From: an uncultured Gaiellaceae bacterium
GTDB taxonomy: Bacteria > Actinomycetota > Thermoleophilia > Gaiellales > Gaiellaceae
Assembly: GCA_963831285.1 (NCBI GenBank)
Contig: CAWHPO010000003.1
Span: 91,401-155,400 of the forward strand
Length of the DNA: 64,000 nt
Direction: 5' to 3'
The notes below the pieces were generated by a model, which was given only the letters and a program-made list of their open reading frames with translations, did not search any database and was not told the origin of the DNA. Made by a program: the position numbers and the translations under genes. Positions 1 through 64,000 of this stretch are shown piece by piece. Every line of letters starts with the position of its first letter. Positions within the stretch are counted from its first letter, which is position 1.

Positions 1-753
1 CCGCACGGAGACGGCTTCGGGACGCACGGCCGTGGCTCCGTCGACGTTCCCGAGCCCGAGGAAACGGGCGACGTCGGCGTCACGAGGGTGCGCCCAGAGG
101 TCGTCCGGCGTCGCGGTTTGCACGACTCGGCCCTCGCGCATGACGGCGACGCGGTCGCCGAGCGCGAACGCTTCCGTCTGATCGTGGGTGACGTAGACCG
201 CGGTCAGGGCGAGCTCGTCGAAGAGCGCTTCGAGATCCTCGAGGAGGCGGTCGCGCAGCCGCCGGTCGAGCGAGCCGAGAGGCTCGTCCAGAAGGAGCAC
301 GCGCGGCTCGGGCGCGAGAGCACGCGCGAGGGCCACGCGCTGACGCTCGCCGCCGGACAGCGTTCCGACGGAGCGGTGCTCGAAGCCGTCGAGGCCGACG
401 AGCCGGAGCAGGTGACCGACCCGAGCCCCGATGCGCTCGGGCGGGTCGCCGCGCATGCGGAGCCCGAACGCGACGTTCCCGAAGACGTCGCGGTGCGGAA
501 AGAGCGCGTGATCCTGGAAGACGAGGCCGATCCCGCGTCGATGCGGGGCAACCGGAGCGAGGTCCGCGCCGTCGAGCAGGACCCGGCCCGCGTCAGGGTG
601 CTGCAGGCCCGCGATCACCCGCAGCAGCGTCGTCTTCCCCGATCCGCTGGGCCCGAGAATCGTGACCACCTCGCCCGCCCCCACCTCGAGGTCGGCGCCG
701 ACGAGCGCGAGCGTGTCCTCGAGCCGAACGGTCACGCCCTCCACCCGGAGCAT
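1..753 (-). CDS. thiQ: ABC importer ATP-binding protein (thiamine/iron(III) type); 3' end runs off the window
   Basis: Absent from the ORF track because it is open at the window edge. Minus-strand translation from ATG at 753 gives MLRVEGVTVRLEDTLALVGADLEVGAGEVVTILGPSGSGKTTLL (Walker A), then LSGGERQRVALARALAPEPRVLLLDEPL (ABC signature and Walker B). The + ORF 88..759 is its antisense shadow. The start is 3 nt after the permease stop. Confidence 0.85.
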   Translation of the reverse strand, partial: MLRVEGVTVRLEDTLALVGADLEVGAGEVVTILGPSGSGKTTLLRVIAGLQHPDAGRVLLDGADLAPVAPHRRGIGLVFQDHALFPHRDVFGNVAFGLRMRGDPPERIGARVGHLLRLVGLDGFEHRSVGTLSGGERQRVALARALAPEPRVLLLDEPLGSLDRRLRDRLLEDLEALFDELALTAVYVTHDQTEAFALGDRVAVMREGRVVQTATPDDLWAHPRDADVARFLGLGNVDGATAVRPEAVSVR

Positions 754-755
754 CG

Positions 756-2363
756 CTAGAACCAGCCGTCCCGCGTCGGGCGGAGGCGCTCGACCAGAAG
801 CACCGAGACGACGGTGACGGCGAGGAGGACGACGGCGAGCGCGTAGGCCTCGGCGGCGTTGAGCGCGCCAGGGCGTCCGAGGAAGCGGAAGATCGCGACC
901 GGCAGCGTCGGACGATCCGGTCGCGCGAGGAACACCGTCGCGCCGAACTCCCCGAGCGAGATGGCGAACGCGAACCCGGCCGCGACCGCGAGCCCGCGCG
1001 ACACCACGGGCAGGTCGATCTCGCGGCGCACCCGGCCGGGCGAGGCTCCGAGGAGCGCCGCGGCCTCGCGTTGCCGCTCGTCGATCGAGCGCAACGTCGG
1101 CACGACGATACGGACGACGAACGGGATCGCCACGAGCGCCTGCGCGACCGGGACGATCCACGGCGCTGCCCGGAAGTCGAGCGGTGGCGTGTCGAAGGCG
1201 ATGAGGAACCCGAGACCGAGCATCACCGCAGAGGCGCCGAGCGGCAGCAGCACGAGCGTGTCGAGCAGGCGAGAGCCGCGGCCCTCGACGACTGCGAACG
1301 CGGCCAGCCCCCCGACGACGACGGCGATCGCCGTCGCGGCCGTTGCGTACACGACGGAGTTCACGACCGCGGTCCAGGGAGCCGCGAGCAGGATGCTCGT
1401 CTCGTCGCCGAGCGCCCGGTAGGCGGCGAGGCCGTGCCCGCCGCCGACGGCGAGCGAGCGCTCGACGAGCACCGCCAACGGGAGGCCGAGGAAGAGCGCG
1501 AGCCCGCCGAGGCTCCCGACGACGACGAGCTTCTCGGCCAGGGTGTGTGGGCGGCGCAGGACGTCCCGCTCGGGCCGAAGCGTGCCGGGAGACACGATGC
1601 GCCGTTCGAGCCGCGTGGCCGTCACCACGGCGGCGAGGACGCATGCGAGCTGGACGAGCGACAGGACCGCGGCCGCGCGCAGGTCGAACATCCGCACGGC
1701 CTGGTCGTAGATCTCGGCCTCGATCGTCGCGTACCGCGGCCCGCCGAGGATGAGGACGATGCCGAACGACGTGAACGAGAAGAGGAAGACGATGGCGGCG
1801 GCGGCCGCCAGCGCCGGAGAGAGCAGCGGCACCGTGATCTCACGGAAGCGCTGGCGCGGGCTCGCGCCGAGCGTCGCCGCCGCCTCGGACAGGCGCGGGT
1901 CGAGATTCGCCCAGAACGTCCCGACCACGCGCACGACGACGGCGACGTTGAAGAAGACGTGCGCGACGAGGATCGGCGCCCATCCCTGCTGGACCGGCCC
2001 GGGCAGGATCGCGAGGAACGCGAGAGCGACCACGACCGTCGGCAGCACGAACGGCACGAGCACCACGGCGCTCACGACGCTGCGCCCCCGGAAGCGGTAG
2101 CGCCCGATGACGTACGAGGCGGGCAGCGCGACCGCGAGGGTGAGGAGCGTCGATGCGACGGCCTGCCACACGGTGAACCAGACGACCTCGCGCGTGAGCG
2201 GGTCGGTCAGGACGTCGAGCGGCGCGCTTCCCTCGCCGCGCAGCCCGCGCTCGACGATCGCCCACAGCGGGTAGACGAAGAACAGGGCCAGGAACGCGAG
2301 CGGCAGGCCGTAGGCGAAGGCCCGCCACGCGCGGCCGCTCAGCGCACGACGATGTCCGTCCAC
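756..2363 (-). CDS. thiP: ABC importer permease with a duplicated transmembrane domain (ThiP/FbpB type)
   Basis: The 535 aa ORF is hydrophobic throughout and has two permease halves. It lies between the binding protein and the ATPase. Its GTG start overlaps the corrected thiB 3' end. Confidence 0.85.
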   Translation of the reverse strand: MDGHRRALSGRAWRAFAYGLPLAFLALFFVYPLWAIVERGLRGEGSAPLDVLTDPLTREVVWFTVWQAVASTLLTLAVALPASYVIGRYRFRGRSVVSAVVLVPFVLPTVVVALAFLAILPGPVQQGWAPILVAHVFFNVAVVVRVVGTFWANLDPRLSEAAATLGASPRQRFREITVPLLSPALAAAAAIVFLFSFTSFGIVLILGGPRYATIEAEIYDQAVRMFDLRAAAVLSLVQLACVLAAVVTATRLERRIVSPGTLRPERDVLRRPHTLAEKLVVVGSLGGLALFLGLPLAVLVERSLAVGGGHGLAAYRALGDETSILLAAPWTAVVNSVVYATAATAIAVVVGGLAAFAVVEGRGSRLLDTLVLLPLGASAVMLGLGFLIAFDTPPLDFRAAPWIVPVAQALVAIPFVVRIVVPTLRSIDERQREAAALLGASPGRVRREIDLPVVSRGLAVAAGFAFAISLGEFGATVFLARPDRPTLPVAIFRFLGRPGALNAAEAYALAVVLLAVTVVSVLLVERLRPTRDGWF

Positions 2364-3446
2364 TCGCGAACCCAGCGCTCGCGGTTCTCGTCGATCGTCG
2401 CGGGAGACAGCTCGAGTGGATGCTCCGGGACGATCGCGAAGCGAGCGAACTCGGGCGGCAGGGGGACGTCACGGCGAGCCGGGAAGACGAACATCTGCAG
2501 CGGGATGTCCCGCTGGAAGCGCGCGCGACAGCAGGAAGTCGATCAGCTCGCGCGCTCCCTTCTCGTTCCGGGCGCCCCGGAGCACGCCGGCGAGCTCGAT
2601 CTGCCTGAAGCAGCTGTCGGCGACGACGCCCGTCGGCGCCGTCTTCGGTCGGGGGTCCCGGAAGATGACCTCGGCCGGCGGGCTCGAGGCATACGAGACG
2701 ACGATCGGACGCGTGCCGTGGCTGCCTGCGGCCCCCGAGAAGCGCGCCGTGTACGCGTCCTCCCACCCGTCCACGACGAGCACGCCGTTCGCCCGGAGCT
2801 TGCGCCAGAAGTCCTGCCAGCCGTCTCCGAACCGTGCGATGGTCGCGAGCATGAACGCGAGGCCCGGCGTCGACGTGGCCGGGTTCTCGACGACGAGCTC
2901 GTTGCGGTAGCGGGGCCGCGTGAGGTCGGCGAGGGAGCGGGGCGGGGGAACGCCCTCCTCCGCGAACCAACCCCTGTCGACGTTGAGGCACACCTCCCCG
3001 TGGTCGATCGGCGTCACGCGGTGCTTCGGGTCGAGCTCGAGCTCCGGGTCGATGGCGTCGAGCGCGGGCGGCGTGTACGGCTCGAAGACGTCCCCCGCGA
3101 GCGTGCGCTCGACGAGGTTGTTGTCGACGCCGAAGAGGACGTCGCCCTCGGGATTGCCCGCGGTCAGGAGCGCCCGGGTGACGACCTCCCCCGCGTCTCC
3201 GCCCTTGAGGATGCGGAGCTTCAGCCCGGTCTTCTGCTCGAACGCGCGCTTCACCGAGGGCGAGATCGCGAACGCGTCGTGCGTGACGAGGACGACGTCC
3301 TTCGGCTGGCCGCCTCCGCCGCAGCCTGCGACCGCGAGGACCGCGACGAGCGCCGCGAGACCGCCGCTACTCCCCTTGCAACAACTTGTTACAAGGTGCC
3401 GACTCGCCGCGAGGGCACGCCCACAGCACTTGTAACAACTTGTCAC
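2339..3446 (-). CDS. thiB: Thiamine-type ABC substrate-binding lipoprotein with an apparent +1 frameshift near 2519-2527
   Basis: ORF 2469..3446 carries the lipobox LAVAGC and a TbpA/FbpA-like body. After ELIDFLLSRA the conserved C-terminus FQRDIPLQMFVFPARRDVPLPPEFARFAIVPEHPLELSPATIDENRERWVREWTDIVVR* continues in another frame to TGA at 2339..2341. Total length is 3n+1. The only in-frame start, GTG at 3446, lies inside a palindromic repeat. Confidence 0.75.
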
Positions 3447-3450
3447 TTGG
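3375..3450 (-). repeat. AT-rich double-palindrome element, copy A
   Basis: CTTGCAACAACTTGTTACAAG (3375-3395), 33 nt GC-rich spacer, CTTGTAACAACTTGTCACTTGG (3429-3450). Palindrome centres are 54 bp apart. The element overlaps the TPK stop and the thiB start. Confidence 0.8.
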
Positions 3451-4090
3451 CGTCTCCCGGCCGGATCGCGAGGAGGACGCCCCGCGCGACCTGCACGGTG
3501 GCGCCCTCGGCGGCGAACACGTTCGAGACGCCGCGCGTCGAGCCGGGCTCGAGCGTCTCGCCGCGGAGCGGGTAGACGAGGCCCTCGGTCGTGACGCCTT
3601 CCGCAGGCCCGTTCACCGCGAGCAGCGAGACGAGCTCGCCCGCCTCGCCCACCAGCGCACGCGTCCCGCGGACGATCTGGACGTGCGCCGCCCCGACGAG
3701 CGCGTCGATCTGCGCACCCGCGTAGCGGTCGGAGGCGAGGGCGAGAAGGCCCGCGAGCTCGTGGTCGAGGCGGCCGCCCCGAGGGGCGAGGACGAGGATC
3801 CGCGAGGGGCTCAGCCTCGAGGCCGCGTCGAGCGCGAGCTCGAGGTCGGTCGCGTCCTTGTCGGCGGGATGGCGCTCGATGCGCGTCCCGGCGGCCTCGG
3901 CGCGCGCGACCGCCTCGGGCGAGGCCGAGTCGAAGTCGCCGACGGCGAGCGCGACCTCGAGGCCGAGCGCCTGCGCCTGCTCGAGCCCGTCGTCGGCGGC
4001 GATCACGACCGCGCCGTGCGGGACGGCCTCGGCAGCGCGCGGCGAGAGCGGGCCACCCCCTGCGACAACGACCACCAGTTCCTCCGACAC
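3443..4090 (-). CDS. Thiamine diphosphokinase (TPK/ThiN family)
   Basis: ORF 3443..4108 has a GDFDS catalytic motif and a TPK-like length. I prefer GTG at 4090, 8 nt after GGAGGAAGG. The ATG at 4108 lies inside the conserved riboswitch segment AAUGCCAGCG. Confidence 0.75.
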   Translation of the reverse strand: MSEELVVVVAGGGPLSPRAAEAVPHGAVVIAADDGLEQAQALGLEVALAVGDFDSASPEAVARAEAAGTRIERHPADKDATDLELALDAASRLSPSRILVLAPRGGRLDHELAGLLALASDRYAGAQIDALVGAAHVQIVRGTRALVGEAGELVSLLAVNGPAEGVTTEGLVYPLRGETLEPGSTRGVSNVFAAEGATVQVARGVLLAIRPGDAK

Positions 4091-4183
4091 GCCTTCCTCC
4101 GCTGGCATTACCCAGATCAGGTTCTGCGGGTCGGCGGCGCGGTAGCCGCCCTCTCAGCCCGGTTGCCCCGAGCTCCCCGTCAC
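4091..4183 (-). promoter_or_regulatory. TPP (THI-box) riboswitch
   Basis: The minus strand reads GGGGAGCUCGGGGCAACCGGGCUGAGAGGGCGGCUACCGCGCCGCCGACCCGCAGAACCUGAUCUGGGUAAUGCCAGCGGAGGAAGG. It contains the diagnostic CUGAGA and ACCUGAUCUGGGUAAUGCCAGCG motifs. The 3' end abuts the Shine-Dalgarno sequence of the TPK gene. Confidence 0.85.
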
Positions 4184-4230
4184 GTCCTCATGATGCTAGC
4201 GCTAGTGCTCCCGGACGCCCGCGGTGTGGC

Positions 4231-7200
4231 TCAGCTGCTCATGGTGATGGTGACCTTCTGGCTCGTACTGGTGATGGTCGCCGTCACGATGAGGTTCTTG
4301 TTGTTGCCACTCGCGCGCGTTGCCGTGAACGTGGCCGTAGTCGTCGATGCCCCATTGGCGATCGAAAGTGCAGCGGCTCCGCTGGGCGTCACGGTGCCCT
4401 CGCTACCCGTGCCGGAAGCAGGCTTCGTGAGATCGATCGTGATGTTGGTCCCAGTCGTGTTGAGGACGGGATTCTGGAACTGGTCGACGAGGGTTAGCTT
4501 GGCGGTCAGGACGTTGCCGCTGCTGTTTGCCTCTCCCGTGGACGAGCAGGAGAGGTTGCCGACCAAGCCGGTGCAGCTCAGGGCGGGACTTGGTGAGGTC
4601 GTGGTGTTCGAGACGATGATTCCTGCAGCGGGGCCGGCCGAGACGGTGACCGCCAGCCCGGATCCGTTGTTGATCGATCCGTCGCTCACCACGATGTTCG
4701 CCGGCTCCGCCTTGTAGAGCCTCATCACGCCGTTGCTCAAGCCGCTCACGGTCGCGACGCCGGAGGCGAAGGTGATGGTGGTCGTCGATCCGAAGTTGAT
4801 CGCCGTGCCCAGACCGTTGGTGACGGTCGGGTTGTTGCCACCAACTGATCCGGCTCCAGAGAAGTTGAGGCTCTTCGAGCCCGTGTACCCGGTCGCGGTG
4901 TTTCCGAACGAGTCGCGCGCGGTGATCGTGAGGTTGTCGGCGGCACCGGCGGCAGGCGTCGTCGTGGCCGCTGCGAGCAACAGGTTCGCCGCCACCGCCG
5001 GGCTCACGGTGAAGTTGCCCGAGGTGCCGGTGATCGTCGGCGACCCGCTGTTGTCCGCTGCCGTGAGCGTCGTCGTCTCGGCCTTCCTGAGCGTGATCGA
5101 GTTGGCCGGAAGCGTCGCCGTGCCGCTCGCGAACGTCACCGAGGCGGGATAGGTCGGGGCCGCTCCGCTCGGGGCGTTGCCCGGGCCGCTGAACGTGATC
5201 GTCTTCGCTCCGGCGTACGTGACGCCGTTGTACTTGGTGGTATTCGTGCCGTTGACCTGGAGCTGGAGCGTTACCCCCCCGAACGCGACTCCGGCGGTCT
5301 GAGCGCCCGGGTTGCCGACGGTGAAGGTGTAGGTGTTGTTGACCGTCACGTCGACGATCGGCGTGGTGCTCGAGTTGCCGGCCGAGTCGGTGATGAGGGC
5401 GCGCAGCCGGTACGGGCCGTTTGCGAGGTCGGTCGTGTTCCAACCGACCTGGTAGTCGGGGCCGGAGGAGCTCGATCCGATCGACGTCGACGGGGTGCAG
5501 CTCGTTCCCGCGCAGTAGCTGTACGAGACGGAGGCGACGCCCGACGTCGCATCGCCGGCGTCCGCGGACCTGAGCGGGACCGTCCCCGAGACGTTGCCAG
5601 CCGGCGGATTCGTGATCGAGCCGGTCGGATCGACGGTGTCGACCTTGATCGTCGCGGTGGCGTTGGCGGCCTCCGTGTTCGTGGCGTTGTCGGCCGACCA
5701 GTACGTGATCGTGTGCGAGCCATCGGGGATCGAGACGGCGCCCGAGTACGTCTGGGCCGTTCCCGAGTCGATCTTGTAGAAGCTGCTCGCGATCCCCGAG
5801 CTCGGCGCAGGATCGGTTGCGCTCAGCGTGAACGTCGGCGCGGTGGGGCCCTTGTACCACCCGTTCGACCCGGTCGGCGAGGCGGGGCTGAGCGCGATCG
5901 TTCGTCGTCGGCTTCTGCGTGTCGATCTTGACCGTCACCGAGCCTGCAACCTCGTCGTTCGTGGCGGCGTCCGTCGCGTGGTACGTGATCGTGTGCTGAC
6001 CGTCGTTCGAACCGTTCACCGGCGCTGGGACGACCACGTCCGTGCTCGCGACACCCCCCGCGCCGGCGACGTCGACCGGGCTCCCGGCATCGACCCGGTA
6101 CCGCAGGTTGGTGACGCCCGAGCCGGTCGACGAGTAGCCGGGGTCGCTCGCCGCAAGGTGCACCGTGACGGCGCTGTTGTGCCAGTTCGAGTCCGCGCCC
6201 GTCGGCGTCGTCTGCGGCGTCGTCGTGTCGATCTTGACCGTGACGGTGTTCGAGGGCGTCTCCGCGTTCGCCGCGTTGTCGGTCGCGTAGAAGGCGATCG
6301 CGTGCTGGCCGTCGTTGGAGTGATCCGAGGGCGCCGCAATCACCACGTCGCCGCTCGAGCCGCCGAGTGCCTGCTGGGACCCGCCGTCGATCTGGTACTC
6401 GACGTTCGCCACCCCGGAGCCGTTCGCTCCGTTCGGGTCGGTGGCGGACAGGTGCACCGTGACTGCAGTGTTGTGCCAGTTCGCGTCCTGTCCGCTCGCG
6501 CTGCTCGACGGCTTCGTCGCGTCGTACTTGAACGAGATTCCTCCCGAAGCCGAGTTTCCGGCCTTGTCGGTGCAGGAGAAGGACAGCGACGCCGAGGAGG
6601 TGTCGGGTCCGCCGTAGACGACATCCGGATCGCAGGACTGGATCCCGCTCCCGCCCGTGTCGGTGCTGCTCGAGGCGGAGAACGTGATCGCGTGGTTGTA
6701 CCAACCGGCCGAGTCCGGAGCTCGTCCGGCAGTCACGTCGACGACGGGATCGACCGTGTCCTTCGTGTACGTGCTCGTCGTCGGCGCGGACTCGTCGTCG
6801 TACGGCGCCTGGCTCGTGGCCCTGGCGGCGAACGTCAGCGGGCCGTCGTCCAGCGAGCTCAGGTCGATGCCACTGAAGCTCACCGTCGCCGCGCCGTCCG
6901 ACGGCGGACCCGCGCTCGCGCTGACGTCGGGCGGGCTTCCGTCAGAGATCGTGAGCTGGATCGTGTCGCTTGCGAGCGAGGTGGCGGGAACCGAGACGTC
7001 GACGTCCACGCTCGCCTCGTTCGCGCCGCTGACGTACTGGGCGCCCTGCCCGGTGCCGTTCGCGAGCGTCACCGATGTCGGCGGTTCGGGCGCGATGATC
7101 GCGGATGCGCTGTGCGAGCTCTCGGCTCCGAGCCAGTTGTGGAACTTCGGCGTGACCGTGTACTGCCAGCGGCCCGTCGGCAGGGCGTTCTCCGTGCACG

Positions 7201-7816
7201 ACAGGCTGGGGGTGGATCCCTGCCTGAGGCCTGTGCACGACGCTGCGGGGACGATCGCGCTTCCCCCGCTCGCCGCATAGCGGCTGACGAGGTACCCGCC
7301 GGCAGGATCGGCGCCCAACGGGCCGCCGAGAAAGGCAGGCGAGTTCTGTGCCCACGAGATCGTGACGTCCCTGCTCGATACGCTCGGCGTGTCCGGCGTG
7401 TTCCCGCCGTTGAGCGTCCCCGCCTGTGCAGCCCCGAACGAGCCCGCGCTTGCTCCGGCGACGAAGAACGCGATCACTCCGCCGACCAGCGCGAGCCCGA
7501 CGGCAACGATCGCGGCGACGGCCGCCAAGCGCCGCGAACCGCGTCCGACCGGGCCGAAGAGCCGCCGAGGAACCTCCCACCGCCCCGGACAGACCCTGGG
7601 CGGCCCAGCGGTCTCGACTCCGGACGCTCCCAGATCGCGCTTTCGCCTGACCTCCTGGAAGAGCATGCGACCCTTCGCCGCGCGCTCCCGCTTCTCGAGG
7701 ACGATGCTGAACAGGCGCCTCCCGTCCTCGTGTGCCGCCGCCGCGTCCGCAGGGGCAGAAACGAGCTGGGACGAAGCTCGCTCTCGGCGCGACGGGATGC
7801 GGAACGGCCACCTCAT
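4231..7816 (-). CDS. Large membrane-anchored Ig-repeat surface protein (adhesin-like, about 1195 aa) with one apparent frameshift near 5895-5905
   Basis: The ATG at 7816 overlaps the upstream stop (ATGA). There is a cytoplasmic N-terminus, then a TM segment AAVAAIVAVGLALVGGVIAFFVAG. Repeated modules follow (WHN.AVTVHL.A.DP..GSGV....Y..DGG ... DG.H.I.Y.ATD.A.N.E ... VTVKIDT..P). After KIDTQKPTT the frame shifts and runs into ORF 4231..5349, which is Big_1/invasin-like (LTITARDSFGNTATGY). Total length is 3n+1. Confidence 0.7.
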
Positions 7817-9039
7817 GACGGATCGTTCGTCCCGGACCCGGTGAACGTCAGCGTGAGCGTCTTGCTCTTGCACGCGTCCTGGTTGCCCGCCAGATCCTTC
7901 AGCCGTATCGCGGGCCGCTTGCCCGTCGGGGCCGTCGCGCTCGACGAAGCAGCGACGGGGAACTTCGGAGAAGACGTGGACGCGGCCCAGCCCTGCGTCG
8001 CGAAGTTCGAGGCGTCGCAGCCCGTCACGCCGGCGACGCCGACGTCCAAGGACGTCACGTAGAGCATCTCCGCGTTCGGATTCGTGATCGTCACCGGGAT
8101 CTCGGTGAACGAACTGCTCGGCTTGAGACCGCTGACCGCTCCGGTGATCGTGAAGTTCTGAGGCGAGCCCTTGTCCACCTTCCACGTGTAGGAGGCGACC
8201 GGCGAGACGTTCCCGGCGGCGTCGACCGCACGCACCGCGAACTGATGGAGGCCGTTGCTCGTCGTCTGGACCGCGTAGGTGTGGGGCGAGAGGCACGTCG
8301 CGTACGAGCCGTTCTCCTTGCTGCACTCGTAATGGTCGACCCCGCTCGCGGGAGCCGGGTCGCTCGACGACCAGGCGAACGTCGACGTCGCCGACGTGCT
8401 GGGATCGGGAGGCGTCTGCGAGAAGACCGGCTTGGTCGGGCCGACGGAGTCGACGAAGAACGCTCTCGACACGGCCGGCCCCGTCCCCGCCGAGCCGACA
8501 GCGCGAACCTGGAACGAATGCGCGCCCTGTGCGAGCGAGCTGTACGACCTGGGGCTTCCGCACGCGACGAACGACCCCGCGTCGAGCCAGCACTCGAACG
8601 TCGCGTTCGAGGCGTTGGACGAGAGCGAGAAGGACGCGCTCGGAGAATTCGTGATGCCGGACGGGCCGGCCGTGATCGCCGCCGACGGCACGACGATCGA
8701 CCACGTGTACGTCGTCTCGGGGCTGGTCTGTCCGGACTTCGTCGCCCGGACCCGGAAGGTATGGCTCCCGAGGCCGAGCCCCGTGTAGCTCTTCGGGCTC
8801 GTGCAGGCGGCGTACGTACCGGAGTCGATCCTGCACTCGAACGTCGCGCCGCCGGTCGCGGAGAACGAGAACGCCGCGCTCGTGGATGCGCTCGGGTTCG
8901 GCGGGCTCGCGCTCATCGTCGGCGCCGAGATCGTCGGCGCGGCTGCGGAGATCGCCACGACCAAGGCTGCGGCCCCGATGACACCGAGCACGACCAGGAG
9001 CGTCGTCCTGGCCGTCCGCGCTGTCAGCAGACGCCTCAC
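7813..9039 (-). CDS. Membrane-anchored protein with three Cys-containing Ig-like repeats and a TasA-locus C-terminal domain
   Basis: The GTG at 9039 overlaps the upstream TGA (GTGA). Three repeats are present: FECRIDSGTYAACTSPKSY..HTFRVRA, FECWLDAGSFVACGSPRSY..HSFQVRA and YECSKENGSYATCLSPHTY..HQFAVRAVDAAGN. The C-terminus (..TGCDASNF...DACKSKTLTLTF) resembles the two upstream small proteins. Confidence 0.7.
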   Translation of the reverse strand: MRRLLTARTARTTLLVVLGVIGAAALVVAISAAAPTISAPTMSASPPNPSASTSAAFSFSATGGATFECRIDSGTYAACTSPKSYTGLGLGSHTFRVRATKSGQTSPETTYTWSIVVPSAAITAGPSGITNSPSASFSLSSNASNATFECWLDAGSFVACGSPRSYSSLAQGAHSFQVRAVGSAGTGPAVSRAFFVDSVGPTKPVFSQTPPDPSTSATSTFAWSSSDPAPASGVDHYECSKENGSYATCLSPHTYAVQTTSNGLHQFAVRAVDAAGNVSPVASYTWKVDKGSPQNFTITGAVSGLKPSSSFTEIPVTITNPNAEMLYVTSLDVGVAGVTGCDASNFATQGWAASTSSPKFPVAASSSATAPTGKRPAIRLKDLAGNQDACKSKTLTLTFTGSGTNDPS

Positions 9040-9515
9040 GTTCCCACCGCCAGGTAGACCGTGAACGACGCCCCCTGGCACTCCGTCCCCGCGGACGTGG
9101 CGAGGCTCACCGCGCCGGTGAGATCGAGCGGCCAGCCAGTTGCGTTCGCGGGCACCATCCAGCCTCCGCCGCCGTTGTCCTGGGTCGCGTACGTGAGGGC
9201 CGAGACGTCACACGCCGAGTGGCCCGGGTCCACGCCGAAGCCGTCCTCCCCCTGGCTCGTGTCGAGCACGAGGCTCGGCACGTTCACGGAGAACGGGTTC
9301 GGGTTGGTGATCTCGACGGCGACGTCCGCCGACGTTCCGGGGAACAGGAAAGCCGTCGGGCTCCCATTGCTGAGAGTCAGCGGATCCGGGTTCGCGACCG
9401 ATGCAGCCGCCGCCCCGGTTCCGGTCGAGGTCCAGTAGGCGAGCGCGCCGCCCGCGAGAACGAACACGGCGACCGCCGCCGCGATGATCGTGAGCCTTCG
9501 GTGTCTGCGTGTCAC
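9036..9515 (-). CDS. Small secreted protein with a SipW/TasA-type N-terminus
   Basis: 159 aa. The N-terminus is RRLTIIAAAVAVFVLAGGALAYWTSTGTG. The body has a conserved Cys pair (HSACDVSAL ... TECQGASFTVYL). Confidence 0.65.
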   Translation of the reverse strand: MTRRHRRLTIIAAAVAVFVLAGGALAYWTSTGTGAAAASVANPDPLTLSNGSPTAFLFPGTSADVAVEITNPNPFSVNVPSLVLDTSQGEDGFGVDPGHSACDVSALTYATQDNGGGGWMVPANATGWPLDLTGAVSLATSAGTECQGASFTVYLAVGT

Positions 9516-9612
9516 GTCTGCGTGTCTGTGTCGGTGGGTGACAGAGGGGCGATGGCTCTGCGCCGCCGCCCCTCCGCCGGTTGACCTGCCCGAGTTGCCT
9601 GGCGCCCTTTTC

Positions 9613-10194
9613 CTAGCTCGCGTTCAGGAACAGCGGGACGGTCACGGACTTGCAGTTGTCCTGGTTGTTCGCCGCGTTCGTCGCCGGCAGCTTGTTCACC
9701 ATCCGGATCTGGACGGTTCCGTCGGCCGTCGTGACGCCCGGGCCGACGTTGCCCGCCAGCTCCGTGTCGTCGATCGCCGTTCCTGCGGGAGCCCACGTCG
9801 AGCCGTCTGCCGACAGCTCGAAGTCGTTCTTGTCGCACGCGGGCTTACCGGAGTCGCCCTGCGAAGACCACGCGCTCGGCGTGGACGACGGGTCGGCGTT
9901 GCTGCTGATCGCGATCTGGAAGTTGACCTCGAACAGAGCCTGGTTGCCGGTGCTGTTGTTCTTGACGCGGTACGTCACCGTCTCGGACGGGCCGCCCGGA
10001 GTCAGCGCGTTGGCCACTGTCGCCGCATCGGACGTGACCTGCCACTTCGTGTCCGTGCCCGTCGTCGCCGACCCCTGACCGGTGCCGGTCGACGTCCAGT
10101 ACGCGTATGCGCCCATCGACGCCACCGCCGCAATGACGGCGCCGAGGACGACGAGGACCCAGGTCCTCTTCTTGAAGCGTGTGATCCGCTTCAT
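9613..10194 (-). CDS. Small secreted protein with a SipW/TasA-type N-terminus
   Basis: ATG at 10194 is preceded by GGAGGA. The N-terminus is MKRITRFKKRTWVLVVLGAVIAAVASMGAYAYWTSTGTG. A Cys pair is present (KPACDKNDF ... DNCKSVTVPLF). It is a paralogue of 9036..9515. Confidence 0.65.
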   Translation of the reverse strand: MKRITRFKKRTWVLVVLGAVIAAVASMGAYAYWTSTGTGQGSATTGTDTKWQVTSDAATVANALTPGGPSETVTYRVKNNSTGNQALFEVNFQIAISSNADPSSTPSAWSSQGDSGKPACDKNDFELSADGSTWAPAGTAIDDTELAGNVGPGVTTADGTVQIRMVNKLPATNAANNQDNCKSVTVPLFLNAS

Positions 10195-10358
10195 CCCTTT
10201 CCTCCTTCCCCGCGAGGGGCATTGTCGGTGTGCCCGCATGCACAACCGCCCCCCCGGCCGGGTCGAGCTGCGGAAACCGTGTTCGGAGAAGGGCCGAAGC
10301 TGCCGCAGCGGCCCTGCCCCGGTTCGGACCTCTCCCCTAGATGTCCTCCCCTAACCAC

Positions 10359-10378
10359 GGTGCCTCGATCGAGGCACC
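10359..10378. promoter_or_regulatory. Perfect 20 bp palindrome in a divergent promoter region
   Basis: GGTGCCTCGATCGAGGCACC lies between the surface operon (ATG 10194, minus) and the MFS gene (plus). Confidence 0.3.
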
Positions 10379-10480
10379 TCGAAGTCATCAAATACGCACG
10401 TGGACTCAGAGTTCAAGGGGCCGGAGCCCCCAACCCCCCGTACGGGGGGCGCGGTCCGTACCGATAGGCTCACCGCGCCG

Positions 10481-11713
10481 GTGACGAGCCCGTCGCAGAT
10501 CAGGCGAAACACGGTTCTCCTCAGCCTGTGCCTGCTGACGCTCTCCGGCGTGCTTCAGCTCGCAGTCGCCGTGGCGACGATCACGCTCGTGCTGGTGACC
10601 GGGATCGAGTCGATTCTCGGCCTCGGTCCCGCGATCTTCCTCACCGCGGGCGCCCTCGCCGCCCTGCCGGCCGGGCGCCTCATGGATCGCTACGGACGCG
10701 TGCCCGTCATCTCGGGCGCCTTCGTCATCGGCGCGATCGGTTGCGTGTCCACCGCGCTCGGGTGCCTCGTGGACAGCGCGTCCCTCGTCGTCCTCGGGTT
10801 CATCGGGGTGGGAGCGATGAATGGCGGCGTGCTGCTCGCGCGCACCGCAGCAGCCGACATGTATCCCCCCGACAGGAAGGCTCGCGCGATCTCCTACGTG
10901 CTCTTCGGCGCGCTCTTCGGCGCCGCGCTCGGGCCGCTCGTCTTTCGGCCGCTGTTCGTAGGGAAGGACCTCGAGCTCAACGCCCTCGTGGTGCCGTGGT
11001 TCGTCGCAGCGGCCATGGCGCTCGTCGGGCTGCTGTTGGCGCTCAACATCCGGCCGGACCCGCGCACGATCGCGCTCGAGCTCCAGCAGGCCGGCGCCGA
11101 TGCTGCGAGCGCAGCGCCCCCGGCGCCGCTTCGGGAGATTCTGCGCCGCCCCGGGGTTCCCACGGCGGTCATCGCCGCGCTCGCCAGCTTCGCGGTGATG
11201 GCCGGCGTGATGAACCTGACCGGCTACATCGTGGTCGGGCACCACCACGCCCAGGCCGATGTCTTCAGCGTCATCAGCCTTCACATCGTCGGGATGTACG
11301 CGCTGGTGCTCGTGATCGGCGCGCTCGTGGATCGCGTCGGACGGCGCCCGACGCTCCTCTGGGGCCTCGCCATCATGGCCGTCTCGACCGTGATGCTCGC
11401 GTTCGTCAGCTCGATCCTGTGGACGTCGGCGTCGCTGTTCCTGCTCGGTCTCGGCTGGAATCTCTCGTACATCTCCGCGACGGCGGAGCTCGTGACGCAC
11501 GCGACGCCGGTCGAGCGCGGACGCCTGGTCGGCTTCACCGACCTGGCCGCGGGTCTGCTCGCGGCGGCGCTCGCGCTGCTCGGCGGCGCCGCCTACACGG
11601 AGTGGGGCGTCGTCGCGGTCTCCGTCGGCGCCACGCTCGCCGTGGTCGTGCCGGCGTTCGCGATCCTCGTGGCCCGGAGACCTCCCGCGGTCGCCCCGGA
11701 GCCGGTCGGATAG
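10481..11713 (+). CDS. MFS transporter
   Basis: About 12 hydrophobic helices, with an MFS loop motif [12 protein letters not shown]. The track ORF starts at 10400. GTG at 10481 (VTSPSQIRR) is a more plausible start. Confidence 0.8.
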
Positions 11714-11769
11714 CAGCGTTCCGCTGCTACAATCGGCCGCCGGCGGACGGCGAGTCCGCCCTCTTTCTG

Positions 11770-12201
11770 ATGAAGACGTACACGGCCAAGCCCGGAGAGA
11801 TCGAGCGCGAGTGGTTCCTCGTCGACGCCGAGGGACAGACGCTCGGCCGGCTCGCGACCCGGATCGCCGACACGCTCCGCGGCAAGGGCAAGCCCGTGTA
11901 CACGCCGCATGTCGACACGGGTGACTTCGTCGTCGTCGTGAACGCGGAGAAGATCGCCGTGACCGGCTCGAAGCTCGACACGAAGATCTACTACCGGCAC
12001 TCGGGATACCCGGGAGGCATCAGGCAGCGCACGCTCCGCGAGCAGCTCGACCGGCGCCCGACCGAGGTATTGCGCAAGGCAGTCAAGGGCATGCTCCCGA
12101 AGAACAAGCTCGCGTCCGCTCAGATCACGAAGCTCAAGATCTACGCGGGGCCGGAGCATCCGCACGCCGCGCAGGCGCCGAGGCCATTGGAGCTCGTGTG
12201 A
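11770..12201 (+). CDS. rplM: 50S ribosomal protein L13
   Basis: [62 protein letters not shown]... Confidence 0.95.
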
Positions 12202-12593
12202 GCGAGATCGCCCAGTACCTCGGGACGGGCAAGCGCAAGACGTCGGTCGCGCGCGTCATCCTCCGCCCCGGTGACGGCAAGACGTGGATCAACGGCCGCA
12301 CGCTCGACGAGTACTTCCCGCGCGCGCTGCATCGCCAGATGGTGCTCGCGCCCCTCGAGGTCGCCGAGGCGGCATCGACCTACGACCTGCGCGTGCGCGT
12401 GCAGGGAGGCGGGCCGTCGGGCCAGGCCGGCGCGATCCGGCACGGGATCGCCCGCGCGCTCGTGGAGGCCGATCCCGAGATGCGCATCCCGCTCAAGCGG
12501 CAGGGCTTCCTGACCCGAGACGCTCGCATCGTCGAGCGCAAGAAGGCCGGCCTGCACAAGGCCCGCAAGGCTCCTCAGTTCTCGAAGAGGTAG
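12198..12593 (+). CDS. rpsI: 30S ribosomal protein S9
   Basis: 131 aa ending [17 protein letters not shown]. It overlaps the rplM stop by 4 nt. Confidence 0.95.
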
Positions 12594-12604
12594 CTTCCGC
12601 CGCC

Positions 12605-13865
12605 GTGGCGCGGCGCTACTTCGGAACGGACGGCGTGCGCGGGATCGCGGGCGTCGACCTCACGCCCGACCTCGTCGAGCGCATCGGGAAGGCCGCGACG
12701 CTGTGGGCCGGACGGCGGACGCGTGCTCGTCGGTCGCGACACGCGCGCCTCGGGCCCCGAGCTCGAGCAGGCCGCAGCTCGCGGGATCGCCTCGGCCGGA
12801 GGCGTGGCGGTTCTCGGCGGCGTCCTCCCGACACCCGCGATCGCGTTGCTCTCGGACGAGCTCGGCGTCGTCATCTCCGCCTCGCACAACCCGCCCGAGT
12901 ACAACGGCGTCAAGCTCTTTCGGGGCGGCGGCAAGCTCGTCGACGAGCAGGAGGAGGCGATCGAGGCGCTGTTCGAGGCGCCCCCGACGGGGCGTGGCTC
13001 GATCGAGCGCGTGGACGATCTCGGCGAGCGCTACGCCGCCCATCTCCGCGACCGCTGCGGAACCGACCTGACCGGGCTTCGAGTCGGCGTCGACTGCGCG
13101 AACGGAGCGATGACCGCTTTCGCACCGCCGATCTTCGAGGAGCTCGGCGCGGAGGTGCACGCGATCTGCGTCGAGCCCGACGGCTCGAACATCAACGTCG
13201 GCTGCGGAGCGACCGACCTCTCGCGCTTGCAGCAACTCGTCACGAGCGCCTCGCTCGATCTCGGGGTGGCCTTCGACGGCGACGGCGACCGCATGCTGGC
13301 GGTCGACGAGCGCGGCGAGCCGGTCGACGGGGATCAGATCCTCGCCGTTCTCGCGCTTCATCTCGACGTCGAGCTCGTGGCCGTCACCGTCATGACGAAC
13401 CTCGGGTTCCACCGGCTGATGGGAGAGCACGGAGTGAAGGTGCTGACGACTCCCGTCGGCGACCGCTACGTGCTCGAGGCGCTCGGGCGCGAGGGTGGCG
13501 CCCTCGGCGGCGAGCAGTCGGGACACCTGATCTGGCTCGACGGTCACGTCACCGGAGACGGCCTCGCCGCCGCCCTGCTGCTGTGCGCCGCGGTTCGCGG
13601 TCGCACGCTCAGCGACGCGGCCGCCGTGATGCCCCGTTACCCGCAGGTGAAGCGCAATGTCTCGGTGTCCCGCCCGAGCGTCCCGCAGTCCGTGGTGGAC
13701 GAGGCCGAGCGCCTCAACGAGGTGCTCGGCGGCGGCGGACGGGTGCTCGTGCGCGCGTCAGGAACGGAACCGGTCGTTCGCGTCCTGGCCGAGGCGGAAA
13801 CTGTCGGAGATGCCGAAAAGCTGTGTGCTAGCATCGCCGCGCTCGTTGAACGAGAGCTCGGCTGA
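12605..13865 (+). CDS. glmM: Phosphoglucosamine mutase with an apparent frameshift near 12706-12712
   Basis: The GTG at 12605 gives VARRYFGTDGVRGIAGVDLTPDLVERIGKAATLWAG. The reading then switches frame to RVLVGRDTRASG...ISASHNPPEYNGVKLF...GDGDR...GGEQSGH. Total length is 3n+1. Confidence 0.9.
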
Positions 13866-13921
13866 GCCCGACGAAGGGCGCCGCCGGGCTCTTGCGCGTT
13901 TAATGATGCAATAGCGAGCAA

Positions 13922-14200
13922 AAACTGATCAAGGATCCATGGAAACCACAAACACAGCGGCCGCGCAGCGGACGCCTTCAGGGATTTTCGCGCGATCGGG
14001 ATCGGCGCTAGCCGAAACTGATCAAGGATCCATGGAAACCACAAACACAGCGGCCGCGAAGCGGACGCCTTCAGGGATTTTCGCGCGATCGGGATCGGCG
14101 CTAGCCGAAACTGATCAAGGATCCATGGAAACCACAAACACAGCGGCCGCGAAGCGGACGCCTTCAGGGATTTTCGCGCGATCGGGATCGGCGCTAGCCG
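13922..14200 (+). repeat. Tandem array of three 93 bp units between glmM and glmS
   Basis: Unit starts are 13922, 14015 and 14108, with one substitution between copies. The unit is AAACTGATCAAGGATCCATGGAAACCACAAACACAGCGGCCGCGAAGCGGACGCCTTCAGGGATTTTCGCGCGATCGGGATCGGCGCTAGCCG. GC content is lower than the flanking DNA. Confidence 0.9.
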
Positions 14201-14223
14201 ATCCCGATCTTGCGCACTAGCCA

Positions 14224-16049
14224 GTGTGCGGGATCATCGGATACGTCGGGTCGCGTGAGTGCAAGGCGCTTCTGCTCCAGGGCCTCGAGCGGCTGGAGTA
14301 CCGCGGCTACGACTCGGCAGGCATCGCGCTCCTCGAGGACGACGGCCTCGACTACGTCCGCGCGGTCGGGCCTCTCGGCAACCTGAAGTCCCGCGCGGGG
14401 ACGAACGGCTCGACGCGACGACGGGCCTCGGCCACACGCGCTGGGCGACGCACGGCGGAGTGACCGAGGCGAACGCGCATCCGCTCGCCGGGTGCGAGGC
14501 CGCGACGCTGTCGATCGTCCTGAACGGCATCGTCGAGAACTACCGCGAGCTCAAGGAGAGCCTGCTCGCGGAGGGTCATACCTTCACCTCGGAGACCGAC
14601 GCCGAGACGGTCACTCATCTCATCGAGCGCTACTACGAGGGCGACCTGGTCGAAGCGGTGCGGCTCGCCTTCGGGGCGCTCGAAGGGCACTTCGCCTTCG
14701 TCGTGATCCACCACGACCATCCGGGGCTCCTCGTGGGCGCTCGGCATCAGGTGCCGCTCGTCGTCGGCATCGGCGCCGAGGAGATGTTCCTCGCCTCGAA
14801 CGCCGCCGCGTTCCTCGCGGAGACGCGCTCCGTGCAGTTCCCGGGCGACGGCGAGATCGTCGCGGTTCGCCCCGACGGCGCGGTGTTCCAGTACGCGGAC
14901 GCGAGCCCGGTCGAGCACGAGCCCGTCGAGCTGGACTGGGACGACGAGGGCGCCGAGAAGGGCGGCTACGAGACGTTCATGCTGAAGGAGATCTTCGAGC
15001 AGCCGGAGGCAGTCGCCGAGACGATCGGAGACCGCGTCCGTCACGGCAGCCTCGTGCTCGAGGGGCTCGGGATGAACGACGAGGAGGTCAAGGAGCTGCG
15101 GCGCATCGTCCTGCTCGCCTGCGGCACCGCCTACCACGCCTGCGTCGTCGGCAGGTACGTGATCGAGGAATGGGCGCGCGTCCCGGTCGAGTTCGACATC
15201 GCGAGCGAATGGCTCTACCGCAACCCGGTCATCAACGAGCACGACCTCGTCATCGGGGTCACGCAGTCGGGCGAGACGCGCGACACGATCGAGGCGCTCA
15301 AGCTCGCGCGGGAGCGCGGCGCGCGGACGGTCGCGATCACGAACATGATGGGCTCGCAGGTCACGCGCGAGGTGGACTCCGTCCTGTACACGCGCGCGGG
15401 TCTCGAGGTGTCGGTCGCGTCGTCGAAGTGCTTCACCGCACAGGTCGCGCTCCTCTACCTGGTGGCCCTCAAGCTCTCGCAGATCCGCCAGACGCTGCCG
15501 CCCGGCGAGATCGAGTTCATCCTCGACTTCGTCTACAAGCTCCCGCAGAAGATCCAGGCGTTCCTCGACGGCGACCATCCCATCGAGGAGATCGCGCAGC
15601 GCTACCACGACGCGCACTTCTTCCTCTACCTCGGGCGCCACATCGGGCTCCCGGTCGCGCTCGAGGGCGCGCTCAAGATGAAGGAGATCTCCTACATCCC
15701 GACCGAGGCGTACTCGGCGGGGGAGATGAAGCACGGCCCGATCGCGCTCCTCGACGAGGCGACGCCGGTCGTCGTCGTCGCCACGAACATCCACGTCTAC
15801 GACAAGGTCGTCTCGAACATCCAGGAGGTCCGCGCTCGCGGCGCCCACGTGATCGCGATCGCGACCGACGGCAACGAGGACATCCAGCACCACGCGGACG
15901 ACGTGATCTACGTGCCGAAGACGCCGGCGTTCCTGCAGGTCGTGCTCGCGATCCTCCCGCTCCAGCTCCTCGCCTACCGCATCGCGCGCCTCCGCGGGCT
16001 CAACGTCGATCAGCCGCGGAACCTCGCCAAGACCGTCACGGTCGAGTAG
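14224..16049 (+). CDS. glmS: Glutamine--fructose-6-phosphate aminotransferase with an apparent 1 nt deletion in the G-run at 14397-14400
   Basis: (M)CGIIGYVGSRECKALLLQGLERLEYRGYDSAGIALL... runs to NLKSRAG. It then continues in the next frame as ERLDATTGLGHTRWATHG... and ends at ..NLAKTVTVE. Total length is 3n+2. Confidence 0.9.
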
Positions 16050-16129
16050 CGCGGCGCTCTTTACCGAATCGTCAGGACCCGTCTGTACGGTCGGCGGCTT
16101 CACGCACGACGACCAACGGGAGGTAACCG

Positions 16130-16675
16130 ATGAGAATCTCCGTGCGCCGTCCCTCGCCTGCGCTCGTGATCGCCTGTCTCGCTCTCGCCCTTGCCCTCGG
16201 CGGCACGAGCTACGCCGCCGCGCTGGCCCTGCCGAGGAACAGCGTCGGCCCGGCGCAGCTCAAGTCCTCCGCGGTGACGACGAAGAAGCTCGCGCCCAAT
16301 GCCGTCACCTCGGCGAAGGTGCTGAACGGCTCCCTGCTCAAGGCCGACTTCAGGGCCGGCTCGCTGCCGGCCGGGCCCACGGGGCCTGCGGGACCAGCCG
16401 GACCGACAGGCCCGTCGGGGCTGAGCGGCCTCGAGCGCGTCGATGCGACGTCTCCGGCGAGCTCGGCGACGACGCGAACGATGACCGTCGCCTGCCCCAG
16501 CGGGAAGCGCCTGCTCGGCGGAGGAGTGCGGCTCAATCCGATTCTGCCGCAGCTCGCCGTCCAGCAGTCCTTCCCCGACGACGACAACACGTTTCGCGCG
16601 AGCGTGCGCGAGGTCACGGCGACCCCCTCGAACTGGTCGATCACCGTGTACGCGGTCTGCGCCGTGGCGAGCTGA
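16130..16675 (+). CDS. Secreted protein with a short collagen-like GPxGPx tract
   Basis: A signal-like N-terminus (PALVIACLALALALGGTSYA) is followed by GPTGPAGPAGPTGPSGLSG and a Cys-containing C-terminal domain. Confidence 0.5.
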   Translation: MRISVRRPSPALVIACLALALALGGTSYAAALALPRNSVGPAQLKSSAVTTKKLAPNAVTSAKVLNGSLLKADFRAGSLPAGPTGPAGPAGPTGPSGLSGLERVDATSPASSATTRTMTVACPSGKRLLGGGVRLNPILPQLAVQQSFPDDDNTFRASVREVTATPSNWSITVYAVCAVAS

Positions 16676-16729
16676 TCACGGCACGAGCGGGGAGGGCCCA
16701 GCGCCCTCCCCGCGAGTACGCTGACCCGC

Positions 16730-17524
16730 ATGAGCCAGGCGCCTCCGTACTCGACGCGCGGGGTCGAGGCGCTTCGCTTGCCCGGCCGCGACGTCGAGCA
16801 CGACGTCGTCGCCGTCGAGGAGCCGCTCGAGATCCGCATCGGCGGCGAGCCGGTCGCCGTCACCATGCGGACTCCGGGCCACGACGAGGAGCTCGCGCTG
16901 GGCTTCTGCCTGGGCGAGGGCCTGGAGCCCGTGTCGGCGCGCCTTTCGGAGGACCTCGCCGCGAACACCGTGGACGTGGATGCGCCGGGCTTCGACCCGG
17001 ACCGATTGAGGAGGAGCTTCTACACCTCGTCCTCGTGCGGGGTCTGCGGGAAGGGGGCGATCGAGGCGGTCGAGGTCGCTGCGCCCCGCGTCGAGAGCCG
17101 GCTCGAGCTCCCGTTCGCGCTCGCAGCGTCGTTGCCGGAACGGTTGCTCGAGGCCCAGCGGGCGTTCGCCGCCACGGGCGGCCTCCACGCGACGGGCCTC
17201 TTCGACGCGCAGGGCGAGCTCCTGTGCGTGCGCGAGGACGTCGGCCGGCACAACGCCCTCGACAAGGTCGTCGGCTGGGCGTTTCTCGAGGGCCGACTTC
17301 CCCTCACGGAGAACGTCCTCTGCGTGAGCGGCCGCCTGTCGTTCGAGCTCGTGCAGAAGGCGGCGGTGGCCGGCTGCCCTGTGCTCGTCGCCGTGGGAGC
17401 ACCGTCGTCGCTGGCGGTCGAGCTCGCCGCGGACCGTGGTCTCACGCTCTGCGGCTGGACACGCGGCGGGCGGACGACGGTGTACTCGGAACCGTGGCGG
17501 ATAGTGACGAGCGATGGGGTCTGA
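16730..17524 (+). CDS. fdhD: Formate dehydrogenase accessory sulfurtransferase
   Basis: Motifs SSSCGVCGKGAIE, GGLHA and DVGRHNALDKVVG are present. Confidence 0.9.
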   Translation: MSQAPPYSTRGVEALRLPGRDVEHDVVAVEEPLEIRIGGEPVAVTMRTPGHDEELALGFCLGEGLEPVSARLSEDLAANTVDVDAPGFDPDRLRRSFYTSSSCGVCGKGAIEAVEVAAPRVESRLELPFALAASLPERLLEAQRAFAATGGLHATGLFDAQGELLCVREDVGRHNALDKVVGWAFLEGRLPLTENVLCVSGRLSFELVQKAAVAGCPVLVAVGAPSSLAVELAADRGLTLCGWTRGGRTTVYSEPWRIVTSDGV

Positions 17525-18534
17525 CCCCAGGGGTCTGACCCCATCTCCCGTTCCAGCCACGGGCATCCTCCTCGTCGGCGGCGCATCCGAGCGCTTCGGC
17601 TCGCCGAAGGCGCTCGCGCTCTTCCGCGGCGAGACGCTTGCGGAGCGCGCGTGGCGCGTGCTCGGAGAGACGTGCGAGGAGGTGCTCGCCGTCGGCAAGC
17701 AGGAGTCGGACGGGCTCGCGCTGCCCTTTCCCGTCTCGGACGACGGGGCGCATGAGCGCGCGCCGGTCTTCGGGCTGATCGCGGGACTGCGGGCGGCCTC
17801 GCACGAGGCGTGCGTCGCGCTCCCGGTCGACTGCCCGCTCGTGACGCCGCAGCTCCTGCACGACCTCCTCGACGCAGGCGCCGTCCCCCAGACGGGGCCG
17901 CTCCCGGGCGCGTACCCGAAGGCGCTGCTGCCCGAGCTCGAGTCGCGCGTCGCGGCGGGCGAGCTCTCGCTCCGCGGCGTGAACCGGAACGAGCTCGAGG
18001 TCGACGAGCGCCTCGTCCGGAACGTGAACACGCGGGTCGATCTCGTTCGCGCCGAGGCGGACGCGCTCGATCTCGACGACCATGACTCGCCGAGCACGGG
18101 CGCGTTCGGGCAACGCGAGCTGGCCGAGCTCACTGGCGACTTCTGGAGCCATGCGATCTGGGCTGCGAGGCTCCTCCGGCGAGGCGAGGTCTTCCGGTCG
18201 CTCGAGTGCCTCGACGGGCCGATGAAGGCGCGGCTCGTCTCGCTCCTGGCCCGGCACGCGCGCGCGGTCGATCCGTCCGTAGAGGCCTGGGACAGCGGCC
18301 GCTTCCTCGAGCGCTGGGCCGACCCGGGCGCGCTCTCGGCGCTCGAACGTGCGTTCGCGCACTACGACGTACGGGACGTCGCCCGGGCGCTGTGGGAGAC
18401 GATCGACCTGTTCCAGCTGCTCGAGGAGGAGACCGCCCGTCGGCTCGGGCTCGCGGGTGGAGCTCGACCACGCCGAGCTTCGCCGGCTCGTCGCGGACGT
18501 CGTCCGCGATCCGCGGCAGGGAGCGATGCTGTGA
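17514..18534 (+). CDS. mobA: MobA-like molybdenum cofactor guanylyltransferase reading without a stop into an AadK-type C-terminal domain; frameshift near 18455-18462
   Basis: The N-terminus is GILLVGGASERFGSPKAL...NVNTRVDLVRAE (MobA). It is followed in frame by DFWSHAIWAARLLRRGEVFRSLECLDGPMKARLV...ALWETIDLFQLLEEE (streptomycin/aminoglycoside adenylyltransferase C-terminal-like). The C-terminus VELDHAELRRLVADVVRDPRQGAML* is in another frame. Confidence 0.55.
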
Positions 18535-19184
18535 TCGTGCGGGGGCTGCTCACCGCAGCGCTGGCGCTCGTGGTCATCGGATGCGGCGGCCACGACGAGG
18601 CCACGACGCCCGTGCGCGTCTACTTCCTCCGCGACGGAAAGGTCTGGCCCGTTGCCCGCGAGGTCGATGCGACAGACCCGCTGAACGGCGCCTTTCAGGC
18701 GCTTTCGGCGGGGCCGACGACTGCTGAGCAACGGGATCTCGGCCTCAGGACTGCAGTACCCGAGACCCAGGAAGTGCCCCTGCCCCGGCATGGTTTGGCT
18801 CAGCTGGTCTACACGTCCACGCAGTTTGCGCCGCACTCGGCCGACATCAACGGCGTCCACTACACGCGCGCCGACTTCGAGGCGCAGACGCCGCAGATCC
18901 TCGTCGAGTCTCCGCTCCCGTTCGAGGAGGTAAAGACGCCGCTCCGCGTCACCGGCACGGCGAACACCTTCGAGGCGACCTTCGAGTACGAGCTGAAAGA
19001 CAGCCAGGGCAAGGTGGTGGACTCGAACTTCGTGACGGCGACCTCGGGCACGGGCACCCGCGGCACGTTCGACTTCACGACGAAGGCGGTCGACGACGTC
19101 GTCTCCCTCGTCGTCTTCGAGCGCTCCGCGAAGGACGGCTCGCGCATCAACGAGGTCGAGATCCCGCTTCGCCCGGCGAGCTAG
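18531..19184 (+). CDS. Lipoprotein, GerMN / Gmad2 Ig-like type
   Basis: The GTG overlaps the upstream TGA (GTGA). The lipobox is LALVVIGCGG. PVRVYFLRDGKVWPVAREV and a C-terminal beta-rich domain follow. Confidence 0.65.
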   Translation: MIVRGLLTAALALVVIGCGGHDEATTPVRVYFLRDGKVWPVAREVDATDPLNGAFQALSAGPTTAEQRDLGLRTAVPETQEVPLPRHGLAQLVYTSTQFAPHSADINGVHYTRADFEAQTPQILVESPLPFEEVKTPLRVTGTANTFEATFEYELKDSQGKVVDSNFVTATSGTGTRGTFDFTTKAVDDVVSLVVFERSAKDGSRINEVEIPLRPAS

Positions 19185-19217
19185 CCCGTCGCGTCGCGCA
19201 CGAGGCCGATCCAGCCC

Positions 19218-19245
19218 GTAGGGGCGAGACATGTCTCGCCCCTAC
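19218..19245. repeat. REP-like 28 bp perfect palindrome
   Basis: GTAGGGGCGAGACATGTCTCGCCCCTAC. Related copies lie at 47304 and 47359. Confidence 0.8.
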
Positions 19246-19333
19246 CAGAGACTCGCTCGCGGCCATGGCCACCCGAGCACCACGGGCGCGCGTCGGCGAG
19301 TGATCGTCCTGAACCGGGCTCTATGCTCTCGAC

Positions 19334-19681
19334 GTGCCGGACGCCCCCTGGCGCTGCTCGCAGTGCGGAACGGTGAACGAGCCGGTGGCGAACGCCTGCC
19401 GGACGTGCGGGCGCTGGCCGAGCCTCTTCGATCTCGAGGAGAGCCAGCTCGAGGAGCTCCCCCCGGTGCGCGCCGGCGCTCCCGCGCCCACGGCGGAGGT
19501 CGAGCCGGAGACCGAGGCCGTGCCGATGCCCGTCGACGAGCTTCCACCCGAGCTCGACGAGCCGGAGGTCGCGGAGGACTCCGACGTTCCGTCCGCGCCC
19601 CAGTGGAGGCGCCTGCTTCGCTTCGCCGTGCCGGTCGGCGTGGCGCTCTACATCCTCATCTCGTCGGCGCTCAATCGCTGA
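19334..19681 (+). CDS. Zinc-ribbon protein with a C-terminal TM anchor
   Basis: WRCSQCGTVNEPVANACRTCG, an acidic linker, and a C-terminal hydrophobic segment FAVPVGVALYILISSAL. Confidence 0.55.
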   Translation: MPDAPWRCSQCGTVNEPVANACRTCGRWPSLFDLEESQLEELPPVRAGAPAPTAEVEPETEAVPMPVDELPPELDEPEVAEDSDVPSAPQWRRLLRFAVPVGVALYILISSALNR

Positions 19682-19853
19682 GGTCGCGCGGCGGCGCCAT
19701 CGCGCCCTCGTCGTCGACGTCGGGCTGCTCCGAGTCCGGGACGCCCTCGACCTCGGGCTCGTCCTGCGGCGGAAGCTCCGCGGGCGTCTTCTCGCCGGGG
19801 ATCCCCGGATCCTGGGGCAGATCGGGATCCGGCCACTCGCGGTCAGCGGTCAT
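19671..19853 (-). CDS. Small acidic hypothetical protein
   Basis: 60 aa, rich in Asp/Glu/Pro, immediately downstream of birA. Support is weak. Confidence 0.3.
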   Translation of the reverse strand: MTADREWPDPDLPQDPGIPGEKTPAELPPQDEPEVEGVPDSEQPDVDDEGAMAPPRDLSD

Positions 19854-20535
19854 AGACGACCTCTCCGCTCTCGACCGTGACGAGGTCGCCGTGTCCCCGG
19901 TCGAGCTCGAGCCGTCCCGCGCGGTCGATCTTCGTCGCGACCCCGCTCGTCCCGTCCACGCTGACCCGGCGGCCGCGGAGGAAGTCGCGCGGCCCCAGCC
20001 CCTCGTAGACGGCGTCGAGACCGTCGGCGCGCCACGCGGCGTAGCGGTCGCCGAGATCGCGCAGGAGCGACGTCAGGAGCGTCTCGCGATCCCACTCGCG
20101 GCCCGTCAGCGTCCGCAGCGAGCCCGCTCCCTCCGGGAGCTGCTCGCGCGTCTGGTTCACGTTCAGGCCGATGCCGAGCACGATCGCTCCGTCCCGGGCC
20201 TCGGCGAGGCACCCCGCGACCTTCCGGCGCCGGAGCATCACGTCGTTCGGCCACTTCAGCTGGACGGACAGGTCGACCGAGCGCTCGATCGTGTCGGCGA
20301 CGGCGATGCCGGCGACGAGGGAGAGCTCCGGTGCGCTGCGCTCGGGCGGCGGCCTCAGCAAGACCGAGCAGAGGAGAGCGGCGCCCCGAGGTGCCTCCCA
20401 GCTGCGTCCGAGCCGCCCACGGCCGGCGGTCTGCTGATCCGCCACGACGAGGGCTCCCTCGGGCAGCGAGGTGTCGACGAGGAGCTGCGTCGACTCGCAC
20501 GACTCGACGTCGACTCGCGGCTCGCCGAGCGTCAC
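19843..20535 (-). CDS. birA: Biotin--[acetyl-CoA-carboxylase] ligase, group I (no N-terminal HTH)
   Basis: ADQQTAGRGRLGRSWEAP and KWPNDV motifs are present. The GTG at 20535 overlaps the upstream TGA. Confidence 0.85.
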   Translation of the reverse strand: MTLGEPRVDVESCESTQLLVDTSLPEGALVVADQQTAGRGRLGRSWEAPRGAALLCSVLLRPPPERSAPELSLVAGIAVADTIERSVDLSVQLKWPNDVMLRRRKVAGCLAEARDGAIVLGIGLNVNQTREQLPEGAGSLRTLTGREWDRETLLTSLLRDLGDRYAAWRADGLDAVYEGLGPRDFLRGRRVSVDGTSGVATKIDRAGRLELDRGHGDLVTVESGEVVYDR

Positions 20536-21263
20536 GGCTTCTCCCACATCGAGATGTGCCTCGTGCTCTCGCTCGTGAACGGCTCGCGCTTCCACCCGCC
20601 GAAGCGCTCGCGCAGGGTCATCCCGGCGAGCTCCGCCATGAGGTCGAGCTCCGCCGGCCAGACGTAGCGAAACGGGGGCGCGAGGACCTGCACGTCTCCG
20701 TCGGAGATCCAGTAGTGGTGCGAGACGAGACCTTGCCGGGCGACGTCGTACTCGTCGAAGCCGAGGTGCTCCGCGCTGACGTGGAAGGGCAGGAAGCGCT
20801 CGCCGGGCGGAAGCCGCTGCAGGCCGGGCACGACCACCTCGATGCACGAAGCGAGCCGCCCGGGCTCCAGGTGGTCGGCCACGTTGCGGAAGCAGGCGAC
20901 CTGCTCCGCCTGCGTGGTCAGGTTCATGATCGTGTTGGCGACGAGGTAGACGAGCGTGAAGGTCGCGTCGACCCGGGTCGTCGCGAAGTCGCCCATCGTC
21001 ACCTCGATCTCCTCCGCTCCTGGCTTCGCGCGGAGCCGGGCCACCATCTCCTCCGAGAGGTCGATCCCGTGCACCCGAACGCCGCGGCGAGCGAGCGGCA
21101 GCCCGATGCGCCCCGTTCCGATGCCCAGCTCGAGGACGGGGCCATCACCGGCGTGCTCGACGAGGAAGTCGACGATCGGGTCGACGACCGCCGGCGCCGC
21201 CTCGTACGCGTAGCGCTCGTCGTAGTGCTCGGCCACCGCCGCGCCGAAGCGGTCGACGGTCAT
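20532..21263 (-). CDS. Class I SAM-dependent methyltransferase
   Basis: VLELGIGTGRIGLPLA motif I. The ATG at 21263 overlaps the fdhA TGA (ATGA). Confidence 0.8.
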   Translation of the reverse strand: MTVDRFGAAVAEHYDERYAYEAAPAVVDPIVDFLVEHAGDGPVLELGIGTGRIGLPLARRGVRVHGIDLSEEMVARLRAKPGAEEIEVTMGDFATTRVDATFTLVYLVANTIMNLTTQAEQVACFRNVADHLEPGRLASCIEVVVPGLQRLPPGERFLPFHVSAEHLGFDEYDVARQGLVSHHYWISDGDVQVLAPPFRYVWPAELDLMAELAGMTLRERFGGWKREPFTSESTRHISMWEKP

Positions 21264-23953
21264 CGAAGAGCTTCGACGCGAACGGCGCTGACCTTGTACT
21301 CGGGCGTCCCGATCAGCGGATCGCCGACGTCGTGCGTCAGCCAGTTGACCTTCGCCTGTGCGAAGTGGAGCGACATCCAGACGAGCCCGGGGTAGACGCG
21401 CTCGGAGTAGTGCGCCTCGGCCTCGAGCTCGCCGCGTCGGGAGACGAGCCGCGCGACCTCGCGATGGGCGATGCCGAGGGCGCGGGCATCGTCCGAGTGG
21501 ATCTCGAAGAACGGCGCCTGCTGCTTGTCGACGACGCCCGCCTCGCGCATCGTCATGTTCGCCGAGTTGTAGTGGTAGAGCGTGCGCCCCGTCGTCAGGA
21601 CGAGCGGGAACTCGGAGTCCGGCTCCTCGATCGGAGGCTGGTACTCGACCGGCACGAAGCGGCCGCGGCCGGTCGGCAGCGCCGGCTTCGGCGCGTGCAG
21701 GTACGGCGTCCCGGGATGGTCGAGGTCGGTGCACGGCCACTGCATCCCGTTCTCCTCGATGCGGTCGTAGCGGATCCCGTACCAGTTGGGGGAGAGGTCG
21801 GCGAGCTCGTTCCAGACCGCCTCCGCGTCCGGGTACTCGGGCCAGCTCGCGCCGAGCGCCTTCGCCATGATCGCGACGATCTCGCGGTCGACCTTCGCCT
21901 CGCCGGGGAGTGGGGCGGCGGCCCGCACGCGGCTGATGCGCCGCTCCGTGTTCGTGAACGTGCCGTCCTTCTCCGCGAAGCTCGAGGCGGGCAGGACGAC
22001 GTCCGCATACGTGCGGGTCGAGTCGTTCAGGAAGATGTCCTGGGAGACGATGAAGTCGACCTGCTCGAGGCCCTCCTCGACGTGCTTCGCGTTCGGCTCC
22101 GTGTGCGCGGGGTTCTCCCCGATCAGGTAGAGGGCCTTGACGCGGCCGTCGTGGAGCCCGGAGACGATCTGGTCGAGCCGGTAGCCCGGGGCCTCCGGCA
22201 CCTCCGCGCCCCAGGCTTCGAAGAACTTGCGCCGGATCTCCGGGTCGTCGACCGGCTGGTAGCCCGGGAGGTACGCGGGGTTCGCACCGGAGTCGTTCAG
22301 GCCCTGCACGTTGTTCTGGCCGCGGAGCGCGTTGAGACCCGTCGACTCGTACCCGAGGTGCCCGGTCAGGAGCACGAGGTTCGCGAGCGACCACACGTTG
22401 TCGACGCCGCAGGCGTGCTCGGTGATCCCGAGCGTGTAGAAGATCGCCGCGTGCCGCTCGCTCGCGTACTCGCGGGCGGTCGCGCGGATGTCCGCGGCCG
22501 GGACGCCGGTGATCTTCTCCGCGTCCTCGGGCGAGTAGCGCATGACGACCTCGCGCACCGCCTCGAAGTCGTCCGTGAGCTCGCGGATGTACTCCTCGTC
22601 CTGGAGGCCCTCAGTGAGGATCGTGTGCATCATCGCGTTCAGGAGCCATACGTCGGTCCCGGGCCGGAGCTGCAGGTGCCGCGTCGCGAGCTTCGTCAGC
22701 CAGATCTTCCGCGGGTCGGCGACCACGAGCGTCGCGCCCTTGCGGACGGCCTTCTTGATGCGCAGCGCGAGCACCGGGTGGGCCTCCGTCGTGTTCGAGC
22801 CGATGACGAAGAGGAAGCGGGCGTTCTCGATCTCCGGGATCGAGTTGGTGCTGGCTCCTCTGCCGAACGACCTGACCAGGCCGTAGAGAGTGGGAGCGTG
22901 TCAGGTCGACTCGCACGAGTGGACGGAGTTCGTCCCGACTCCCGTGCGCGCGAGCTTCTGGATGAGGTAGTTCTCCTCGTTCGTCAGCCGCGCGGACGCG
23001 AGGAACGCGACCGCCTGCGGGCCGTGCGTGTCCATCACCTTGCGCAGGCCGCTCGCGGCCGTCTCGACGGCGTGCTCCCAGGTCGTCGGATGCAGCTCGC
23101 CGTCCTCGCCGCGGACGAGCGGCTGCGTGAGCCGGTCCGGGTGGTGGACGAAGTTGAACGCGAAGCGGCCCTTGACGCAGAGGTTGCCCTCGTTCGGGAG
23201 GTACTCCGACTTCGACGTGACCTTGACGATGTGCTTCGTCTGCGGGTCCAGGTTCAGGTCGATCTGACAGCCGACGCCGCAGAACGTGCACGTCGTCCGC
23301 ACCTGCTCGAGCTGGCGCTCCGTCTGCTTCGTCCCCTCCTCGAACTTCTCGTAGATCGCCCCCGTCGGGCAGACCGAGAGGCAGCCGCCGCAGAGCTCGC
23401 ATTCGGTGTCGAGCCACGAGAGCTCCCACGTCGGGACGATCCGCGCGTGGCCGCCGCGGCCCTCGAGCGACAGCGCGGAGCACTGCATGACCTCCTGCGT
23501 GTAGCGCACGCAGCGGTTGCACAGGATGCAGGCGTCCGGGTCGTACCCCATCAGCTTGTTGCGGTCGTCGTACGGCTTGCGCTTCGCATCCGGGAGCGTG
23601 AGCGGCGTCTCGGCGCCGAGCTCGTTCGCGAGGTCGAGGAGCTCGTTGGGGCGGCCCCCCGGCGACTCGTTCAGGTGCTCGGAGAGGAGCATCTCCGTGA
23701 GCGTCCGCTGGAAGCCCGAGACGGCGCCGTTCGTCGACACGACCAGCCCCTCGGCGACGCGCGTCGCGCACGCGGGCAGCGGACGCGGGGAGCCCTCGAC
23801 GTCGACCACGCACATGCGGCAGCCGCCGTACGGGTCGAGCTTGTCGTCATGGCACAGCGTCGGGATGAACGTGCCGTAGCGCGCGGCGGCGTGGACGAGC
23901 AGCTCGCCCTCGGGCGCGCTCACGGACTTGCCGTCGAGCGTGAACTCGACCAT
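21260..23953 (-). CDS. fdhA: Formate dehydrogenase alpha subunit (NuoG-like Fe-S N-terminus plus molybdopterin domain) with in-frame TGA (Sec) at 22901..22903
   Basis: ORFs 22901..25309 (last part) and 21260..22774 are in the same frame, 129 nt apart. The read-through gives ..GTNSVHSCEST-U-HAPTLYGLVRSFGRGASTNSIPEIENARFLFVIGSNTTEAHPVLALRIKK.. The TGA sits where FDH enzymes carry Sec or Cys. Length is 898 codons, a multiple of 3. Confidence 0.85.
22857..22889 (-). promoter_or_regulatory. Candidate bacterial SECIS hairpin
   Basis: 12-44 nt after the UGA: UCUCU-ACGGCC-UGGUCA-GGUCGU-(UCGGC)-AGAGG. A 6 bp apical stem carries loop UGGUCA above a bulged lower stem. Folded by eye only. Confidence 0.4.
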
Positions 23954-23958
23954 CGCCG

Positions 23959-25524
23959 TCACGCTACACCCCGCTCGAGCGGCTCGAACAGCTCGGGCCA
24001 GTACGTCATCGCGTTCCGCACGGGGAACGGCGCGGCCTGGCCCAGCCCGCAGATGGAGGTCTTCTCCATCGCGAGCAGCCATTCGTCGACCTTCTCCCTC
24101 GTCATCGCCGCCTCGCCGCGCTCGAGCTCCTCGGCGAGGTGGTGGAGCGCGCGGTTCCCGATCCGGCACGGCGTGCACTTCTGGCACGACTCCTCCGCGA
24201 AGAAGCGCATCGTCTCCGAGAGCAGTCGCAGCGGCGAGTAGGAGGCGGGAAACACCTGGACCGCGGCCGAGCCGGGCCCGGCCTCGTACTCGCGGAGGCC
24301 CTCGCGCGTGAGCGGCGCGTCGAGCGCCGCGGGCGGAAGGATCCCGCTCGCCGCGCCGCCGGGAACGACCGCTCCGATCTCGTCGGAGAAGCCTCCGGCG
24401 TACTCGTCGACGAGCTCGCGGGTCGTCACCCCGTTCGGGGCCTCGTAGCAGCCCGGCTCGCCGACCGCGCCTGTGACCGACCACAGGCGCGTGCCCTTCG
24501 CGCCGCGCGTCCCGAGGCCGGCCCACCACGCCCCTCCGTTGCGCACGATCGCGGGGAGGTGTGCGAGCGTCTCGACGTTCTGGATCAGCGTGGGCCGCCC
24601 GAGGTAGCCGAACTGGCTCGGGAACGGCGGCTTCAGCCGCGGCATCGCGCGGCGGCCTTCCATCGACTCGAGCATCGCCGTCTCCTCGCCGGCGATGTAC
24701 GCGCCGGCTCCGATCACGAGCTCGAGCGTGAGGCCGTCGAGCAGGCCGGCTGCCCGGAACTCCTCGAGCGCCCGCTCGAGCCTGGCGCGAGCCGTCGCGT
24801 ACTCCTCGCGGAGATAGACGTACCCCTCGGACGCTCCGAGCGAGCGCATCGCGAGCACGGTCGCCTCGAGCATGAGGTGCGGCCGCAGCTCCATGACGTA
24901 GCGGTCCTTGATCGTCCCCGGCTCGCCCTCGTCCGCGTTCACGACGACGTAGCGCGGCTCGGGCTCCTTCGAGACCGCGTCCCACTTCGTGCCCGTGGGG
25001 AAGCCCGCGCCGCCGTAGCCGGTGAGGCCGGACGCCTGCAGCTCTTCCACGATCCGCTCGAGCGAGGGTAGGTCGCGCAGGAGCTGGAGGCCGCCGCGCG
25101 CGGTGTAGTCCGCGAGTGTCGCGTCGCCCCTTCCCAGTCCGACCGCAGGGCCGTCCTTCGTCGAGTAAGTCACCGCCGGGACAATCTCGTCGCCGCGCGT
25201 CAGCACGGGCGCGAGGTCGCAGTGGCCGAGGCAGGCGACCTCGATCGCTCCCGGGTTCGCGTCCAGCAGCTCGCGCGCCCCGAAGCAGTCGCAGACCGGG
25301 CCCGTGCACACCCGGACGGCGTCCGTCCGCACCTGCAGGAACGAGTAGAACGAGACGACCTCGTGCACCTCGCCCCGCCGGACGTTCATGTGGTCGGCGA
25401 GGGCGTCCGAGAGCTCCATCGTGATCGGGCCGACCTCGCGACGGATGCGGCCGAGGTTGTCGAGGAGCCGCGTCCGCTCAACAGGAAGCTCCGGAAGGAG
25501 CGTTGCGAGCCGGAGCGCGTCCAC
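23959..25524 (-). CDS. NuoE-NuoF fusion-type NAD(H)-binding diaphorase subunit of formate dehydrogenase
   Basis: The N-terminal half is NuoE-like (C..C...C..C). The second half is NuoF-like with GYGGAGFPTG, NADEGEPG and ESCQKCTPCR motifs. Confidence 0.85.
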   Translation of the reverse strand: MDALRLATLLPELPVERTRLLDNLGRIRREVGPITMELSDALADHMNVRRGEVHEVVSFYSFLQVRTDAVRVCTGPVCDCFGARELLDANPGAIEVACLGHCDLAPVLTRGDEIVPAVTYSTKDGPAVGLGRGDATLADYTARGGLQLLRDLPSLERIVEELQASGLTGYGGAGFPTGTKWDAVSKEPEPRYVVVNADEGEPGTIKDRYVMELRPHLMLEATVLAMRSLGASEGYVYLREEYATARARLERALEEFRAAGLLDGLTLELVIGAGAYIAGEETAMLESMEGRRAMPRLKPPFPSQFGYLGRPTLIQNVETLAHLPAIVRNGGAWWAGLGTRGAKGTRLWSVTGAVGEPGCYEAPNGVTTRELVDEYAGGFSDEIGAVVPGGAASGILPPAALDAPLTREGLREYEAGPGSAAVQVFPASYSPLRLLSETMRFFAEESCQKCTPCRIGNRALHHLAEELERGEAAMTREKVDEWLLAMEKTSICGLGQAAPFPVRNAMTYWPELFEPLERGVA

Positions 25525-25570
25525 GTTGCCGATCCTACGTCGCGGCTTGCGAACGGACGCCGCGAACGGA

Positions 25571-25646
25571 CAAGTTACAAGTTGTTACAAGCGCGTCTCT
25601 CACCTGACAGGGTTGAGACAAGCCCAAGTGACAAGTTGTCACTTGG
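25571..25646 (-). repeat. AT-rich double-palindrome element, copy B
   Basis: CAAGTTACAAGTTGTTACAAG (25571-25591), 32 nt spacer, CCAAGTGACAAGTTGTCACTTGG (25624-25646, a perfect 23 bp palindrome). Centres are 54 bp apart. Confidence 0.8.
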
Positions 25647-25658
25647 GCGTCGCTGCGG

Positions 25659-26051
25659 CTAGTCGCCTGACGGCGGTCTGCGCAGCGCCTTCGTCCGGGC
25701 GCGGCGGCGCTTCTCCTCGAGCCGCCGTTCGCGCGCCTGCGCACCCGGTCGCGTCGGCACGCGACGGCGCGGCACGGCGAGCGCCTCGCGCAGCTTCTCG
25801 ACGAGACGCTCGACCGCGAGCTCGCGGTTGCGGCTCTGGCTGCGCTCGTCCTGCGCGACGGCGCGAACGACGTCCCCCGCCCGCGCGACGACGCGCCGCT
25901 TCTGGGTGTCGGTCAGCGCCGACGACGCCCGGACGTCGAACGACGCCTCGACCCGCGTCGAGGACTTCTGCGCGTGCTGTCCGCCCGGCCCGCTCGAGCG
26001 CGAGACGCGGAGCGCGATCTCCGAGACGGGGAGGAGGACGGAGCGGGTCAC
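25659..26051 (-). CDS. arfB: Alternative ribosome-rescue factor / peptidyl-tRNA hydrolase (GGQ domain)
   Basis: RSSGPGGQHAQKSSTRVE and a basic C-terminal tail. 130 aa. Confidence 0.8.
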   Translation of the reverse strand: MTRSVLLPVSEIALRVSRSSGPGGQHAQKSSTRVEASFDVRASSALTDTQKRRVVARAGDVVRAVAQDERSQSRNRELAVERLVEKLREALAVPRRRVPTRPGAQARERRLEEKRRRARTKALRRPPSGD

Positions 26052-26138
26052 GCGGATTCCCCCCTCCGGAGCCGGTGAAGCCGGGGGCTCCGCTATTGGT
26101 CGCCTCCGTCGAGCCTACGGCTCATACACTCACGCTCC

Positions 26139-26934
26139 ATGGCGTGCATTCTGCTCGACATCGACGGCGTGCTGCACGTCTCGGGAGAGCCGACCCCGGG
26201 CGCTGCCGAAGCCGTCGCCGAGCTGCGCCGGGCGAACCACGCGCTGCGGTTCGTCACGAACAACTCGACCCGCCCGCGGTCCCGTCTCGCGGAAGAGCTG
26301 CGGGCCATGGGCTTCACGCTCGAGGACGACGAGCTGCAGACGACACCCGGCGCCGCCGCCCGCGAGCTCGCGGGCAAGCGCGTGCTCGCGCTCGTCATGG
26401 CGGCGGTCGTCCCCGACCTCGACGGCCTCGACCTCGTCGGCGACCACGCCGAGGCGGTGCTCATCGGCGGTTGCGACGAGACGGTCGAGCCGAACCAGGT
26501 GTTCAGCTACATGAACCTCGCTCGCGCGTTCGCCGAGATCCAGATGGGCGCGACCTTCTACTGCCTGCACAAGAACAAGTGGTGGCAGACGAGCCTCGGC
26601 CCGATGCTCGACTCCGGCGCGTTCGTCGCCGGGCTCGAGTACGCGACCGGCGTCGGAGGCGACCGTGCTCGGCAAGCCGAGCCCGTCGTACTTCGCCGCC
26701 GCCCTCGACGCGCTCGACGCCGAGCCCGAGCTGACCTGGCTCGTCACCGACGACGTCGAGGCCGACGTGCGCGGCGCGCGGCTCTTCGGGATGAAGACTG
26801 CGCTCGTCAGGACGGGGAAGTTCCGGCCGGACGCGCTCGAGTCGGCGGAGGCGAGCCCGGACATCGTCGTCTCGTCGCTCGCGCAGTTCCCCGCCATGCT
26901 CGAGGAGGATCTGACCGGCGGCTGGACCCCCTAG
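26139..26934 (+). CDS. HAD-IIA family phosphatase with an apparent frameshift near 26652-26660
   Basis: ILLDIDGVLH and FVTNNS motifs are present. After LEYATGV the reading continues in another frame as EATVLGKPSPSYF...VTDDVEADV. Total length is 3n+1. Confidence 0.75.
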
Positions 26935-27294
26935 GTGAAGGTCGGCGTGGACATCATCGAGATCGATCGTGTGCGTCGTGCCCTCGAGCGGGCGGGATTC
27001 CGCGAGCGCTGCTTCACGGAGGCGGAGCGCGCGTACTGCGACTCGCGGGCGCATCCGGCCCAGAGCTATGCGGCCCGCTTCGCCGGAAAGGAGGCGGTGG
27101 GAAAGGCGCTCGGGTGCGGCGTCCGCTTCACGTGGAAGGAGATCGAGATCGTCGGGCGTCCGAAGCCAGGCGTTCACCTGTCCGGGCGCACGGCGGCCTT
27201 CGCCGAGAAGGTCCAGGCGGGGCCGATCGACCTCTCGATGACGCACTCGCGGGAGATCGCGGCGGCGATCGCCGTCGTGAGCCCGCTCGGCTAG
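26935..27294 (+). CDS. acpS: Holo-[acyl-carrier-protein] synthase
   Basis: KVGVDIIEIDRV..., FAGKEAVGKAL, SMTHSREIAAA. Confidence 0.85.
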   Translation: MKVGVDIIEIDRVRRALERAGFRERCFTEAERAYCDSRAHPAQSYAARFAGKEAVGKALGCGVRFTWKEIEIVGRPKPGVHLSGRTAAFAEKVQAGPIDLSMTHSREIAAAIAVVSPLG

Positions 27295-27298
27295 CGCC

Positions 27299-28684
27299 GT
27301 GTCGGACACGGTCCAGTCGGCCGATCGCTTCGAGCCGCTGTACTCGGCCGAGGAGATGCGCGCCGCCGAGGAGGCGTACCCGCGCTACCCCGAGTCGATC
27401 CCCGAGCTCATGGAGCGGGCGGGCGCCGCGGTGGCCCGCGAGGCGATGCTCGCGTTCCCCGGCGCGACACGGTTCGCCTGCGTGTGCGGCGGCGGCTCGA
27501 ACGGGGGCGACGGCCGCGTCGCCGCGCGGCTCCTGCGTGAGGCGGGCCACGTCGCGGACGAGACCGACCAGGAGCTCGACGGCTACGACGTCGTCGTGGA
27601 CGCCCTCTTCGGCACCGGGTTCCGCGGGGAGCCGCGAGCCGAGGCGGCCGGGGCGATCGAGCGGATCAACGCCGCGTCCGGGCACGTGCTCGCAGTCGAT
27701 CTGCCCTCGGGCGTCGACGCCTCGACAGGGGAGGTCGCCGGCGCTGTCGTCCAGGCCGATCTCACCGTCACCTTCCACGCCGAGAAGATCGGCCTCGTCG
27801 TCTCTCCGGGCCGCCGGTCGGCGGGGCGCGTCGTCGTCGTCGACATCGGGCTCGAGCAGCGTCCGACCGCCGTGCGCCGCGCCCGGGCCACGATCCTCGA
27901 CGACGTGCCGCGCCGGCGCCTGGGCGACACGAAGTACTCGGCCGGCGCCGTCCTCGTCGTCGGCGGCCAGCCCGGAATGACGAGCGCGGCGTGCCTCACG
28001 GCGCTGGCCGCGCTCCGCGCCGACGCGGGCTACGTCACCCTCGCGATCCCGGAGGAGGCCCTGCTCGCCGCCGAGGTGCTCGCGCTCGAGCCGGTGAAGC
28101 TCCCCTGGTCGCAGGAGAAGGCGGTCGAGACGCTCACAGCCGCCGCCGAGCGAGCCGGTGCGCTCGCGCTCGGCCCGGGCCTCGGCCGGTCGGACGCTCG
28201 CCGCGCCCTCGTCCGCACGCTGCTCGAGCGGATCGACCTCCCGGCCGTCGTCGACGCCGATGCGCTGTACGAGCTCGAGCCCACCAGACGCTCCGCGCCC
28301 ACGGTGCTCACGCCGCACGCGGGCGAGCTCGGGCGGCTCCTCGGTCGCGACTCCGCCTGGGTGGACGCGCATCGGCTCGCGGCTGTGCGTGAGTGCGCGG
28401 AGCGCTTCGGCGCGACCGTGCTGCTGAAGGGCGCGGACACGATCGTGGCGTCGGGCGACGTAACGCTGGTCAGCGACTTCGGCCCTCCCGCGCTCGCGAC
28501 CGCTGGCACCGGGGACGTGCTGACCGGCGTCATCGCTTCCTTCCTCTCGAAGGGCCTGGACGCGCCGACTGCGGCGACCGCCGCGGCCGTCGCGCACGGC
28601 CGAGCAGCCGCGCTCGCGCAGCACCGGACGGGTCTCGTCGCGAGCGACCTCCTCGGGCTGCTCCCGGCCGCGCTCGAGCGCTGA
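27299..28684 (+). CDS. nnr: Bifunctional NAD(P)H-hydrate epimerase/dehydratase
   Basis: 461 aa. The YjeF N-terminal domain has GGGSNGGDG. The C-terminal carbohydrate-kinase domain has LGPGLG and GTGDVLTGV. Confidence 0.85.
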   Translation: MSDTVQSADRFEPLYSAEEMRAAEEAYPRYPESIPELMERAGAAVAREAMLAFPGATRFACVCGGGSNGGDGRVAARLLREAGHVADETDQELDGYDVVVDALFGTGFRGEPRAEAAGAIERINAASGHVLAVDLPSGVDASTGEVAGAVVQADLTVTFHAEKIGLVVSPGRRSAGRVVVVDIGLEQRPTAVRRARATILDDVPRRRLGDTKYSAGAVLVVGGQPGMTSAACLTALAALRADAGYVTLAIPEEALLAAEVLALEPVKLPWSQEKAVETLTAAAERAGALALGPGLGRSDARRALVRTLLERIDLPAVVDADALYELEPTRRSAPTVLTPHAGELGRLLGRDSAWVDAHRLAAVRECAERFGATVLLKGADTIVASGDVTLVSDFGPPALATAGTGDVLTGVIASFLSKGLDAPTAATAAAVAHGRAAALAQHRTGLVASDLLGLLPAALER

Positions 28685-28835
28685 TCGCGGGCTCGACGCA
28701 CAGCCGGCGACGCATCGCTGAGCACCCTCTGACTAGCTCGAACGATTTACCCCTGCCGGGGTAGCAGGGGGCGTGGTGGCGCCGCCGAGATGGATCGGGC
28801 ATCGCGTCCCCGAACCGAACCAGAGGAGTCTCGAC

Positions 28836-29201
28836 ATGCCCCGAGTTCGTCGTCGCACGATCCTGGTCGTCGCCTTCGCGGCGGCGCTCGCGCTCGCGAC
28901 CTACGCCTTCACCGCGTCGAACACCGTGCCCGGCTCGAAGGCGGGCAAGGGCGAGGGTGCGATCAGCGGCTACACGGTCTCGAACGTCGCGTACACGCTC
29001 GCGACGAGCAACCCCGCGAACATCGACAGCGTGGCGTTCACGCTCAGCGCCGCGGCGACGACGGTGAAGGCGAAGCTCGTCCAGGCGAGCTCGACGTACA
29101 CGAGCTGCTCCGTCACGGGAGGAACGAGCGTGACGTGCGACTTCTCTCCGGACGTCGCCGTCCTCTCCGCCGACGAGCTCTCGGTCGTCGCCGTCCAGTA
29201 G
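28836..29201 (+). CDS. Small secreted protein with a SipW/TasA-type N-terminus
   Basis: The RBS AGAGGAG precedes MPRVRRRTILVVAFAAALALATYAFTASNTVPGSKAG. The gene is directly upstream of the signal peptidase. Confidence 0.65.
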   Translation: MPRVRRRTILVVAFAAALALATYAFTASNTVPGSKAGKGEGAISGYTVSNVAYTLATSNPANIDSVAFTLSAAATTVKAKLVQASSTYTSCSVTGGTSVTCDFSPDVAVLSADELSVVAVQ

Positions 29202-29252
29202 GAGGACGCGCTCGCCGGGAGGCCCTGCGGCGCCTCCCGGCGGGAGCAGCTG

Positions 29253-29747
29253 ATGCGAACCGTCGCCTCGACAGCCCTCACCGCCCTGACCGCCGGCGTG
29301 CTGCTCCTCGGCGCCTGGCTCGTCTTCGCGCCGGCCGGCCTCGGCGGCGGAGCGCACGTTGCGGTCGTCCAGGGGCTGAGCATGGAGCCGGGCCTCGATC
29401 GCGGCGATCTCGTGCTCGTGCGCCCGCGCGGCACGCCAGGAGTCGGCGACGTCGTCCTGTACCGAGACCCGGAGCTCGGAGTGCGCGTGCTCCATCGCGT
29501 CGTGCGCATCCAGGACGACAGGCTCGTCCTGAAAGGCGACGCGAACGACTTCCTCGACGACGCCCATCCGCGACCCGACGAGGCGATCGGGACGCTCTGG
29601 TTCTCGGTTCCCCGGGTGGGAGCGGCGCTCACCTGGCTACGAGGCCCGCTGCACGCGACCGTCCTCGCGTTCCTGCTCGCCCTCGTCGCGCTCTCCGGCG
29701 GAATCGCGGTGCGGCCGGGATCGCGCGAGCAGGCGAGCGGGAGATGA
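29253..29747 (+). CDS. sipW: Signal peptidase I, SipW (archaeal/ER) type
   Basis: VVQGLSMEPGLDRGDLVLV, LHRVV and KGDAN motifs, with a C-terminal TM segment. Confidence 0.8.
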   Translation: MRTVASTALTALTAGVLLLGAWLVFAPAGLGGGAHVAVVQGLSMEPGLDRGDLVLVRPRGTPGVGDVVLYRDPELGVRVLHRVVRIQDDRLVLKGDANDFLDDAHPRPDEAIGTLWFSVPRVGAALTWLRGPLHATVLAFLLALVALSGGIAVRPGSREQASGR

Positions 29748-30121
29748 GAGCGGCGCTGCTCCCGATCCTGCCGCTCGTCCTCTTCGCCTGCGTGGTCCTG
29801 ACGGCGTCGTCTCTCGTGCCGACGAGCAAGGCCGGGCGAAGCACGCAGACCGTCACTGCGAACAAGGTGAAGCCGAGCGCGTGCAGCGCGATCACGCTTG
29901 CCGGCGCGACGGTCGGCTCCGGCACGTTCAACGACACCGCCGCGTCGAACCTCGTCCTCGGCGGCACGGCCGCGGACACGATCCGCGGCATGGCCGGCAA
30001 CGACTGCATCCTCGGCGGCGGCGGGAACGACAGCCTGCGCGGCGACGGCGGTACGGACGTCTGCGTCGGCGGGCCTGGGACGGACACCTTCGACTCGACC
30101 TGCGAGACGCAGATCCAGTAG
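29744..30121 (+). CDS. Secreted protein with RTX-like GGxGxD calcium-binding repeats
   Basis: The ATG overlaps the sipW TGA (ATGA). The N-terminus is LFACVVLTASSLVPTSKAG. The repeats are GGTAADTIRGMAGNDCILGGGGNDSLRGDGGTDVCVGGPGTD. Confidence 0.65.
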   Translation: MRAALLPILPLVLFACVVLTASSLVPTSKAGRSTQTVTANKVKPSACSAITLAGATVGSGTFNDTAASNLVLGGTAADTIRGMAGNDCILGGGGNDSLRGDGGTDVCVGGPGTDTFDSTCETQIQ

Positions 30122-30153
30122 GCCGTGGGCGCCGCATTGCGGAGAATGGCTCC

Positions 30154-31170
30154 GTGGAGCGGTCGACCTTCACCCTCGACCTCGGCGCGATCCGACGGAA
30201 CGTCGCCACGCTCTCGACCGCCGCGGGAGGCGCCGAGGTGTGGGCGGTGGTCAAGGCCGAGGGCTACGGCCATGGCGCGGTCGACGTCGGGAGAGCGGCG
30301 CTCGATGCGGGCGCGAGCGCGCTCTGCGTCGCCACGCTGCCCGAGGCCCTCCACCTCCGAGCCGCCCTCCGCAACGCCCGCATCCTCGTCATGGGACCCG
30401 TGTCCGACCGTGAGATCGGGGAGGCTCGCGTCGCGCGGCTCGAGCTCGTGGCCGTCGACGGGCGCATCCCGGAAGGTCTGCCGGTCCACCTGAAGCTCGA
30501 CACCGGAATGGGGCGCTGGGGCCTCTCGGAGCTGCCCGCCCCCACACGGGACGTCGTCGGCGTGATGAGCCATCTCGCCTCCGCGGAGTCGGATCCCGCG
30601 TTCACGCAGCTCCAGGTCGAGCGCTTCCGCGAGGCGACCTCGGGCCTCTCGCTGACGCGTCACATCGCGAACAGCGCCGCGACCCTGCGCTACGCGGAGG
30701 CGCGCTTCGACGCGGTTCGCTGCGGGATCGCGGTGTACGGGATCTCGCCCTTCGGCGGCGATCCGGGGGACGAAGGGCTCGAGCCGGCGCTCCGCTGGGA
30801 TTCCTACGTCGCACTCGTCAAGCGGCTCGATCCCGGCGAGAGCACGGGCTACGGCCGTCGCTTCGTCGCCGACCGGGCGACGTGGATCGGGATCGTTCCG
30901 GTCGGTTACGCGGACGGCTTCCGGCGTGACCTGACGGGCACCGAGGTGCTCGTGGGCGGGGCGCGCTGCCGCGTCGTCGGGACGATCTCGATGGACGGGT
31001 TCGCCGTCGCGCTGGAGAGCAAGGTCGCGCCCGGCGCGCCGGTCACGCTCCTCGGCGACGGGATCCTCGTCGAGGAGCACGCGCGGGTCGCGGGCACGAT
31101 CGGGTACGAGATCGCGACCGGTCTGAACACGCGCTCGGGCCGTGCCCGCCGGATCGCCGTCGATGGCTGA
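30154..31170 (+). CDS. alr: Alanine racemase
   Basis: AVVKAEGYGHG (PLP-lysine motif), then VGYADG and ISMD. GTG at 30154 is the first in-frame start. Confidence 0.85.
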   Translation: MERSTFTLDLGAIRRNVATLSTAAGGAEVWAVVKAEGYGHGAVDVGRAALDAGASALCVATLPEALHLRAALRNARILVMGPVSDREIGEARVARLELVAVDGRIPEGLPVHLKLDTGMGRWGLSELPAPTRDVVGVMSHLASAESDPAFTQLQVERFREATSGLSLTRHIANSAATLRYAEARFDAVRCGIAVYGISPFGGDPGDEGLEPALRWDSYVALVKRLDPGESTGYGRRFVADRATWIGIVPVGYADGFRRDLTGTEVLVGGARCRVVGTISMDGFAVALESKVAPGAPVTLLGDGILVEEHARVAGTIGYEIATGLNTRSGRARRIAVDG

Positions 31171-32194
31171 GCGACTGCGCGAGATCCTCGAGGGCGAGGA
31201 GGCCTGGATCGTGGGAGGTGCGATACGCGATCGCCTCCTCTCACGGCCCGTCCTCGACGTGGACGTGGCCTGCGCAGATCCGCGCGAGGCGGCGCACCGC
31301 TTCGCGCGGCGCTTCGGCGGCGTCGTGTTCCCGCTGTCGGAACGGCACGGCGCCTGGCGCGTCGTCGACCTGCGCGTCGAGGAGACCGTCGACTTCACCC
31401 CGCTCGCCCAGGGAATCGACGCGGATCTCGCGTCGCGCGACTTCACGTTCAACGCCATCGCCGAGCGCGTCGCGACGGGCGAGCCGTACGACCCCCACCA
31501 CGGACGGCGCGACCTCGAGTCCGGGCTCGTGCGAGCGGTCTCGGACGCGGTCTTCGTCGACGACCCGCTCCGGCTCCTGCGGGCCGTTCGCTTCGAGGAC
31601 GAGCTCGGTTTTCGCATGGACGAGCGCACGGAAGCGCTGCTGCGGTCGTCGGTCGCGCTCGTGTCGCGGCCGGCGGGCGAGCGCGTCCTCGCCGAGCTGC
31701 AGCGGCTGTCGCCGGCGGGATATCGGCGCCTGGACGACTTCGGTCTGCTCGAGCCGCTCGGCGGTGCGCTCGACGAGCGGCTCGACGCTCTCGACCATCC
31801 CGACTTCCGTCTCGTCGCCGTCTTCGGAGAGAGCCTGCGGCGGCTGCCGATCTCGAACGAGCTCCGCCGCTACTCGAACGTCCTGCGGCGCGCTCGGCGG
31901 CCGGACGATCCCTCCCCGCGAGAGATCCATCGCTTCCGGCGCGCGACCGAGCCCTGGGCGCTCGACGCGCTCGCATATCTGGGGGCCCCGGAGCTGACCG
32001 GCGTGGTGGAGGCCGCCCGCCTCGCCGAGCCGTCCGCCCCGCTCCTCCGCGGGGACGAGCTCGGGCTCGAGCCCGGACCGGCGATCGGACGTATCCTCGA
32101 CGCCATCGACGAGGAGCGGGCAGCGGGGACGATCGCGACGCGGGAGGAGGCGCTCGACCTCGCGCGCGCTCTCGCCGCCGAGGACGACTCGTGA
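31163..32194 (+). CDS. cca: tRNA nucleotidyltransferase (CCA-adding / poly(A) polymerase family)
   Basis: WIVGGAIRDRLL..DVDV, RDFTFNA and DPLRLLRAVRF. This is consistent with the tRNA genes here lacking encoded CCA. Confidence 0.8.
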   Translation: MAERLREILEGEEAWIVGGAIRDRLLSRPVLDVDVACADPREAAHRFARRFGGVVFPLSERHGAWRVVDLRVEETVDFTPLAQGIDADLASRDFTFNAIAERVATGEPYDPHHGRRDLESGLVRAVSDAVFVDDPLRLLRAVRFEDELGFRMDERTEALLRSSVALVSRPAGERVLAELQRLSPAGYRRLDDFGLLEPLGGALDERLDALDHPDFRLVAVFGESLRRLPISNELRRYSNVLRRARRPDDPSPREIHRFRRATEPWALDALAYLGAPELTGVVEAARLAEPSAPLLRGDELGLEPGPAIGRILDAIDEERAAGTIATREEALDLARALAAEDDS

Positions 32195-32874
32195 CCGTCG
32201 AGCTGCGGCGTGCGCTGCAGGACGCGCGGGCGGCGGACCTCACGGACCGCGTCCGGCGTCTCCTCGGGCCGTTCACCGGCGACGAGGCCGCGCTCGACGC
32301 GGGCTGCGGCACGGGGGCGCTCGCATTCGCGCTCGCGCCGTTCGTCGCCGAGGTGGTGGGGGTCGACCCGAACCTCGAGTACCTCGAGGCGGGACGCGAG
32401 GCGGCGCCGGGGAACGTCCGCTTCGCGGAGGGAGACGTGATGAGCCTGCCGTTCGACTACGCGGCCTTCGACATCGCCTGCTGCCACCGCGTCCTGCACC
32501 ACGTCCGGCGGCCGGAGCTCGCGGTCTCGGAGCTCGCCCGGGTGACCCGGCCGGGGGGCAAGCTCTTCATCGCCGACCAGCTCGGCTCGATCGACCCGAT
32601 GCGCACCGTCGAGCTCGATCGGTTCGAGCGGCTGCGCGATCCCACCCACCAGCGCTTGCTCCCCGACGCGGACGTCCGCGGCTACCTCGACGCGAACGAT
32701 CTCGTCCTTCTGAGCTCCGAGGTCACGCGCGAGCACGTCGATCTCGAGCAGCGGCTCGTGCTCGGCGGGTTCTCGGAGGAGGAGCGCGTGCGGATCCGCG
32801 GTCAGGCCCCTGCCAACGAGTACGAGGTCGAGATCGGCTGGTACGTCGCCCGCAAGCCGGGCCCGTCCGTCTGA
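32191..32874 (+). CDS. Class I SAM-dependent methyltransferase
   Basis: ALDAGCGTGALAFALA motif I. Confidence 0.75.
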   Translation: MTVELRRALQDARAADLTDRVRRLLGPFTGDEAALDAGCGTGALAFALAPFVAEVVGVDPNLEYLEAGREAAPGNVRFAEGDVMSLPFDYAAFDIACCHRVLHHVRRPELAVSELARVTRPGGKLFIADQLGSIDPMRTVELDRFERLRDPTHQRLLPDADVRGYLDANDLVLLSSEVTREHVDLEQRLVLGGFSEEERVRIRGQAPANEYEVEIGWYVARKPGPSV

Positions 32875-32888
32875 CCGAGCCCGATCAC

Positions 32889-33674
32889 CTAGTCGTGCAC
32901 GCCGGGGCGGTATCCGTAGCGCCCGACGAGGCGCGCGAGCACGCCCGGGAAGACCGCCTGGAAGATCGAGACCGGCCGGTACGGAAACCACGGCACCGTG
33001 AGCTCGCTTCGTTTCCTGCGTACGGCCTTCGCGATCGCTCCTGCCACGTCCTCCGAGTCGAGGACGAACCGGCGCATGAGCCCGCTCGAGAGCGTCGTCC
33101 GCGGCTTGAAGCCCTCGGTCTCGACGAAGCCCGGGAGCAACGTGTGCACGAGGATCCCCTCGGAGCGCAGCGTGGCAGCGAGCGAGCGCGAGAACGCGAG
33201 CTGCGCGTGCTTCGACGCCGCGTACGGGCCGGCGGGCGCGAACGCGATCGTGCCTGCGACCGAGACGACGTTGACGATGTGCGCATGCCCCGCGGCCGCC
33301 GCGGCTCGCAGGCCGGGGAGGAACGCGCGCGAGCACCAGACGCCGCCGTAGTAGTTCGTCTCGAGCACGCGCTCGACCGTCTCGGGCGAAGTCGACACGA
33401 ACGTTCCGCGGCCCGGAACTCCGGCGTTGTTCACGAGCAGGGCGATCACCGGATGGCGCTCGAGCACGCGCGCGGCCACCTCCTCGACCTGCTGCCGGTC
33501 ACGCACGTCGCACAGCTCCCACTCGCCGCCGACCTCGTCCGCGAGTGCCTCGAGCCGGTCGCCGCGCCGGGCGAGCAGGACGCACTTCCAGCCGTCGCGG
33601 GCGAGCAGGCGCGCCGTTGCTTCGCCGATTCCCGACGAGGCGCCGGTGATCACCGCTACCCGCTCGCCCGGCAT
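32889..33674 (-). CDS. SDR family oxidoreductase
   Basis: VITGASSGIG, NNAG and Y...K (YAASKHA) motifs. Confidence 0.85.
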   Translation of the reverse strand: MPGERVAVITGASSGIGEATARLLARDGWKCVLLARRGDRLEALADEVGGEWELCDVRDRQQVEEVAARVLERHPVIALLVNNAGVPGRGTFVSTSPETVERVLETNYYGGVWCSRAFLPGLRAAAAAGHAHIVNVVSVAGTIAFAPAGPYAASKHAQLAFSRSLAATLRSEGILVHTLLPGFVETEGFKPRTTLSSGLMRRFVLDSEDVAGAIAKAVRRKRSELTVPWFPYRPVSIFQAVFPGVLARLVGRYGYRPGVHD

Positions 33675-33721
33675 CGCCGCGGGACGCTATCCGATCGCGG
33701 CTATCCGATTAGGATCGCCGG

Positions 33722-34501
33722 ATGGCCGGCAGGTTCGAAGGCAAGCAGGCGCTCGTGCTCGGAGTCGCCAATCAGCGCTCGATCGCCTGGGCGATCGCGG
33801 AGCGCATCGCCTCGGAGGGCGCGCAGGTCGCCTTCACCTACCAGGGGGAGCGCATCGAGAAGAACGTGCGCGATCTCGCCGCGAAGGTGGCGAGCCCCCT
33901 CGTGACCGAATGCGACGTGCGCTCGGACGACGATCTCGCCCGCGTCTTCTCCGAGGTGTCCGAGACCTTCGGCGGCGGCCTCGACCTCCTCGTCCACTCG
34001 GTCGCGTTCGCCGCGGCGGAGGATCTCGAAGGCCGCTTCACCGACACGCCGCGCGACCGCTTCTGGATGGCGCTCGACATCAGCGCCTACTCGCTGGTCG
34101 CGTGCGCACGCGCGGCGGAGCCGCTGATGGAGGCGCGCGGCGGCGGCTCGATCGTGACGATGACGTACCTCGGCGGTGTCCGCGCAGTGCCCGGCTACAA
34201 CGTCATGGGCGTCGCGAAGGCCGCGCTCGACGCGAGCACCCGCTACCTCGCGTGGGATCTCGGGTTCAAGAACATCCGCGTCAACGCCATCTCCGCCGGG
34301 CCCGTGCGCACGCTCGCAGCCCGCTCGATCGCGGGGTTCACGACGATGCAGTCGATGTTCGAGGAGCGCGCCCCGCTCCATCGCCAGATCGAGGCGGAGG
34401 ACTGCGGCGCGGCGGCCGCGTACCTCCTCTCGGACGAGGCCGCGAACGTGAGCGGCACGACGCTGTACGTCGACGCCGGGTACCACGCGATGGGCATGTA
34501 G
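33722..34501 (+). CDS. fabI: Enoyl-[acyl-carrier-protein] reductase (NADH)
   Basis: GKQALVLGVANQRSIAWAIA, YNVMGVAKAALD, ISAGPVRTLAA. Confidence 0.9.
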   Translation: MAGRFEGKQALVLGVANQRSIAWAIAERIASEGAQVAFTYQGERIEKNVRDLAAKVASPLVTECDVRSDDDLARVFSEVSETFGGGLDLLVHSVAFAAAEDLEGRFTDTPRDRFWMALDISAYSLVACARAAEPLMEARGGGSIVTMTYLGGVRAVPGYNVMGVAKAALDASTRYLAWDLGFKNIRVNAISAGPVRTLAARSIAGFTTMQSMFEERAPLHRQIEAEDCGAAAAYLLSDEAANVSGTTLYVDAGYHAMGM

Positions 34502-34667
34502 GGACGGCTCGCACTCCTCGGAGTCGTGCGACAGCGGCTTCCGGTAAGCGCGACGGGGGAACACCGGAGCATGAGAGAGCGGAGATACACTCTGCTCGGT
34601 GGTTGACCTGGGCGGTCGGCAAGCGCGCCGTCCGCCGGAAGCTCCGCCAGTCGATTCCGGGCCTGCG

Positions 34668-35199
34668 CTAAAGCTGCACCGCTTCGGCCGCCGCGATTAC
34701 CGCGTCGATGTCCGGTAGCTCGCCGCCGAGCATCCACGCCGCCTCGACGGTCTCGCTGTCCCGGATGAGAAAGGCGGACCGCATGGCCACGTCGAGCATC
34801 CCCAGCGGCTCGAAGGCGACGTCGAAGGCTCGGATCGCGTCGCCGTTCCAGTCCGAGAGGAGCGGCACGTCAACTCCGAGCGTCTGCGCCCACGCGCGGT
34901 GCGACCAGGGGGAATCGCGGGAGATCGCGAGTGGGCGTACTCCGGCGCGTTCGAGGTCGTCGCTCCTGTCCCGCAGGAGGTGCAGCTCGCTGGTTCAGGT
35001 GGGCGACCAGTCCCAGACGTAGAAGCAGAGAAGCGCGAGCCCGGCCCCGAGGACCTGCCGGAGCGGTTGCGCCTCTTCGCGCGGCGCCGTCCAGACCTGA
35101 ACGCGGGGGACGGGCGCGCCGGCCTCGAGCACGTCCCGGAACGTATCAGGCGTCCTGAGCCGGAAGTCGACCGGCCGCTCCGAGGTTGTAGCCGCACAT
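34668..35199 (-). CDS. Peroxiredoxin (AhpC/TSA-Prx family) with in-frame TGA (Sec) at 34995..34997 at the peroxidatic Cys position; N-terminal frameshift near 35167-35179
   Basis: The minus strand reads ..PVDFRLRTPDTFRDVLEAGAPVPRVQVWTAPREEAQPLRQVLGAGLALLCFYVWDWSPT-TGA-TSELHLLRDRSDDLERAGVRPLAISRDSPWSHRAWAQTLGVDVPLLSDWNG.. This matches the Prx signature FYP.DF.P.C(T).E with TGA in place of Cys. The ATG at 35199 is in another frame, and total length is 3n+1. Confidence 0.65.
34963..34979 (-). promoter_or_regulatory. Candidate SECIS hairpin
   Basis: CUCCUG-CGGGA-CAGGAG lies 16-32 nt after the UGA. Folded by eye only. Confidence 0.35.
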
Positions 35200-35279
35200 G
35201 ATCCTCGTCGACCGCGTGGGAGGAGGAAGGCTCGCTTGAGTCCTTGTGCGAATCAGCCGATAGCTGTCGCGTGTTCGAG

Positions 35280-35627
35280 ATGGGGTTCTTCGGCGGGCCA
35301 TTCGCTGAACGAGTTCGAGAGTTCAGCCACGCGTACCACGACGCGAACGTTCGACTCGAAGTCGTGACGCTGACCGGTGAGAGGCTCGACGCCCTGCAGC
35401 TCAGCGCCGTCGAAACCGGAGCGATGCTTTCCACCCGCGATGACCGACTGGTGTTTCTGCCGTACGCGCACATCGCGTACCTCGACGTAGCGATCTTGAA
35501 GGACCATCGCATCGCAGGTTTTGAGCTTTCCGTGGGCTCGGACGCCAGCACCTCGCACGGCAACGCTCATGGCGACCTTTCGGAGTCGTCGACTTCGGCG
35601 AGCCTCGAGGCCATCTCCGCGCAGTAG
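35280..35627 (+). CDS. Hypothetical small protein (Sm/DUF2642-like pattern)
   Basis: MGFFGGPFAERVREFSHAYHDANVRLEVVTLTGERLDALQLSAVETGAMLSTRDDRLVFLPYAHIAYLDV. It lies in a lower-GC islet. Confidence 0.45.
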   Translation: MGFFGGPFAERVREFSHAYHDANVRLEVVTLTGERLDALQLSAVETGAMLSTRDDRLVFLPYAHIAYLDVAILKDHRIAGFELSVGSDASTSHGNAHGDLSESSTSASLEAISAQ

Positions 35628-35703
35628 ACATAGCTTCCACGGCGAGCTGAGGGGACACTCGTTCGAGGGTCGCCCGGCTTTTCCGGAAGCCGATTCGTCT
35701 TCT

Positions 35704-36141
35704 GTGGTCACAGACCCGATTTCGAGCGCGCGCGGTCGTCCACCGGTGTTCTCGGAGGACGCGCTACGACGAGCGACCGGCTACTCCTACGCGCGACGAG
35801 TGCAGACGCGACGCGGAGCACAAGACCTGGTGTACCGGATGTTCGCCATCGCGGTGCTCGAGCACTATTGCGAGGCGTACGCCGAAAAGGCACAGGCTCT
35901 AGCCTGGCTGCTCTGGCCGAAGCGCCGGCATGCACTGCTCACCGAGCTCGGCCGCGTCGCCCGGCCAAGGTCCGACGCGAGCGGCAACCTGCGATGGAGT
36001 GAGGACGACGTCTCCCGACTTGTCGAGGCGGCTTTCGTATTGGCGCAAGCCCGGCCATCGACGAAGGAGGGAGTGCTGATGATGCGGGACTTCCGCCGAC
36101 GAATGCGCGGTGTTCGTTCACGTCGCGACGGCCGAGCGTAG
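35704..36141 (+). CDS. Hypothetical protein
   Basis: VVTDPISSARGRPPVFSEDALRRATGYSYARRVQTRRGAQDLVYRMFAIAVLEHY... I recognise no family. It lies in the same lower-GC islet. Confidence 0.4.
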   Translation: MVTDPISSARGRPPVFSEDALRRATGYSYARRVQTRRGAQDLVYRMFAIAVLEHYCEAYAEKAQALAWLLWPKRRHALLTELGRVARPRSDASGNLRWSEDDVSRLVEAAFVLAQARPSTKEGVLMMRDFRRRMRGVRSRRDGRA

Positions 36142-36184
36142 CGGTACCACCTCCGCCTGCTGCGCGTGAACTAAAGATTCGTTC

Positions 36185-37279
36185 GTGGACAGCGTTGATG
36201 CGGTCGTGGTCGGTGCGGGCGTCGTGGGGCTTGCGGTGGCCCGCGCCCTGGCGAGGGCTGGGCGCGAGGTCGTGATCCTCGAAGCCGAGGACGCAATCGG
36301 CAAGCACACGAGCTCGCGCAACTCGGAGGTCGTCCACGCCGGGATCTACTACCCGGAGGGCTCGCTCAAGGCGCGCTCGTGCGTCGAAGGTCGCGAGCGC
36401 CTCTATGACTACTGCGTCGAGCGCGGCGTTCCGCACCGGCGCTGCGGCAAGCTGATCGTCGCAACCGACGCAGCGCAACTGGACGAGCTGGAAGGCATCC
36501 GCCGGCAGGCTCACGCGAACGGCGTCACCGATGTCGTTCGCCTGAGCCGGGCTGAAGCGTGCGCGCTGGAACCGGAGCTGAGGTGCGTGGCTGCTCTGCA
36601 CTCGCCCTCCACGGGGATCGTCGACAGCCACGCCCTGCTGCTCGCCTACCTGAGCGACGCCGAGCGCGCGGGCGCGCTGCTCGCGTTGAAGAGCCTGCTG
36701 GAGAGATGCGTGGTTCGGCGCGACGGTATCGAGCTGCATGTCGCGGGCGCCGAGCCGATCCTCGCGAGGGAGGTCGTGAACAGCGCGGGACTGCGGGCGC
36801 CGAGCCTCGCGCGTCGCATCGAGGGATATCCCGACGAGCTCGCGCCGCCCGAGCTGTACGCCAAGGGCAACTACTACACCCTGGCGACGCGTGCGCCGTT
36901 CTCGCGGCTCGTGTACCCGGTGCCCGAGCCCGGGGGCCTGGGGGTGCACGTGACGCTCGACCTGGGCGGGCAGGCTCGGTTCGGCCCGGACGTGGAGTGG
37001 GTGGAGACGATCGACTACACGGTGGATCCGCGTCGCGCGGACGCCTTCTACGCGGCGATCCGGCGTTACTGGCCCGGACTGCCCGACGGCGCGCTCGAGC
37101 CGGGCTACGCGGGCGTCCGTCCCAAGATCTCCGGCAAGGGCTCGCCCGCTGCGGACTTCGTCGTGCAAGGCCCGCGCGTGCACGGCGTGCCGGGCCTGGT
37201 GCACCTGTTCGGCATCGAGTCGCCCGGGCTGACCGCATCGCTGCCGCTCGCGGACGCGGTCCTCGACGAATTGCGCTGA
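36185..37279 (+). CDS. FAD-dependent oxidoreductase (LhgO/2-hydroxyglutarate oxidase-like)
   Basis: [19 protein letters not shown] dinucleotide fold, then [14 protein letters not shown] and GIESPGLT. Confidence 0.8.
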
Positions 37280-37291
37280 CCGCGCGACGTC

Positions 37292-38389
37292 TCAGCGGGA
37301 GCAGCACCAGCCGTCGACTCGCGGGAAGGAGCTCGAGCGGAACTGAGCGGAGACGTTCGAGACCGCGCGGATGCGCTTGCCGTCCGCACGCACGAGCACC
37401 CACTGGTCCGCGGCCGGCCACGAGACGAGAAGCCAGCGCCCGTCGGGTGACCACGTCAGGCCCCTGAGGCGTCCTGCTCCTCGAAACAGCGTTCGGCCTC
37501 GCAGCACGACCGCGCTCGTATCGCCTCGCACGCGGAGGATCGCGAGCTCGCGCGTGCCGGGACGGAAGGACGCGTCCAGCGCGTCGTCCCGCCGCACGAC
37601 CGCGCCCGTCTGCCCGTTCAGCACTGCCAGCCGACGCTTTCCGACGACGAGCAGACGCGTGCCGTCGGAGGACCATTCGAGCCGCCGCGCAAGCAGCGGC
37701 TTCGAGACCCACCGTCGCAGGCACCCGTTCAACTGGACGACGTACGCCGCGCCGCTCGGAGCGGCGAGCGCGACCGCGAAGCGGGCTCCCGGCCGCCACG
37801 CAGGTGGGACGTCACCGGCGGAGACGGCGCACAGGGGCTCATCGCCGGTCCCGTCCCCGGCCACGATCCGGGGCTGCCGCGCGACGTACGCGATTCGCGT
37901 GTCCGTCTCCGAGCCTGCCCAGCGAGGAAAGCGCGCACGCGGGCGAGCCAGCGTCCAGCGGACGTCGCCGCCGGGCTCGAGCGCGGCGAGCTCGTTCTCG
38001 CCCGCCGCCACCACGAAGCGGCCGAACGGCGACCAGCTCGCCTCGCGGTAGTCGCCGAGGAGCCTCTTCGAGCCGTCCTGCTGCACGACCCAGACGCCCA
38101 CGTCCGAGGCGACCAGGAGCCGGCCCGGCGCGGGGAGGGAGAAGAGCGCCGGCTGCGCACGCCGCACTCCCACCGCCTCGCGCACGCCGTCGAGCACCGC
38201 ACGCCCGGGCGAGCTGAGCGCCGCGGCGAGGAGCGCGGCCACAGCGCCAACCGCGATCGCGACGCGCAGCCTCGGCGACCTGTGTCGGCCAGGAGACCGC
38301 GCGGCGAACGCGGTGGACAGCAGGTGCCACGTACGCTCCCGGGCGTCGTGTTCGCCGGGGATCTCGACGCGCTCGAGCTCGTGCCTCAC
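37292..38389 (-). CDS. Membrane protein with a beta-propeller (TolB/WD40-like) ectodomain; probable anti-sigma partner
   Basis: It overlaps the sigma gene stop by 4 nt. It has a single TM segment (LRVAIAVGAVAALLAAAL). Repeats such as WSPFGRF, WSSDGTRLL and WSPDGRWLL follow. Confidence 0.6.
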   Translation of the reverse strand: MRHELERVEIPGEHDARERTWHLLSTAFAARSPGRHRSPRLRVAIAVGAVAALLAAALSSPGRAVLDGVREAVGVRRAQPALFSLPAPGRLLVASDVGVWVVQQDGSKRLLGDYREASWSPFGRFVVAAGENELAALEPGGDVRWTLARPRARFPRWAGSETDTRIAYVARQPRIVAGDGTGDEPLCAVSAGDVPPAWRPGARFAVALAAPSGAAYVVQLNGCLRRWVSKPLLARRLEWSSDGTRLLVVGKRRLAVLNGQTGAVVRRDDALDASFRPGTRELAILRVRGDTSAVVLRGRTLFRGAGRLRGLTWSPDGRWLLVSWPAADQWVLVRADGKRIRAVSNVSAQFRSSSFPRVDGWCCSR

Positions 38390-38892
38390 AGCTCCTCCCC
38401 GAGCGCGTCGAGGCCCCGTCGCAGGCGCGAGTTGACCGTCCCTCGCGGCAGGTCGAGCGCCCTCGCGATCTCACCGGGCGTGAAGTCCAACAGGTAGCGC
38501 ATCACGAGCACCGCGCGGTGCTCCGGGGACAGACGCGTGAGGGCCGCAAGCGTCTCGCCGTCGGGTTGAAGCGCGTCGGGTGCCGGTAGAGCGTCGACGA
38601 GCTCCACCTCGCCACGCAGCTTCCGGGCACGCGCCCAGTCGATCGCCCGGTTGACGACGATCCGGTGCAGCCACGGACCGAAGGGGCGCCCGCGATCGAA
38701 GCGATCGAGGGCGCGGATCGCGGCGAGGAACGCCTCCTGGGCGATGTCCTCGGCGGCTCCGGCATCGTGCGTGACGAGGTACGCCGCGCGAAACGCCCGC
38801 GGCCAGTGCGCCCGGAACAGCGCCTCGAGATCCGAGGCCGACCCCAACTGCGCGCCGCGCACGTGGGCGCGCTCGTCCCGACCCGCGCGCAT
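38386..38892 (-). CDS. ECF (group 4) sigma-70 factor
   Basis: Region 2 is DIAQEAFLAAI..FDRGRPFGPWLHRIVVNRAIDW. Region 4 is LSPEHRAVLVMRYLLDFTPGEIARALDLPRGTVNSRLRRG. Confidence 0.85.
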   Translation of the reverse strand: MRAGRDERAHVRGAQLGSASDLEALFRAHWPRAFRAAYLVTHDAGAAEDIAQEAFLAAIRALDRFDRGRPFGPWLHRIVVNRAIDWARARKLRGEVELVDALPAPDALQPDGETLAALTRLSPEHRAVLVMRYLLDFTPGEIARALDLPRGTVNSRLRRGLDALGEEL

Positions 38893-39002
38893 CGCCTGCC
38901 CAGAGTACGACGGAACCCGTCCGAGAGGTCCATGTCGACAGTACGTCCGGCGGCGCCCCACAGGTCCGGGACCTCGTGGGACGCCTCGGACGTACCAGGA
39001 GC

Positions 39003-39968
39003 ATGGACAGACGTCGCTTCCTCGTCGCCGGAGCAGCCGCGCCGCTGGCGCTCGCGTTCGAACCGCTCGCGCGGGCCGCGCCACGGGCAGGGTCGCCGGT
39101 CGCGCTCGTGACCGCCGATCTCGAGAGCCACGTCGTCGTCTTCGGCCTTCCCGACGGCCCGGTCCTGCGGAGGATCGCGACGAGGCCGGGCCCGCGCAGC
39201 ATCGAGAGCGGCGGCCATCCGCTCGCGGTCGTCGCCCATACGCAGCACGGCGTGGTCTCGCTCCTCGGCGGCTCGCCCCTCGACGTCTGGAAGGAGCTGG
39301 ACGAGTTCGCCGAGCCGCGCTATACGGCCGTCCATCCCTCGGGCGCGCTCGCCTACGTGACCGACTCCGGGAGTCGGGAGGTCGTCGCAGTCGACCTCAC
39401 GCACGGGCGCGTTCTCGCCAGGGTCGCGGTGCCGGGACCCGCGCGGCACGTCTCGCTGAGCCCGAACGGACGAGCGCTCTGGACGTCGCTGGGCTCCACC
39501 GCACGCGAGGTCGCGGTCCTCGACACGAGCGAGCCACGGCGGCCGCGGCTCGTGACGACGATCGTGCCGCCGTTCCTCGCGCACGACGTCGTCTTCTCCC
39601 GCGACGGGAGGAAGGTCTGGGTGACGTCCGGTTCGGAGCGTCGCGTTGCCCTCTACCGGCAGGAGTCGAGCCGCCCCGCGCGGATCGTCGCCGCCGACGC
39701 CGCGCCCCAGCACGTCGCCTTCGGCCGGAGCGACGTGTTCGTCGCGAGCGGCGACGACGGCACCGTGCGCCGGCATCGCCCCGACGGTGAGCTTCTCGGC
39801 CGCGTCCGCGTCCCGCTCGACTCCTACAACGTCACCTTCGGCTGGGGCAGCGCCGTCACCCCGTCGCTCGGCCGCGGGACGCTGAGCGTCCTCGACGGCA
39901 GCGGCCGCGTCCGTGACGTCCACCGCATCGCGAAGGCGGCCCACGACGCGTGCATCGTGCGCGCCTAA
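39003..39968 (+). CDS. Tat-signal beta-propeller protein (YncE/YVTN-like)
   Basis: MDRRRFLVAGAAAPLALA is a twin-arginine signal. Repeated blades include YVTDSGSREVVAVDL and VWVTSGSERRVALY. Confidence 0.65.
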   Translation: MDRRRFLVAGAAAPLALAFEPLARAAPRAGSPVALVTADLESHVVVFGLPDGPVLRRIATRPGPRSIESGGHPLAVVAHTQHGVVSLLGGSPLDVWKELDEFAEPRYTAVHPSGALAYVTDSGSREVVAVDLTHGRVLARVAVPGPARHVSLSPNGRALWTSLGSTAREVAVLDTSEPRRPRLVTTIVPPFLAHDVVFSRDGRKVWVTSGSERRVALYRQESSRPARIVAADAAPQHVAFGRSDVFVASGDDGTVRRHRPDGELLGRVRVPLDSYNVTFGWGSAVTPSLGRGTLSVLDGSGRVRDVHRIAKAAHDACIVRA

Positions 39969-39977
39969 GGGAGGAAC

Positions 39978-40814
39978 CATGAAGAGACCCGTGTCTCCTG
40001 CTCTCTTCCGCCGCGGTCCTGGCGGCGTGTGCGGCGGTGTCCGCAGCCGCCGACGGAGGTCCTTCGCCGGGCGTGTCCTTCGGTTGGAACGGCGTGCTCG
40101 CGCCGGGTCACGAGGTGCGCTACGTGGCGATCCCGAGCCGCGACGCGACGGTCGTCGAGGCGGTCCGCGTCCTCGGCGGACGCATCCTTCGGTGGAACAC
40201 CGTCCCCGGCGCCTTCGGCATCCCGAACGTCGCGTGGGTCGGCTCCGCCGAGCGGGCTCTCAGTGGACGGCAAGACGCTCGTGCTCGCGTCGCAGGCGCC
40301 GCGAGCGATTCACGCGACGACGCGGTTCCTGCTGCTGAAGACGCGGACGCTCCGCGCAGCGCCGATGATCGCGCTTCGCGGGTCGTACTCGTTCGACGCG
40401 CTCTCCCCGGACGCCTCGACCCTCTATCTCATCCAGTACACGTCGGGACAGGACTACACGCGCTACCGCGTGCGGGCGTACGACCTGACGAAGCGGCAGC
40501 TCGTGCCGGGCGCGATCGTCGATCGGCGCGAGCCCGACGAGCTCATGACCGGTGGCCCGGTCACACGGGCGACGACCCCCGACGGCCGCTGGGCATACAC
40601 GCTGTACGCACGCGAGGGGCAGGCGCCGTTCGTCCACGCCCTCGACACGGTCGAGCGCCGGGCCTATTGCATCGACCTGCCGCTCCCGGGGAACCAGCAA
40701 TGGCAGATGACGCTCCGCCTCGCCTTCCATGGGCCGAGCGAGCTCCGCGTGCGCGCGGGCCACAAGACGCTCGCGGTGGTGGATACGGAGAAGCTGGAGG
40801 CGCGGCGGCGCTAG
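39978..40814 (+). CDS. Secreted hypothetical protein with two compensating apparent frameshifts (about 40008 and 40250)
   Basis: The RBS AAGGGAGGA precedes MKRPVSPALF. The next frame reads AAVLAACAAVSAAADGGPSPGVSFGWNGV...VAWVGSAE. The following frame reads GLSVDGKTLVLAS...TPDGRWAYTLY... Confidence 0.55.
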   Translation, partial: HEETRVSCSLPPRSWRRVRRCPQPPTEVLRRACPSVGTACSRRVTRCATWRSRAATRRSSRRSASSADASFGGTPSPAPSASRTSRGSAPPSGLSVDGKTLVLASQAPRAIHATTRFLLLKTRTLRAAPMIALRGSYSFDALSPDASTLYLIQYTSGQDYTRYRVRAYDLTKRQLVPGAIVDRREPDELMTGGPVTRATTPDGRWAYTLYAREGQAPFVHALDTVERRAYCIDLPLPGNQQWQMTLRLAFHGPSELRVRAGHKTLAVVDTEKLEARRR

Positions 40815-40888
40815 AGGGGTACCGGCCTCGACTCGGCGTTGCAAGTCCGAGTCAGCGGGGTAGGGAGACCCTCCGAAAGGAGGTTTCC

Positions 40889-41080
40889 ATGGCAGATCCA
40901 ACCCCAGTAGGAAGCGACGTCTCGGCCGGCACGTACCGCTGCACGAATTGCGGCTACGAGCTCGGTGTGCAATCCGTGCAGTCTCTCCCGCCGTGTCCGA
41001 AGTGCGAGGGACCGTACGGATGGGAGGCCCTGAGCGGAGGAGACAGCACGAAGGATCCCTACCCCACCGAGTCGTCCTGA
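40889..41080 (+). CDS. Small zinc-ribbon protein
   Basis: The RBS AAGGAGG precedes MADPTPVGSDVSAGTYRCTNCGYELGVQSVQSLPPCPKCEG. Confidence 0.7.
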   Translation: MADPTPVGSDVSAGTYRCTNCGYELGVQSVQSLPPCPKCEGPYGWEALSGGDSTKDPYPTESS

Positions 41081-41089
41081 CGTAAGACC

Positions 41090-41117
41090 GGGGTGAGGTC
41101 GTCTCAGACCTCACCCC
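41090..41117 (+). terminator. Perfect 11 bp stem hairpin after the zinc-ribbon gene
   Basis: GGGGTGAGGTC-GTCTCA-GACCTCACCCC, with no clear T-tract. Confidence 0.4.
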
Positions 41118-41210
41118 TCACGACCTCGGGACGTGGGCTCGGGGCACGACGAACGGGCCGTGCACAGCCGCGTCGCGCATGGAACCCGGCCGGTGGGGGA
41201 AACACCAGGC

Positions 41211-42181
41211 GTGCTCAGCGCCTTTCGATTCGACGCCCAGCAGTCGGAGCGTGTGGAGGAGTGGGAAGCCGCATGCGAACGACTGGACGACGACCAGCTG
41301 CTCTGGCTCGCGCTCCGCGACCCGTCGGACGAGGAGGAGACGGCTGTCGTCGGATGCGCTCGAGCTCGGCGACGAGCTTGCGCGTCGTCTACGCGACTCG
41401 CCGGAACGCGCCTCGGTTGCCGATGACGGAACGCACCTGTACGTGACGCTGGTCGCCGTCGCAGGCGACGAGGACGCGCCCGTTCTCCGCCCCGTCGAGT
41501 GCGTCCTCGGCGAGAACTGGGTCGTCACCGCCCATGAGGACGAGATCACGGTGCTGGAGGAGTTCCTCGAGCGCGCCGAGGGCGGCGGTGAGGTCGGCGC
41601 GCTCGACGCTCCCTCGTTCGTGGCCGCGGTCTGCGAGTGGGTGATCGCCAGCTACCTGCGCGCCTTCGAGGCGGTCGAGAGCGAGCTCGAGGAGCTGGAC
41701 GCCAAGGTGATATCGCAGACCCCGAGCAGAGACGTCTCCGGCGACCTCAGCAGGCTGGTCGAGCTGCGGCGCAGGATCGGGTCGCTGCGACGCGCGCTTG
41801 CCCCGCACCGCGAGGTCGTTTCCTCCCTGGCGCACCCCGAGCTCGACGCGCTCTCGTCCGAGCTCTCCGGGCGAGCTCTTCGCCAACCTCGAACGCCGTG
41901 TCACGCAGGCGCTCGACGCCGCCCGTGACACCAAGGAGTCGACCTTCGGCTCGTTCGATCTCCTCGTCGCACGGATCGGTCAGCGCACGAACGAGATCAT
42001 GAAAGTGCTCACGCTCGGCACCGTCATCCTGCTGCCCGCGACGGTGCTCGGCGGCATCATGGGAATGAACTTCAAGGTCGGCCTCTTCGAGTACACGTGG
42101 CTGTACTGGGTGGTGATCGCGGCGATGCTCGCGATCGCCCTCCTGGTGCTGGCGGTCGCCCGCGTGCGCCACTGGATCTGA
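41211..42181 (+). CDS. corA: CorA-family Mg2+/Co2+ transporter with two apparent frameshifts (about 41350 and 41870)
   Basis: Three frame segments join as VLSAFRFDAQ...EEETAVV / DALELGDELARRL...SSELSG / ELFANLERRV...LPATVLGGIMGMNF (GMN motif) with two C-terminal TM helices. Confidence 0.8.
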
Positions 42182-42335
42182 GAGAGGCCCGAGCCAGCCG
42201 GCTCGCAGCCCGGAATCTGCTCGGTCCGGATGCCCGGAGGCGGGAGCAGGACGGTCCATGAAGCCGCGAGCGGCGGGTTGTTTGGCGTCTCGCGGCAGGG
42301 GAACCTCCCTGTCCAACCCGCCGCTCGAAAGGAGC

Positions 42336-42857
42336 ATGCAGATGCCGGCCAAGACGACCGAGACGCGCTCAGGTGGCGCTGTCGCAGAAGTGAAGGAGAA
42401 GGGCGCAGAGCTTGCGTCCACCACCCAGGAACAGATTTCGACGAAGGCTCATGAGCTCGGCGAGGAGGCTGGATTCCAGGTCCGCGAGCAGCTCGACCAG
42501 CGCTCGACGCAGGCAGGCGAGCAGGTTCAGGCAGTCGGGAGCGCGCTGCAGTCCGGAGTCGAGCAGCTTCGTACCGAGGGCAAGGACGTGCCGGCGAAGA
42601 TGGTCGCGGAGATCGCTCGGCGGGCCGACGACCTCGGCGGCTATCTCAAGTCCGCGCAGTCCGACCAGATCCTCGCGGACCTCGAGAGCTTCGCGCGCCG
42701 CCGCCCCTGGCTCACGGCGGGAGCCGGCGTGCTCGGCGGCTTCGTCGCGTCGCGCTTCGTCAAGGCCTCGGCCGATCGGCGGTACGCGGAGCAGCGGAGC
42801 ACCTCCGGCGGACATGCGTATCAGAGCCAGCGAAGCCTGCCTGCCGGAGGCGCGTAG
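42336..42857 (+). CDS. Hypothetical coiled-coil membrane-anchored protein
   Basis: MQMPAKTTE... is Gln/Glu rich, with a C-terminal TM segment WLTAGAGVLGGFVASRF. It is the first gene of a three-gene cluster. Confidence 0.55.
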   Translation: MQMPAKTTETRSGGAVAEVKEKGAELASTTQEQISTKAHELGEEAGFQVREQLDQRSTQAGEQVQAVGSALQSGVEQLRTEGKDVPAKMVAEIARRADDLGGYLKSAQSDQILADLESFARRRPWLTAGAGVLGGFVASRFVKASADRRYAEQRSTSGGHAYQSQRSLPAGGA

Positions 42858-43298
42858 ATGGCAAGCGTCAACGGGCCGAGCCTCCGGCAGCGCTCGACCG
42901 TCGGGCTCGTCAAAGACCTCACACAGCAGGCGAGCACGCTCGTTCACCAGGAGGTCGAGCTCGTCAAGCTCGAGGTGCACGAGAACATCGAGCTCGCCAA
43001 GCAGGAGCTGGCGGAGAAGGGAAAGAGAGCCGGGATCGGCGCGGCAGCCCTCGCGGCCGCCGGTGCCGCCGTGCTCCTTGCTCTCGGCGCATTCACCGCG
43101 TTCCTCGTGCTCGCGCTCGACGGGGTCATGCCCAACTGGCTCGCGGCGCTGTGTGCCGCCCTGCTGTGGGTCGTCGTCGCGATTCCGCTCGCGCTGTACG
43201 GCCGCAAGAAGATCGACGAGATCGGCACTCCGGTGCCCACACGGACAATCGAGGCAGTGAAGGAGGACGTGGAATGGCTCAGACATCAGAAGAGCTGA
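42858..43298 (+). CDS. Holin-X / DUF1469-like membrane protein
   Basis: Two TM helices follow an amphipathic N-terminus (LVHQEVELVKLEV). Confidence 0.55.
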   Translation: MASVNGPSLRQRSTVGLVKDLTQQASTLVHQEVELVKLEVHENIELAKQELAEKGKRAGIGAAALAAAGAAVLLALGAFTAFLVLALDGVMPNWLAALCAALLWVVVAIPLALYGRKKIDEIGTPVPTRTIEAVKEDVEWLRHQKS

Positions 43299-43816
43299 AG
43301 CGGGAGATCGGGGAGACGCGCGAGCAGATGGCCGAGACGGCCGACGCGCTGTCCTACAAGGCCGACGTGCCGACGAGGACGAAGGACTGGGTCGGCGCGA
43401 AGAAGGACGCGATCGTCGGGACGGTCAGCGGCGTCTCGTCCAAGGTCGGGGATGCCACTCCCGACGGGTCGGACGTCACGCGCAGCGCAGGCCGCATGAA
43501 GCGCCTCGCCGAGCGGAATCCGGTCGGCCTGGCGATCGGCGGGGCCGCCGTCGGGTTCATCGCCGGCTTGCTGGCGCCGTCGACCCGGGTCGAGGACGAA
43601 CGGATCGGGCCGATGGCCGACGACGTCAAGGCCTCGGCCGTCGAAGCTGGCCGCGAGGCCGTCGAGCGCGGGAAGGACGTCGTGCAGGAGGCAGGCAGCG
43701 CGGCGCTCGACACGGCGAAGGAGCGTGGCCGGGAGCAGGGCGAGGAGCTCTCGGAGAGCCTGCAGGAGAAGGCCCGTGACCTCGCACCCGCGAACCCCTC
43801 CGGCGGGCAGCCGTAG
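43274..43816 (+). CDS. DUF3618-like protein
   Basis: MAQTSEELKREIGETREQMAETADALSYKA..., with a central TM segment NPVGLAIGGAAVGFIAGLL. Confidence 0.6.
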   Translation: MAQTSEELKREIGETREQMAETADALSYKADVPTRTKDWVGAKKDAIVGTVSGVSSKVGDATPDGSDVTRSAGRMKRLAERNPVGLAIGGAAVGFIAGLLAPSTRVEDERIGPMADDVKASAVEAGREAVERGKDVVQEAGSAALDTAKERGREQGEELSESLQEKARDLAPANPSGGQP

Positions 43817-43894
43817 TCCGAAGTCGGTGTAGCTCCGGTCATCGCCGCAGCACGCGGCCGGTGACCGGAGCTGCGCTGCGACATCGCCTAGCGG

Positions 43895-45097
43895 CTACGC
43901 AGGCACGGGGAGCGCCTCGGTGGCCTTCGAGATCTCGCGCGCGACCTCCACGATGTCGTGGTTCGCGTTGTAGATGCGCAGCTGGCGATCCGAGGACGAG
44001 CCGCGGCCGAGGATCGCCAGCACGCCCTCGAGCTCGCGCTCCGAGCCGAGCTCGCGCGCGTGCGGGCGGAGCTCGGAGACCGTTCGCCTGATCATGCGTG
44101 CGACCGGAATCCGGATCCGGCTCGCGCCGGCGAGATCCATCACCGGCGCCTCGAGCCCGTAGCGGGCGGCGAGCCACTTGTTCTCGCTCGTGAGGATGCG
44201 GTGGTACGAGGGGATCTCCTGTCCGGTCTCGTAGCGCTCGCACAGCTGCTTCACGAGCGCCTGGCAGTACGCGGCGATGGCGACCGCGTCCTCGACGCGC
44301 GTCACGGCGTCGCAGATGCGGATCTCGATCGTCCCGAGCCGCGGATGCAGGCGGATGTCCCACCAGATGTGCGTGTAGTCGGCGATGCACCCCGAGTGCT
44401 CGAGCTGCCCGACGACGGCCGCGTAGTCGGCGTAGTCGTTGAATCGCGGCGGTGGCCCCGAGCGGGGAAAGGCGGAGAAGACCATCTGCCGGCTCGAGGC
44501 GAGCCCCGTTCGCTCTCCGCGCCAGAAGGGGGAGCTCGCCGAGAGCGCGAGGAGCGGCGCCAGGTGCGGCAGCAGGCCGTTGACGACCTGGATCGCCTTC
44601 TCGGGATCGTCGACGGCAACGTGGACGTGCATCCCGAAGATGAGCTCGCGCCTCGCGACGTACTGCAGCTGGTCGATGAGCGCGCGGTAGCGGTCCTTCG
44701 CCGTGATGCGCTGACGCTCGAAGAGGCTGAAGGGATGCGTCCCGGCCGAGCCCACCCGGGTCCCCTGCTCGCGGGCGATCTCGGTGACGTAGCCGCGGAG
44801 CTTCGTCAGCCAGCGCATCACGTCGCCTGCGTTGTGACACACCGGCGTCGCGATCTCGAGCACCGACTGCATGAGCTCGGCGTTGATCCGCGCCTCGAGC
44901 TCGTGCCCCGTCATGGCCGCGAGCATCGTCTCGATGTGCTGGACGAGGTCGTACGTCTCGGGGTCGAGCAGCTGGTACTCCTCCTCGACGCCGAGCGTGT
45001 ACGGGTCGCCCTGGCCGAAGGCGTGGTCGAGCACGCTGCCGGCCGGCTCCGAGCCGTTGCCCGTGATGGAGGAGGGGAACGCTTGCTTACCGCTCAC
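43895..45097 (-). CDS. ybdK: Carboxylate-amine ligase (glutamate--cysteine ligase family 2)
   Basis: LGVEEEYQLLD, GTHPF and FGMHVHV motifs. The GTG at 45097 overlaps the ridA TGA. Confidence 0.85.
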   Translation of the reverse strand: MSGKQAFPSSITGNGSEPAGSVLDHAFGQGDPYTLGVEEEYQLLDPETYDLVQHIETMLAAMTGHELEARINAELMQSVLEIATPVCHNAGDVMRWLTKLRGYVTEIAREQGTRVGSAGTHPFSLFERQRITAKDRYRALIDQLQYVARRELIFGMHVHVAVDDPEKAIQVVNGLLPHLAPLLALSASSPFWRGERTGLASSRQMVFSAFPRSGPPPRFNDYADYAAVVGQLEHSGCIADYTHIWWDIRLHPRLGTIEIRICDAVTRVEDAVAIAAYCQALVKQLCERYETGQEIPSYHRILTSENKWLAARYGLEAPVMDLAGASRIRIPVARMIRRTVSELRPHARELGSERELEGVLAILGRGSSSDRQLRIYNANHDIVEVAREISKATEALPVPA

Positions 45098-45472
45098 AGG
45101 ATCGCCTCGACCTCGATCTCGATCTTCCAGCGCGTGTCGAGCAGGCTCGCGAGGACGGTGGTGTTGGCCGGGACGCACGTCGCCGAAGACCTCCGCGTGG
45201 GCTCGCGCGAACTCGTCGAAGTCGGAGGCGTCGGTCAGGTAGACGCGGGTGCGCACGACGTTCTCGAGGCTCGTCCCCGCCCGCTCGAGCGCCGTGCCGA
45301 CGAGCTCGAGGCAGAGCCGCGTCTGGTCGTAGACCCCCTCGGGCGGCGGCGAGCCGTCGGGCGGGTTCGCGGCGGTGCCCGAGACGTGCACCCTGTCGCC
45401 CGCGACGACCGCCCGCGAGTACCCGACGATCGGCTCGTATGCGCCCGTCCCCGCGATGTTTCGGCGCTCCAT
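45094..45472 (-). CDS. ridA: RidA family protein with an apparent frameshift near 45166-45174
   Basis: MERRNIAGTGAYEPIVGYSRAVVAGDRVHVSGT...VRTRVYLTD.. runs to FGDVRP. The reading then continues in the next frame as ANTTVLASLLDTRWKIEIEVEAIL*. Confidence 0.75.
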
Positions 45473-45494
45473 GAGGCAATTAGTATCGCCGCGC

Positions 45495-46299
45495 GTGCAG
45501 GCGCTTCGCCAGATCGACGACTGGCCGGTCGAGTTCGCCGCCGCGGGGGTGATCGACGCGGAGGGCCGCATCTCGACCCGCGGAGAGGCCGGGAGGAGCG
45601 TCCCGCTCGCGTCGGTGACGAAGCCGGTCGCCGCCCTCGCGCTGCTCGTGGCGGCCGAGGAGGGCGTCGTCGACCTCGACGAGCCGGCGGGTCCGCCCGG
45701 CTCGACCGTCCGCCACCTGCTCGCCCACACGTCCGGGCTGCCGTTCGAGGGGACGACGCCGATCTCACGTCCCGGGCGCAGGCGCATCTACTCCAACGAG
45801 GCGTTCCGCGTGCTCGCCGAGCTCCTCTCGGAGTCGCGCGCAGATGCCGTTCTCGGAGTACGTCCGCCAGGCCGTCGTCGCCCCGCTCGGCATCGGGCTC
45901 GAACCGGCGGGCGATCCGGGCTCGGGCATGAGCGCCTCGCTCGAGGACGTGCTCGCCGTCGGCCGGGAGCTCCTCTCGCCGCGGCTCGTCGCCGAGGAGA
46001 CGCGCGACGAGATGGTGAGCGTCCAGTTCCCGGGCCTCGCCGGCGTGCTCCCCGACCACGGGCGCTTCGACCCGCTCGACTGGGGGCTCGGGGTGCAGCT
46101 GAACACGCGCCCGCCGTCGTGGATGGGGGAGAGGACGTCGCTCCGCACCGTCGGGCACTTCGGGGGGTCGGGGACGTTCGTGTGGGGCGATCCGGAGGCG
46201 CGGGTCGTCTGTGCCGCTCTCACCACGCGCGAGTTCGGTGCGTGGGCGAAGGACGCGTGGCCGCGCTTCGCCGACGCGGTGCTGGGCGAGCTCGGCTGA
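45495..46299 (+). CDS. Serine hydrolase (beta-lactamase/transpeptidase-like fold) with an apparent frameshift near 45835-45845
   Basis: An SVTK motif, with LLAHTSGL. The second half begins MPFSEYVRQAV in the next frame. Confidence 0.7.
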
Positions 46300-46300
46300 G

Positions 46301-46369
46301 TTAGAGCTCGATTCAGAACGAGCAGCCATGTCGCCGGGCGACGGGTGATGATTCTGAACCGAGCTCTTA
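46301..46369. terminator. Long inverted repeat between convergent genes
   Basis: TTAGAGCTCGATTCAGAA ... TTCTGAACCGAGCTCTTA has 16 of 18 positions complementary, with an inner GTCGCC-GG-GCGAC hairpin. The right arm contains the TAA stop of the cNMP-binding gene. Confidence 0.4.
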
Positions 46370-46765
46370 GGCAGCGTCGCCGACGCCGACGCCGTCGTCG
46401 GCGAAGAGCGGGCGGATGAGCTCGTCGAACGTCGCCTCGTCGCAGCTCGCGACGACGCACGGCGTCATGGCGGTCACCGTCGCGGTTCGCGGGACGCGCA
46501 TCGCGAGCGCGACCTCGCCGAAGAACTCGCCCGCCTTCAGCACGCGTCGCTCGCCGAGCCCCGACTGCGAGACGCCGGCGAGCCCGGCCAGGAGCACGAA
46601 GAAGCGATCTCCGGGGTCGCCCTCGCGAACGAGGACCGTGCCCGACTGAACCTCGTCGCGCTGCATCCGCTCGGCCAGCTTCCCGAGCGTCTCGCCTGCG
46701 AGATCGGCGAACAGACCGACCCGCGCGAGCTCGGTGACCGAGGCTGGAACGTGTCGCGGAGACAC
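46367..46765 (-). CDS. Cyclic nucleotide-binding domain protein
   Basis: GDPGDRFFVLLAG...FFGEVAL...RTATV, the canonical cNMP-binding cassette. Confidence 0.75.
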   Translation of the reverse strand: MSPRHVPASVTELARVGLFADLAGETLGKLAERMQRDEVQSGTVLVREGDPGDRFFVLLAGLAGVSQSGLGERRVLKAGEFFGEVALAMRVPRTATVTAMTPCVVASCDEATFDELIRPLFADDGVGVGDAA

Positions 46766-46782
46766 GTGAGTACCGTACCCGC

Positions 46783-47307
46783 GTGGCCGTCCTCGCAGGC
46801 TGGCAGGTGTGCCCTCGCTGCGGCTCTCCGCTCGCGAACGACGGGTCCAAGGTCGAGTGCGCGTCCTGCGGCCTCGTCCACTACGCGAATCCGGCTCCCG
46901 CGGTCTCGGCCGTCGTCGTGGACGGCGCCGGCAACGTGCTGCTCGCGCGGCGCGCCCACGATCCCGACGCCGGGCTCTGGGACACGCTCGGCGGGTTCCT
47001 CGACGTCGGGGAGGAGCCCGAGGCGGGCCTGCGGCGCGAGCTCCGCGAGGAGGCCGGCGTGGAGATCGTGCTCGGCGAGCTGGTCACGATGTACGTCGAC
47101 CGCTACGGCGACGACGCGGATGCGCCGCCGCTTCTCGTCCTGCTCTGGGAGGCGACGATCGCGAGCGGCGAGCCGGAGCCCGCGGACGACGTCGCCGAGC
47201 TTCGCTGGTTTCCCCGCTCCGCGCTCCCGCCGCCGGAGGAGATCGCGTTCCACGCTCTCCCGTCCGTGCTGGCCGGCTGGGCCGCAAGCGAGCCACCCCT
47301 CGCGTAG
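46783..47307 (+). CDS. NUDIX hydrolase with an N-terminal zinc ribbon (NudC-like)
   Basis: CPRCGSPL...CASCG, then the Nudix box GGFLDVGEEPEAGLRRELREEAGV. Confidence 0.8.
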   Translation: MAVLAGWQVCPRCGSPLANDGSKVECASCGLVHYANPAPAVSAVVVDGAGNVLLARRAHDPDAGLWDTLGGFLDVGEEPEAGLRRELREEAGVEIVLGELVTMYVDRYGDDADAPPLLVLLWEATIASGEPEPADDVAELRWFPRSALPPPEEIAFHALPSVLAGWAASEPPLA

Positions 47308-47385
47308 GGGCGAGAAATATCTCGCCGCTACGAGCTCGCGGGCGCCGTCTCTCCGTGGGTAGGGGCGAGACATATCTCGCCCGAC
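47304..47385. repeat. Two REP-like palindromes 55 bp apart
   Basis: GTAGGGGCGAGAAATATCTCGCCGCTAC (47304-47331) and GTAGGGGCGAGACATATCTCGCCCGAC (47359-47385). Confidence 0.75.
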
Positions 47386-47449
47386 GAACGCAGCCTCGAT
47401 GCGACGCAGCCCCGTCCGCGCACCGCATCGAGCCTCCAGACGCACCAAA

Positions 47450-47475
47450 GGGCCGGATGAACCGGCCCTTCGGTT
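47450..47475. terminator. Rho-independent-type terminator hairpin
   Basis: GGGCCGG-ATGAA-CCGGCCC followed by TTCGGTT. The complement is followed by TTTGG. Confidence 0.5.
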
Positions 47476-47590
47476 AGGGGAGGGGGAGGGGGAAGCCTCG
47501 AATGCACGCGAACGTGCAGGTTTCTTCCTATCAGGTTACGCCCCGCGAGGGAAGTGCCGTCGAGCGATTTCTTAGGCTCTCGAGCGATTC

Positions 47591-47917
47591 CTAGGCCGCG
47601 AAGCCGAGCGAGCGCTCGAGCTGCGACTTCGGCTGCGCGCCTACGGCCGCCGCGGCAGGCTCGCCGTCCTTGAAGAGGATCATCGTCGGGATGGACATGA
47701 CGCCGTACTTCATGGACAGGCCCTGCTCCTCGTCGATGTTGACCTTCACGAGCTTGACCTCGTCCTTGCGCTCCTCGACGATCTTCTCGAGGACGGGCGA
47801 GACGGCGTGGCAGGGCCCGCACCACTCGGCCCAGAAGTCGACGATGACGGGTGTCTCGCTCTTCAGGACCTCGTCCTCGAAGGTCGCTTCCGTGACGTCA
47901 AGTGTCATGAGACTCAT
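47591..47917 (-). CDS. trxA: Thioredoxin
   Basis: 108 aa with WAEWCGPCH. Confidence 0.95.
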   Translation of the reverse strand: MSLMTLDVTEATFEDEVLKSETPVIVDFWAEWCGPCHAVSPVLEKIVEERKDEVKLVKVNIDEEQGLSMKYGVMSIPTMILFKDGEPAAAAVGAQPKSQLERSLGFAA

Positions 47918-48015
47918 CGGATCCTTTCATACGTTTCGTTTCCAAACACCTCGTGCTTGAACGACCTCGTTCGCCGGAGTGTTCCCCGGAAGCGCCTTTT
48001 CTAGACTGATCCCGC

Positions 48016-51000
48016 GTGCCTCGGATCTTCACACCGCTGCCGGACAAGCCCGACCACGACGCCCTCGAGCTCGCGATCCTCGAGCGCTGGGAGCACGAGG
48101 GCACGTTCGACGCGCTTCGGGAGCAGAACGCAGGCGGCCCACGCTTCAGCTTCGTGGACGGCCCCGCGACGGCGAACCGGATGGTGCTCGGGGTCCATAC
48201 CGCATGGGGGAGGACACTGAAGGACGTCTTTCAGCGCTACAAGGCACTCCGCGGCTACCACCAGCGCTACCAGAACGGGTTCGACTGCCAGGGGCTCTGG
48301 ATCGAGGTCGGGGTCGAGCGCGAGCTCGGCCTCAACTCGAAGCGCGAGATCGAGGAGTACGGGCTCGCCGAGTTCGCGCGGCGATGTCGAGATGTGGTCG
48401 CGCGGTCCTCGCGAGCGCTGACCGACGGGTCGATCCGCCTCGGTCAATGGATGGACTGGGGACGCGACTACTTCACGTTCAGCGACACGAACATCGAGTA
48501 CATCTGGCGGTTCCTCCAGCTCGTGCACGAGCGCGGCTGGCTCTACCTGGGGCACCGCTCGACCGAGTGGTGCCCGCGCTGCGGCACCTCGCTCTCGCAG
48601 CACGAGCTGACGCAGAGCGGCGTCTACCAGGAGCGGAGCGATCCGTCGCTCTACGTCCGCTTCCCGCTGCTCGAGCGGCCGCACGAGTCTTTCGTCGTCT
48701 GGACGACGACGCCCTGGACGCTGCCGGCGAACGTCGCCGCAGCGGTGAAGCCCGACGCGGAGTACGGGCGGCGCGAGAACGGTCAGTGGGTCGCCGTCGA
48801 GCGCTATCCGAAGGACACGTTCGTCGAGCGCGTCCGCGGCGCAGACCTCGTCGGCGTGCGCTACCGCGGGCCCTTCGACGATCTCCACGGGCAGGACGCG
48901 GTCGAGCACCGCGTGATTCCGTGGGACGAGGTCTCGCTCGAGGAGGGCACGGGCATCGTCCACATCGCACCCGGTGCCGGCCAGGAGGACTTCGAGCTCG
49001 GTCTCCGCCACGACCTCCCGGTGCTCTCCCCGGTGGACGAGGCGGGCCGCTTCTACGACACCTACGGGTGGCTGCACGGGCTCTCGACGATCGAGGCCGC
49101 GGATCAGATCGTGGGCCGCCTCGCGGAGACGGGCTTCCTGGTCGAGGCGGGGACGTACGAGCACCGCTATCCGCATTGCTGGCGCTGCGATACCCCGCTC
49201 ATCTGGCGCGTCACCGACGACTGGTTGATCGCGGTCGACGAGCTCCGCCAGGCGCTGCTCGACGCGAACGCGACGGTCGAGTGGACGCCTGCCTACATGG
49301 GCAAGCGCATGGACGACTGGCTGCGCAACATGGGCGACTGGAACATCTCGCGGCGCCGCTACTACGGGCTCCCGCTCCCCTTCTACCCGTGCTCGTGCGG
49401 GCACCTGAACGTGGTCGGCTCGAAGGCCGAGCTCCTGGCGCGCGCCACCGGACCGGTCGAAGAGCTCGAGGAGCTGCGGCGCCCCTGGATCGACGCCGTC
49501 GCGATCCGGTGCGAGTCGTGCGGCGAGGAGGTTCGCCGGATCCCCGAGGTGGGCGACGTGTGGCTTGACGCCGGGATCGTCCCCTTCTCCACGCTCGGTT
49601 GGGAGAGCACCGAGTACGTGCCGGGCGGCTATGCGACCGGAGCGGCGAAGGGGCTCACCCGCGCCGACCTCCCGGATCACCGCTACTGGGAGGAATGGTT
49701 CCCGGCCGACTGGGTCTCGGAGATGCGCGAGCAGATCCGTCTCTGGTTCTACTCGCAGCTCTTCATGTCGGTCGCGCTCACGGGCCGCGCCCCGTTCCGC
49801 AAGGTGCTCGGCTACGAGAAGATGCTCGACGAGAACGGGCGCGAGATGCACAGCTCGTGGGGGAACACCATCGATGCCCCCGACGCGTTCGCCCGCATGG
49901 GCGCGGACGTCATGCGCTGGCAGTACTGCTCTCAGCCGCCGAACCAGAACCTCCTCTTCGGCTTCGGTCCCGCACACGAGATCCAGCGCCGGCTGCTGAC
50001 GCTCTGGAACTCGTGCAAGTTCCTCGTCGACTATGCGAACGTCGGAAGCTGGTCGCCGCGTTGGAGCGACCTCGAGCACGGGCCGGACGGCAAGCTCGAG
50101 CCACTGGACCGCTGGCTCGTCGAGCGGACCCACGCACTGGTGAGCGAGGCGACCGCCGGGTACGAGAGCTGGCTCTCGCTCGAGGTCGTTCGCGCGTACG
50201 AGGCGTTCGTCGACGACGTCTCGAACTGGTACATCCGCCGCTCGCGGCGCCGCTTCTGGGACGGCGATGCCGTCGCGCTTAGTGCACTCTGGTACGCGCT
50301 CGTCCAGGGGCTCCGCGTGGTCGCGCCGCTCATGCCGTTCCTCACCGATCATCTGTGGCGCGTGCTGACCGCTCCCTGTGAGGAGGCTCCGGGCTCCGTA
50401 CATCTCGCGGGCTGGCCGGAACCGGGCGAGCTCGACGTCGAGCTCCTCGCCGAGATCGCGGAGCTGCGCCGGGTGGTCGAGCTCGGACGGCAGGCCCGCG
50501 CGGCCTCGGGCGTGAAGCTGCGCCAGCCGCTGCGCGCGCTCGTCGTCGAAGGCGCGCCGCGGGCGCGGAGCCACGCCGACGAGATCGCCGACGAGCTCCG
50601 CGTGCGCGAGGTGTCGTTCCGCGAGGTCGAGGCGAGCGAGCTCCGGGTCAAGCCGAACCTGCGCGTCCTCGGCCCGAAGCTCGGCAAGGAGCTCGCCACG
50701 GTGCGCGCCGCGCTCGAGGCCGGCGAGTTCGAGGAGGTCGAGGCGGGAGGCTTCCGCGCCGCAGGCCACGAGCTCTCACGCGACGAGGTCCTCGTCGAGC
50801 GGCACGGTCGGGACGGCTGGGCCGTCGCCGCGCTCGACGGCGTCACCGTCGCGCTCGACCTCGAGCTCGACGACGACCTGCTCCTGCGCGGCCGGGTCTA
50901 CGACCTCATCCACGCCGTGAACGGCAAGCGCAAGGAGCTGGGCCTCGAGCTCACGGACCGTATTCGGCTGACGATCGCGGAAGCCGACGCCGGTCTGCTC

Positions 51001-51084
51001 GAGCACCGCGAGTGGATCGCCCGCGAGACGCTGGCGGTCGAGATCGAGGCTGCCGGCCGGGAGATCACGATCGCGAAGAGCTGA
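48016..51084 (+). CDS. ileS: Isoleucine--tRNA ligase
   Basis: An intact 1022 aa ORF. It shows a class I aaRS layout with Zn-type Cys pairs (WCPRCGTSL, CWRCDTPL) and a KMS-type loop (EKMLDENGREMHSSWGN). Confidence 0.9.
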   Translation: MPRIFTPLPDKPDHDALELAILERWEHEGTFDALREQNAGGPRFSFVDGPATANRMVLGVHTAWGRTLKDVFQRYKALRGYHQRYQNGFDCQGLWIEVGVERELGLNSKREIEEYGLAEFARRCRDVVARSSRALTDGSIRLGQWMDWGRDYFTFSDTNIEYIWRFLQLVHERGWLYLGHRSTEWCPRCGTSLSQHELTQSGVYQERSDPSLYVRFPLLERPHESFVVWTTTPWTLPANVAAAVKPDAEYGRRENGQWVAVERYPKDTFVERVRGADLVGVRYRGPFDDLHGQDAVEHRVIPWDEVSLEEGTGIVHIAPGAGQEDFELGLRHDLPVLSPVDEAGRFYDTYGWLHGLSTIEAADQIVGRLAETGFLVEAGTYEHRYPHCWRCDTPLIWRVTDDWLIAVDELRQALLDANATVEWTPAYMGKRMDDWLRNMGDWNISRRRYYGLPLPFYPCSCGHLNVVGSKAELLARATGPVEELEELRRPWIDAVAIRCESCGEEVRRIPEVGDVWLDAGIVPFSTLGWESTEYVPGGYATGAAKGLTRADLPDHRYWEEWFPADWVSEMREQIRLWFYSQLFMSVALTGRAPFRKVLGYEKMLDENGREMHSSWGNTIDAPDAFARMGADVMRWQYCSQPPNQNLLFGFGPAHEIQRRLLTLWNSCKFLVDYANVGSWSPRWSDLEHGPDGKLEPLDRWLVERTHALVSEATAGYESWLSLEVVRAYEAFVDDVSNWYIRRSRRRFWDGDAVALSALWYALVQGLRVVAPLMPFLTDHLWRVLTAPCEEAPGSVHLAGWPEPGELDVELLAEIAELRRVVELGRQARAASGVKLRQPLRALVVEGAPRARSHADEIADELRVREVSFREVEASELRVKPNLRVLGPKLGKELATVRAALEAGEFEEVEAGGFRAAGHELSRDEVLVERHGRDGWAVAALDGVTVALDLELDDDLLLRGRVYDLIHAVNGKRKELGLELTDRIRLTIAEADAGLLEHREWIARETLAVEIEAAGREITIAKS

Positions 51085-51106
51085 CGGCGCGTCGTATGCT
51101 GAGCGG

Positions 51107-51421
51107 GTGGCTCGCTGTGGTCACTGCGAGGCGGAGGTCGCGGGGGAGTTCCGCTACTGCCCCTGGTGCGCCACGCCGATGCGAAGCAAGCTCGTGGAGT
51201 TCTTCCGCGGAGCCGATGCGGACGAGCACCGAGCGCTGCGCGTCTCGCGGTACATCCCGGAGCGCCGCGTCCGATTCAGCGTCTGGGACGAGAGCGGCAC
51301 CGCCCGCGCCGCCGTCTCCCTGGACGATGACGAGGCCGCGCGGCTGGCCGACTTCGTGGCGCGTCCGCGAACGCGCAGACCGACGCTGCTCGACGAGCTA
51401 CGCGCGCTCGTTCGCCGCTAG
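51107..51421 (+). CDS. Zinc-ribbon hypothetical protein
   Basis: MARCGHCEAEVAGEFRYCPWCATPM... Confidence 0.5.
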   Translation: MARCGHCEAEVAGEFRYCPWCATPMRSKLVEFFRGADADEHRALRVSRYIPERRVRFSVWDESGTARAAVSLDDDEAARLADFVARPRTRRPTLLDELRALVRR

Positions 51422-52368
51422 CTTCCGGCGAGCTCGAGCTCGCGGCGCAGCTCCACGGGCAGGCGGAAGGTGACGTCCTCCTCGACGATGCGGTATGGCT
51501 CGATGTCGGTCACGCCGCGAGCGCGGAACCAGTCGCAGACGCGCCCGACGAGCTTCTCCGGTGCGGACGCGCCCGAGGTGATCCCGACCGTGCGTGCGTC
51601 GCCGAGCCACGCCTCGTCGATCTCGGACTCGTCGTCGATCAGGTAGGCCCGCGTGCCGGCGGCACGGGCCGTCTCGACGAGCCGGTTCGAGTTCGACGAG
51701 TTGCGCGAGCCGATGACGAGGAGCAGGTCGATCTCGGGAAGCATCTCCTTGACTGCCCACTGCCGGTTCGAGGTCGCGTAGCAGATGTCTTCCTTGCGCG
51801 GCGCGCGGATCTGCGGGAAGCGGCGCCGAAGCGCGGTGATGATCTCGCCCGTCTCGTCCACCGACAGGGTCGTCTGGGTCACGTACGCGAGCTTCGAGTC
51901 GGGCGGGAGCTCCAGCGCCTCGACCTCCTCGACCGTCTGGACGAGCAGCGTCGAGTCCGGCGCCTCGCCCATCGTCCCGACGACCTCCTCGTGCCCCTCG
52001 TGTCCGATGAGGACGATCGTGTAGCCCTCGTCCGCGTAGCGGCGGGCCTGGACGTGCACCTTCGTGACGAGCGGGCAGACGGCGTCGATCACGTTGTGTC
52101 CGAGCTGCGACGAGTTCGCGTAGACCGCGGGCGCCACCCCATGCGCGGAGTAGACGACGGTCGCGCCCTCGGGCACCTCGGTCTCCTCCTCGACGAAGAT
52201 CGCTCCGCGCGCCTCGAGATCGCGCACGACGTGGATGTTGTGGACGATCTGCTTGCGCACGTAGACGGGCGCGCCGTAGTGCTCGAGCGCCCGCTCGACC
52301 GTCTCGACCGCGCGCTCGACGCCGGCGCAGTACCCGCGCGGCGACGCGAGGAGAACTCGCTCGACCAT
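51418..52368 (-). CDS. ispH: 4-hydroxy-3-methylbut-2-enyl diphosphate reductase
   Basis: SPRGYCAGVERAV, HNIHVV, CPLVTKVH and ICYATSNRQ motifs. Confidence 0.95.
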   Translation of the reverse strand: MVERVLLASPRGYCAGVERAVETVERALEHYGAPVYVRKQIVHNIHVVRDLEARGAIFVEEETEVPEGATVVYSAHGVAPAVYANSSQLGHNVIDAVCPLVTKVHVQARRYADEGYTIVLIGHEGHEEVVGTMGEAPDSTLLVQTVEEVEALELPPDSKLAYVTQTTLSVDETGEIITALRRRFPQIRAPRKEDICYATSNRQWAVKEMLPEIDLLLVIGSRNSSNSNRLVETARAAGTRAYLIDDESEIDEAWLGDARTVGITSGASAPEKLVGRVCDWFRARGVTDIEPYRIVEEDVTFRLPVELRRELELAGS

Positions 52369-52389
52369 GTGCCTTAGCGTAGCCCCCTT

Positions 52390-52468
52390 GCTTGCAACAA
52401 CTTGTTACAAGCACACGACGGCAGCGCGAGAACCGGCGCACGGCTGCTTGCGACAAGTTGTTGCAAGC
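52390..52468 (-). repeat. AT-rich double-palindrome element, copy C
   Basis: CTTGCAACAACTTGTTACAAG (52391-52411), 35 nt spacer, CTTGCGACAAGTTGTTGCAAG (52447-52467). Centres are 56 bp apart. The 24 nt arms GCTTGCAACAACTTGTTACAAGCA and TGCTTGCGACAAGTTGTTGCAAGC are mutual inverted repeats (22 of 24). Confidence 0.8.
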
Positions 52469-52472
52469 GTTG

Positions 52473-53420
52473 TCAGCGTGCGGACTGGGCGACGAGGATG
52501 CCTGCCATGACGATCGCGCCGCCGACGAGCTGCCACGCCCCGAACGTCTGGCCGAGCCACGCCCACGCGACGACGGTCGCGACGACGGGCTCGAACGTCG
52601 AGACGATCGAGGCGCGCGTCGCGCTGATGTGACGGAGGGCGCCCGTCAGCAGCAAGAACGGCGCGATCGTTCCGACCACGACCACGAAGGCGACGAGGGA
52701 CCACACGGGAGCGGTATGGCTCGAGAGGTTGCCCTGGAGTGAGACGTGGTCGCCGAGAACCGACCACGGAAAGTCCCAGAGCGGCTGGACCACGGCCCAC
52801 AGGATGGCGGCGAAGAGGAACCCGTAGAAGGTCAGCGACGCGGCATCCCGGTGCTGCCGCTCCCGCTCCGCCATCAGCAGGTACGCGGTCAGGACGAGCG
52901 CGCTCCCGAACGCCGCGGTGACGCCCACCGTGCTGTACGCGATCCCCGACCAGATCTCGACCACGAGCGCGAGCCCGGTGAGGCAGAGCCCGACGGCGAC
53001 CCAGATCAGGCGTCGCACGTGCTCCCGATAGACGAAACGCGCGAACAGCGCGACGAAGAGCGGCGCCGTGAACACGATCAGCAGCACGACGCCGATGGGC
53101 GCATTCTCGATCGCCACCAGGTAGAGCCACTGCTGGAGCGCCACACCGACGAGACCGAACGCAACGAGGAAGAGCAGCTCGCGCCGCCCGACGCGAAGCC
53201 TCGCCGGCGCGAGAACGGCGAGGAAGGCGAGGAACAGCAGAGCCGCGCACGTATGCCGGATCTGGGCGAGCTGGAGCACCGTGAGGCCGGAGTCGAGCGT
53301 GACTTTCATGACGCTTCCGTTGACCGCGAAGAGGGTCGCCGCGATCGCCACCATCGCGTAGCCGAGGCGCGACTTGTCGTCGGGGCGCCCCTCCGGGAGC
53401 AGCGTCGGGGCGTCGACCAT
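52473..53420 (-). CDS. EamA/DMT family transporter
   Basis: 315 aa with 10 hydrophobic helices in a duplicated EamA arrangement. Confidence 0.8.
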   Translation of the reverse strand: MVDAPTLLPEGRPDDKSRLGYAMVAIAATLFAVNGSVMKVTLDSGLTVLQLAQIRHTCAALLFLAFLAVLAPARLRVGRRELLFLVAFGLVGVALQQWLYLVAIENAPIGVVLLIVFTAPLFVALFARFVYREHVRRLIWVAVGLCLTGLALVVEIWSGIAYSTVGVTAAFGSALVLTAYLLMAERERQHRDAASLTFYGFLFAAILWAVVQPLWDFPWSVLGDHVSLQGNLSSHTAPVWSLVAFVVVVGTIAPFLLLTGALRHISATRASIVSTFEPVVATVVAWAWLGQTFGAWQLVGGAIVMAGILVAQSAR

Positions 53421-53457
53421 GGGCCGGCAGGCTATCCGCCTACACTTCGCGGCTCCG

Positions 53458-53531
53458 CGGGGTGTAGCTCAGCCTGGTAGAGCGCTCGCTTTGGGAGCGA
53501 GAGGCCGGCGGTTCGAATCCGCCCACCCCGA
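53458..53531 (+). tRNA. tRNA-Pro (anticodon TGG)
   Basis: CGGGGTG TAGCTCAGCCTGGTAGAGC G CTCGC TTTGGGA GCGAG ... GGTTCGAATCC ... CACCCCG A. No CCA is encoded. Confidence 0.9.
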
Positions 53532-53760
53532 CTCTGCACGAGATCGAGACTCGCGAGTGCGAGTCTCGATCCGCGCGAACCCCTTCCAGACGCTCGCAGT
53601 GACAGCTTGATTCCGCCATCCCGACTCTGCACGAGATCGGAACTCGCGAGTGCGAGTCTCGATCCGCGCGAACCCCTTCCAGACGCTCGCAGTGACAGCT
53701 TGATTCCCCACCCCGACTCTGCACGAGATCGGAACTCGCGAGTGCGAGTTCCGATCCGCG
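53532..53760. repeat. Tandem array of about 2.5 units of 93/92 bp starting at the last base of tRNA-Pro
   Basis: Unit starts are 53532, 53625 and 53717. Each unit carries a 13 bp stem hairpin (GATCGAGACTCGC-GAGT-GCGAGTCTCGATC) followed by CGCGCGAA. Units 1 and 2 end in a copy of the tRNA 3' end (GATTCCGCCATCCCGA and GATTCCCCACCCCGA). Confidence 0.85.
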
Positions 53761-53823
53761 CGAAGAACTTGGAAGACGATCGCTGCCACCGACCGATGCC
53801 GAAGGCGGCCGCGCTTCGTGTCG

Positions 53824-54552
53824 CTAGGGCTCGAGCCCTCCCCGTGCGACCTCGAGCTCCGGGTCGGGAACTGGCGGCTTGCGGAGGCACAGGAACGCCC
53901 AGATGGCGGCTCCCAGCACACCGCCCGCAAGCGGCCCGACAATGTAGATCCAGACGTCGCTCCAGTCCTGGTTGTAGAGGACCGGGTCGAGCGAGCGAGC
54001 GGGGTTGAACGAGCCACCCGAGGCGGGGCCGACGACGGCCGCCCCCGTGAAGATGAAGAGCCCGATCAGGAACGGCGCCATGACGCCGTTCCACGCCGCG
54101 CGCTCGTCCGTGGCGACGGTGAGGATCACCATCACGAAGAGCGCCGTCGTGACGATCTCGAGTACGAGCGCCGCCCAGTTGCTGATCCCGATTCCGGGCT
54201 GCGTGTCGAGTGCGTCCGTGACGTTGCTCGAGTAGACGATCGCCATGACGAGCACCGCTGCGAACCCGCCCACGAGCTGGGCGATCCAGTACGGGATGAC
54301 GTCGCGGGGCTTGAACCTGCCGGCGATCGCGAGGCCCGCGCTGACGGCGGGGTTGAAGTGTCCGCCGGAGAGATGCCCGAAGGCCGTGATCGCGAGCGCG
54401 AGGCCGAACCCGAAGCCGGCGGCGACGCCGAGCGGCGTGATCGCGTCCGCTCCGATGTCCACGACCACCGCGATGCCGCTGAAGCCGAGAAAGAAGAAGA
54501 TAAAGGTGCCCATTGCCTCTGCGCCGAGGCGCACGCTGAGCGGCTGATCCAT
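53824..54552 (-). CDS. MIP/aquaporin family channel
   Basis: ATG at 54552 follows GGAGG. Two NPA boxes are present (HFNPAVS, SFNPARS). Confidence 0.85.
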   Translation of the reverse strand: MDQPLSVRLGAEAMGTFIFFFLGFSGIAVVVDIGADAITPLGVAAGFGFGLALAITAFGHLSGGHFNPAVSAGLAIAGRFKPRDVIPYWIAQLVGGFAAVLVMAIVYSSNVTDALDTQPGIGISNWAALVLEIVTTALFVMVILTVATDERAAWNGVMAPFLIGLFIFTGAAVVGPASGGSFNPARSLDPVLYNQDWSDVWIYIVGPLAGGVLGAAIWAFLCLRKPPVPDPELEVARGGLEP

Positions 54553-54744
54553 CGTCCGACCTCCCGAGTCGATTTCAGAGGCGGTTCGGTGCGGTCGCCT
54601 TCGTTCCTCCGCGCAGGGAGCGGCTACGCGGGCCACTCCCGGCCGCTCGAACCCGCCGTACTCCTGGATCGCGCCGTAGATTGAGTGGACGATCTCCGTG
54701 GAGTGCACGCACACGCGAATCGTCCCCTAGGCCGGGAGCACCGG

Positions 54745-54797
54745 ACGGCGCTTGTGACGGCCGGTGGGCGAGATTCGAACCCGTCACCGTCAACCTG
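54745..54797 (-). pseudogene. Orphan tRNA 3'-half remnant
   Basis: The minus strand reads ..GGTGACGGGTTCGAATCTCGCCCACCGGCCG, a T-arm and 3' acceptor strand with no matching 5' half. It lies directly downstream of tRNA-Gly. Confidence 0.45.
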
Positions 54798-54801
54798 AGG
54801 A

Positions 54802-54874
54802 AGCGGGCGACCGGGTTCGAACCGGTGACATCCAGCTTGGAAGGCTGGCGCTCTACCAACTGAGCTACGCCCGC
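54802..54874 (-). tRNA. tRNA-Gly (anticodon TCC)
   Basis: GCGGGCG TAGCTCAGTTGGTAGAGC G CCAGC CTTCCAA GCTGG ATGTC ACCGG TTCGAAC CCGGT CGCCCGC T. Confidence 0.9.
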
Positions 54875-54893
54875 GTACGACTAGCGTAGCGCC

Positions 54894-55664
54894 GTGGATC
54901 CGTACGCGTGGGAGTGGAACCCCGAGGCGTTCGTCGTCGTGCCGATCCTCACTGCGGCCTACGTCCTGACCGTCCGGCGAGTCGAGACGGCCACCTGGCG
55001 AATCGTGTGCTTCCTCGCCGCGATGGTGCTCCTCGTGGTCGTCAGCGCGACCCCGGTGCACACGCTCGGGATGCACTACCTGCTGACCATGCACCTGCTC
55101 CAGAACGTCGTCCTCGCCGAGTGGGCGCCGCTCCTCGTCGTTCTCGCGATCCCGCCGGCGATCGGCGCGGCGATGGGAGGCTCGCCTGCGATCCGCGCCG
55201 TGACGCACCCGGCCGTCGCGCTTCCGCTCTGGCTCGCCAACTACATGCTGTGGCACCTTCCGTGGCTGTACGACAGGGCGCTCGAGAATCCGAACACGCT
55301 CCTTCACCTCGAGCACGCGCTGTACTTCGCGACCGGGATCGCCATGTGGTGGTGCGTCTTCCAGGACGAGCCCCACCGGCTCGGCTCGGGCGCGCGCGCC
55401 GGCTATGTATTTGCGGCCTTCGTCCTCGCGAGCCCGATCGGCCTCGTCATCGCCCTCGTCCCGAACGCGATCTACGACTTCTACGTCCACGCGCACCACC
55501 GCGTGTGGGGCCTGACGCCACTCGGCGACCAGCAGCTCGGCGGGATGCTGATGGCGCTCGAGCAGGCGGTGATCTTCTGCGCGGTCTTCGGGTACTGGCT
55601 CTTCCGCTTCCTCGCGGAGGAGGAGCGGCGCGGCGAGGTCGACCACCCCGTGAGGACGGCGTAG
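54894..55664 (+). CDS. Cytochrome c oxidase assembly factor CtaG-like membrane protein
   Basis: 256 aa polytopic protein with motifs HYLLTMHLLQN and LEHALYFATGIAMWW. Confidence 0.6.
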   Translation: MDPYAWEWNPEAFVVVPILTAAYVLTVRRVETATWRIVCFLAAMVLLVVVSATPVHTLGMHYLLTMHLLQNVVLAEWAPLLVVLAIPPAIGAAMGGSPAIRAVTHPAVALPLWLANYMLWHLPWLYDRALENPNTLLHLEHALYFATGIAMWWCVFQDEPHRLGSGARAGYVFAAFVLASPIGLVIALVPNAIYDFYVHAHHRVWGLTPLGDQQLGGMLMALEQAVIFCAVFGYWLFRFLAEEERRGEVDHPVRTA

Positions 55665-55706
55665 GCGGACGGCGAGCGACCGTCCTCCCGACTACCCTCA
55701 CGCCGG

Positions 55707-55779
55707 GCGCCCGTAGCTCAGTGGACAGAGCGGCGGACTTCTAATCCGCGGGTCGGAGGTTCGAATCCTCCCGGGCGCA
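55707..55779 (+). tRNA. tRNA-Arg (anticodon TCT)
   Basis: GCGCCCG TAGCTCAGTGGACAGAGC G GCGGA CTTCTAA TCCGC GGGTC GGAGG TTCGAAT CCTCC CGGGCGC A. Confidence 0.9.
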
Positions 55780-55784
55780 TGGAG

Positions 55785-56681
55785 ATGTCTGCGTACCCGC
55801 AGCCGCTGTCGGAGATGACGGTGGCGGAGGCACGCGCGCGAGAGCGGTCTTCCCTTCGCTCGCGCGTCGCGGTGCCGGAGCCGGTGGACGAGGTCGTGGA
55901 GCTCGCGCTTCCGGGTCCAGGCGGGTCGATCCCTGCGCGCCTGTACCTTCCTGCGGGACGCGCACGACCGGCGCCGGCGTTGGTCTGGTTCCCGGGCGGA
56001 GGGTGGATCCTCGGCTCGCTCGAGGCCGCGGATCTCGTGTGCCGCAAGCTGGCCAACGAGACTCCCTGCGCGGTCGTCGCGGTCCAGTACCGCCTGGCCC
56101 CCGAGCATCGGTTCCCGGCAGCGGTCGACGACTGCGTCGCTGCGACCGCGTGGGTTGCAGAGAATGCGGGCGGGATCGGGCTCGACCCGACCCGGATCGC
56201 GGTGGGCGGAGCGAGCGCAGGAGGGAATCTGGCCGCGGTCGTCGCTCTCCTCGCGCGCGACCGCGGCGGGCCGCGAGCCGCTCTCCAGCTCCTCGTCTAC
56301 CCGCCGACCGATCGTCGGGCGCAGGGCGACACCGCGTTCCCGGGAGCGTTCGACCGTGCCGGCGCGGACTGGTGCTGGTCGCACTACCTCGGCGATGACT
56401 CGGGAGAGGACCTGCGCGCGTCGCCGCTCCGCGCTTCCGACTTTCGCGGGTTGCCGCCCGCCCTCCTGATCGCAGCGGAGCACGACGCATTGCTCGAGGA
56501 GGGCAGGCTCTATGCGGAAACGCTCGCCGCTGCCGGCGTCGAGACCGAGCGCGTCTGCTACGAGGCCGCTCACGGGTTCTTCTCGACTCCCGGCTCGCCC
56601 TCCTCGGAGGCGGCTCGGGCGCGAGCCGTGAGCGCCTTACGCCGCGCCTTCGGCGACGACGTGGCGGGCGGCGCCCAGTAG
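55785..56681 (+). CDS. Alpha/beta hydrolase (HSL-type esterase/lipase)
   Basis: FPGGGW oxyanion motif and GGASAGG nucleophile elbow. The track start at 55779 overlaps the last tRNA base. Confidence 0.75.
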   Translation: MSAYPQPLSEMTVAEARARERSSLRSRVAVPEPVDEVVELALPGPGGSIPARLYLPAGRARPAPALVWFPGGGWILGSLEAADLVCRKLANETPCAVVAVQYRLAPEHRFPAAVDDCVAATAWVAENAGGIGLDPTRIAVGGASAGGNLAAVVALLARDRGGPRAALQLLVYPPTDRRAQGDTAFPGAFDRAGADWCWSHYLGDDSGEDLRASPLRASDFRGLPPALLIAAEHDALLEEGRLYAETLAAAGVETERVCYEAAHGFFSTPGSPSSEAARARAVSALRRAFGDDVAGGAQ

Positions 56682-57513
56682 CGCCGCGTCGTCGATGTGC
56701 TCGGCCGGGGTGAGGACGGCGACGTCCGCTGCGAGCGAGCCGAGCCCCCGCTCCAGGAGATCCCAGGAGCGTGCGATCGACCCCCCCACGACCAGACACG
56801 AGGGTGCGAACGCGGCCACCCACGGCCGCAGGAAGGCGCCGAGGTCGGTGGAGAGGGCGTCGAACGCGTCGCGTGCCCCTTGCTCTCCCGTCCGTGCCCG
56901 GTGCGCGATCTCCACGACCTCGACGCTCTCCGCCCCGTAGCGCGCGAGGAGCGCACGTCGCGAGATTCGCTCTTCGACCGGAGCGTTGCGGAAGAGCACG
57001 CGGTACAGCTCTCCCCCTGGAGGCACGCGCCCTCCGCTGCGCACGATCGAGCCGTGCTCGAGAAACGCCGAGCCGAGCCCGGTCCCGATCGTGACCCCCA
57101 GCGCGCGGTCGTGGCCCCGGGCGGCGCCGGCCCACCACTCGCCGAGGAGGAACGCCTCGGCGTCGTTCAGGAAGCGGACGGCGTGGGGCGGCAGCGAGAG
57201 CGCGGATGCCAGCTCGGCGCGCAGGTCCACGCCGGTAGAGCGCCTCCAGCTTGTGCTCGAGCAGGCAGATGCCGCGGTCGTAGTCGAACGGTCCGGGCAC
57301 GGCGACCCCGGCGGCCTCGACCCGACCGGACCGCGCCGCGGCCACCCCAGCGGCGCGGATGCGGCAAACGAGGTCGTCCCGACCGGCGCCGGCGGTCAGC
57401 TCCTCGCGTACGCGGCTTCCCGAGACGACCGTCGCCGAGCCCAGGGCGACCGTTGCCGCGGACACGTGCGTGCCTCCGAGGTCGAGCGCGACGACCGAGC
57501 CCGCGGCAGTCAC
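56637..57513 (-). CDS. ROK family sugar kinase with an apparent frameshift near 57228-57236
   Basis: The GTG overlaps the upstream TGA. VVALDLGGTHVSAA...GVAVPGPFDY...HKLEALY is followed in the next frame by VDLRAELAS...LNDAEAFLLGEWW...GTGLGSAF. Confidence 0.75.
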
Positions 57514-59200
57514 TTCACGAAGGCCTTGACCACCTTGCATGCCGGGCCGCGCCGCCGTTCCAGCCGATAGCTCCCCGACGCTCGCGGGGATCACGAGCGT
57601 CTCGGCGTAGGACAGCGGATGGACGTCGCCCCGCTCGGTCTCGACCGCCACCTGCTCCCCAGCGACGAGGTTGAGCACGTGGAACCGCCCCTGCGTCTCG
57701 ACGGTGACCTCGCTGTCGAAGTCGAGGCGGTCGACCTCGAAGAAGAGCTCGTCGAGCTCGACCGAGCCCGAGCTCGGCGAATCCCGGGCCGGATGTCTTC
57801 ACGACCGGGTCCTGGACGAGGTCTCGCTGCACGGACTCGCCCCGGCGGGTCGGATCGAGGTTCGCGAAGGCGTGCGCGAGGTGGACGGGTCGCAGCTCTC
57901 CGTCGAGGTTCCGCCGGAGCCAGTCGTAGAAGCGCAGCGTGTACAGGTACGGAGTGGCGCTGATCTCCAGCACGAGATTGCCGGCGCCGCTCGCGTGGGG
58001 TGTTCCAGCCGGGATCAGGTAGAGGCGGTGCTGCTCGGCGGGATGGGCCTGCAGGAAGCGCTCCGGGTCGAACGGGATCCCGGGTCGCTCGGCCGCTTCG
58101 GCCGCTTCGCGGAAGGCGTCGAGGTCGGCGTCCTCGCGAAGACCGAGGAACACCTTCGCCCCCGGTGTCGTGTCCACGACGTAGTAGGTCTCGTGCTGGG
58201 TGTACGGGATACCGAAGACGTCACGCGCGTACTCCTCCGACGGATGGCACTGGATCGACAGGTGACCGCCCTCGAGCGTGTCCAGGTAGTCGAGGCGGAT
58301 CGGGAACGAGGCGCCGAAGCGCGCTGCGACGTCAGGCCCGAGGATCTGCTCGCTCGCCGCGGCCATCAGGAGCTCGAAGCCCACCGCGACGACCTCGTCA
58401 CCCCCGAGCAGGACAACGCTCTCGGGCGTGATCAGCTCGTACGACCAGGCGAGGTTCGGCGCGTCCGTCGCGATCCCGAGCGTGCGCCGCAGCCACTGAC
58501 CGCCCCACGGCCCCGGTAGGAACGTCGGCCGCACGCGGAACGGCCGTTCGGCGAGAGCCTGCAGCGACGCGCGCAGCGCCTCGCCCTCGAGCGAGTGCGG
58601 AGCCTCGGGTCGGACGAGATCGACGTAGCGGTCGATGCGCGGGAGGAGCGCCTGCTCGTGGCGGTCGAGCAGCGGCCAGTCGACGAAGAGGAGCCGCTGC
58701 TCCGAGCCCGCGCTCTCCGACCGGCTGACCGACGTTCCCCGCGATTCCCGCGCGGACGCGCTCGAGGCTCAGCGACTTCGGAATGGCGGCGTACCAGAGG
58801 CGATCGTGCGGTTGGAGGGCGCTGCCGGGGCCGAAGAGGACCGTCGTCCCGTCGTGCGCGGGGAGCTCGTGCTGCGGCCCGTCGACCAGCTCGGCCAGAT
58901 CGCCGTCGAAGATCCGCCCGAAGACGGGATCTCCCGGCAGCACCGCGGTGGCCGTGCGCCGCTCGACCTCGGCCCACGGAGCGAAGAAGTCACGCGCGTC
59001 CTCGAGCAGTACGGCGACGTCGAATGCGGCGAGCGCTGCGCCGAGGGACGTGACGAACGCGTCCCAGGGGAGAGCCGCAGGCCCGTCGATCGCCAGCACG
59101 CCGAGGTCGCTCGCGGGCGATCTCGGCAGCCAGCGGCTCGAGCCCGCTCTCGACTGCGCCTCCCGACGACCGGGTACCGCGGGTTCGCGTCGTAGCTCAT
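57510..59200 (-). pseudogene. Long class I mannose-6-phosphate isomerase-like (cupin) gene interrupted by at least four frameshifts
   Basis: The frame segments read MSYDANPRYPVVG / GAVESGLEPLAAEIARE / DLGVLAIDGPAALPWDAF...GNVGQPVGE / SAGSEQRLLFVDWPLL...RPTFLPGPWGGQWLRR...LSIQCHPSEEYA...GTPHASG...GFAELGLG / ELDELFFEVDRLDFDSEVTVETQGRFHVLNLVAGEQ...IPASVG / SYRLERRRGPACKVVKAFVK*. Confidence 0.6.
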
Positions 59201-60498
59201 CCCGGCGGGCGCAGCAGGAGGTCGATCGTCAGCGCCGCGCTCCAGGAGAAGTCCCGGGCGCCGAGCGGCTCGCCGGTGGTGGGCGCGTAGTACTCGACGA
59301 ACCCGGATCGCGTCACGAGCTCGAGGGTCAGCTCCGCCAGCCGCCGCGCCTCCTCGCCGAGCCCGGCCTGCTCCAGACCCCGAGCGAGAAACCAGTTGAC
59401 GTTGACCCAGACCGGCCCTCGCCAGTAGCGGTACGCGTCGAAGGCGAGGCTCGCCTTCGACGCCGAGGTCACGGGCCAGGGCGCCTCCGGCGACGGCCCG
59501 AAGCGCTCCGGAGCCCAGAGCGCCTCGTCGAAGAGGCGCCGAGCCTGCGCCGAGCTCGGAACGCCCCCGTAGAGGGGAAAGAGCCCGTCGATGGTCTCGC
59601 CGGCCAACTCGTCGCCTCCGTCCTCGACGTACAGCGCTCGCCGCTCGTCCCAGCGCTCCGAGAGCGCCGTTCGGAGCCGCTGCGCGGCGTCGCGTGCGCG
59701 ACGCCCATCGGCGCCGAGCTCGCGCCGGAGCTCGGCCAGATCGTCCTCGGCCGTCGCGAGGATCGAGTTGAACGTCAGGTCGACGAAGACGAACGGCTCG
59801 TCCGCGAGCGAGGCGGGACGGTACTCGTGCTCGCGGAGGTGCTCGACGAGAAAGCGGTACCGCAGGTAGTCGTCGTCCGTCGGTCTCTGCTCGGCCGCCA
59901 CGACGCGCCGGTCCGTGCGCTCGACGGCCGCCGACTCGTCGACCGCGAGCCTCGCGAGGGCCGCGTCGAAGCGAGGCGAGTTGTCGGCCGCCTCCCAGGG
60001 GTGGAGGACGACCACCAGACCGTCCTCGTTCGCGCGGGTCGCGTGCAGCCACCGGTGCCAGCGCTCGAGCGCCGGCACGACCTCTTCGAGGAATCCGATG
60101 TCGGGATCGGCCTCGTGCAGCACCCGCACCGCCGTCGCGAGCACCGGCGGCTGCGTGATCCCGCTCGTCGCGACCGCGGGGGCGCCGTCGCAGGCGGCGG
60201 ACCCCCAGAGCTCGGGGCCGGGGGAGTAGTCGGGATTCGGCACGTGGAAGACGATGTGCGGGACCATTCCGTCCTCCCACTGGCCGAGCAGGAGCGACCG
60301 CACCTCGGCTCGCCCGCGAGCCGGGTCGACGCATGCGAGGCCGATCGCGATCAGCGCCGAGTCCCAGTTCCACTGGTGCGGGTAGAGGTCGCGACCGGGC
60401 CGGACGAAGGAGCCCATGTCGTTGCCGGCCAGGACGGCACGGGCCTTCTCGACCAGCGCTCCTCGATCCCGCGTCCCTCCTGAGCCTCTCCCGCCCAC
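59197..60498 (-). CDS. GH63-family glycoside hydrolase, mannosylglycerate/glucosylglycerate hydrolase-like
   Basis: An intact 433 aa ORF. Motifs LYPHQWNWDSALIA, LHPWEAADNSPRFD and YWRGPVWVNVNWF are typical of the (alpha/alpha)6 barrel of GH63 MgH/GgH enzymes. Confidence 0.7.
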   Translation of the reverse strand: MGGRGSGGTRDRGALVEKARAVLAGNDMGSFVRPGRDLYPHQWNWDSALIAIGLACVDPARGRAEVRSLLLGQWEDGMVPHIVFHVPNPDYSPGPELWGSAACDGAPAVATSGITQPPVLATAVRVLHEADPDIGFLEEVVPALERWHRWLHATRANEDGLVVVLHPWEAADNSPRFDAALARLAVDESAAVERTDRRVVAAEQRPTDDDYLRYRFLVEHLREHEYRPASLADEPFVFVDLTFNSILATAEDDLAELRRELGADGRRARDAAQRLRTALSERWDERRALYVEDGGDELAGETIDGLFPLYGGVPSSAQARRLFDEALWAPERFGPSPEAPWPVTSASKASLAFDAYRYWRGPVWVNVNWFLARGLEQAGLGEEARRLAELTLELVTRSGFVEYYAPTTGEPLGARDFSWSAALTIDLLLRPPG

Positions 60499-60502
60499 TC
60501 GG

Positions 60503-61972
60503 TCAGACCGCGGCCGCGGCGATGGCTACCGGCTCGGGCTCTGCCACGACCGGACGGCCGGTGATCGCGCCGATCATGTCGGCCGTTCGCTGCGCGGCTG
60601 CCGTGGGGCCGAGCCGACCGGTGAGGACTGCTTCCAGCATCGCCTGCAGCTGGGCCGACACGCGGGGATACGACGGCAGCCACGGCCTGCTCGCGGCGGT
60701 CTCGAGGAGCTCCGCCGTGCGAGAGAGGAAGGGTGCGTCGGGCGCGACGAGCTCGATCGCCGAGCGACGGGAGGGCGTGCGGCCGCTCGAGCGCGCGAAG
60801 CGGGCGAGGGCCTCCGGCTCGACGACCCGCTCGAGCAAGCGCATGGCGAGTCCTGGCTGGTCGGCCTGACGGAAGACGGCGAACATCATCCCGCCCGCTA
60901 CGCTCGCCGGAGCGCCTCGGGGCCCGGCGGGCACGTGCGCGAAGCCGAAGTGGTCCCACACCTCGGGGTGAGGAACGCCGAGCGCGTCGGCGAGCGCCTC
61001 GCCTTCGTAGCTTCCGCCGAAGCTCAGCGCCGCGTGCCCCTCGGCGAGCAGGCGGATCGTCTGGTTCCACTCGTACCCGACGACGTGGAGCGGGACGAGC
61101 CCTTCCTCGACGAGGTTCCGGAGGAAACGGAGCGCCTGGGCCGTCGCAGGCGAACCGAGCATGACGCCCTCGGGCCCGAGAACCTGCACGCCGTTCGACG
61201 CCAGGAATGCGATCAGGAAGTAGGCGGTCGCCTCGTGCGCGCGCGAGCCGCCGGGCATGACGATCGGGCTCGGCACGCCCGCGTCCGCGAGCGCCCTCCC
61301 GACCGTTCGGAGATCGGCCCAGGTCCGGGGAGGCTCGAGACCGAGCGCTCCGAGCGCATCGCGCGCGTACCAGAGCCCGGCGACGTCGGCGAACGGCGAG
61401 ACGCCGAAGGTCTTGCCGTCGTACCGGTTCACGCGCACCAGGGGAGCGAGGAAGTCCACCTCGTGCTCGTCGTGGACCCATTGCTCGTTCAGCTCCTCGA
61501 GCGCATAGATGAAGCCGGCAGCGGCGAACTCGGGCGCCCACACGTTGTCGAGAAGTGCGACATCGGGCGCTTGTCCTTCTGCGACCGCGTGCCTGAGCGT
61601 GTGGTGCAGCGAGTGCCCCGGCACCTCGACGACGCTGATCCGGTTGCCTCCGCCCGCGGCCTCCCGAACCATGCGCGCCCACGGTCCTTCCGCCGGGACG
61701 ATCACGCGGATCTCCGGCTGATCGGGTCGGCGGCTCAGCCAGTGCGGGTTGACGAACGAGCCGCGCCGCCGGTGGCGGAGGATCACGCCTTCGTCGGCGA
61801 GCTCCGTCAGCGCACGGGTCACGGGCGTGCGGCTGATCTCGAAGCGGTGGCACAGCTCGTGCTCGGTCGGAAGCCGCTGCTCCAGGCCGTAGCGGCCGCC
61901 GAGGATCTCTTCGAGGAGAAGCGTCTTCAGCTGGAAGTAGAGCGGGATCGGTAGCTGGGGATCGATCTCCAT
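60503..61972 (-). CDS. GntR-family HTH fused to a family-1 extracellular solute-binding (PBP) domain
   Basis: MEIDPQLPIPLYFQLKTLLLEEILGGRYGLEQRLPTEHELCHRFEISRTPVTRALTELADEGVILR (winged-helix GntR) is followed by about 400 aa of sugar-SBP-like sequence with no signal peptide. The RBS GAGGAAG precedes the ATG at 61972. Confidence 0.7.
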   Translation of the reverse strand: MEIDPQLPIPLYFQLKTLLLEEILGGRYGLEQRLPTEHELCHRFEISRTPVTRALTELADEGVILRHRRRGSFVNPHWLSRRPDQPEIRVIVPAEGPWARMVREAAGGGNRISVVEVPGHSLHHTLRHAVAEGQAPDVALLDNVWAPEFAAAGFIYALEELNEQWVHDEHEVDFLAPLVRVNRYDGKTFGVSPFADVAGLWYARDALGALGLEPPRTWADLRTVGRALADAGVPSPIVMPGGSRAHEATAYFLIAFLASNGVQVLGPEGVMLGSPATAQALRFLRNLVEEGLVPLHVVGYEWNQTIRLLAEGHAALSFGGSYEGEALADALGVPHPEVWDHFGFAHVPAGPRGAPASVAGGMMFAVFRQADQPGLAMRLLERVVEPEALARFARSSGRTPSRRSAIELVAPDAPFLSRTAELLETAASRPWLPSYPRVSAQLQAMLEAVLTGRLGPTAAAQRTADMIGAITGRPVVAEPEPVAIAAAAV

Positions 61973-62096
61973 CGCTTCCTCGATCGGTTCGGCACAGGCC
62001 ACTGTAGTAGCGGGGATTATTGCCATGCGAACGTAGCAATTGCTCCCGAGGGTCGCTATGATCGACCGCTCGCAGATCCGGCCAGACAGGGGAACG

Positions 62097-63469
62097 ATGA
62101 GCGACGTCTCGCTCGGGCGGGCACCGACGACGAGCCCGGAATCCGACGCGGAGTTGATCGGACGGGCCAAGGCGGTTCTCGACGCCAACTGGCTCGGCCA
62201 CGCGACGTCCCCGTCGCCGCGGCTGTACCCGCACCAGTGGAGCTGGGACGCCGCCTGCATCGCGATGGGGTACGCCTCCTGGAACCAGGCGAGAGCGGAG
62301 CAGGAGCTGCGGTCGTTGTTCTCCGGGCAGTGGCGGAACGGGTTGCTGCCGCACATCGTCTTCACCGACGGCGCGCGCTACTTTCCGGGCCCCGACTTCT
62401 GGGGCGTCGATCGCTCGCCGGACGCCCCCGGGCAGCCGCGGACCTCCGGGATCGTCCAGCCTCCGATCCACGCCACGGCCGTCTGGCGCGTGTACAGCCG
62501 CGGCGCCGACCGGCAGCGAGCGGCCGTCCTTCCTGGAGGAGCTCTTTCCACGTCTTCGGGCCTGGCACGAGTACCTCTACGCCGAGCGCTGCCGAAACGG
62601 AGACGGTCTCGCCGAGATCTGGCACCCGTGGGAGTCGGGAATGGACAACTCCCCGCTCTGGGACGAGGCGCTCGCCCGGATGTCGCTGGATCCCACCCGC
62701 ATGCCCGAGTACGAGCGCGTCGACGTGCGGGTCGCGGACGCGTCGGAGCGTCCATCCGATGCGGAGTACGACCGCTACGTCTATCTCGTCGGGCTGTTCC
62801 GCCGGCTCGCGTACGAGCCTTCCAGGATCAGAGCCGAGGCGCCGTTCGCGCTGCAGCCCGTTCTCTTCAACTCCCTGCTCGTCCGGTCGAACCGCGATCT
62901 GGCGGAGATCGCACGCGTCGTGGGCGCCGACCCCGCTCCCTTCGAAGCCTGGGCGGAGGCCACGGCCGCCGGCCTGGACGGCCTGTGGGACGAGGAGCAG
63001 GCCCTCTACGTGGACTACGACGTCATCGCCGACGAGCGGGTGGGTGTCGGCACCGCCGCGGGTCTCGCCCCACTATACGCAGGTGTGCCGGCCGCGGAGC
63101 CGGGCGGCGCGGATGGTCGAGCGCCTGGCGGGCTCGCGCGTGCCGGTCGGCGCCTCGGGTTGGGCCGTCACGAGCCTCTCGCCCGACGACCCGGGCTTCC
63201 AGCCGACGCGCTACTGGCGCGGGCCGGTGTGGCCGATCCTGAACTGGGTGCTCGAGCGCGGTCTCGAGCGCTACGGGTACTCGGAGGAGGCCGAGCAGGT
63301 CCGGCAGGCAGTCGTCGAGTTGGGGCGGAGCCAGGGGTTCTGGGAGCACTACGACCCGCTCACGGGGCGCGGTCACGGCGCCGAGCAGTTCGCCTGGACC
63401 GCAGGTCTCGTCCTCGACCTCCTCACCGACGGCGAACCCACCGCGAGGTCGCGGGAGCGGGGACATTGA
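62097..63469 (+). pseudogene. Second GH63-family hydrolase paralogue with two apparent frameshifts (about 62525 and 63100)
   Basis: Segments are MSDVSLG...LYPHQWSWDAACIA...VWRVYSRGADRQRAAV / FLEELFPRLRAWHEYLY...IWHPWESGMDNSPLWD...GLAPLYAGVPAAE / RAARMVERLAG...YWRGPVWPILNWVLERGL... Confidence 0.65.
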
Positions 63470-63649
63470 CTTCGACCGGATTTCTTGTTACACCCGCATG
63501 ACAAATCGTGTGGAGCATCGGATACAGCGCACGGATCGCAGGCACGTTGCGCGCATGCATCCACCGAGCGCGGGGCTCGCAGGACAGTCGTCGGCGTGCG
63601 GTTGCCGCAGGGGCAGCGCATGCCGCCTATCGGCACAGGAGGGACCCCT

Positions 63650-64000
63650 ATGAGCAGTGATCACGACAGCTCGACTGTCGGCTGGGACGACTCGCTGGAC
63701 AGGCGAGACCTACTGGTGCGGGCCGGCGGCGCCGGTGCGCTCCTCGCCCTCGGGGGCATGGCGGGCGCAAGCCGGGCGCTCGCGGGACCGACGCAGAACG
63801 CCGGCAAGGTCACGGCCTTCTTCGGACAGTTCGGCGCGATCGCCGAGCAGGAGGGAATTCGCAAATACGTCTTCAAGGGCTTCAACGGGGACGTCGACCC
63901 CGTCTTCGTACCGATCACCGCGCCGACCCAGTTCGTCGACCGCGTGCGCGCGGAGGCGAAGGCCGGCAAGGGCAACCTCGATCTTCTGATCGGGCTGCAC
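63650..64000 (+). CDS. Sugar ABC transporter substrate-binding protein with a Tat-type signal; 3' end runs off the window
   Basis: Absent from the ORF track because it is open-ended. The RBS AGGAGGGA precedes MSSDHDSSTVGWDDSLDRRDLLVRAGGAGALLALGGMAGASRALAGPTQNAGKVTAFFGQFGAIAEQEGIRKYVFKGF... Confidence 0.6.
   Translation, partial: MSSDHDSSTVGWDDSLDRRDLLVRAGGAGALLALGGMAGASRALAGPTQNAGKVTAFFGQFGAIAEQEGIRKYVFKGFNGDVDPVFVPITAPTQFVDRVRAEAKAGKGNLDLLIGLH

Follow-up and report, generated by a model that had tools for sequence, protein, structure and literature searches.

Paired 21-bp palindromes of Gaiellaceae and other Thermoleophilia, a repeat family resembling REP dimers

Three places in a 64-kb window of Gaiellaceae DNA (the window being the whole stretch that was analysed) carry two short AT-rich palindromes separated by a GC-rich spacer which differs from one place to the next. 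A first-pass annotation of this DNA offered three accounts of them, namely a paired operator for a dimeric protein, a long stem in the transcript, and a miniature repeat of the REP/BIME/Correia type. The question raised by these loci is what kind of element keeps its two ends and the distance between them and leaves its interior free. We address it from the copies in the window, from their relatives in other genomes and by comparison with known systems.

Three copies in the window and their family

The window holds three arm-spacer-arm units, at 3375-3449 (copy A), 25571-25645 (copy B) and 52391-52467 (copy C), in which the arm is a 21-bp sequence (CWWGTNACAASTTGTNACWWG) and the spacers are GC-rich and 33–35 bp long (Table 1). 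The arms are about 38% GC, against 67–74% for the window. The core ACAASTTGT occurs six times in the 64 kb, all six inside these pairs; the number expected from shuffled sequence is 0.04, and none of 100 shuffles reached six. A search of the window with the 21-mer consensus, allowing up to three mismatches, returned the six arms and one weak unpaired site (13226-13246), which lies within a GlmM-like coding sequence and looks like a chance match.

The three double-palindrome loci of the first-pass annotation are confirmed, since the sequences read as it gave them and the core is absent elsewhere in the window. Its centre-to-centre distances also hold (54, 54 and 56 bp, measured from core to core), as do the flanking genes, for which Pfam agrees on TPK and a solute-binding protein, an ArfB-like and a NuoF-like protein, and EamA and IspH, all on the minus strand. 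The common polarity that it ascribed to the copies was not recovered: judged by the asymmetric positions of the arms, copy A has one orientation, copy B the opposite one, and copy C is mixed. The description of the copies as filling gaps between genes has an exception in copy A, where the TPK stop and the GTG start of the next gene both lie within an arm. There the TPK stop TGA and the start of the solute-binding-protein ORF, a GTG at 3446-3444, run together as GTGA, and this overlap inside the arm means that the copy A element is probably translated. GTG 3446 is the sole available in-frame start for the lipoprotein ORF, and copy A is probably partly coding; it would encode the first 25 residues of the lipoprotein, ahead of the lipobox.

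Table 1. Arms and spacers of the three copies, with the neighbouring features of the window
Feature	Position	Strand	Remarks
Copy A, arm distal to TPK gene	3375..3395	.	CTTGCAACAACTTGTTACAAG
Copy A, spacer	3396..3428	.	33 nt, GC-rich, unique
Copy A, TPK-side arm	3429..3449	.	contains TPK stop TGA (3445-3443, minus strand)
Copy B, arm distal to ArfB-like gene	25571..25591	.	46 nt upstream of NuoF-like start 25524
Copy B, spacer	25592..25624	.	33 nt, unique
Copy B, arm past RF-1/ArfB-like stop	25625..25645	.	13 nt past the stop; perfect palindrome
Copy C, arm upstream of ispH	52391..52411	.	22 nt upstream of ispH ATG (52368)
Copy C, spacer	52412..52446	.	35 nt; unrelated to the 35-nt spacer of the orthologous L029 copy
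Copy C, arm past eamA stop	52447..52467	.	5 nt past the stop (52473-52475)
Solute-binding lipoprotein ORF	2469..3446	-	Pfam
Thiamin pyrophosphokinase (TPK) gene	3443..4108	-	Pfam
TPP riboswitch	4076-4189		heads the TPK / solute-binding-protein operon
NuoF-like flavoprotein gene	23959..25524	-	Pfam; downstream of copy B
RF-1-domain (ArfB-like) gene	25659..26051	-	Pfam; upstream of copy B
ispH (LytB)	51418..52368	-	Pfam; downstream of copy C
EamA transporter gene	52473..53420	-	Pfam; upstream of copy C

A pair pattern that permitted spacings of 45–61 was scanned against one genome per species for 185,579 species and returned 104 stretches. Nearly all came from Gaiellaceae, Thermoleophilia or "uncultured Actinomycetes" MAGs of 66–73% GC, the exceptions being a few low-GC look-alikes (one Treponema MAG, some Bacteroidota and Ignavibacteria). 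The high-GC set comprises 88 distinct copies in 27 assemblies, at about 49 distinct sites when clustered by flanking proteins. The IspH and PolA relatives described below are likewise named Gaiellaceae, and all relatives compared are MAGs. The arm consensus over the 88 copies is C-W-W-G-T-N-A-C-A-A-S-T-T-G-T-N-A-C-W-W-G, and positions which the scan pattern had left free were also kept (C in 84/91, G in 90/91 and T in 82/91). Core-to-core spacing is 54–56 in 84 of 94 pairs, with 35 copies at 54, 27 at 55 and 22 at 56.

Only two unpaired cores were found in about 0.8 Mb of family loci, and none of the genome-scan loci has three or more arms; three-core arrays among the matches listed from the metagenome scan were only unrelated low-GC repeats. 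A CRISPR array was rejected as an explanation, no genome locus having more than two arms. Across about 0.9 Mb of high-GC sequence, GTNAC-N2-S-N2-GTNAC is centred on AASTT in 168 of 171 occurrences, and the motif therefore exists essentially only as this element. Strict-pattern pairs number 7–9 per MAG; one 485-kb contig holds five, and the window three. The pair pattern has no match in IMG/VR, where the single arm has four, in 48%-GC contigs and at chance level; a viral origin of the element was rejected on these results. Nor did any of the three window spacers have an exact match in viral contigs over its central 24 nt.

Insertion sites and position relative to genes

The eamA-ispH relatives were retrieved through IspH alone, the arms having no part in the selection. 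In six of the seven, the gap between the genes is 11–18 nt long and contains no arm, and the seventh has a different palindromic insert at the same position. The window and the L029 relative carry about 90 extra nucleotides there, directly after TGAC. The empty sites therefore indicate that the unit is inserted DNA and that the site is dispensable. A comparison of the window with L029 finds the arms identical at 39 of 42 positions (93%) and the spacers at 11 of 35, which equals random sequence; identity at 4-fold degenerate sites is 0.56–0.57, where base composition alone would give about 0.45. Once a unit is in place its arms are retained, and its interior drifts until it is random. The first-pass annotation had suggested constrained arms around a free spacer, and the unrelated spacers of different sites together with this arm identity bear it out. 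The pattern scan, which finds orthologues by their arms, favours those with conserved arms, a bias that the PolA and IspH samples serve to correct.

No spacer is common to non-orthologous copies, relatedness being confined to orthologous loci of close MAGs, and no residual spacer consensus was found. The same spacer was not met with different flanks, as would follow from recent transposition, and since no spacer is common to different sites there is no sign of recent copy-and-paste of the whole unit. Flanking direct repeats were not in excess for k = 2–6 at any boundary offset, and old target-site duplications could have decayed. From the unshared spacers and the undetectable target duplication it follows that either no sampled insertion is recent or the mechanism leaves the interior uncopied.

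Gene contexts, which were assigned by a codon-bias gene caller trained on these loci and validated only on the six Pfam-checked window genes, amount after deduplication to 25.3 tandem, 9.5 convergent, 7.1 intragenic and 3.0 divergent, and before it to 40 tandem copies, 24 convergent and few divergent. Divergent gaps hold 3 of 38 copies, against 35% of the intergenic length at the same loci. Tandem copies lie a median of 5 nt from the upstream stop versus 52 nt from the next start, and in 15 of 40 tandem cases the upstream stop is inside the arm, supplied by the arm's own TNA or TAG. In 20 of the 24 convergent copies both stops lie within 25 nt. At six loci a downstream start codon stands exactly 5 nt past an arm ending TGTAACTTG, which places TAACTT at -12 to -7 of the start. 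The genes that begin 5 nt past an arm are real (GGT, RibF, a DNA ligase, an M20 peptidase and an MBL-fold protein), and these copies may donate a -10 box to leaderless mRNAs.

The genes neighbouring the copies have unrelated housekeeping functions, and families that recur among them represent orthologous sites across several MAGs. HNH_repeat proteins were considered as a candidate partner of the element and rejected, as they flank just one orthologous site. Gene callers mis-annotate the vicinity of the arms, producing fused EamA-IspH or N-extended IspH models.

Intragenic copies are in frame, with lengths of only 72, 75 or 78 nt. They were found in PolA (five MAGs), a DnaE-type polymerase, HemC, ThiD, a membrane protein, the lipoyl-linker of an E2 acyltransferase (two MAGs) and a glycosyltransferase (three MAGs). 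Both arms translate as (P/A)S(D/N/Y)(K/N)L(S/L)(Q/L)(G/A), and compared with solved homologues the inserts of HemC, ThiD and DnaE are extra, unaligned loops between domains.

PolA permitted a wider comparison, with 120 relatives, all at least 84% identical, sampled without the arm pattern. About 40 of these have an arm-spacer-arm unit, and about 80 a single arm or its remains. Pair and single-arm forms differ by 18–19 amino acids, corresponding to one arm plus one spacer. Of 40 pairs, 14 have two intact arms, 12 have one and 14 have none; among 79 single arms, six are intact. Where the arm peptides vary (D/N/Y, S/L, K/N), the underlying DNA positions are the degenerate ones, and the spacer peptide diverges freely; the constraint is therefore on the DNA and not on the protein.

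Constraint on the arms and its possible sources

Each arm is composed of two GTNAC boxes, one helical turn apart, around an invariant ACAA-S-TTGT. It is AT-rich and near-palindromic, and in its fully polar form consists of two 10-mers, wwGTNACAAG. The palindromy is confined to the invariant positions, with W, N and the central S excluded. Arms begin with CWWG (GTAG is present in only two arms), and in the outer GTNAC box only about half of the arms have an A in front of AC. Within a pair, the arms are co-oriented (head-to-tail) in 61 cases versus 25 inverted, or 31 versus 15 after deduplication of orthologues, and the N positions of the two arms are uncorrelated.

Base pairing was assessed at the variable positions for two helix models. 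In an arm1:arm2 helix these pair in 80.7% of cases, versus 83.2 ± 1.2 in shuffles, with 495 of 500 shuffles at least as high; in local hairpins they pair in 78.6%, versus 81.8% in shuffles. The outer N positions seem complementary only because one lineage uses A/T throughout. Folding of the spacers relative to their own shuffles gave a mean z of -0.15 (control 34-mers, 0.04), and no extension of the stem into the flanks was found. What is constrained is thus the sequence of the arms, their relative orientation and the distance between them; base pairing and spacer content are not.

Constraint of this kind might come from a dimeric host protein which bridges the arms, five helical turns apart, and either regulates the neighbouring genes or organises or insulates the chromosome, so that the copies would be needed by the host. 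The tight 54–56 bp spacing with a free spacer sequence, the conservation of the arms where neutral sites are near saturation, and the better retention of pairs than of single arms in the PolA set are all in its favour, and with no covariation of base pairs, recognition of duplex DNA is plausible. The arm core TNAC-N5-GTNA presumably also resembles the BldD box of Streptomyces, which we count on the same side, and the arms may also resemble the 434 operator. However, the copies lie after stops, between convergent genes and inside coding sequences and not in promoter regions, next to functionally unrelated genes whose recurrence merely reflects orthologous sites; arms decay in many lineages; and six of seven relatives do without a unit between eamA and ispH, so that this site is dispensable and arose through insertion. 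We regard a host-needed operator or nucleoid site as unlikely. Position, neighbour functions and empty sites speak against the operator of a regulon; from the paired operator of the first-pass annotation there survives the notion of arms as protein recognition sites at fixed spacing.

Alternatively, the arms might pair in the transcript, the AU-rich stem and GC-rich loop then terminating transcription, stabilising the 3' end or offering a site to RNase III. Predicted folds of copies A–C do beat shuffles on the transcribed strand (z -3.1 to -4.2), and like transcribed REPs the copies lie at gene 3' ends, but such fold stability is a trivial consequence of palindromic arms. The variable positions pair less than in shuffles under both helix models, head-to-tail arms give A.A and G.G mismatches, the strict 54–56 spacing is unexpected for an apical loop, and some copies lie within coding sequences. 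As the spacers are no more structured than shuffles, the spacer hairpin was also rejected as a terminator stem. Consensus scans located no U-tract, terminator or promoter at copies A–C, and Rfam gave only noise at the elements with both gathering and permissive thresholds. The long AU-rich stem put forward in the first-pass annotation does not withstand the covariation below shuffles, the unstructured spacers and the missing U-tract, and we consider an RNA function of the pair improbable.

The repeat-spacer-repeat layout could also be made by recombination, a measuring integrase or recombinase inserting 33–35 bp at a single arm and duplicating that arm, or recombining the folded unit as a site, in the manner of CRISPR adaptation or of attC recombination. 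It would account for the difference of exactly one arm plus one spacer between the PolA forms, for unique spacers of narrow size (33–35 nt) and for arms that are mostly direct repeats. The conserved ends, variable centre and position right after stops further recall attC. Known attC sites have R boxes of the form RYYYAAC/GTTRRRY with an invariant AAC, and owe their asymmetry to unpaired bases (PMC5027507); like the present copies, they directly follow the stops of co-directional genes (PMC5027507). However, the invariant AAC/GTT triplets are wanting here, the N of GTNAC being variable, and our copies are solitary among syntenic housekeeping genes, with no cassette arrays or IntI seen. Against recombination there is also the fact that one third of the pairs are inverted, that the N positions within a pair are uncorrelated, that no locus has three or more arms, that no integrase or cas gene was noted beside any copy and that the window spacers lack an exact viral match over their central 24 nt. 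Moreover, the empty eamA-ispH sites have no single arm, which indicates that the whole unit arrived at once. This origin seems to us highly improbable.

Affinities with known repeats and significance

The closest parallels are with REP families, whose palindromic units of 20–40 bp mostly form dimers 20–100 bp apart, some families having spacers alike in length and unlike in sequence (PMC3733652). They lie between unidirectional and convergent ORFs, their termini supplying stop codons; intragenic copies, many of which fall in genes for replication and repair, encode 20–30 amino acids; and singletons are what is left of former dimers (PMC3733652). The present family resembles REPs and REPINs in having a dispersed 21-bp near-palindrome, dimers at 54–56 bp, a stop-side location, in-frame genic copies, stops supplied by the arms and single-arm remnants. 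It differs in that its arms are AT-rich, near-perfect palindromes with a single-base centre, whereas REPs are GC-rich stem-loops, and in that the Gaiellaceae arms lack the terminal tags GTAG and CGTC. Each genome would hold from about ten to a few tens of copies, compared with hundreds for classical REPs. Head-to-tail pairs predominate here, an arrangement that is rare in known REP dimers (PMC3733652).

Our family also shares features with two other kinds of mobile repeat. Rickettsia palindromic elements (RPEs) are palindromic in-frame insertions, translated as surface loops and kept at orthologous positions across species. The in-frame genic copies described here are likewise palindromic insertions forming extra loops. 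RPEs, however, occur in a reduced intracellular alphaproteobacterium and are conserved over their full 100–150 bp, whereas only the two 21-bp ends are conserved here, and the sequences are unrelated. MITEs such as Correia elements are similarly small, non-autonomous, inserted and dispersed, with mutually inverted ends, and can sit at gene ends and alter transcripts. They differ in having a common internal sequence, target-site duplications and a parent IS, none of which was found at the family loci compared. The first-pass annotation had taken a conserved internal sequence as the mark of an ordinary MITE; the interiors are unique, and with no spacer common to non-orthologous copies and no excess of target-site duplications the ordinary MITE was rejected.

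We conclude, with a probability of about 0.7, that the three loci are lineage-restricted miniature insertion elements of Gaiellaceae and Thermoleophilia, 72–78 bp long, whose nearest relatives in kind are REP dimers or REPINs and RPEs. This filing is based on the restriction to one lineage, the insertion polymorphism, survival at tolerant sites and the in-frame linker copies, notably in replication genes; the stops supplied by the arms, the spacers of equal length and unlike sequence, and the remnant singletons also match the REP picture. The third proposal of the first-pass annotation, a REP/BIME/Correia-like element, is accordingly the one favoured by copies that are dispersed, lineage-restricted, stop-adjacent, in frame within genes and absent from clean empty sites. 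A literature search revealed no earlier description from Gaiella or Thermoleophilia, and the element is a previously undescribed family of REP-dimer/RPE-like type.

Copies of these miniature elements survive at tolerant places, which are the stretches just after stop codons, those between convergent genes and, in frame, protein linkers. Because the arms are conserved, their spacing fixed, their orientation preferred and covariation of pairing absent, we infer that they are putative recognition sites of a sequence-specific DNA-binding protein. Retention of the arms over near-saturated synonymous divergence needs selection or a maintenance mechanism. REPs are mobilised or maintained by RAYT tyrosine transposases, and by analogy the arm-binding protein would most plausibly be a transposase or recombinase that mobilises or maintains the family. 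Such a protein would contact both arms at a fixed geometry, making the pair the retained unit. Effects on transcripts, such as 3'-end hairpins or the -10-like TAACTT before leaderless genes, would be by-products. The first-pass annotation had pointed to RAYT/TnpA-REP genes; a tblastn search with E. coli RayT gave no match in the roughly 0.9 Mb around the copies, and no parent element was seen at the family loci over this length.

A long shot is that the pairs are not just selfish DNA in decay but substrates of an unrecognised site-specific DNA system of the Thermoleophilia, either a measuring integrase or recombinase that would turn single arms into arm-spacer-arm units, or a domesticated transposase in lasting partnership with its sites. 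If true, this would explain why the arms and the 54–56 bp spacing are kept until synonymous saturation, even in polA, with unique spacers.

The miniature insertion elements are a further repeat family for a class of actinobacteria that is mostly uncultured and has hardly been studied, and extend to Thermoleophilia the REP/RPE-like habit of in-frame insertion into essential replication genes (polA, dnaE). Host genes receive from the arms stop codons, a probable start codon in one case and perhaps -10 boxes, and the 25-amino-acid inserts mark tolerant loops in proteins. With only the 21-bp ends and their spacing kept and the interior free, the family is a natural experiment pointing to a sequence-specific protein.

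Arms ahead of start codons and within proteins

At six loci from other genomes (L023, L085, L087, L043, L024 and L098), the next start codon lies exactly 5 nt past an arm ending TGTAACTTG. In each of them TAACTT then spans -12 to -7 relative to that codon, a spacing that would be -10-like if the mRNA is leaderless. The genes that follow these arms are real, and specify GGT, an MBL-fold protein, RibF, DNA ligase and an M20 peptidase.

L110 has a variant of the single arm, CTTGTGACACCGTGTCACTTG (L110:844-864), in which AA/TT is changed symmetrically to AC/GT. The corresponding decayed peptide, PSDTVSQG, is recurrent among many PolA relatives, and the DnaE of L032 has it at another, second position (residues ~299-306).

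Arm-like sequences elsewhere

Pairs of the GCAACAAGTTGTTGC palindrome, 54-69 bp apart, occur in low-GC genomes (Bacteroidota, Ignavibacteria and Kapaibacteria), and tandem arrays of GTAACAAGTTGTTAC in one Treponema MAG (look-alike loci L005, L015, L058, L062, L067 and L079; L011, L035, L041, L046, L054 and L064). Both have the arm core in common with the element and are possibly unrelated families. Three viral contigs of 48% GC share one arm-like 21-mer, CAAGTAACAAGTTGTCACATG (L105:680-700, L107:8849-8869 and L108:5077-5097), which adjoins an apparent lipoprotein gene start at the same locus in all three. In total there were four viral single-arm matches, close to chance expectation. The window itself holds an arm-like 21-mer, CTTGCAGCAACTCGTCACGAG, with three mismatches, inside a GlmM-like coding sequence; no partner arm was found 54-56 bp away, and the match is most likely due to chance.

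Surroundings of the element

In the relative L109 (L109:1940-2060), the eamA-ispH position that copy C occupies in the window is filled by another palindromic insertion, GATCGGAATCCGC...GCGGATTCCGATC. Hairpin elements may land repeatedly at this short intergenic point. The public gene models of three IspH relatives (P0221, P0126 and P0160; 442-541 aa) describe an EamA-IspH fusion or an N-terminally extended IspH; in L115, the record of P0221 and the sole one inspected, the eamA-ispH gap is short and has no arm. The neighbourhood of copy C also includes three tRNA genes, none more than 3.5 kb from it.

At a single orthologous site, represented in three MAGs, the element is closely followed by a gene whose protein has two HNH_repeat domains (Pfam; homing-endonuclease-associated repeat): L006:652-1425, L084:583-1140 and L101:4706-5479. 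No gene of this kind was seen adjoining the element at other sites.

Features located in the window
Feature	Position	Strand	Remark
TPK stop TGA / solute-binding-protein start GTG	3443-3446		overlap as GTGA within copy A arm
TPP riboswitch	4076-4189	-	Rfam RF00059, 60.5 bits
Arm-like 21-mer	13226-13246		
tRNA gene	53458-53531	+	
tRNA gene	54802-54874	-	
tRNA gene	55707-55779	+	

Copy A and the lipoprotein start

The operon containing copy A (TPK and the binding protein) has the TPP riboswitch at its head. Besides GTG, the solute-binding-protein ORF has no in-frame start upstream of the lipobox LAVAGC, and since GTG is thus the sole candidate, copy A is predicted to be translated as the lipoprotein N-terminus. 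The 75-nt element would then encode residues 1-25 of the precursor.

Follow-up and report, generated by a model that had tools for sequence, protein, structure and literature searches.

Introduction

Mannosylglycerate (MG), the digeneaside of red algae, and glucosylglycerate (GG), found in marine cyanobacteria and actinobacteria, are abundant stress solutes. To our knowledge, their consumption after release has barely been studied, and what we know of it comes down to two intracellular hydrolases (MgH and GgH), the PTS route of Escherichia coli and a predicted flavobacterial locus. In E. coli, 2-O-alpha-mannosyl-D-glycerate has an uptake and catabolic system of its own, mngRAB, controlled by a GntR-family repressor. 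At the level of hydrolysis, mycobacterial GgH is described in passages of PMC5381378 as turning over, after nitrogen starvation, the GG that the cell itself has made. In marine Flavobacteriia, a 'digeneaside PUL' has been predicted that joins a LacI regulator, a TonB-dependent receptor, a GH63 enzyme, an SSS transporter and a glycerate kinase, as outlined in a passage of Kappelmann et al. 2019 (PMC6298971). A regulator with a related design is AraR of Bacillus subtilis, in which, according to a passage of PMC1950556, a GntR DNA-binding domain is fused to a LacI/GalR-type sugar-binding domain.

Here we describe a locus at the end of a 64,000-nucleotide stretch of an uncultured Gaiellaceae genome (this whole stretch is called the window below). 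Judging from sequence comparisons, it probably serves the scavenging and catabolism of an exogenous alpha-glycosyl-D-glycerate, be it MG, GG or both and possibly mannosylglucosylglycerate (MGG), its frameshifts being read as assembly errors.

Organization of the locus

The genes and their order are those given by the initial annotation of this DNA (Table 1), and the identical order was found in nine related MAG loci, so that chance does not account for it. The ATGA and GTGA overlaps reported there are present in the sequence, at 59197-59200 and 57510-57513 respectively, and a 4-nt gap separates the regulator stop from the GH63#1 start. By contrast, the ROK, PMI-like and GH63#2 genes had been taken as single ORFs and their frames are broken in the given sequence. 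GH63#2 does start at the ATG at 62097 and end with the stop at 63467-63469, but it is not one continuous ORF. Likewise, the SBP has the Tat-like N-terminus (RRDLL) ascribed to it, its ATG start lying at 63651 and not at 63650. In relatives, a AGATAACAAAA-type inverted motif is found in the region between the regulator and GH63#2, and it is not clearly kept in the window.

Table 1. Features of the locus; positions are counted from the first letter of the window.
Feature	Position	Strand	Remarks
ROK-family sugar kinase	56637..57513	-	291 codons + 1 extra base
PMI-like cupin isomerase	57510..59200	-	561 aa + 5 extra bases
GH63#1 (GH63 paralogue 1)	59197..60498	-	intact ORF, 433 aa
GntR-SBP chimeric regulator	60503..61972	-	489 aa; Pfam GntR + SBP_bac_1
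Divergent intergenic region, predicted promoter/operator, regulator vs GH63#2	61973..62096	.	sequence
GH63#2 (GH63 paralogue 2)	62097..63469	+	456 aa + 2 extra bases
ABC-importer SBP, 5' part	63651..64000	+	gene ends 65014, past window

Two GH63 paralogues of the MgH/GgH type

GH63#1 is the uninterrupted ORF that had been annotated and is matched end to end by PF22422 (MGH1-like_GH; positions 1-356 of 356, E 1.3e-97, Pfam). The same model covers the GH63#2 orthologue of a related locus (L003:3262-4710) over positions 1-356 of 356 (Pfam, E 2.7e-104), and in the window three frame pieces of GH63#2 match positions 1-88, 123-254 and 248-356, leaving positions 89-122, around the first frameshift, unmatched. 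The best PDB match of both paralogues, over their full length, is Thermus MgH (TTHA0978, 2z07; E 3.5e-83 for GH63#1 and 1.6e-98 for the L003:3262-4710 orthologue of GH63#2), followed by Mycolicibacterium hassiacum GgH. An identity as YgjK or trehalase is not supported, these being matched weakly and in the C-terminal part only (E 1e-11 to 1e-15), as against the full-length matches to MgH/GgH. The phylogenetic placement that the initial annotation had proposed as a check puts both paralogues among MgH/GgH-type sequences, in a tree built without YgjK: GH63#2 is sister to Mycobacteriales GgH (support 98/91), GH63#1 forms a clade of its own, and Thermus MgH groups with a Pseudomonadota ABC-linked clade (100/99).

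The catalytic and sugar/glycerate-binding residues of the M. hassiacum enzyme (MhGgH) are tabulated in a passage of PMC6608630. In MhGgH numbering, the catalytic Asp182 and Glu419 are kept in 10/10 GH63#1 and 6/6 GH63#2 sequences, as are Tyr36, Trp40, Trp42, Asp43, Gln115, Arg216, Tyr222, Tyr375 and Trp376; most of the glycerate contacts (Y36, W40, R216 and Y375) are thus present in every sequence tabulated. Tyr88 is found in all six GH63#2 and in nine of the ten GH63#1 sequences. GH63#2 has the canonical WESGMD loop. GH63#1 carries a clade-specific one-residue deletion in this catalytic loop (W-E-[GAS]-A-D) with an altered G180/M181 region; being one residue short in W-E-S-G-M-D, it has the Gly180 position altered. 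H78 is kept in 9/10 GH63#1 sequences and Phe89 (F89) in 0/10. Because of the altered loop and the missing Phe89, the substrate of GH63#1 may be a different one.

The PMI-like isomerase and the ROK kinase

The PMI-like protein consists of an N-terminal alpha/beta domain of ~220 aa, without assignment, and a C-terminal type I phosphomannose-isomerase fold. No Pfam or NCBIfam family matched it at E<=0.01, and the sole match of PF20511 in the genome (20.5 bits) lies elsewhere. PDB entry 1qwr was matched with E 3e-9, and Foldseek aligned the protein to 1qwr_A with E 2e-19, probability 1.0 and TMt 0.74. Its SIQCHP, HETYYV and GTaHA stretches, invariant across 24 sequences, align with motifs of the B. 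subtilis PMI; we take them to hold the Gln/His/Glu/His metal ligands. Orthologues are intact and 561 aa long, and NCBI/JGI annotate them as class I M6P isomerase.

The Pfam ROK model matches the C-terminal piece of the kinase in the window, and PF00480 covers the orthologue L003:9443-10330 (295 aa) over 2-292/294. The kinase has no HTH domain, and its best PDB matches are the glucokinases 3vov and 3vgk. A Cys-rich zinc motif, CxCGxxGCxE, is a mark of ROK sugar kinases; in the alignment with 3vov (T. thermophilus glucokinase), no cysteines are found where that enzyme has its Cys motif. The pair of PMI-like and ROK genes is also present in two Anaerolineales loci, and one fusion of both, of 859 aa, was found.

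A GntR regulator with a complete solute-binding domain

Known subfamilies of GntR regulators are FadR, HutC, MocR, YtrA, AraR, DevA and PlmA. As annotated, the regulator combines GntR and SBP_bac_1 domains. Its N-terminus is a HutC/YvoA-like GntR winged helix (PF00392, E 5.9e-17), and its C-terminus is a complete MalE-type SBP_bac_1/SBP_bac_8 domain, with ~350 residues aligned with transporter sugar-binding proteins. In the PDB, residues 1-76 resemble YvoA and residues ~105-472 resemble sugar SBPs. The effector domain thus matches none of these GntR subfamily types, having SBP_bac_1/SBP_bac_8 in its place, and both domains are present in 118 of 120 homologues among the matches listed. The SBP part is not similar to the SBP of the transporter (E 0.43). 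A literature search did not find a description of a regulator joining GntR to a whole SBP_bac_1 domain; if the sensor reading is true, it would be a new sensor type for a very large regulator family. Annotation pipelines label the chimera as an extracellular transport protein.

The importer and its association with GH63 genes

The ABC genes anticipated downstream were found past the window, where the SBP gene is followed by two permeases, a UgpC/MalK-type ATPase and a D-2-hydroxyacid dehydrogenase. The importer fits the CUT1-type carbohydrate ABC class, with SBP_bac_1, two BPD_transp_1-type permeases and a MalK/UgpC-type ATPase. Families were assigned on the genes of a related locus (L001; NCBIfam/Pfam) and by blastx to intact orthologues: the SBP orthologue has an SBP_bac_1 Pfam match, UgpA/MalF-type models match the permease, and the ATPase reaches 404.5 bits with the UgpC model, its tail matching OB_MalK and TOBE_2. 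No PDB sequence relative of the SBP was found at E<=0.01.

Among 80 loci, the SBP orthologue lies next to GH63 in 40 and the ATPase orthologue in 57. This ABC importer adjoins GH63 genes in several phyla, including that of the characterised Thermus MgH. In Pseudomonadota, a D-lyxose/mannose isomerase follows GH63 in six loci, two of which also have a MOFRL glycerate 2-kinase; in Rhodobacterales, the importer is followed by the D-lyxose/mannose isomerase and sometimes by a glycerate 2-kinase. In Chloroflexota and Deinococcota, most loci are limited to LacI, ABC and GH63 genes and carry none for mannose or glycerate. Orthologous SBP and permeases were found in 0/80 Mycobacteriales ggH loci.

Proposed function

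The initial annotation had read the locus as one for compatible-solute catabolism, and this is supported in silico by the GH63 placement, the state of the PMI-like gene and the module context, with MG, GG and MGG as candidate substrates. In the proposed pathway, each step of which is drawn from homology and context, the solute would be taken up by the CUT1-type importer (the Tat-type SBP, two permeases and the UgpC/MalK-type ATPase) and cleaved by the two GH63 enzymes, predicted to be cytoplasmic, into a hexose and D-glycerate. The hexose would be converted to fructose-6-P by the ROK kinase and the PMI-like cupin isomerase, in either order. D-glycerate may be taken on by the D-2-hydroxyacid dehydrogenase whose gene follows that of the ATPase, by a glycerate kinase from another part of the contig, or by both; the locus itself has no glycerate kinase, and the only Gly_kinase match lies ~94 kb away on the contig. 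Control would probably be exerted by the divergent GntR-SBP chimera, which would bind either the solute itself or a product of it in the cytoplasm.

Could the substrate lack glycerate altogether? The locus would then import and degrade another small alpha-glucoside or alpha-mannoside (glucosylglycerol, kojibiose/nigerose-type disaccharides, mannobiose), the specificity of the GH63 enzymes having drifted. The GH63 scores point that way: glucosylglycerate hydrolase (NF047898) is the best NCBIfam model for these proteins, and its equivalog cut-off of 550 bits is not reached by GH63#1 (340.6) or by L003 GH63#1 (336.8) and GH63#2 (382.8). So do the clade-specific loop deletion of GH63#1, the many ABC-GH63 loci that miss glycerate genes, and the SBP domain of the regulator, which is closest to trehalose/maltose and sulfoquinovosyl-glycerol binding proteins. 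However, the glycerate-carboxylate contacts Tyr36, Trp40, Tyr88, Arg216 and Tyr375 are kept (save Tyr88 in one of the ten GH63#1 sequences), glycerate 2-kinase and 2-hydroxyacid dehydrogenase recur in the module, and the module also includes the characterised Thermus MgH. In addition, MhGgH does not cleave glucosylglycerol or glucosylglycolate, according to a passage of PMC6608630. On this balance a substrate without glycerate is unlikely.

It is improbable that the enzymes recycle a pool of MG/GG made by the cell itself, as mycobacterial GgH does after nitrogen starvation, with the transporter recapturing leaked solute only. The sister position of GH63#2 to mycobacterial GgH, whose recycling role is described in a passage of PMC5381378, would suit such a role, and in a genome that is 85% complete synthesis genes could be absent from the assembly. 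Against it, the hydrolases belong to an importer operon whose SBP is secreted and which comes with sugar-channelling genes and its own dedicated regulator. Moreover, a search of the genome restricted to MpgS and GpgS gave no match for the former and none over the cut-off for the latter (best 39 bits), and for this reason scavenging is preferred over recycling.

If scavenging of a glycosyl-glycerate is the true function, the occurrence of the ABC importer with GH63 in soil actinobacteria, Chloroflexota, Deinococcota and marine Rhodobacterales would make such scavenging widespread, and the module would supply testable marker genes for it. A bolder and quite doubtful version holds that the SBP-permease-permease-ATPase-GH63 module serves, across phyla, to scavenge glycosyl-glycerates that other organisms release, that in its Gaiellales-type form the two GH63 paralogues, anciently diverged, would work in sequence, GH63#1 with its shortened loop taking mannose off mannosylglucosylglycerate before GH63#2 splits the glucosylglycerate, and that the regulator switching the locus would found a novel GntR class with a whole MalE-type protein as cytoplasmic sensor.

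Origin of the frameshifts

The lengths of the ROK (877 nt), PMI-like (1691 nt) and GH63#2 (1373 nt) genes equal 3n+1, 3n+5 and 3n+2, that is, 3n plus the number of shifts, with one, five and two single-base insertions, respectively. In ROK, blastx against intact orthologues places the frame switch near 57234, and at 57231 one base is missing from a short-read contig. In the PMI-like gene, blastx against intact orthologues places switches near 57772 and 58713, and short-read contigs lack one base at 57577, 57760, 59104 and 59166, which accounts for four of the five insertions; we infer the fifth, near 58713, which is outside short-read contig coverage. GH63#2 passes through frames 1, 2 and 3, with switches near 62525 and 63090 (blastx); the extra base at 62524 is not present in a short-read contig, and ~63090 is outside contig coverage. 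Past the window, both permeases show +1 frameshifts (blastx), at ~65620 and ~66490. Altogether, the extra base is absent at six of the eight in-window sites in 99-100% identical short-read soil contigs, each indel call coming from one or two low-depth (~3x) contigs of one study. Removal of the extra bases by script produced open frames of orthologue length, ROK becoming one 326-codon frame. Across the genome, 154 of 188 candidate shifts (82%) are +1, in frame-HMM counts that are approximate and missed the esterase shift and the second one in GH63#2.

Since the short-read contigs lack six of the eight extra bases and +1 shifts are common genome-wide, the extra bases are read as assembly errors. 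Single-base insertion errors most likely account for the broken frames of ROK, the PMI-like gene, GH63#2 and both permeases, all of which are probably intact in the organism. The initial annotation had suspected a dead gene in the PMI-like case only: its frame is indeed broken, as are those of ROK and GH63#2, but a pseudogene is not supported, its shifts being single-base insertions of which 4/5 are absent from near-identical contigs and its orthologues being intact. True decay of the locus would mean that the frameshifts are genuine mutations and that this strain carries ROK, PMI-like, GH63#2 and permease pseudogenes, which is highly improbable. In its favour, the locus is among the densest frameshift clusters of the genome (10 in ~10 kb, against a mean of 0.81 candidates per 10 kb), rpoB is intact, the read check reached six of the ten sites, and at 57760 one contig of run X2 agrees with the window, at a point 12 nt inside its aligned end. 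Against it, 10/10 shifts insert a single base (+1) and neither deletions nor stops occur, near-identical contigs contradict most of the in-window sites, the mostly +1 shifts of the genome cluster at several places, similar breaks occur in the related long-read MAG loci L004, L006 and L044, and codon-position GC is coding-like throughout the frame pieces. For users of this genome, the assembly contains many +1 insertion errors that mimic pseudogenes.

Comparison with known systems

Thermus thermophilus MgH (TTHA0978, GH63; PDB 2z07/4wva) shares with the enzymes described here its fold, subfamily and nearly all active-site residues, at 42-43% identity (tblastn). After its gene, which scores 974 bits to 2z07, come permease and ATPase genes that share 50-58% identity with their counterparts in the present locus. 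An SBP, PMI-like, ROK or GntR-SBP gene was not seen next to it in the Thermus locus. Thermus also differs in making MG itself, PF09488 matching its genome in a control search. E. coli mngRAB relies on PTS uptake, a GH38 phospho-mannosidase and a HutC-type GntR regulator without an SBP domain. M. hassiacum GgH (GH63; PDB 5ohc and others), the sister of GH63#2, keeps the catalytic Asp/Glu and the glycerate-binding residues at 33-38% identity.

AraR, as described in PMC1950556, is likewise a chimeric GntR regulator with a periplasmic-binding-protein-like sugar domain as sensor, but that sensor is of the LacI-type class I, while the one found here is a complete transporter-type domain of class II (MalE/SBP_bac_1). 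The digeneaside PUL, as far as it is outlined in that passage of PMC6298971, has the same predicted task, namely import of mannosylglycerate, cleavage by GH63 and entry of glycerate into glycolysis. It differs from the present locus, which belongs to a Gram-positive soil lineage and brings together an ABC importer, two GH63 enzymes, the PMI-like and ROK proteins, a 2-hydroxyacid dehydrogenase and the GntR-SBP regulator. GH63 mannosylglycerate loci had thus already been predicted in flavobacteria, and the present locus is a new architectural variant.

Organization of the locus

Judged from sequence comparisons, the best explanation of this locus is that it imports and hydrolyses glycosyl-glycerate solutes. 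The window corresponds to G000:C3:91401-155400, within a genome assembly (G000) of 2.33 Mb in 17 contigs, with ~71% GC, 85% completeness and 2.6% contamination, and contig C3 extends 8.3 kb beyond it (the stretch being designated L001). ORFs, domain matches and start and stop positions bear out the gene order of the initial annotation. Both overlaps are present in the sequence: the PMI-like gene shares an ATGA with GH63#1 and a GTGA with the ROK kinase gene. The transporter solute-binding protein (SBP) gene indeed lies where it had been placed, from 63650 onward, with its ATG one base later; the ROK, PMI-like and GH63#2 genes also hold their positions, although none of the three is a continuous frame. 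The nearest public loci to GH63#1, at 65-78% identity, come from soil MAGs titled Gaiellaceae, Thermoleophilia or Actinomycetota. Past the window, the D-2-hydroxyacid dehydrogenase gene is followed 3' (L001:14340-17699) first by an ORF without a Pfam match, then by a GFO/IDH/MocA oxidoreductase and last by a xylose-isomerase-like TIM barrel.

Features of the locus in window numbering, with frame switches mapped by blastx and single bases omitted by near-identical contigs from the soil short-read runs X2, X3 and X4
Feature	Position	Strand	Frame switches	Omitted bases (Logan contigs)	Remarks
Esterase	55707-56681	plus			LipP1/hormone-sensitive-lipase type
ROK kinase		minus	-2 to -3 near 57234	57231 (X3)	877 nt = 3x292+1; 291 aa
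PMI-like isomerase		minus	-3 to -1 to -2, near 58713 and 57772	57577 and 57760 (X4); 59104 (X2); 59166 (X2 and X4)	1691 nt = 3x562+5; 561 aa
GH63#1	59197-60498	minus			intact 433-aa ORF; full-length PF22422 'MGH1-like' match
GntR-SBP regulator	60503-61972	minus			GntR and SBP_bac_1/SBP_bac_8 domains
GH63#2	ATG 62097, stop 63467-63469	plus	1 to 2 to 3, near 62525 and 63090	62524 (X3)	1373 nt = 3x457+2; 456 aa
Transporter SBP	ATG at 63651	plus			start located in sequence
Two permeases (beyond window)			1 to 2, near 65620 and 66490		
GFO/IDH/MocA oxidoreductase (beyond window)					another candidate +1 shift, at window-equivalent 70424

At the other boundary of the locus, the esterase gene is convergent with ROK, their 3' ends overlapping by 45 nt, and a tRNA-Arg(TCT) abuts its 5' end. 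Unlike in the window, ROK and esterase are co-directional in 9/9 related loci, and the window esterase is only ~60% identical to the copy in the related locus L003. A mis-join at the boundary of the locus could account for the orientation and divergence of this gene, as could its replacement or a local inversion.

Frameshifts: consensus errors or gene decay

Frame switches were mapped with default blastx settings and filters against stop-to-stop ORFs of ten related loci, a search without composition correction having been swamped by spurious high-GC ORF matches. The orthologues of the frame-broken genes are single frames in the related loci L002, L003, L005, L007 and L009. All ten are insertions of a single base, and neither deletions nor stops occur among them. 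They are likely consensus errors and not gene decay. Logan contigs from four soil short-read runs of one study were aligned to the window, and contigs 99-100% identical to it omit exactly one base at six sites. One of these sites matches the shift in ROK, four match PMI-like shifts and one the first shift of GH63#2. On the other side, each omission is supported by one or two contigs at a depth of ~3, and one X2 contig keeps the base at 57760, which lies 12 nt from the end of its alignment. The initial annotation had allowed that the PMI-like gene might be a dead pseudogene, a reading against which the omission of the extra base at four of its shifts argues; contig cover did not reach the sites near 58713 and 63090. 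PMI-like orthologues are 561 aa long, the length predicted after removing five bases, and in-silico removal of the reported bases plus one more near 58713 yields a 581-codon frame; removal of the reported base from ROK gives one frame of 326 codons. ORF length was discarded as a repair criterion for GH63#2, all frames being open in this GC-rich gene. A search of a sequencing-run index listed 22 runs, none with half of the words (best share 0.23).

The gene for rpoB is one open frame of 1205 codons and therefore the assembly is not uniformly bad. A genome-wide scan with a 7-state codon-position frame HMM, adopted in place of a GC3 frame plot that proved too noisy, flagged 188 candidate switches of frame on the same strand, with no stop close by (0.81 per 10 kb), 154 of them (82%) +1 single-base insertions. 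These counts are approximate; the esterase and one of the GH63#2 shifts escaped the model. The candidates are clustered: the densest 10 kb, on contig C14, contains eight, and this locus and contig C12 six detected each, shift-rich regions including C14:6,600-19,500, C12:6,200-15,000 and C1:320,000-326,500. This clustering, together with the predominance of +1 shifts, points to systematic consensus errors affecting certain parts of the assembly, and broken-looking genes elsewhere in the genome should be interpreted with such insertions in mind.

The GH63 hydrolases

Among NCBIfam models, both paralogues come closest to glucosylglycerate hydrolase, with scores of 337-383 bits where the cut-off is 550. 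Among solved structures, Thermus TTHA0978/MgH is the best relative of GH63#1 (E 3.5e-83) and of a GH63#2 orthologue (E 1.6e-98), followed in both cases by M. hassiacum GgH. A YgjK- or trehalase-like identity, named at the outset as the case against a glycosyl-glycerate substrate, finds little in these searches, YgjK and trehalases matching the C-terminal third only (E 1e-11 to 1e-15). Cereija et al. 2019 (PMC6608630) name the catalytic Asp182 and Glu419 together with sugar and glycerate contacts, and across 97 aligned sequences both paralogue clades keep nearly all of the tabulated residues. The exceptions lie in GH63#1, which carries W-E-[G/A/S]-A-D instead of W-E-S-G-M-D in 10/10 sequences and keeps Phe89 in 0/10, H78 in 9/10 and Y88 in 9/10.

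The phylogeny envisaged in the initial annotation was obtained in part: both paralogues were placed with MgH and GgH anchors in a tree of 59 rows, drawn from the 97 by thinning dense clades, from which YgjK and Rubrobacter MgH are absent. For Thermus, the anchor was a locus encoding a GH63 that matches 2z07 at 974 bits over 420 residues, and the Mycobacteriales anchors included an M. flavescens protein scoring 896 bits to 5ohc. GH63#2 grouped with Mycobacteriales GgH (98/91), Thermus MgH with a second Truepera copy and a Pseudomonadota clade (100/99), and GH63#1 formed a long-stemmed clade (100/100) within a larger group of Chloroflexota, Deinococcota and others (97/92). A quick 97-row tree agrees, the GH63#2-GgH join there being two long branches meeting. 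On the evidence of this separate placement the paralogues are old, not products of a recent duplication.

Second GH63 copies near the ABC-linked one also occur in distant loci (L058:9292 onward and L024:629 onward, from Truepera and Anaerolineales), that of Truepera grouping with Thermus MgH. Elsewhere in the genome, two weak PF22422-like matches, G000:C13:204094-204813 (73 bits) and G000:C4:56639-57130 (56 bits), lie within extended open frames, one of 1004 codons and the other of 826, respectively.

Regulator, isomerase, kinase and binding protein

In the regulator, a GntR winged helix is joined to an entire solute-binding protein of the MalE type, residues 1-76 aligning with YvoA and 105-472 with whole sugar-binding proteins. 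Both domains are present in 118 of the 120 regulator homologues listed, a family that annotation pipelines call transport proteins ('extracellular solute-binding protein'). Full or contig-cut matches to the fusion occur in ~8/400 sampled genomes of the phylum (G228, G293, G007, G095, G189, G133, G254, where it is split, and the unpublished G268), the remaining matches covering the SBP part only. This chimera may represent a new GntR subfamily; no description of it was found in the literature searched, which left out most subscription journals. The idea that its sensor derives from a recent duplication of the transporter SBP was rejected (E 0.43). Between the regulator and GH63#2 genes, relatives carry a AGATAACAAAA-type motif plus an inverted copy (L003:4711-4812 and equivalents in L005, L006, L007 and L009), a candidate operator that is not clearly kept in the window's divergent intergenic region.

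The PMI-like protein has more than 2000 relatives, named class I mannose-6-phosphate isomerase by NCBI and JGI, including one 859-aa form fused to ROK. In its AlphaFold model (24-sequence alignment; pLDDT 81, pTM 0.86) the C-terminal 330 residues match B. subtilis PMI 1qwr, and the N-terminal alpha/beta domain (first 225 residues) matches only unnamed ESM Atlas clusters, with scores of 0.90-0.91. The ROK kinase comes closest to glucokinases and has no Cys motif, and the transporter SBP gave no match in the PDB at E<=0.01.

Gene neighbourhoods and proposed pathway

Neighbourhoods were counted in 80 loci found with GH63#1 (tblastn, E<=1e-10, at least 50% query cover). Orthologues of the ATPase lie beside GH63 in 57 and of the transporter SBP in 40, the commonest order being regulator, SBP, two permeases, ATPase and GH63. 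A LacI-type regulator occurs in 24 loci, the GntR-SBP regulator (at least 62% identity) in 10, ROK in 11, the PMI-like gene in 10 (8 Gaiellales-type, 2 Anaerolineales), a D-lyxose/mannose isomerase in 6, all Pseudomonadota, and a MOFRL glycerate 2-kinase in 2. Pfam and NCBIfam checks of neighbours (38 of 86 chosen ORFs, six loci) confirmed Lyx_isomer (334 bits), a glycerate 2-kinase-like protein and a PfkB kinase in Thalassococcus. Here, the D-2-hydroxyacid dehydrogenase follows the ATPase, with 4hy3 as best PDB match, then phosphoglycerate and glyoxylate/glycerate dehydrogenases, and it is conserved at the cut edge of the related loci L004-L007.

In the proposed pathway, a glycosyl-glycerate solute would be imported and then hydrolysed, the released hexose would be converted to fructose-6-P and the released glycerate would be oxidised or phosphorylated. 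Two genes speak for mannose as the hexose, the PMI-like one of this locus and the mannose isomerase of Rhodobacterales, and the GgH affinity of GH63#2 favours glucose; the two old paralogues leave room for the use of mannosylglycerate plus glucosylglycerate, or for stepwise degradation of mannosylglucosylglycerate. In the 85%-complete genome a Gly_kinase gene is present ~94 kb from the locus, and searches found no MOFRL gene, no canonical PMI, no match to the synthesis gene MpgS and none over cut-off to GpgS.

Comparison with known systems

Neither an ABC-linked GH63 operon for mannosylglycerate or glucosylglycerate catabolism nor the PMI-like/ROK branch was found described in the literature searched, the coverage of which is incomplete. 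Orthologous SBP and permeases are absent from Mycobacteriales ggH loci (0/80). At the Thermus locus, the MgH gene precedes a permease ORF and an ATPase that share 50-58% identity with their counterparts here, and no SBP is adjacent. Kappelmann et al. 2019 (PMC6298971) predicted 'digeneaside PULs' in 11 flavobacterial isolates, composed of LacI, a TonB receptor, GH63, an SSS transporter and a glycerate kinase, and GH63-based scavenging of mannosylglycerate is therefore already in print, as a prediction.
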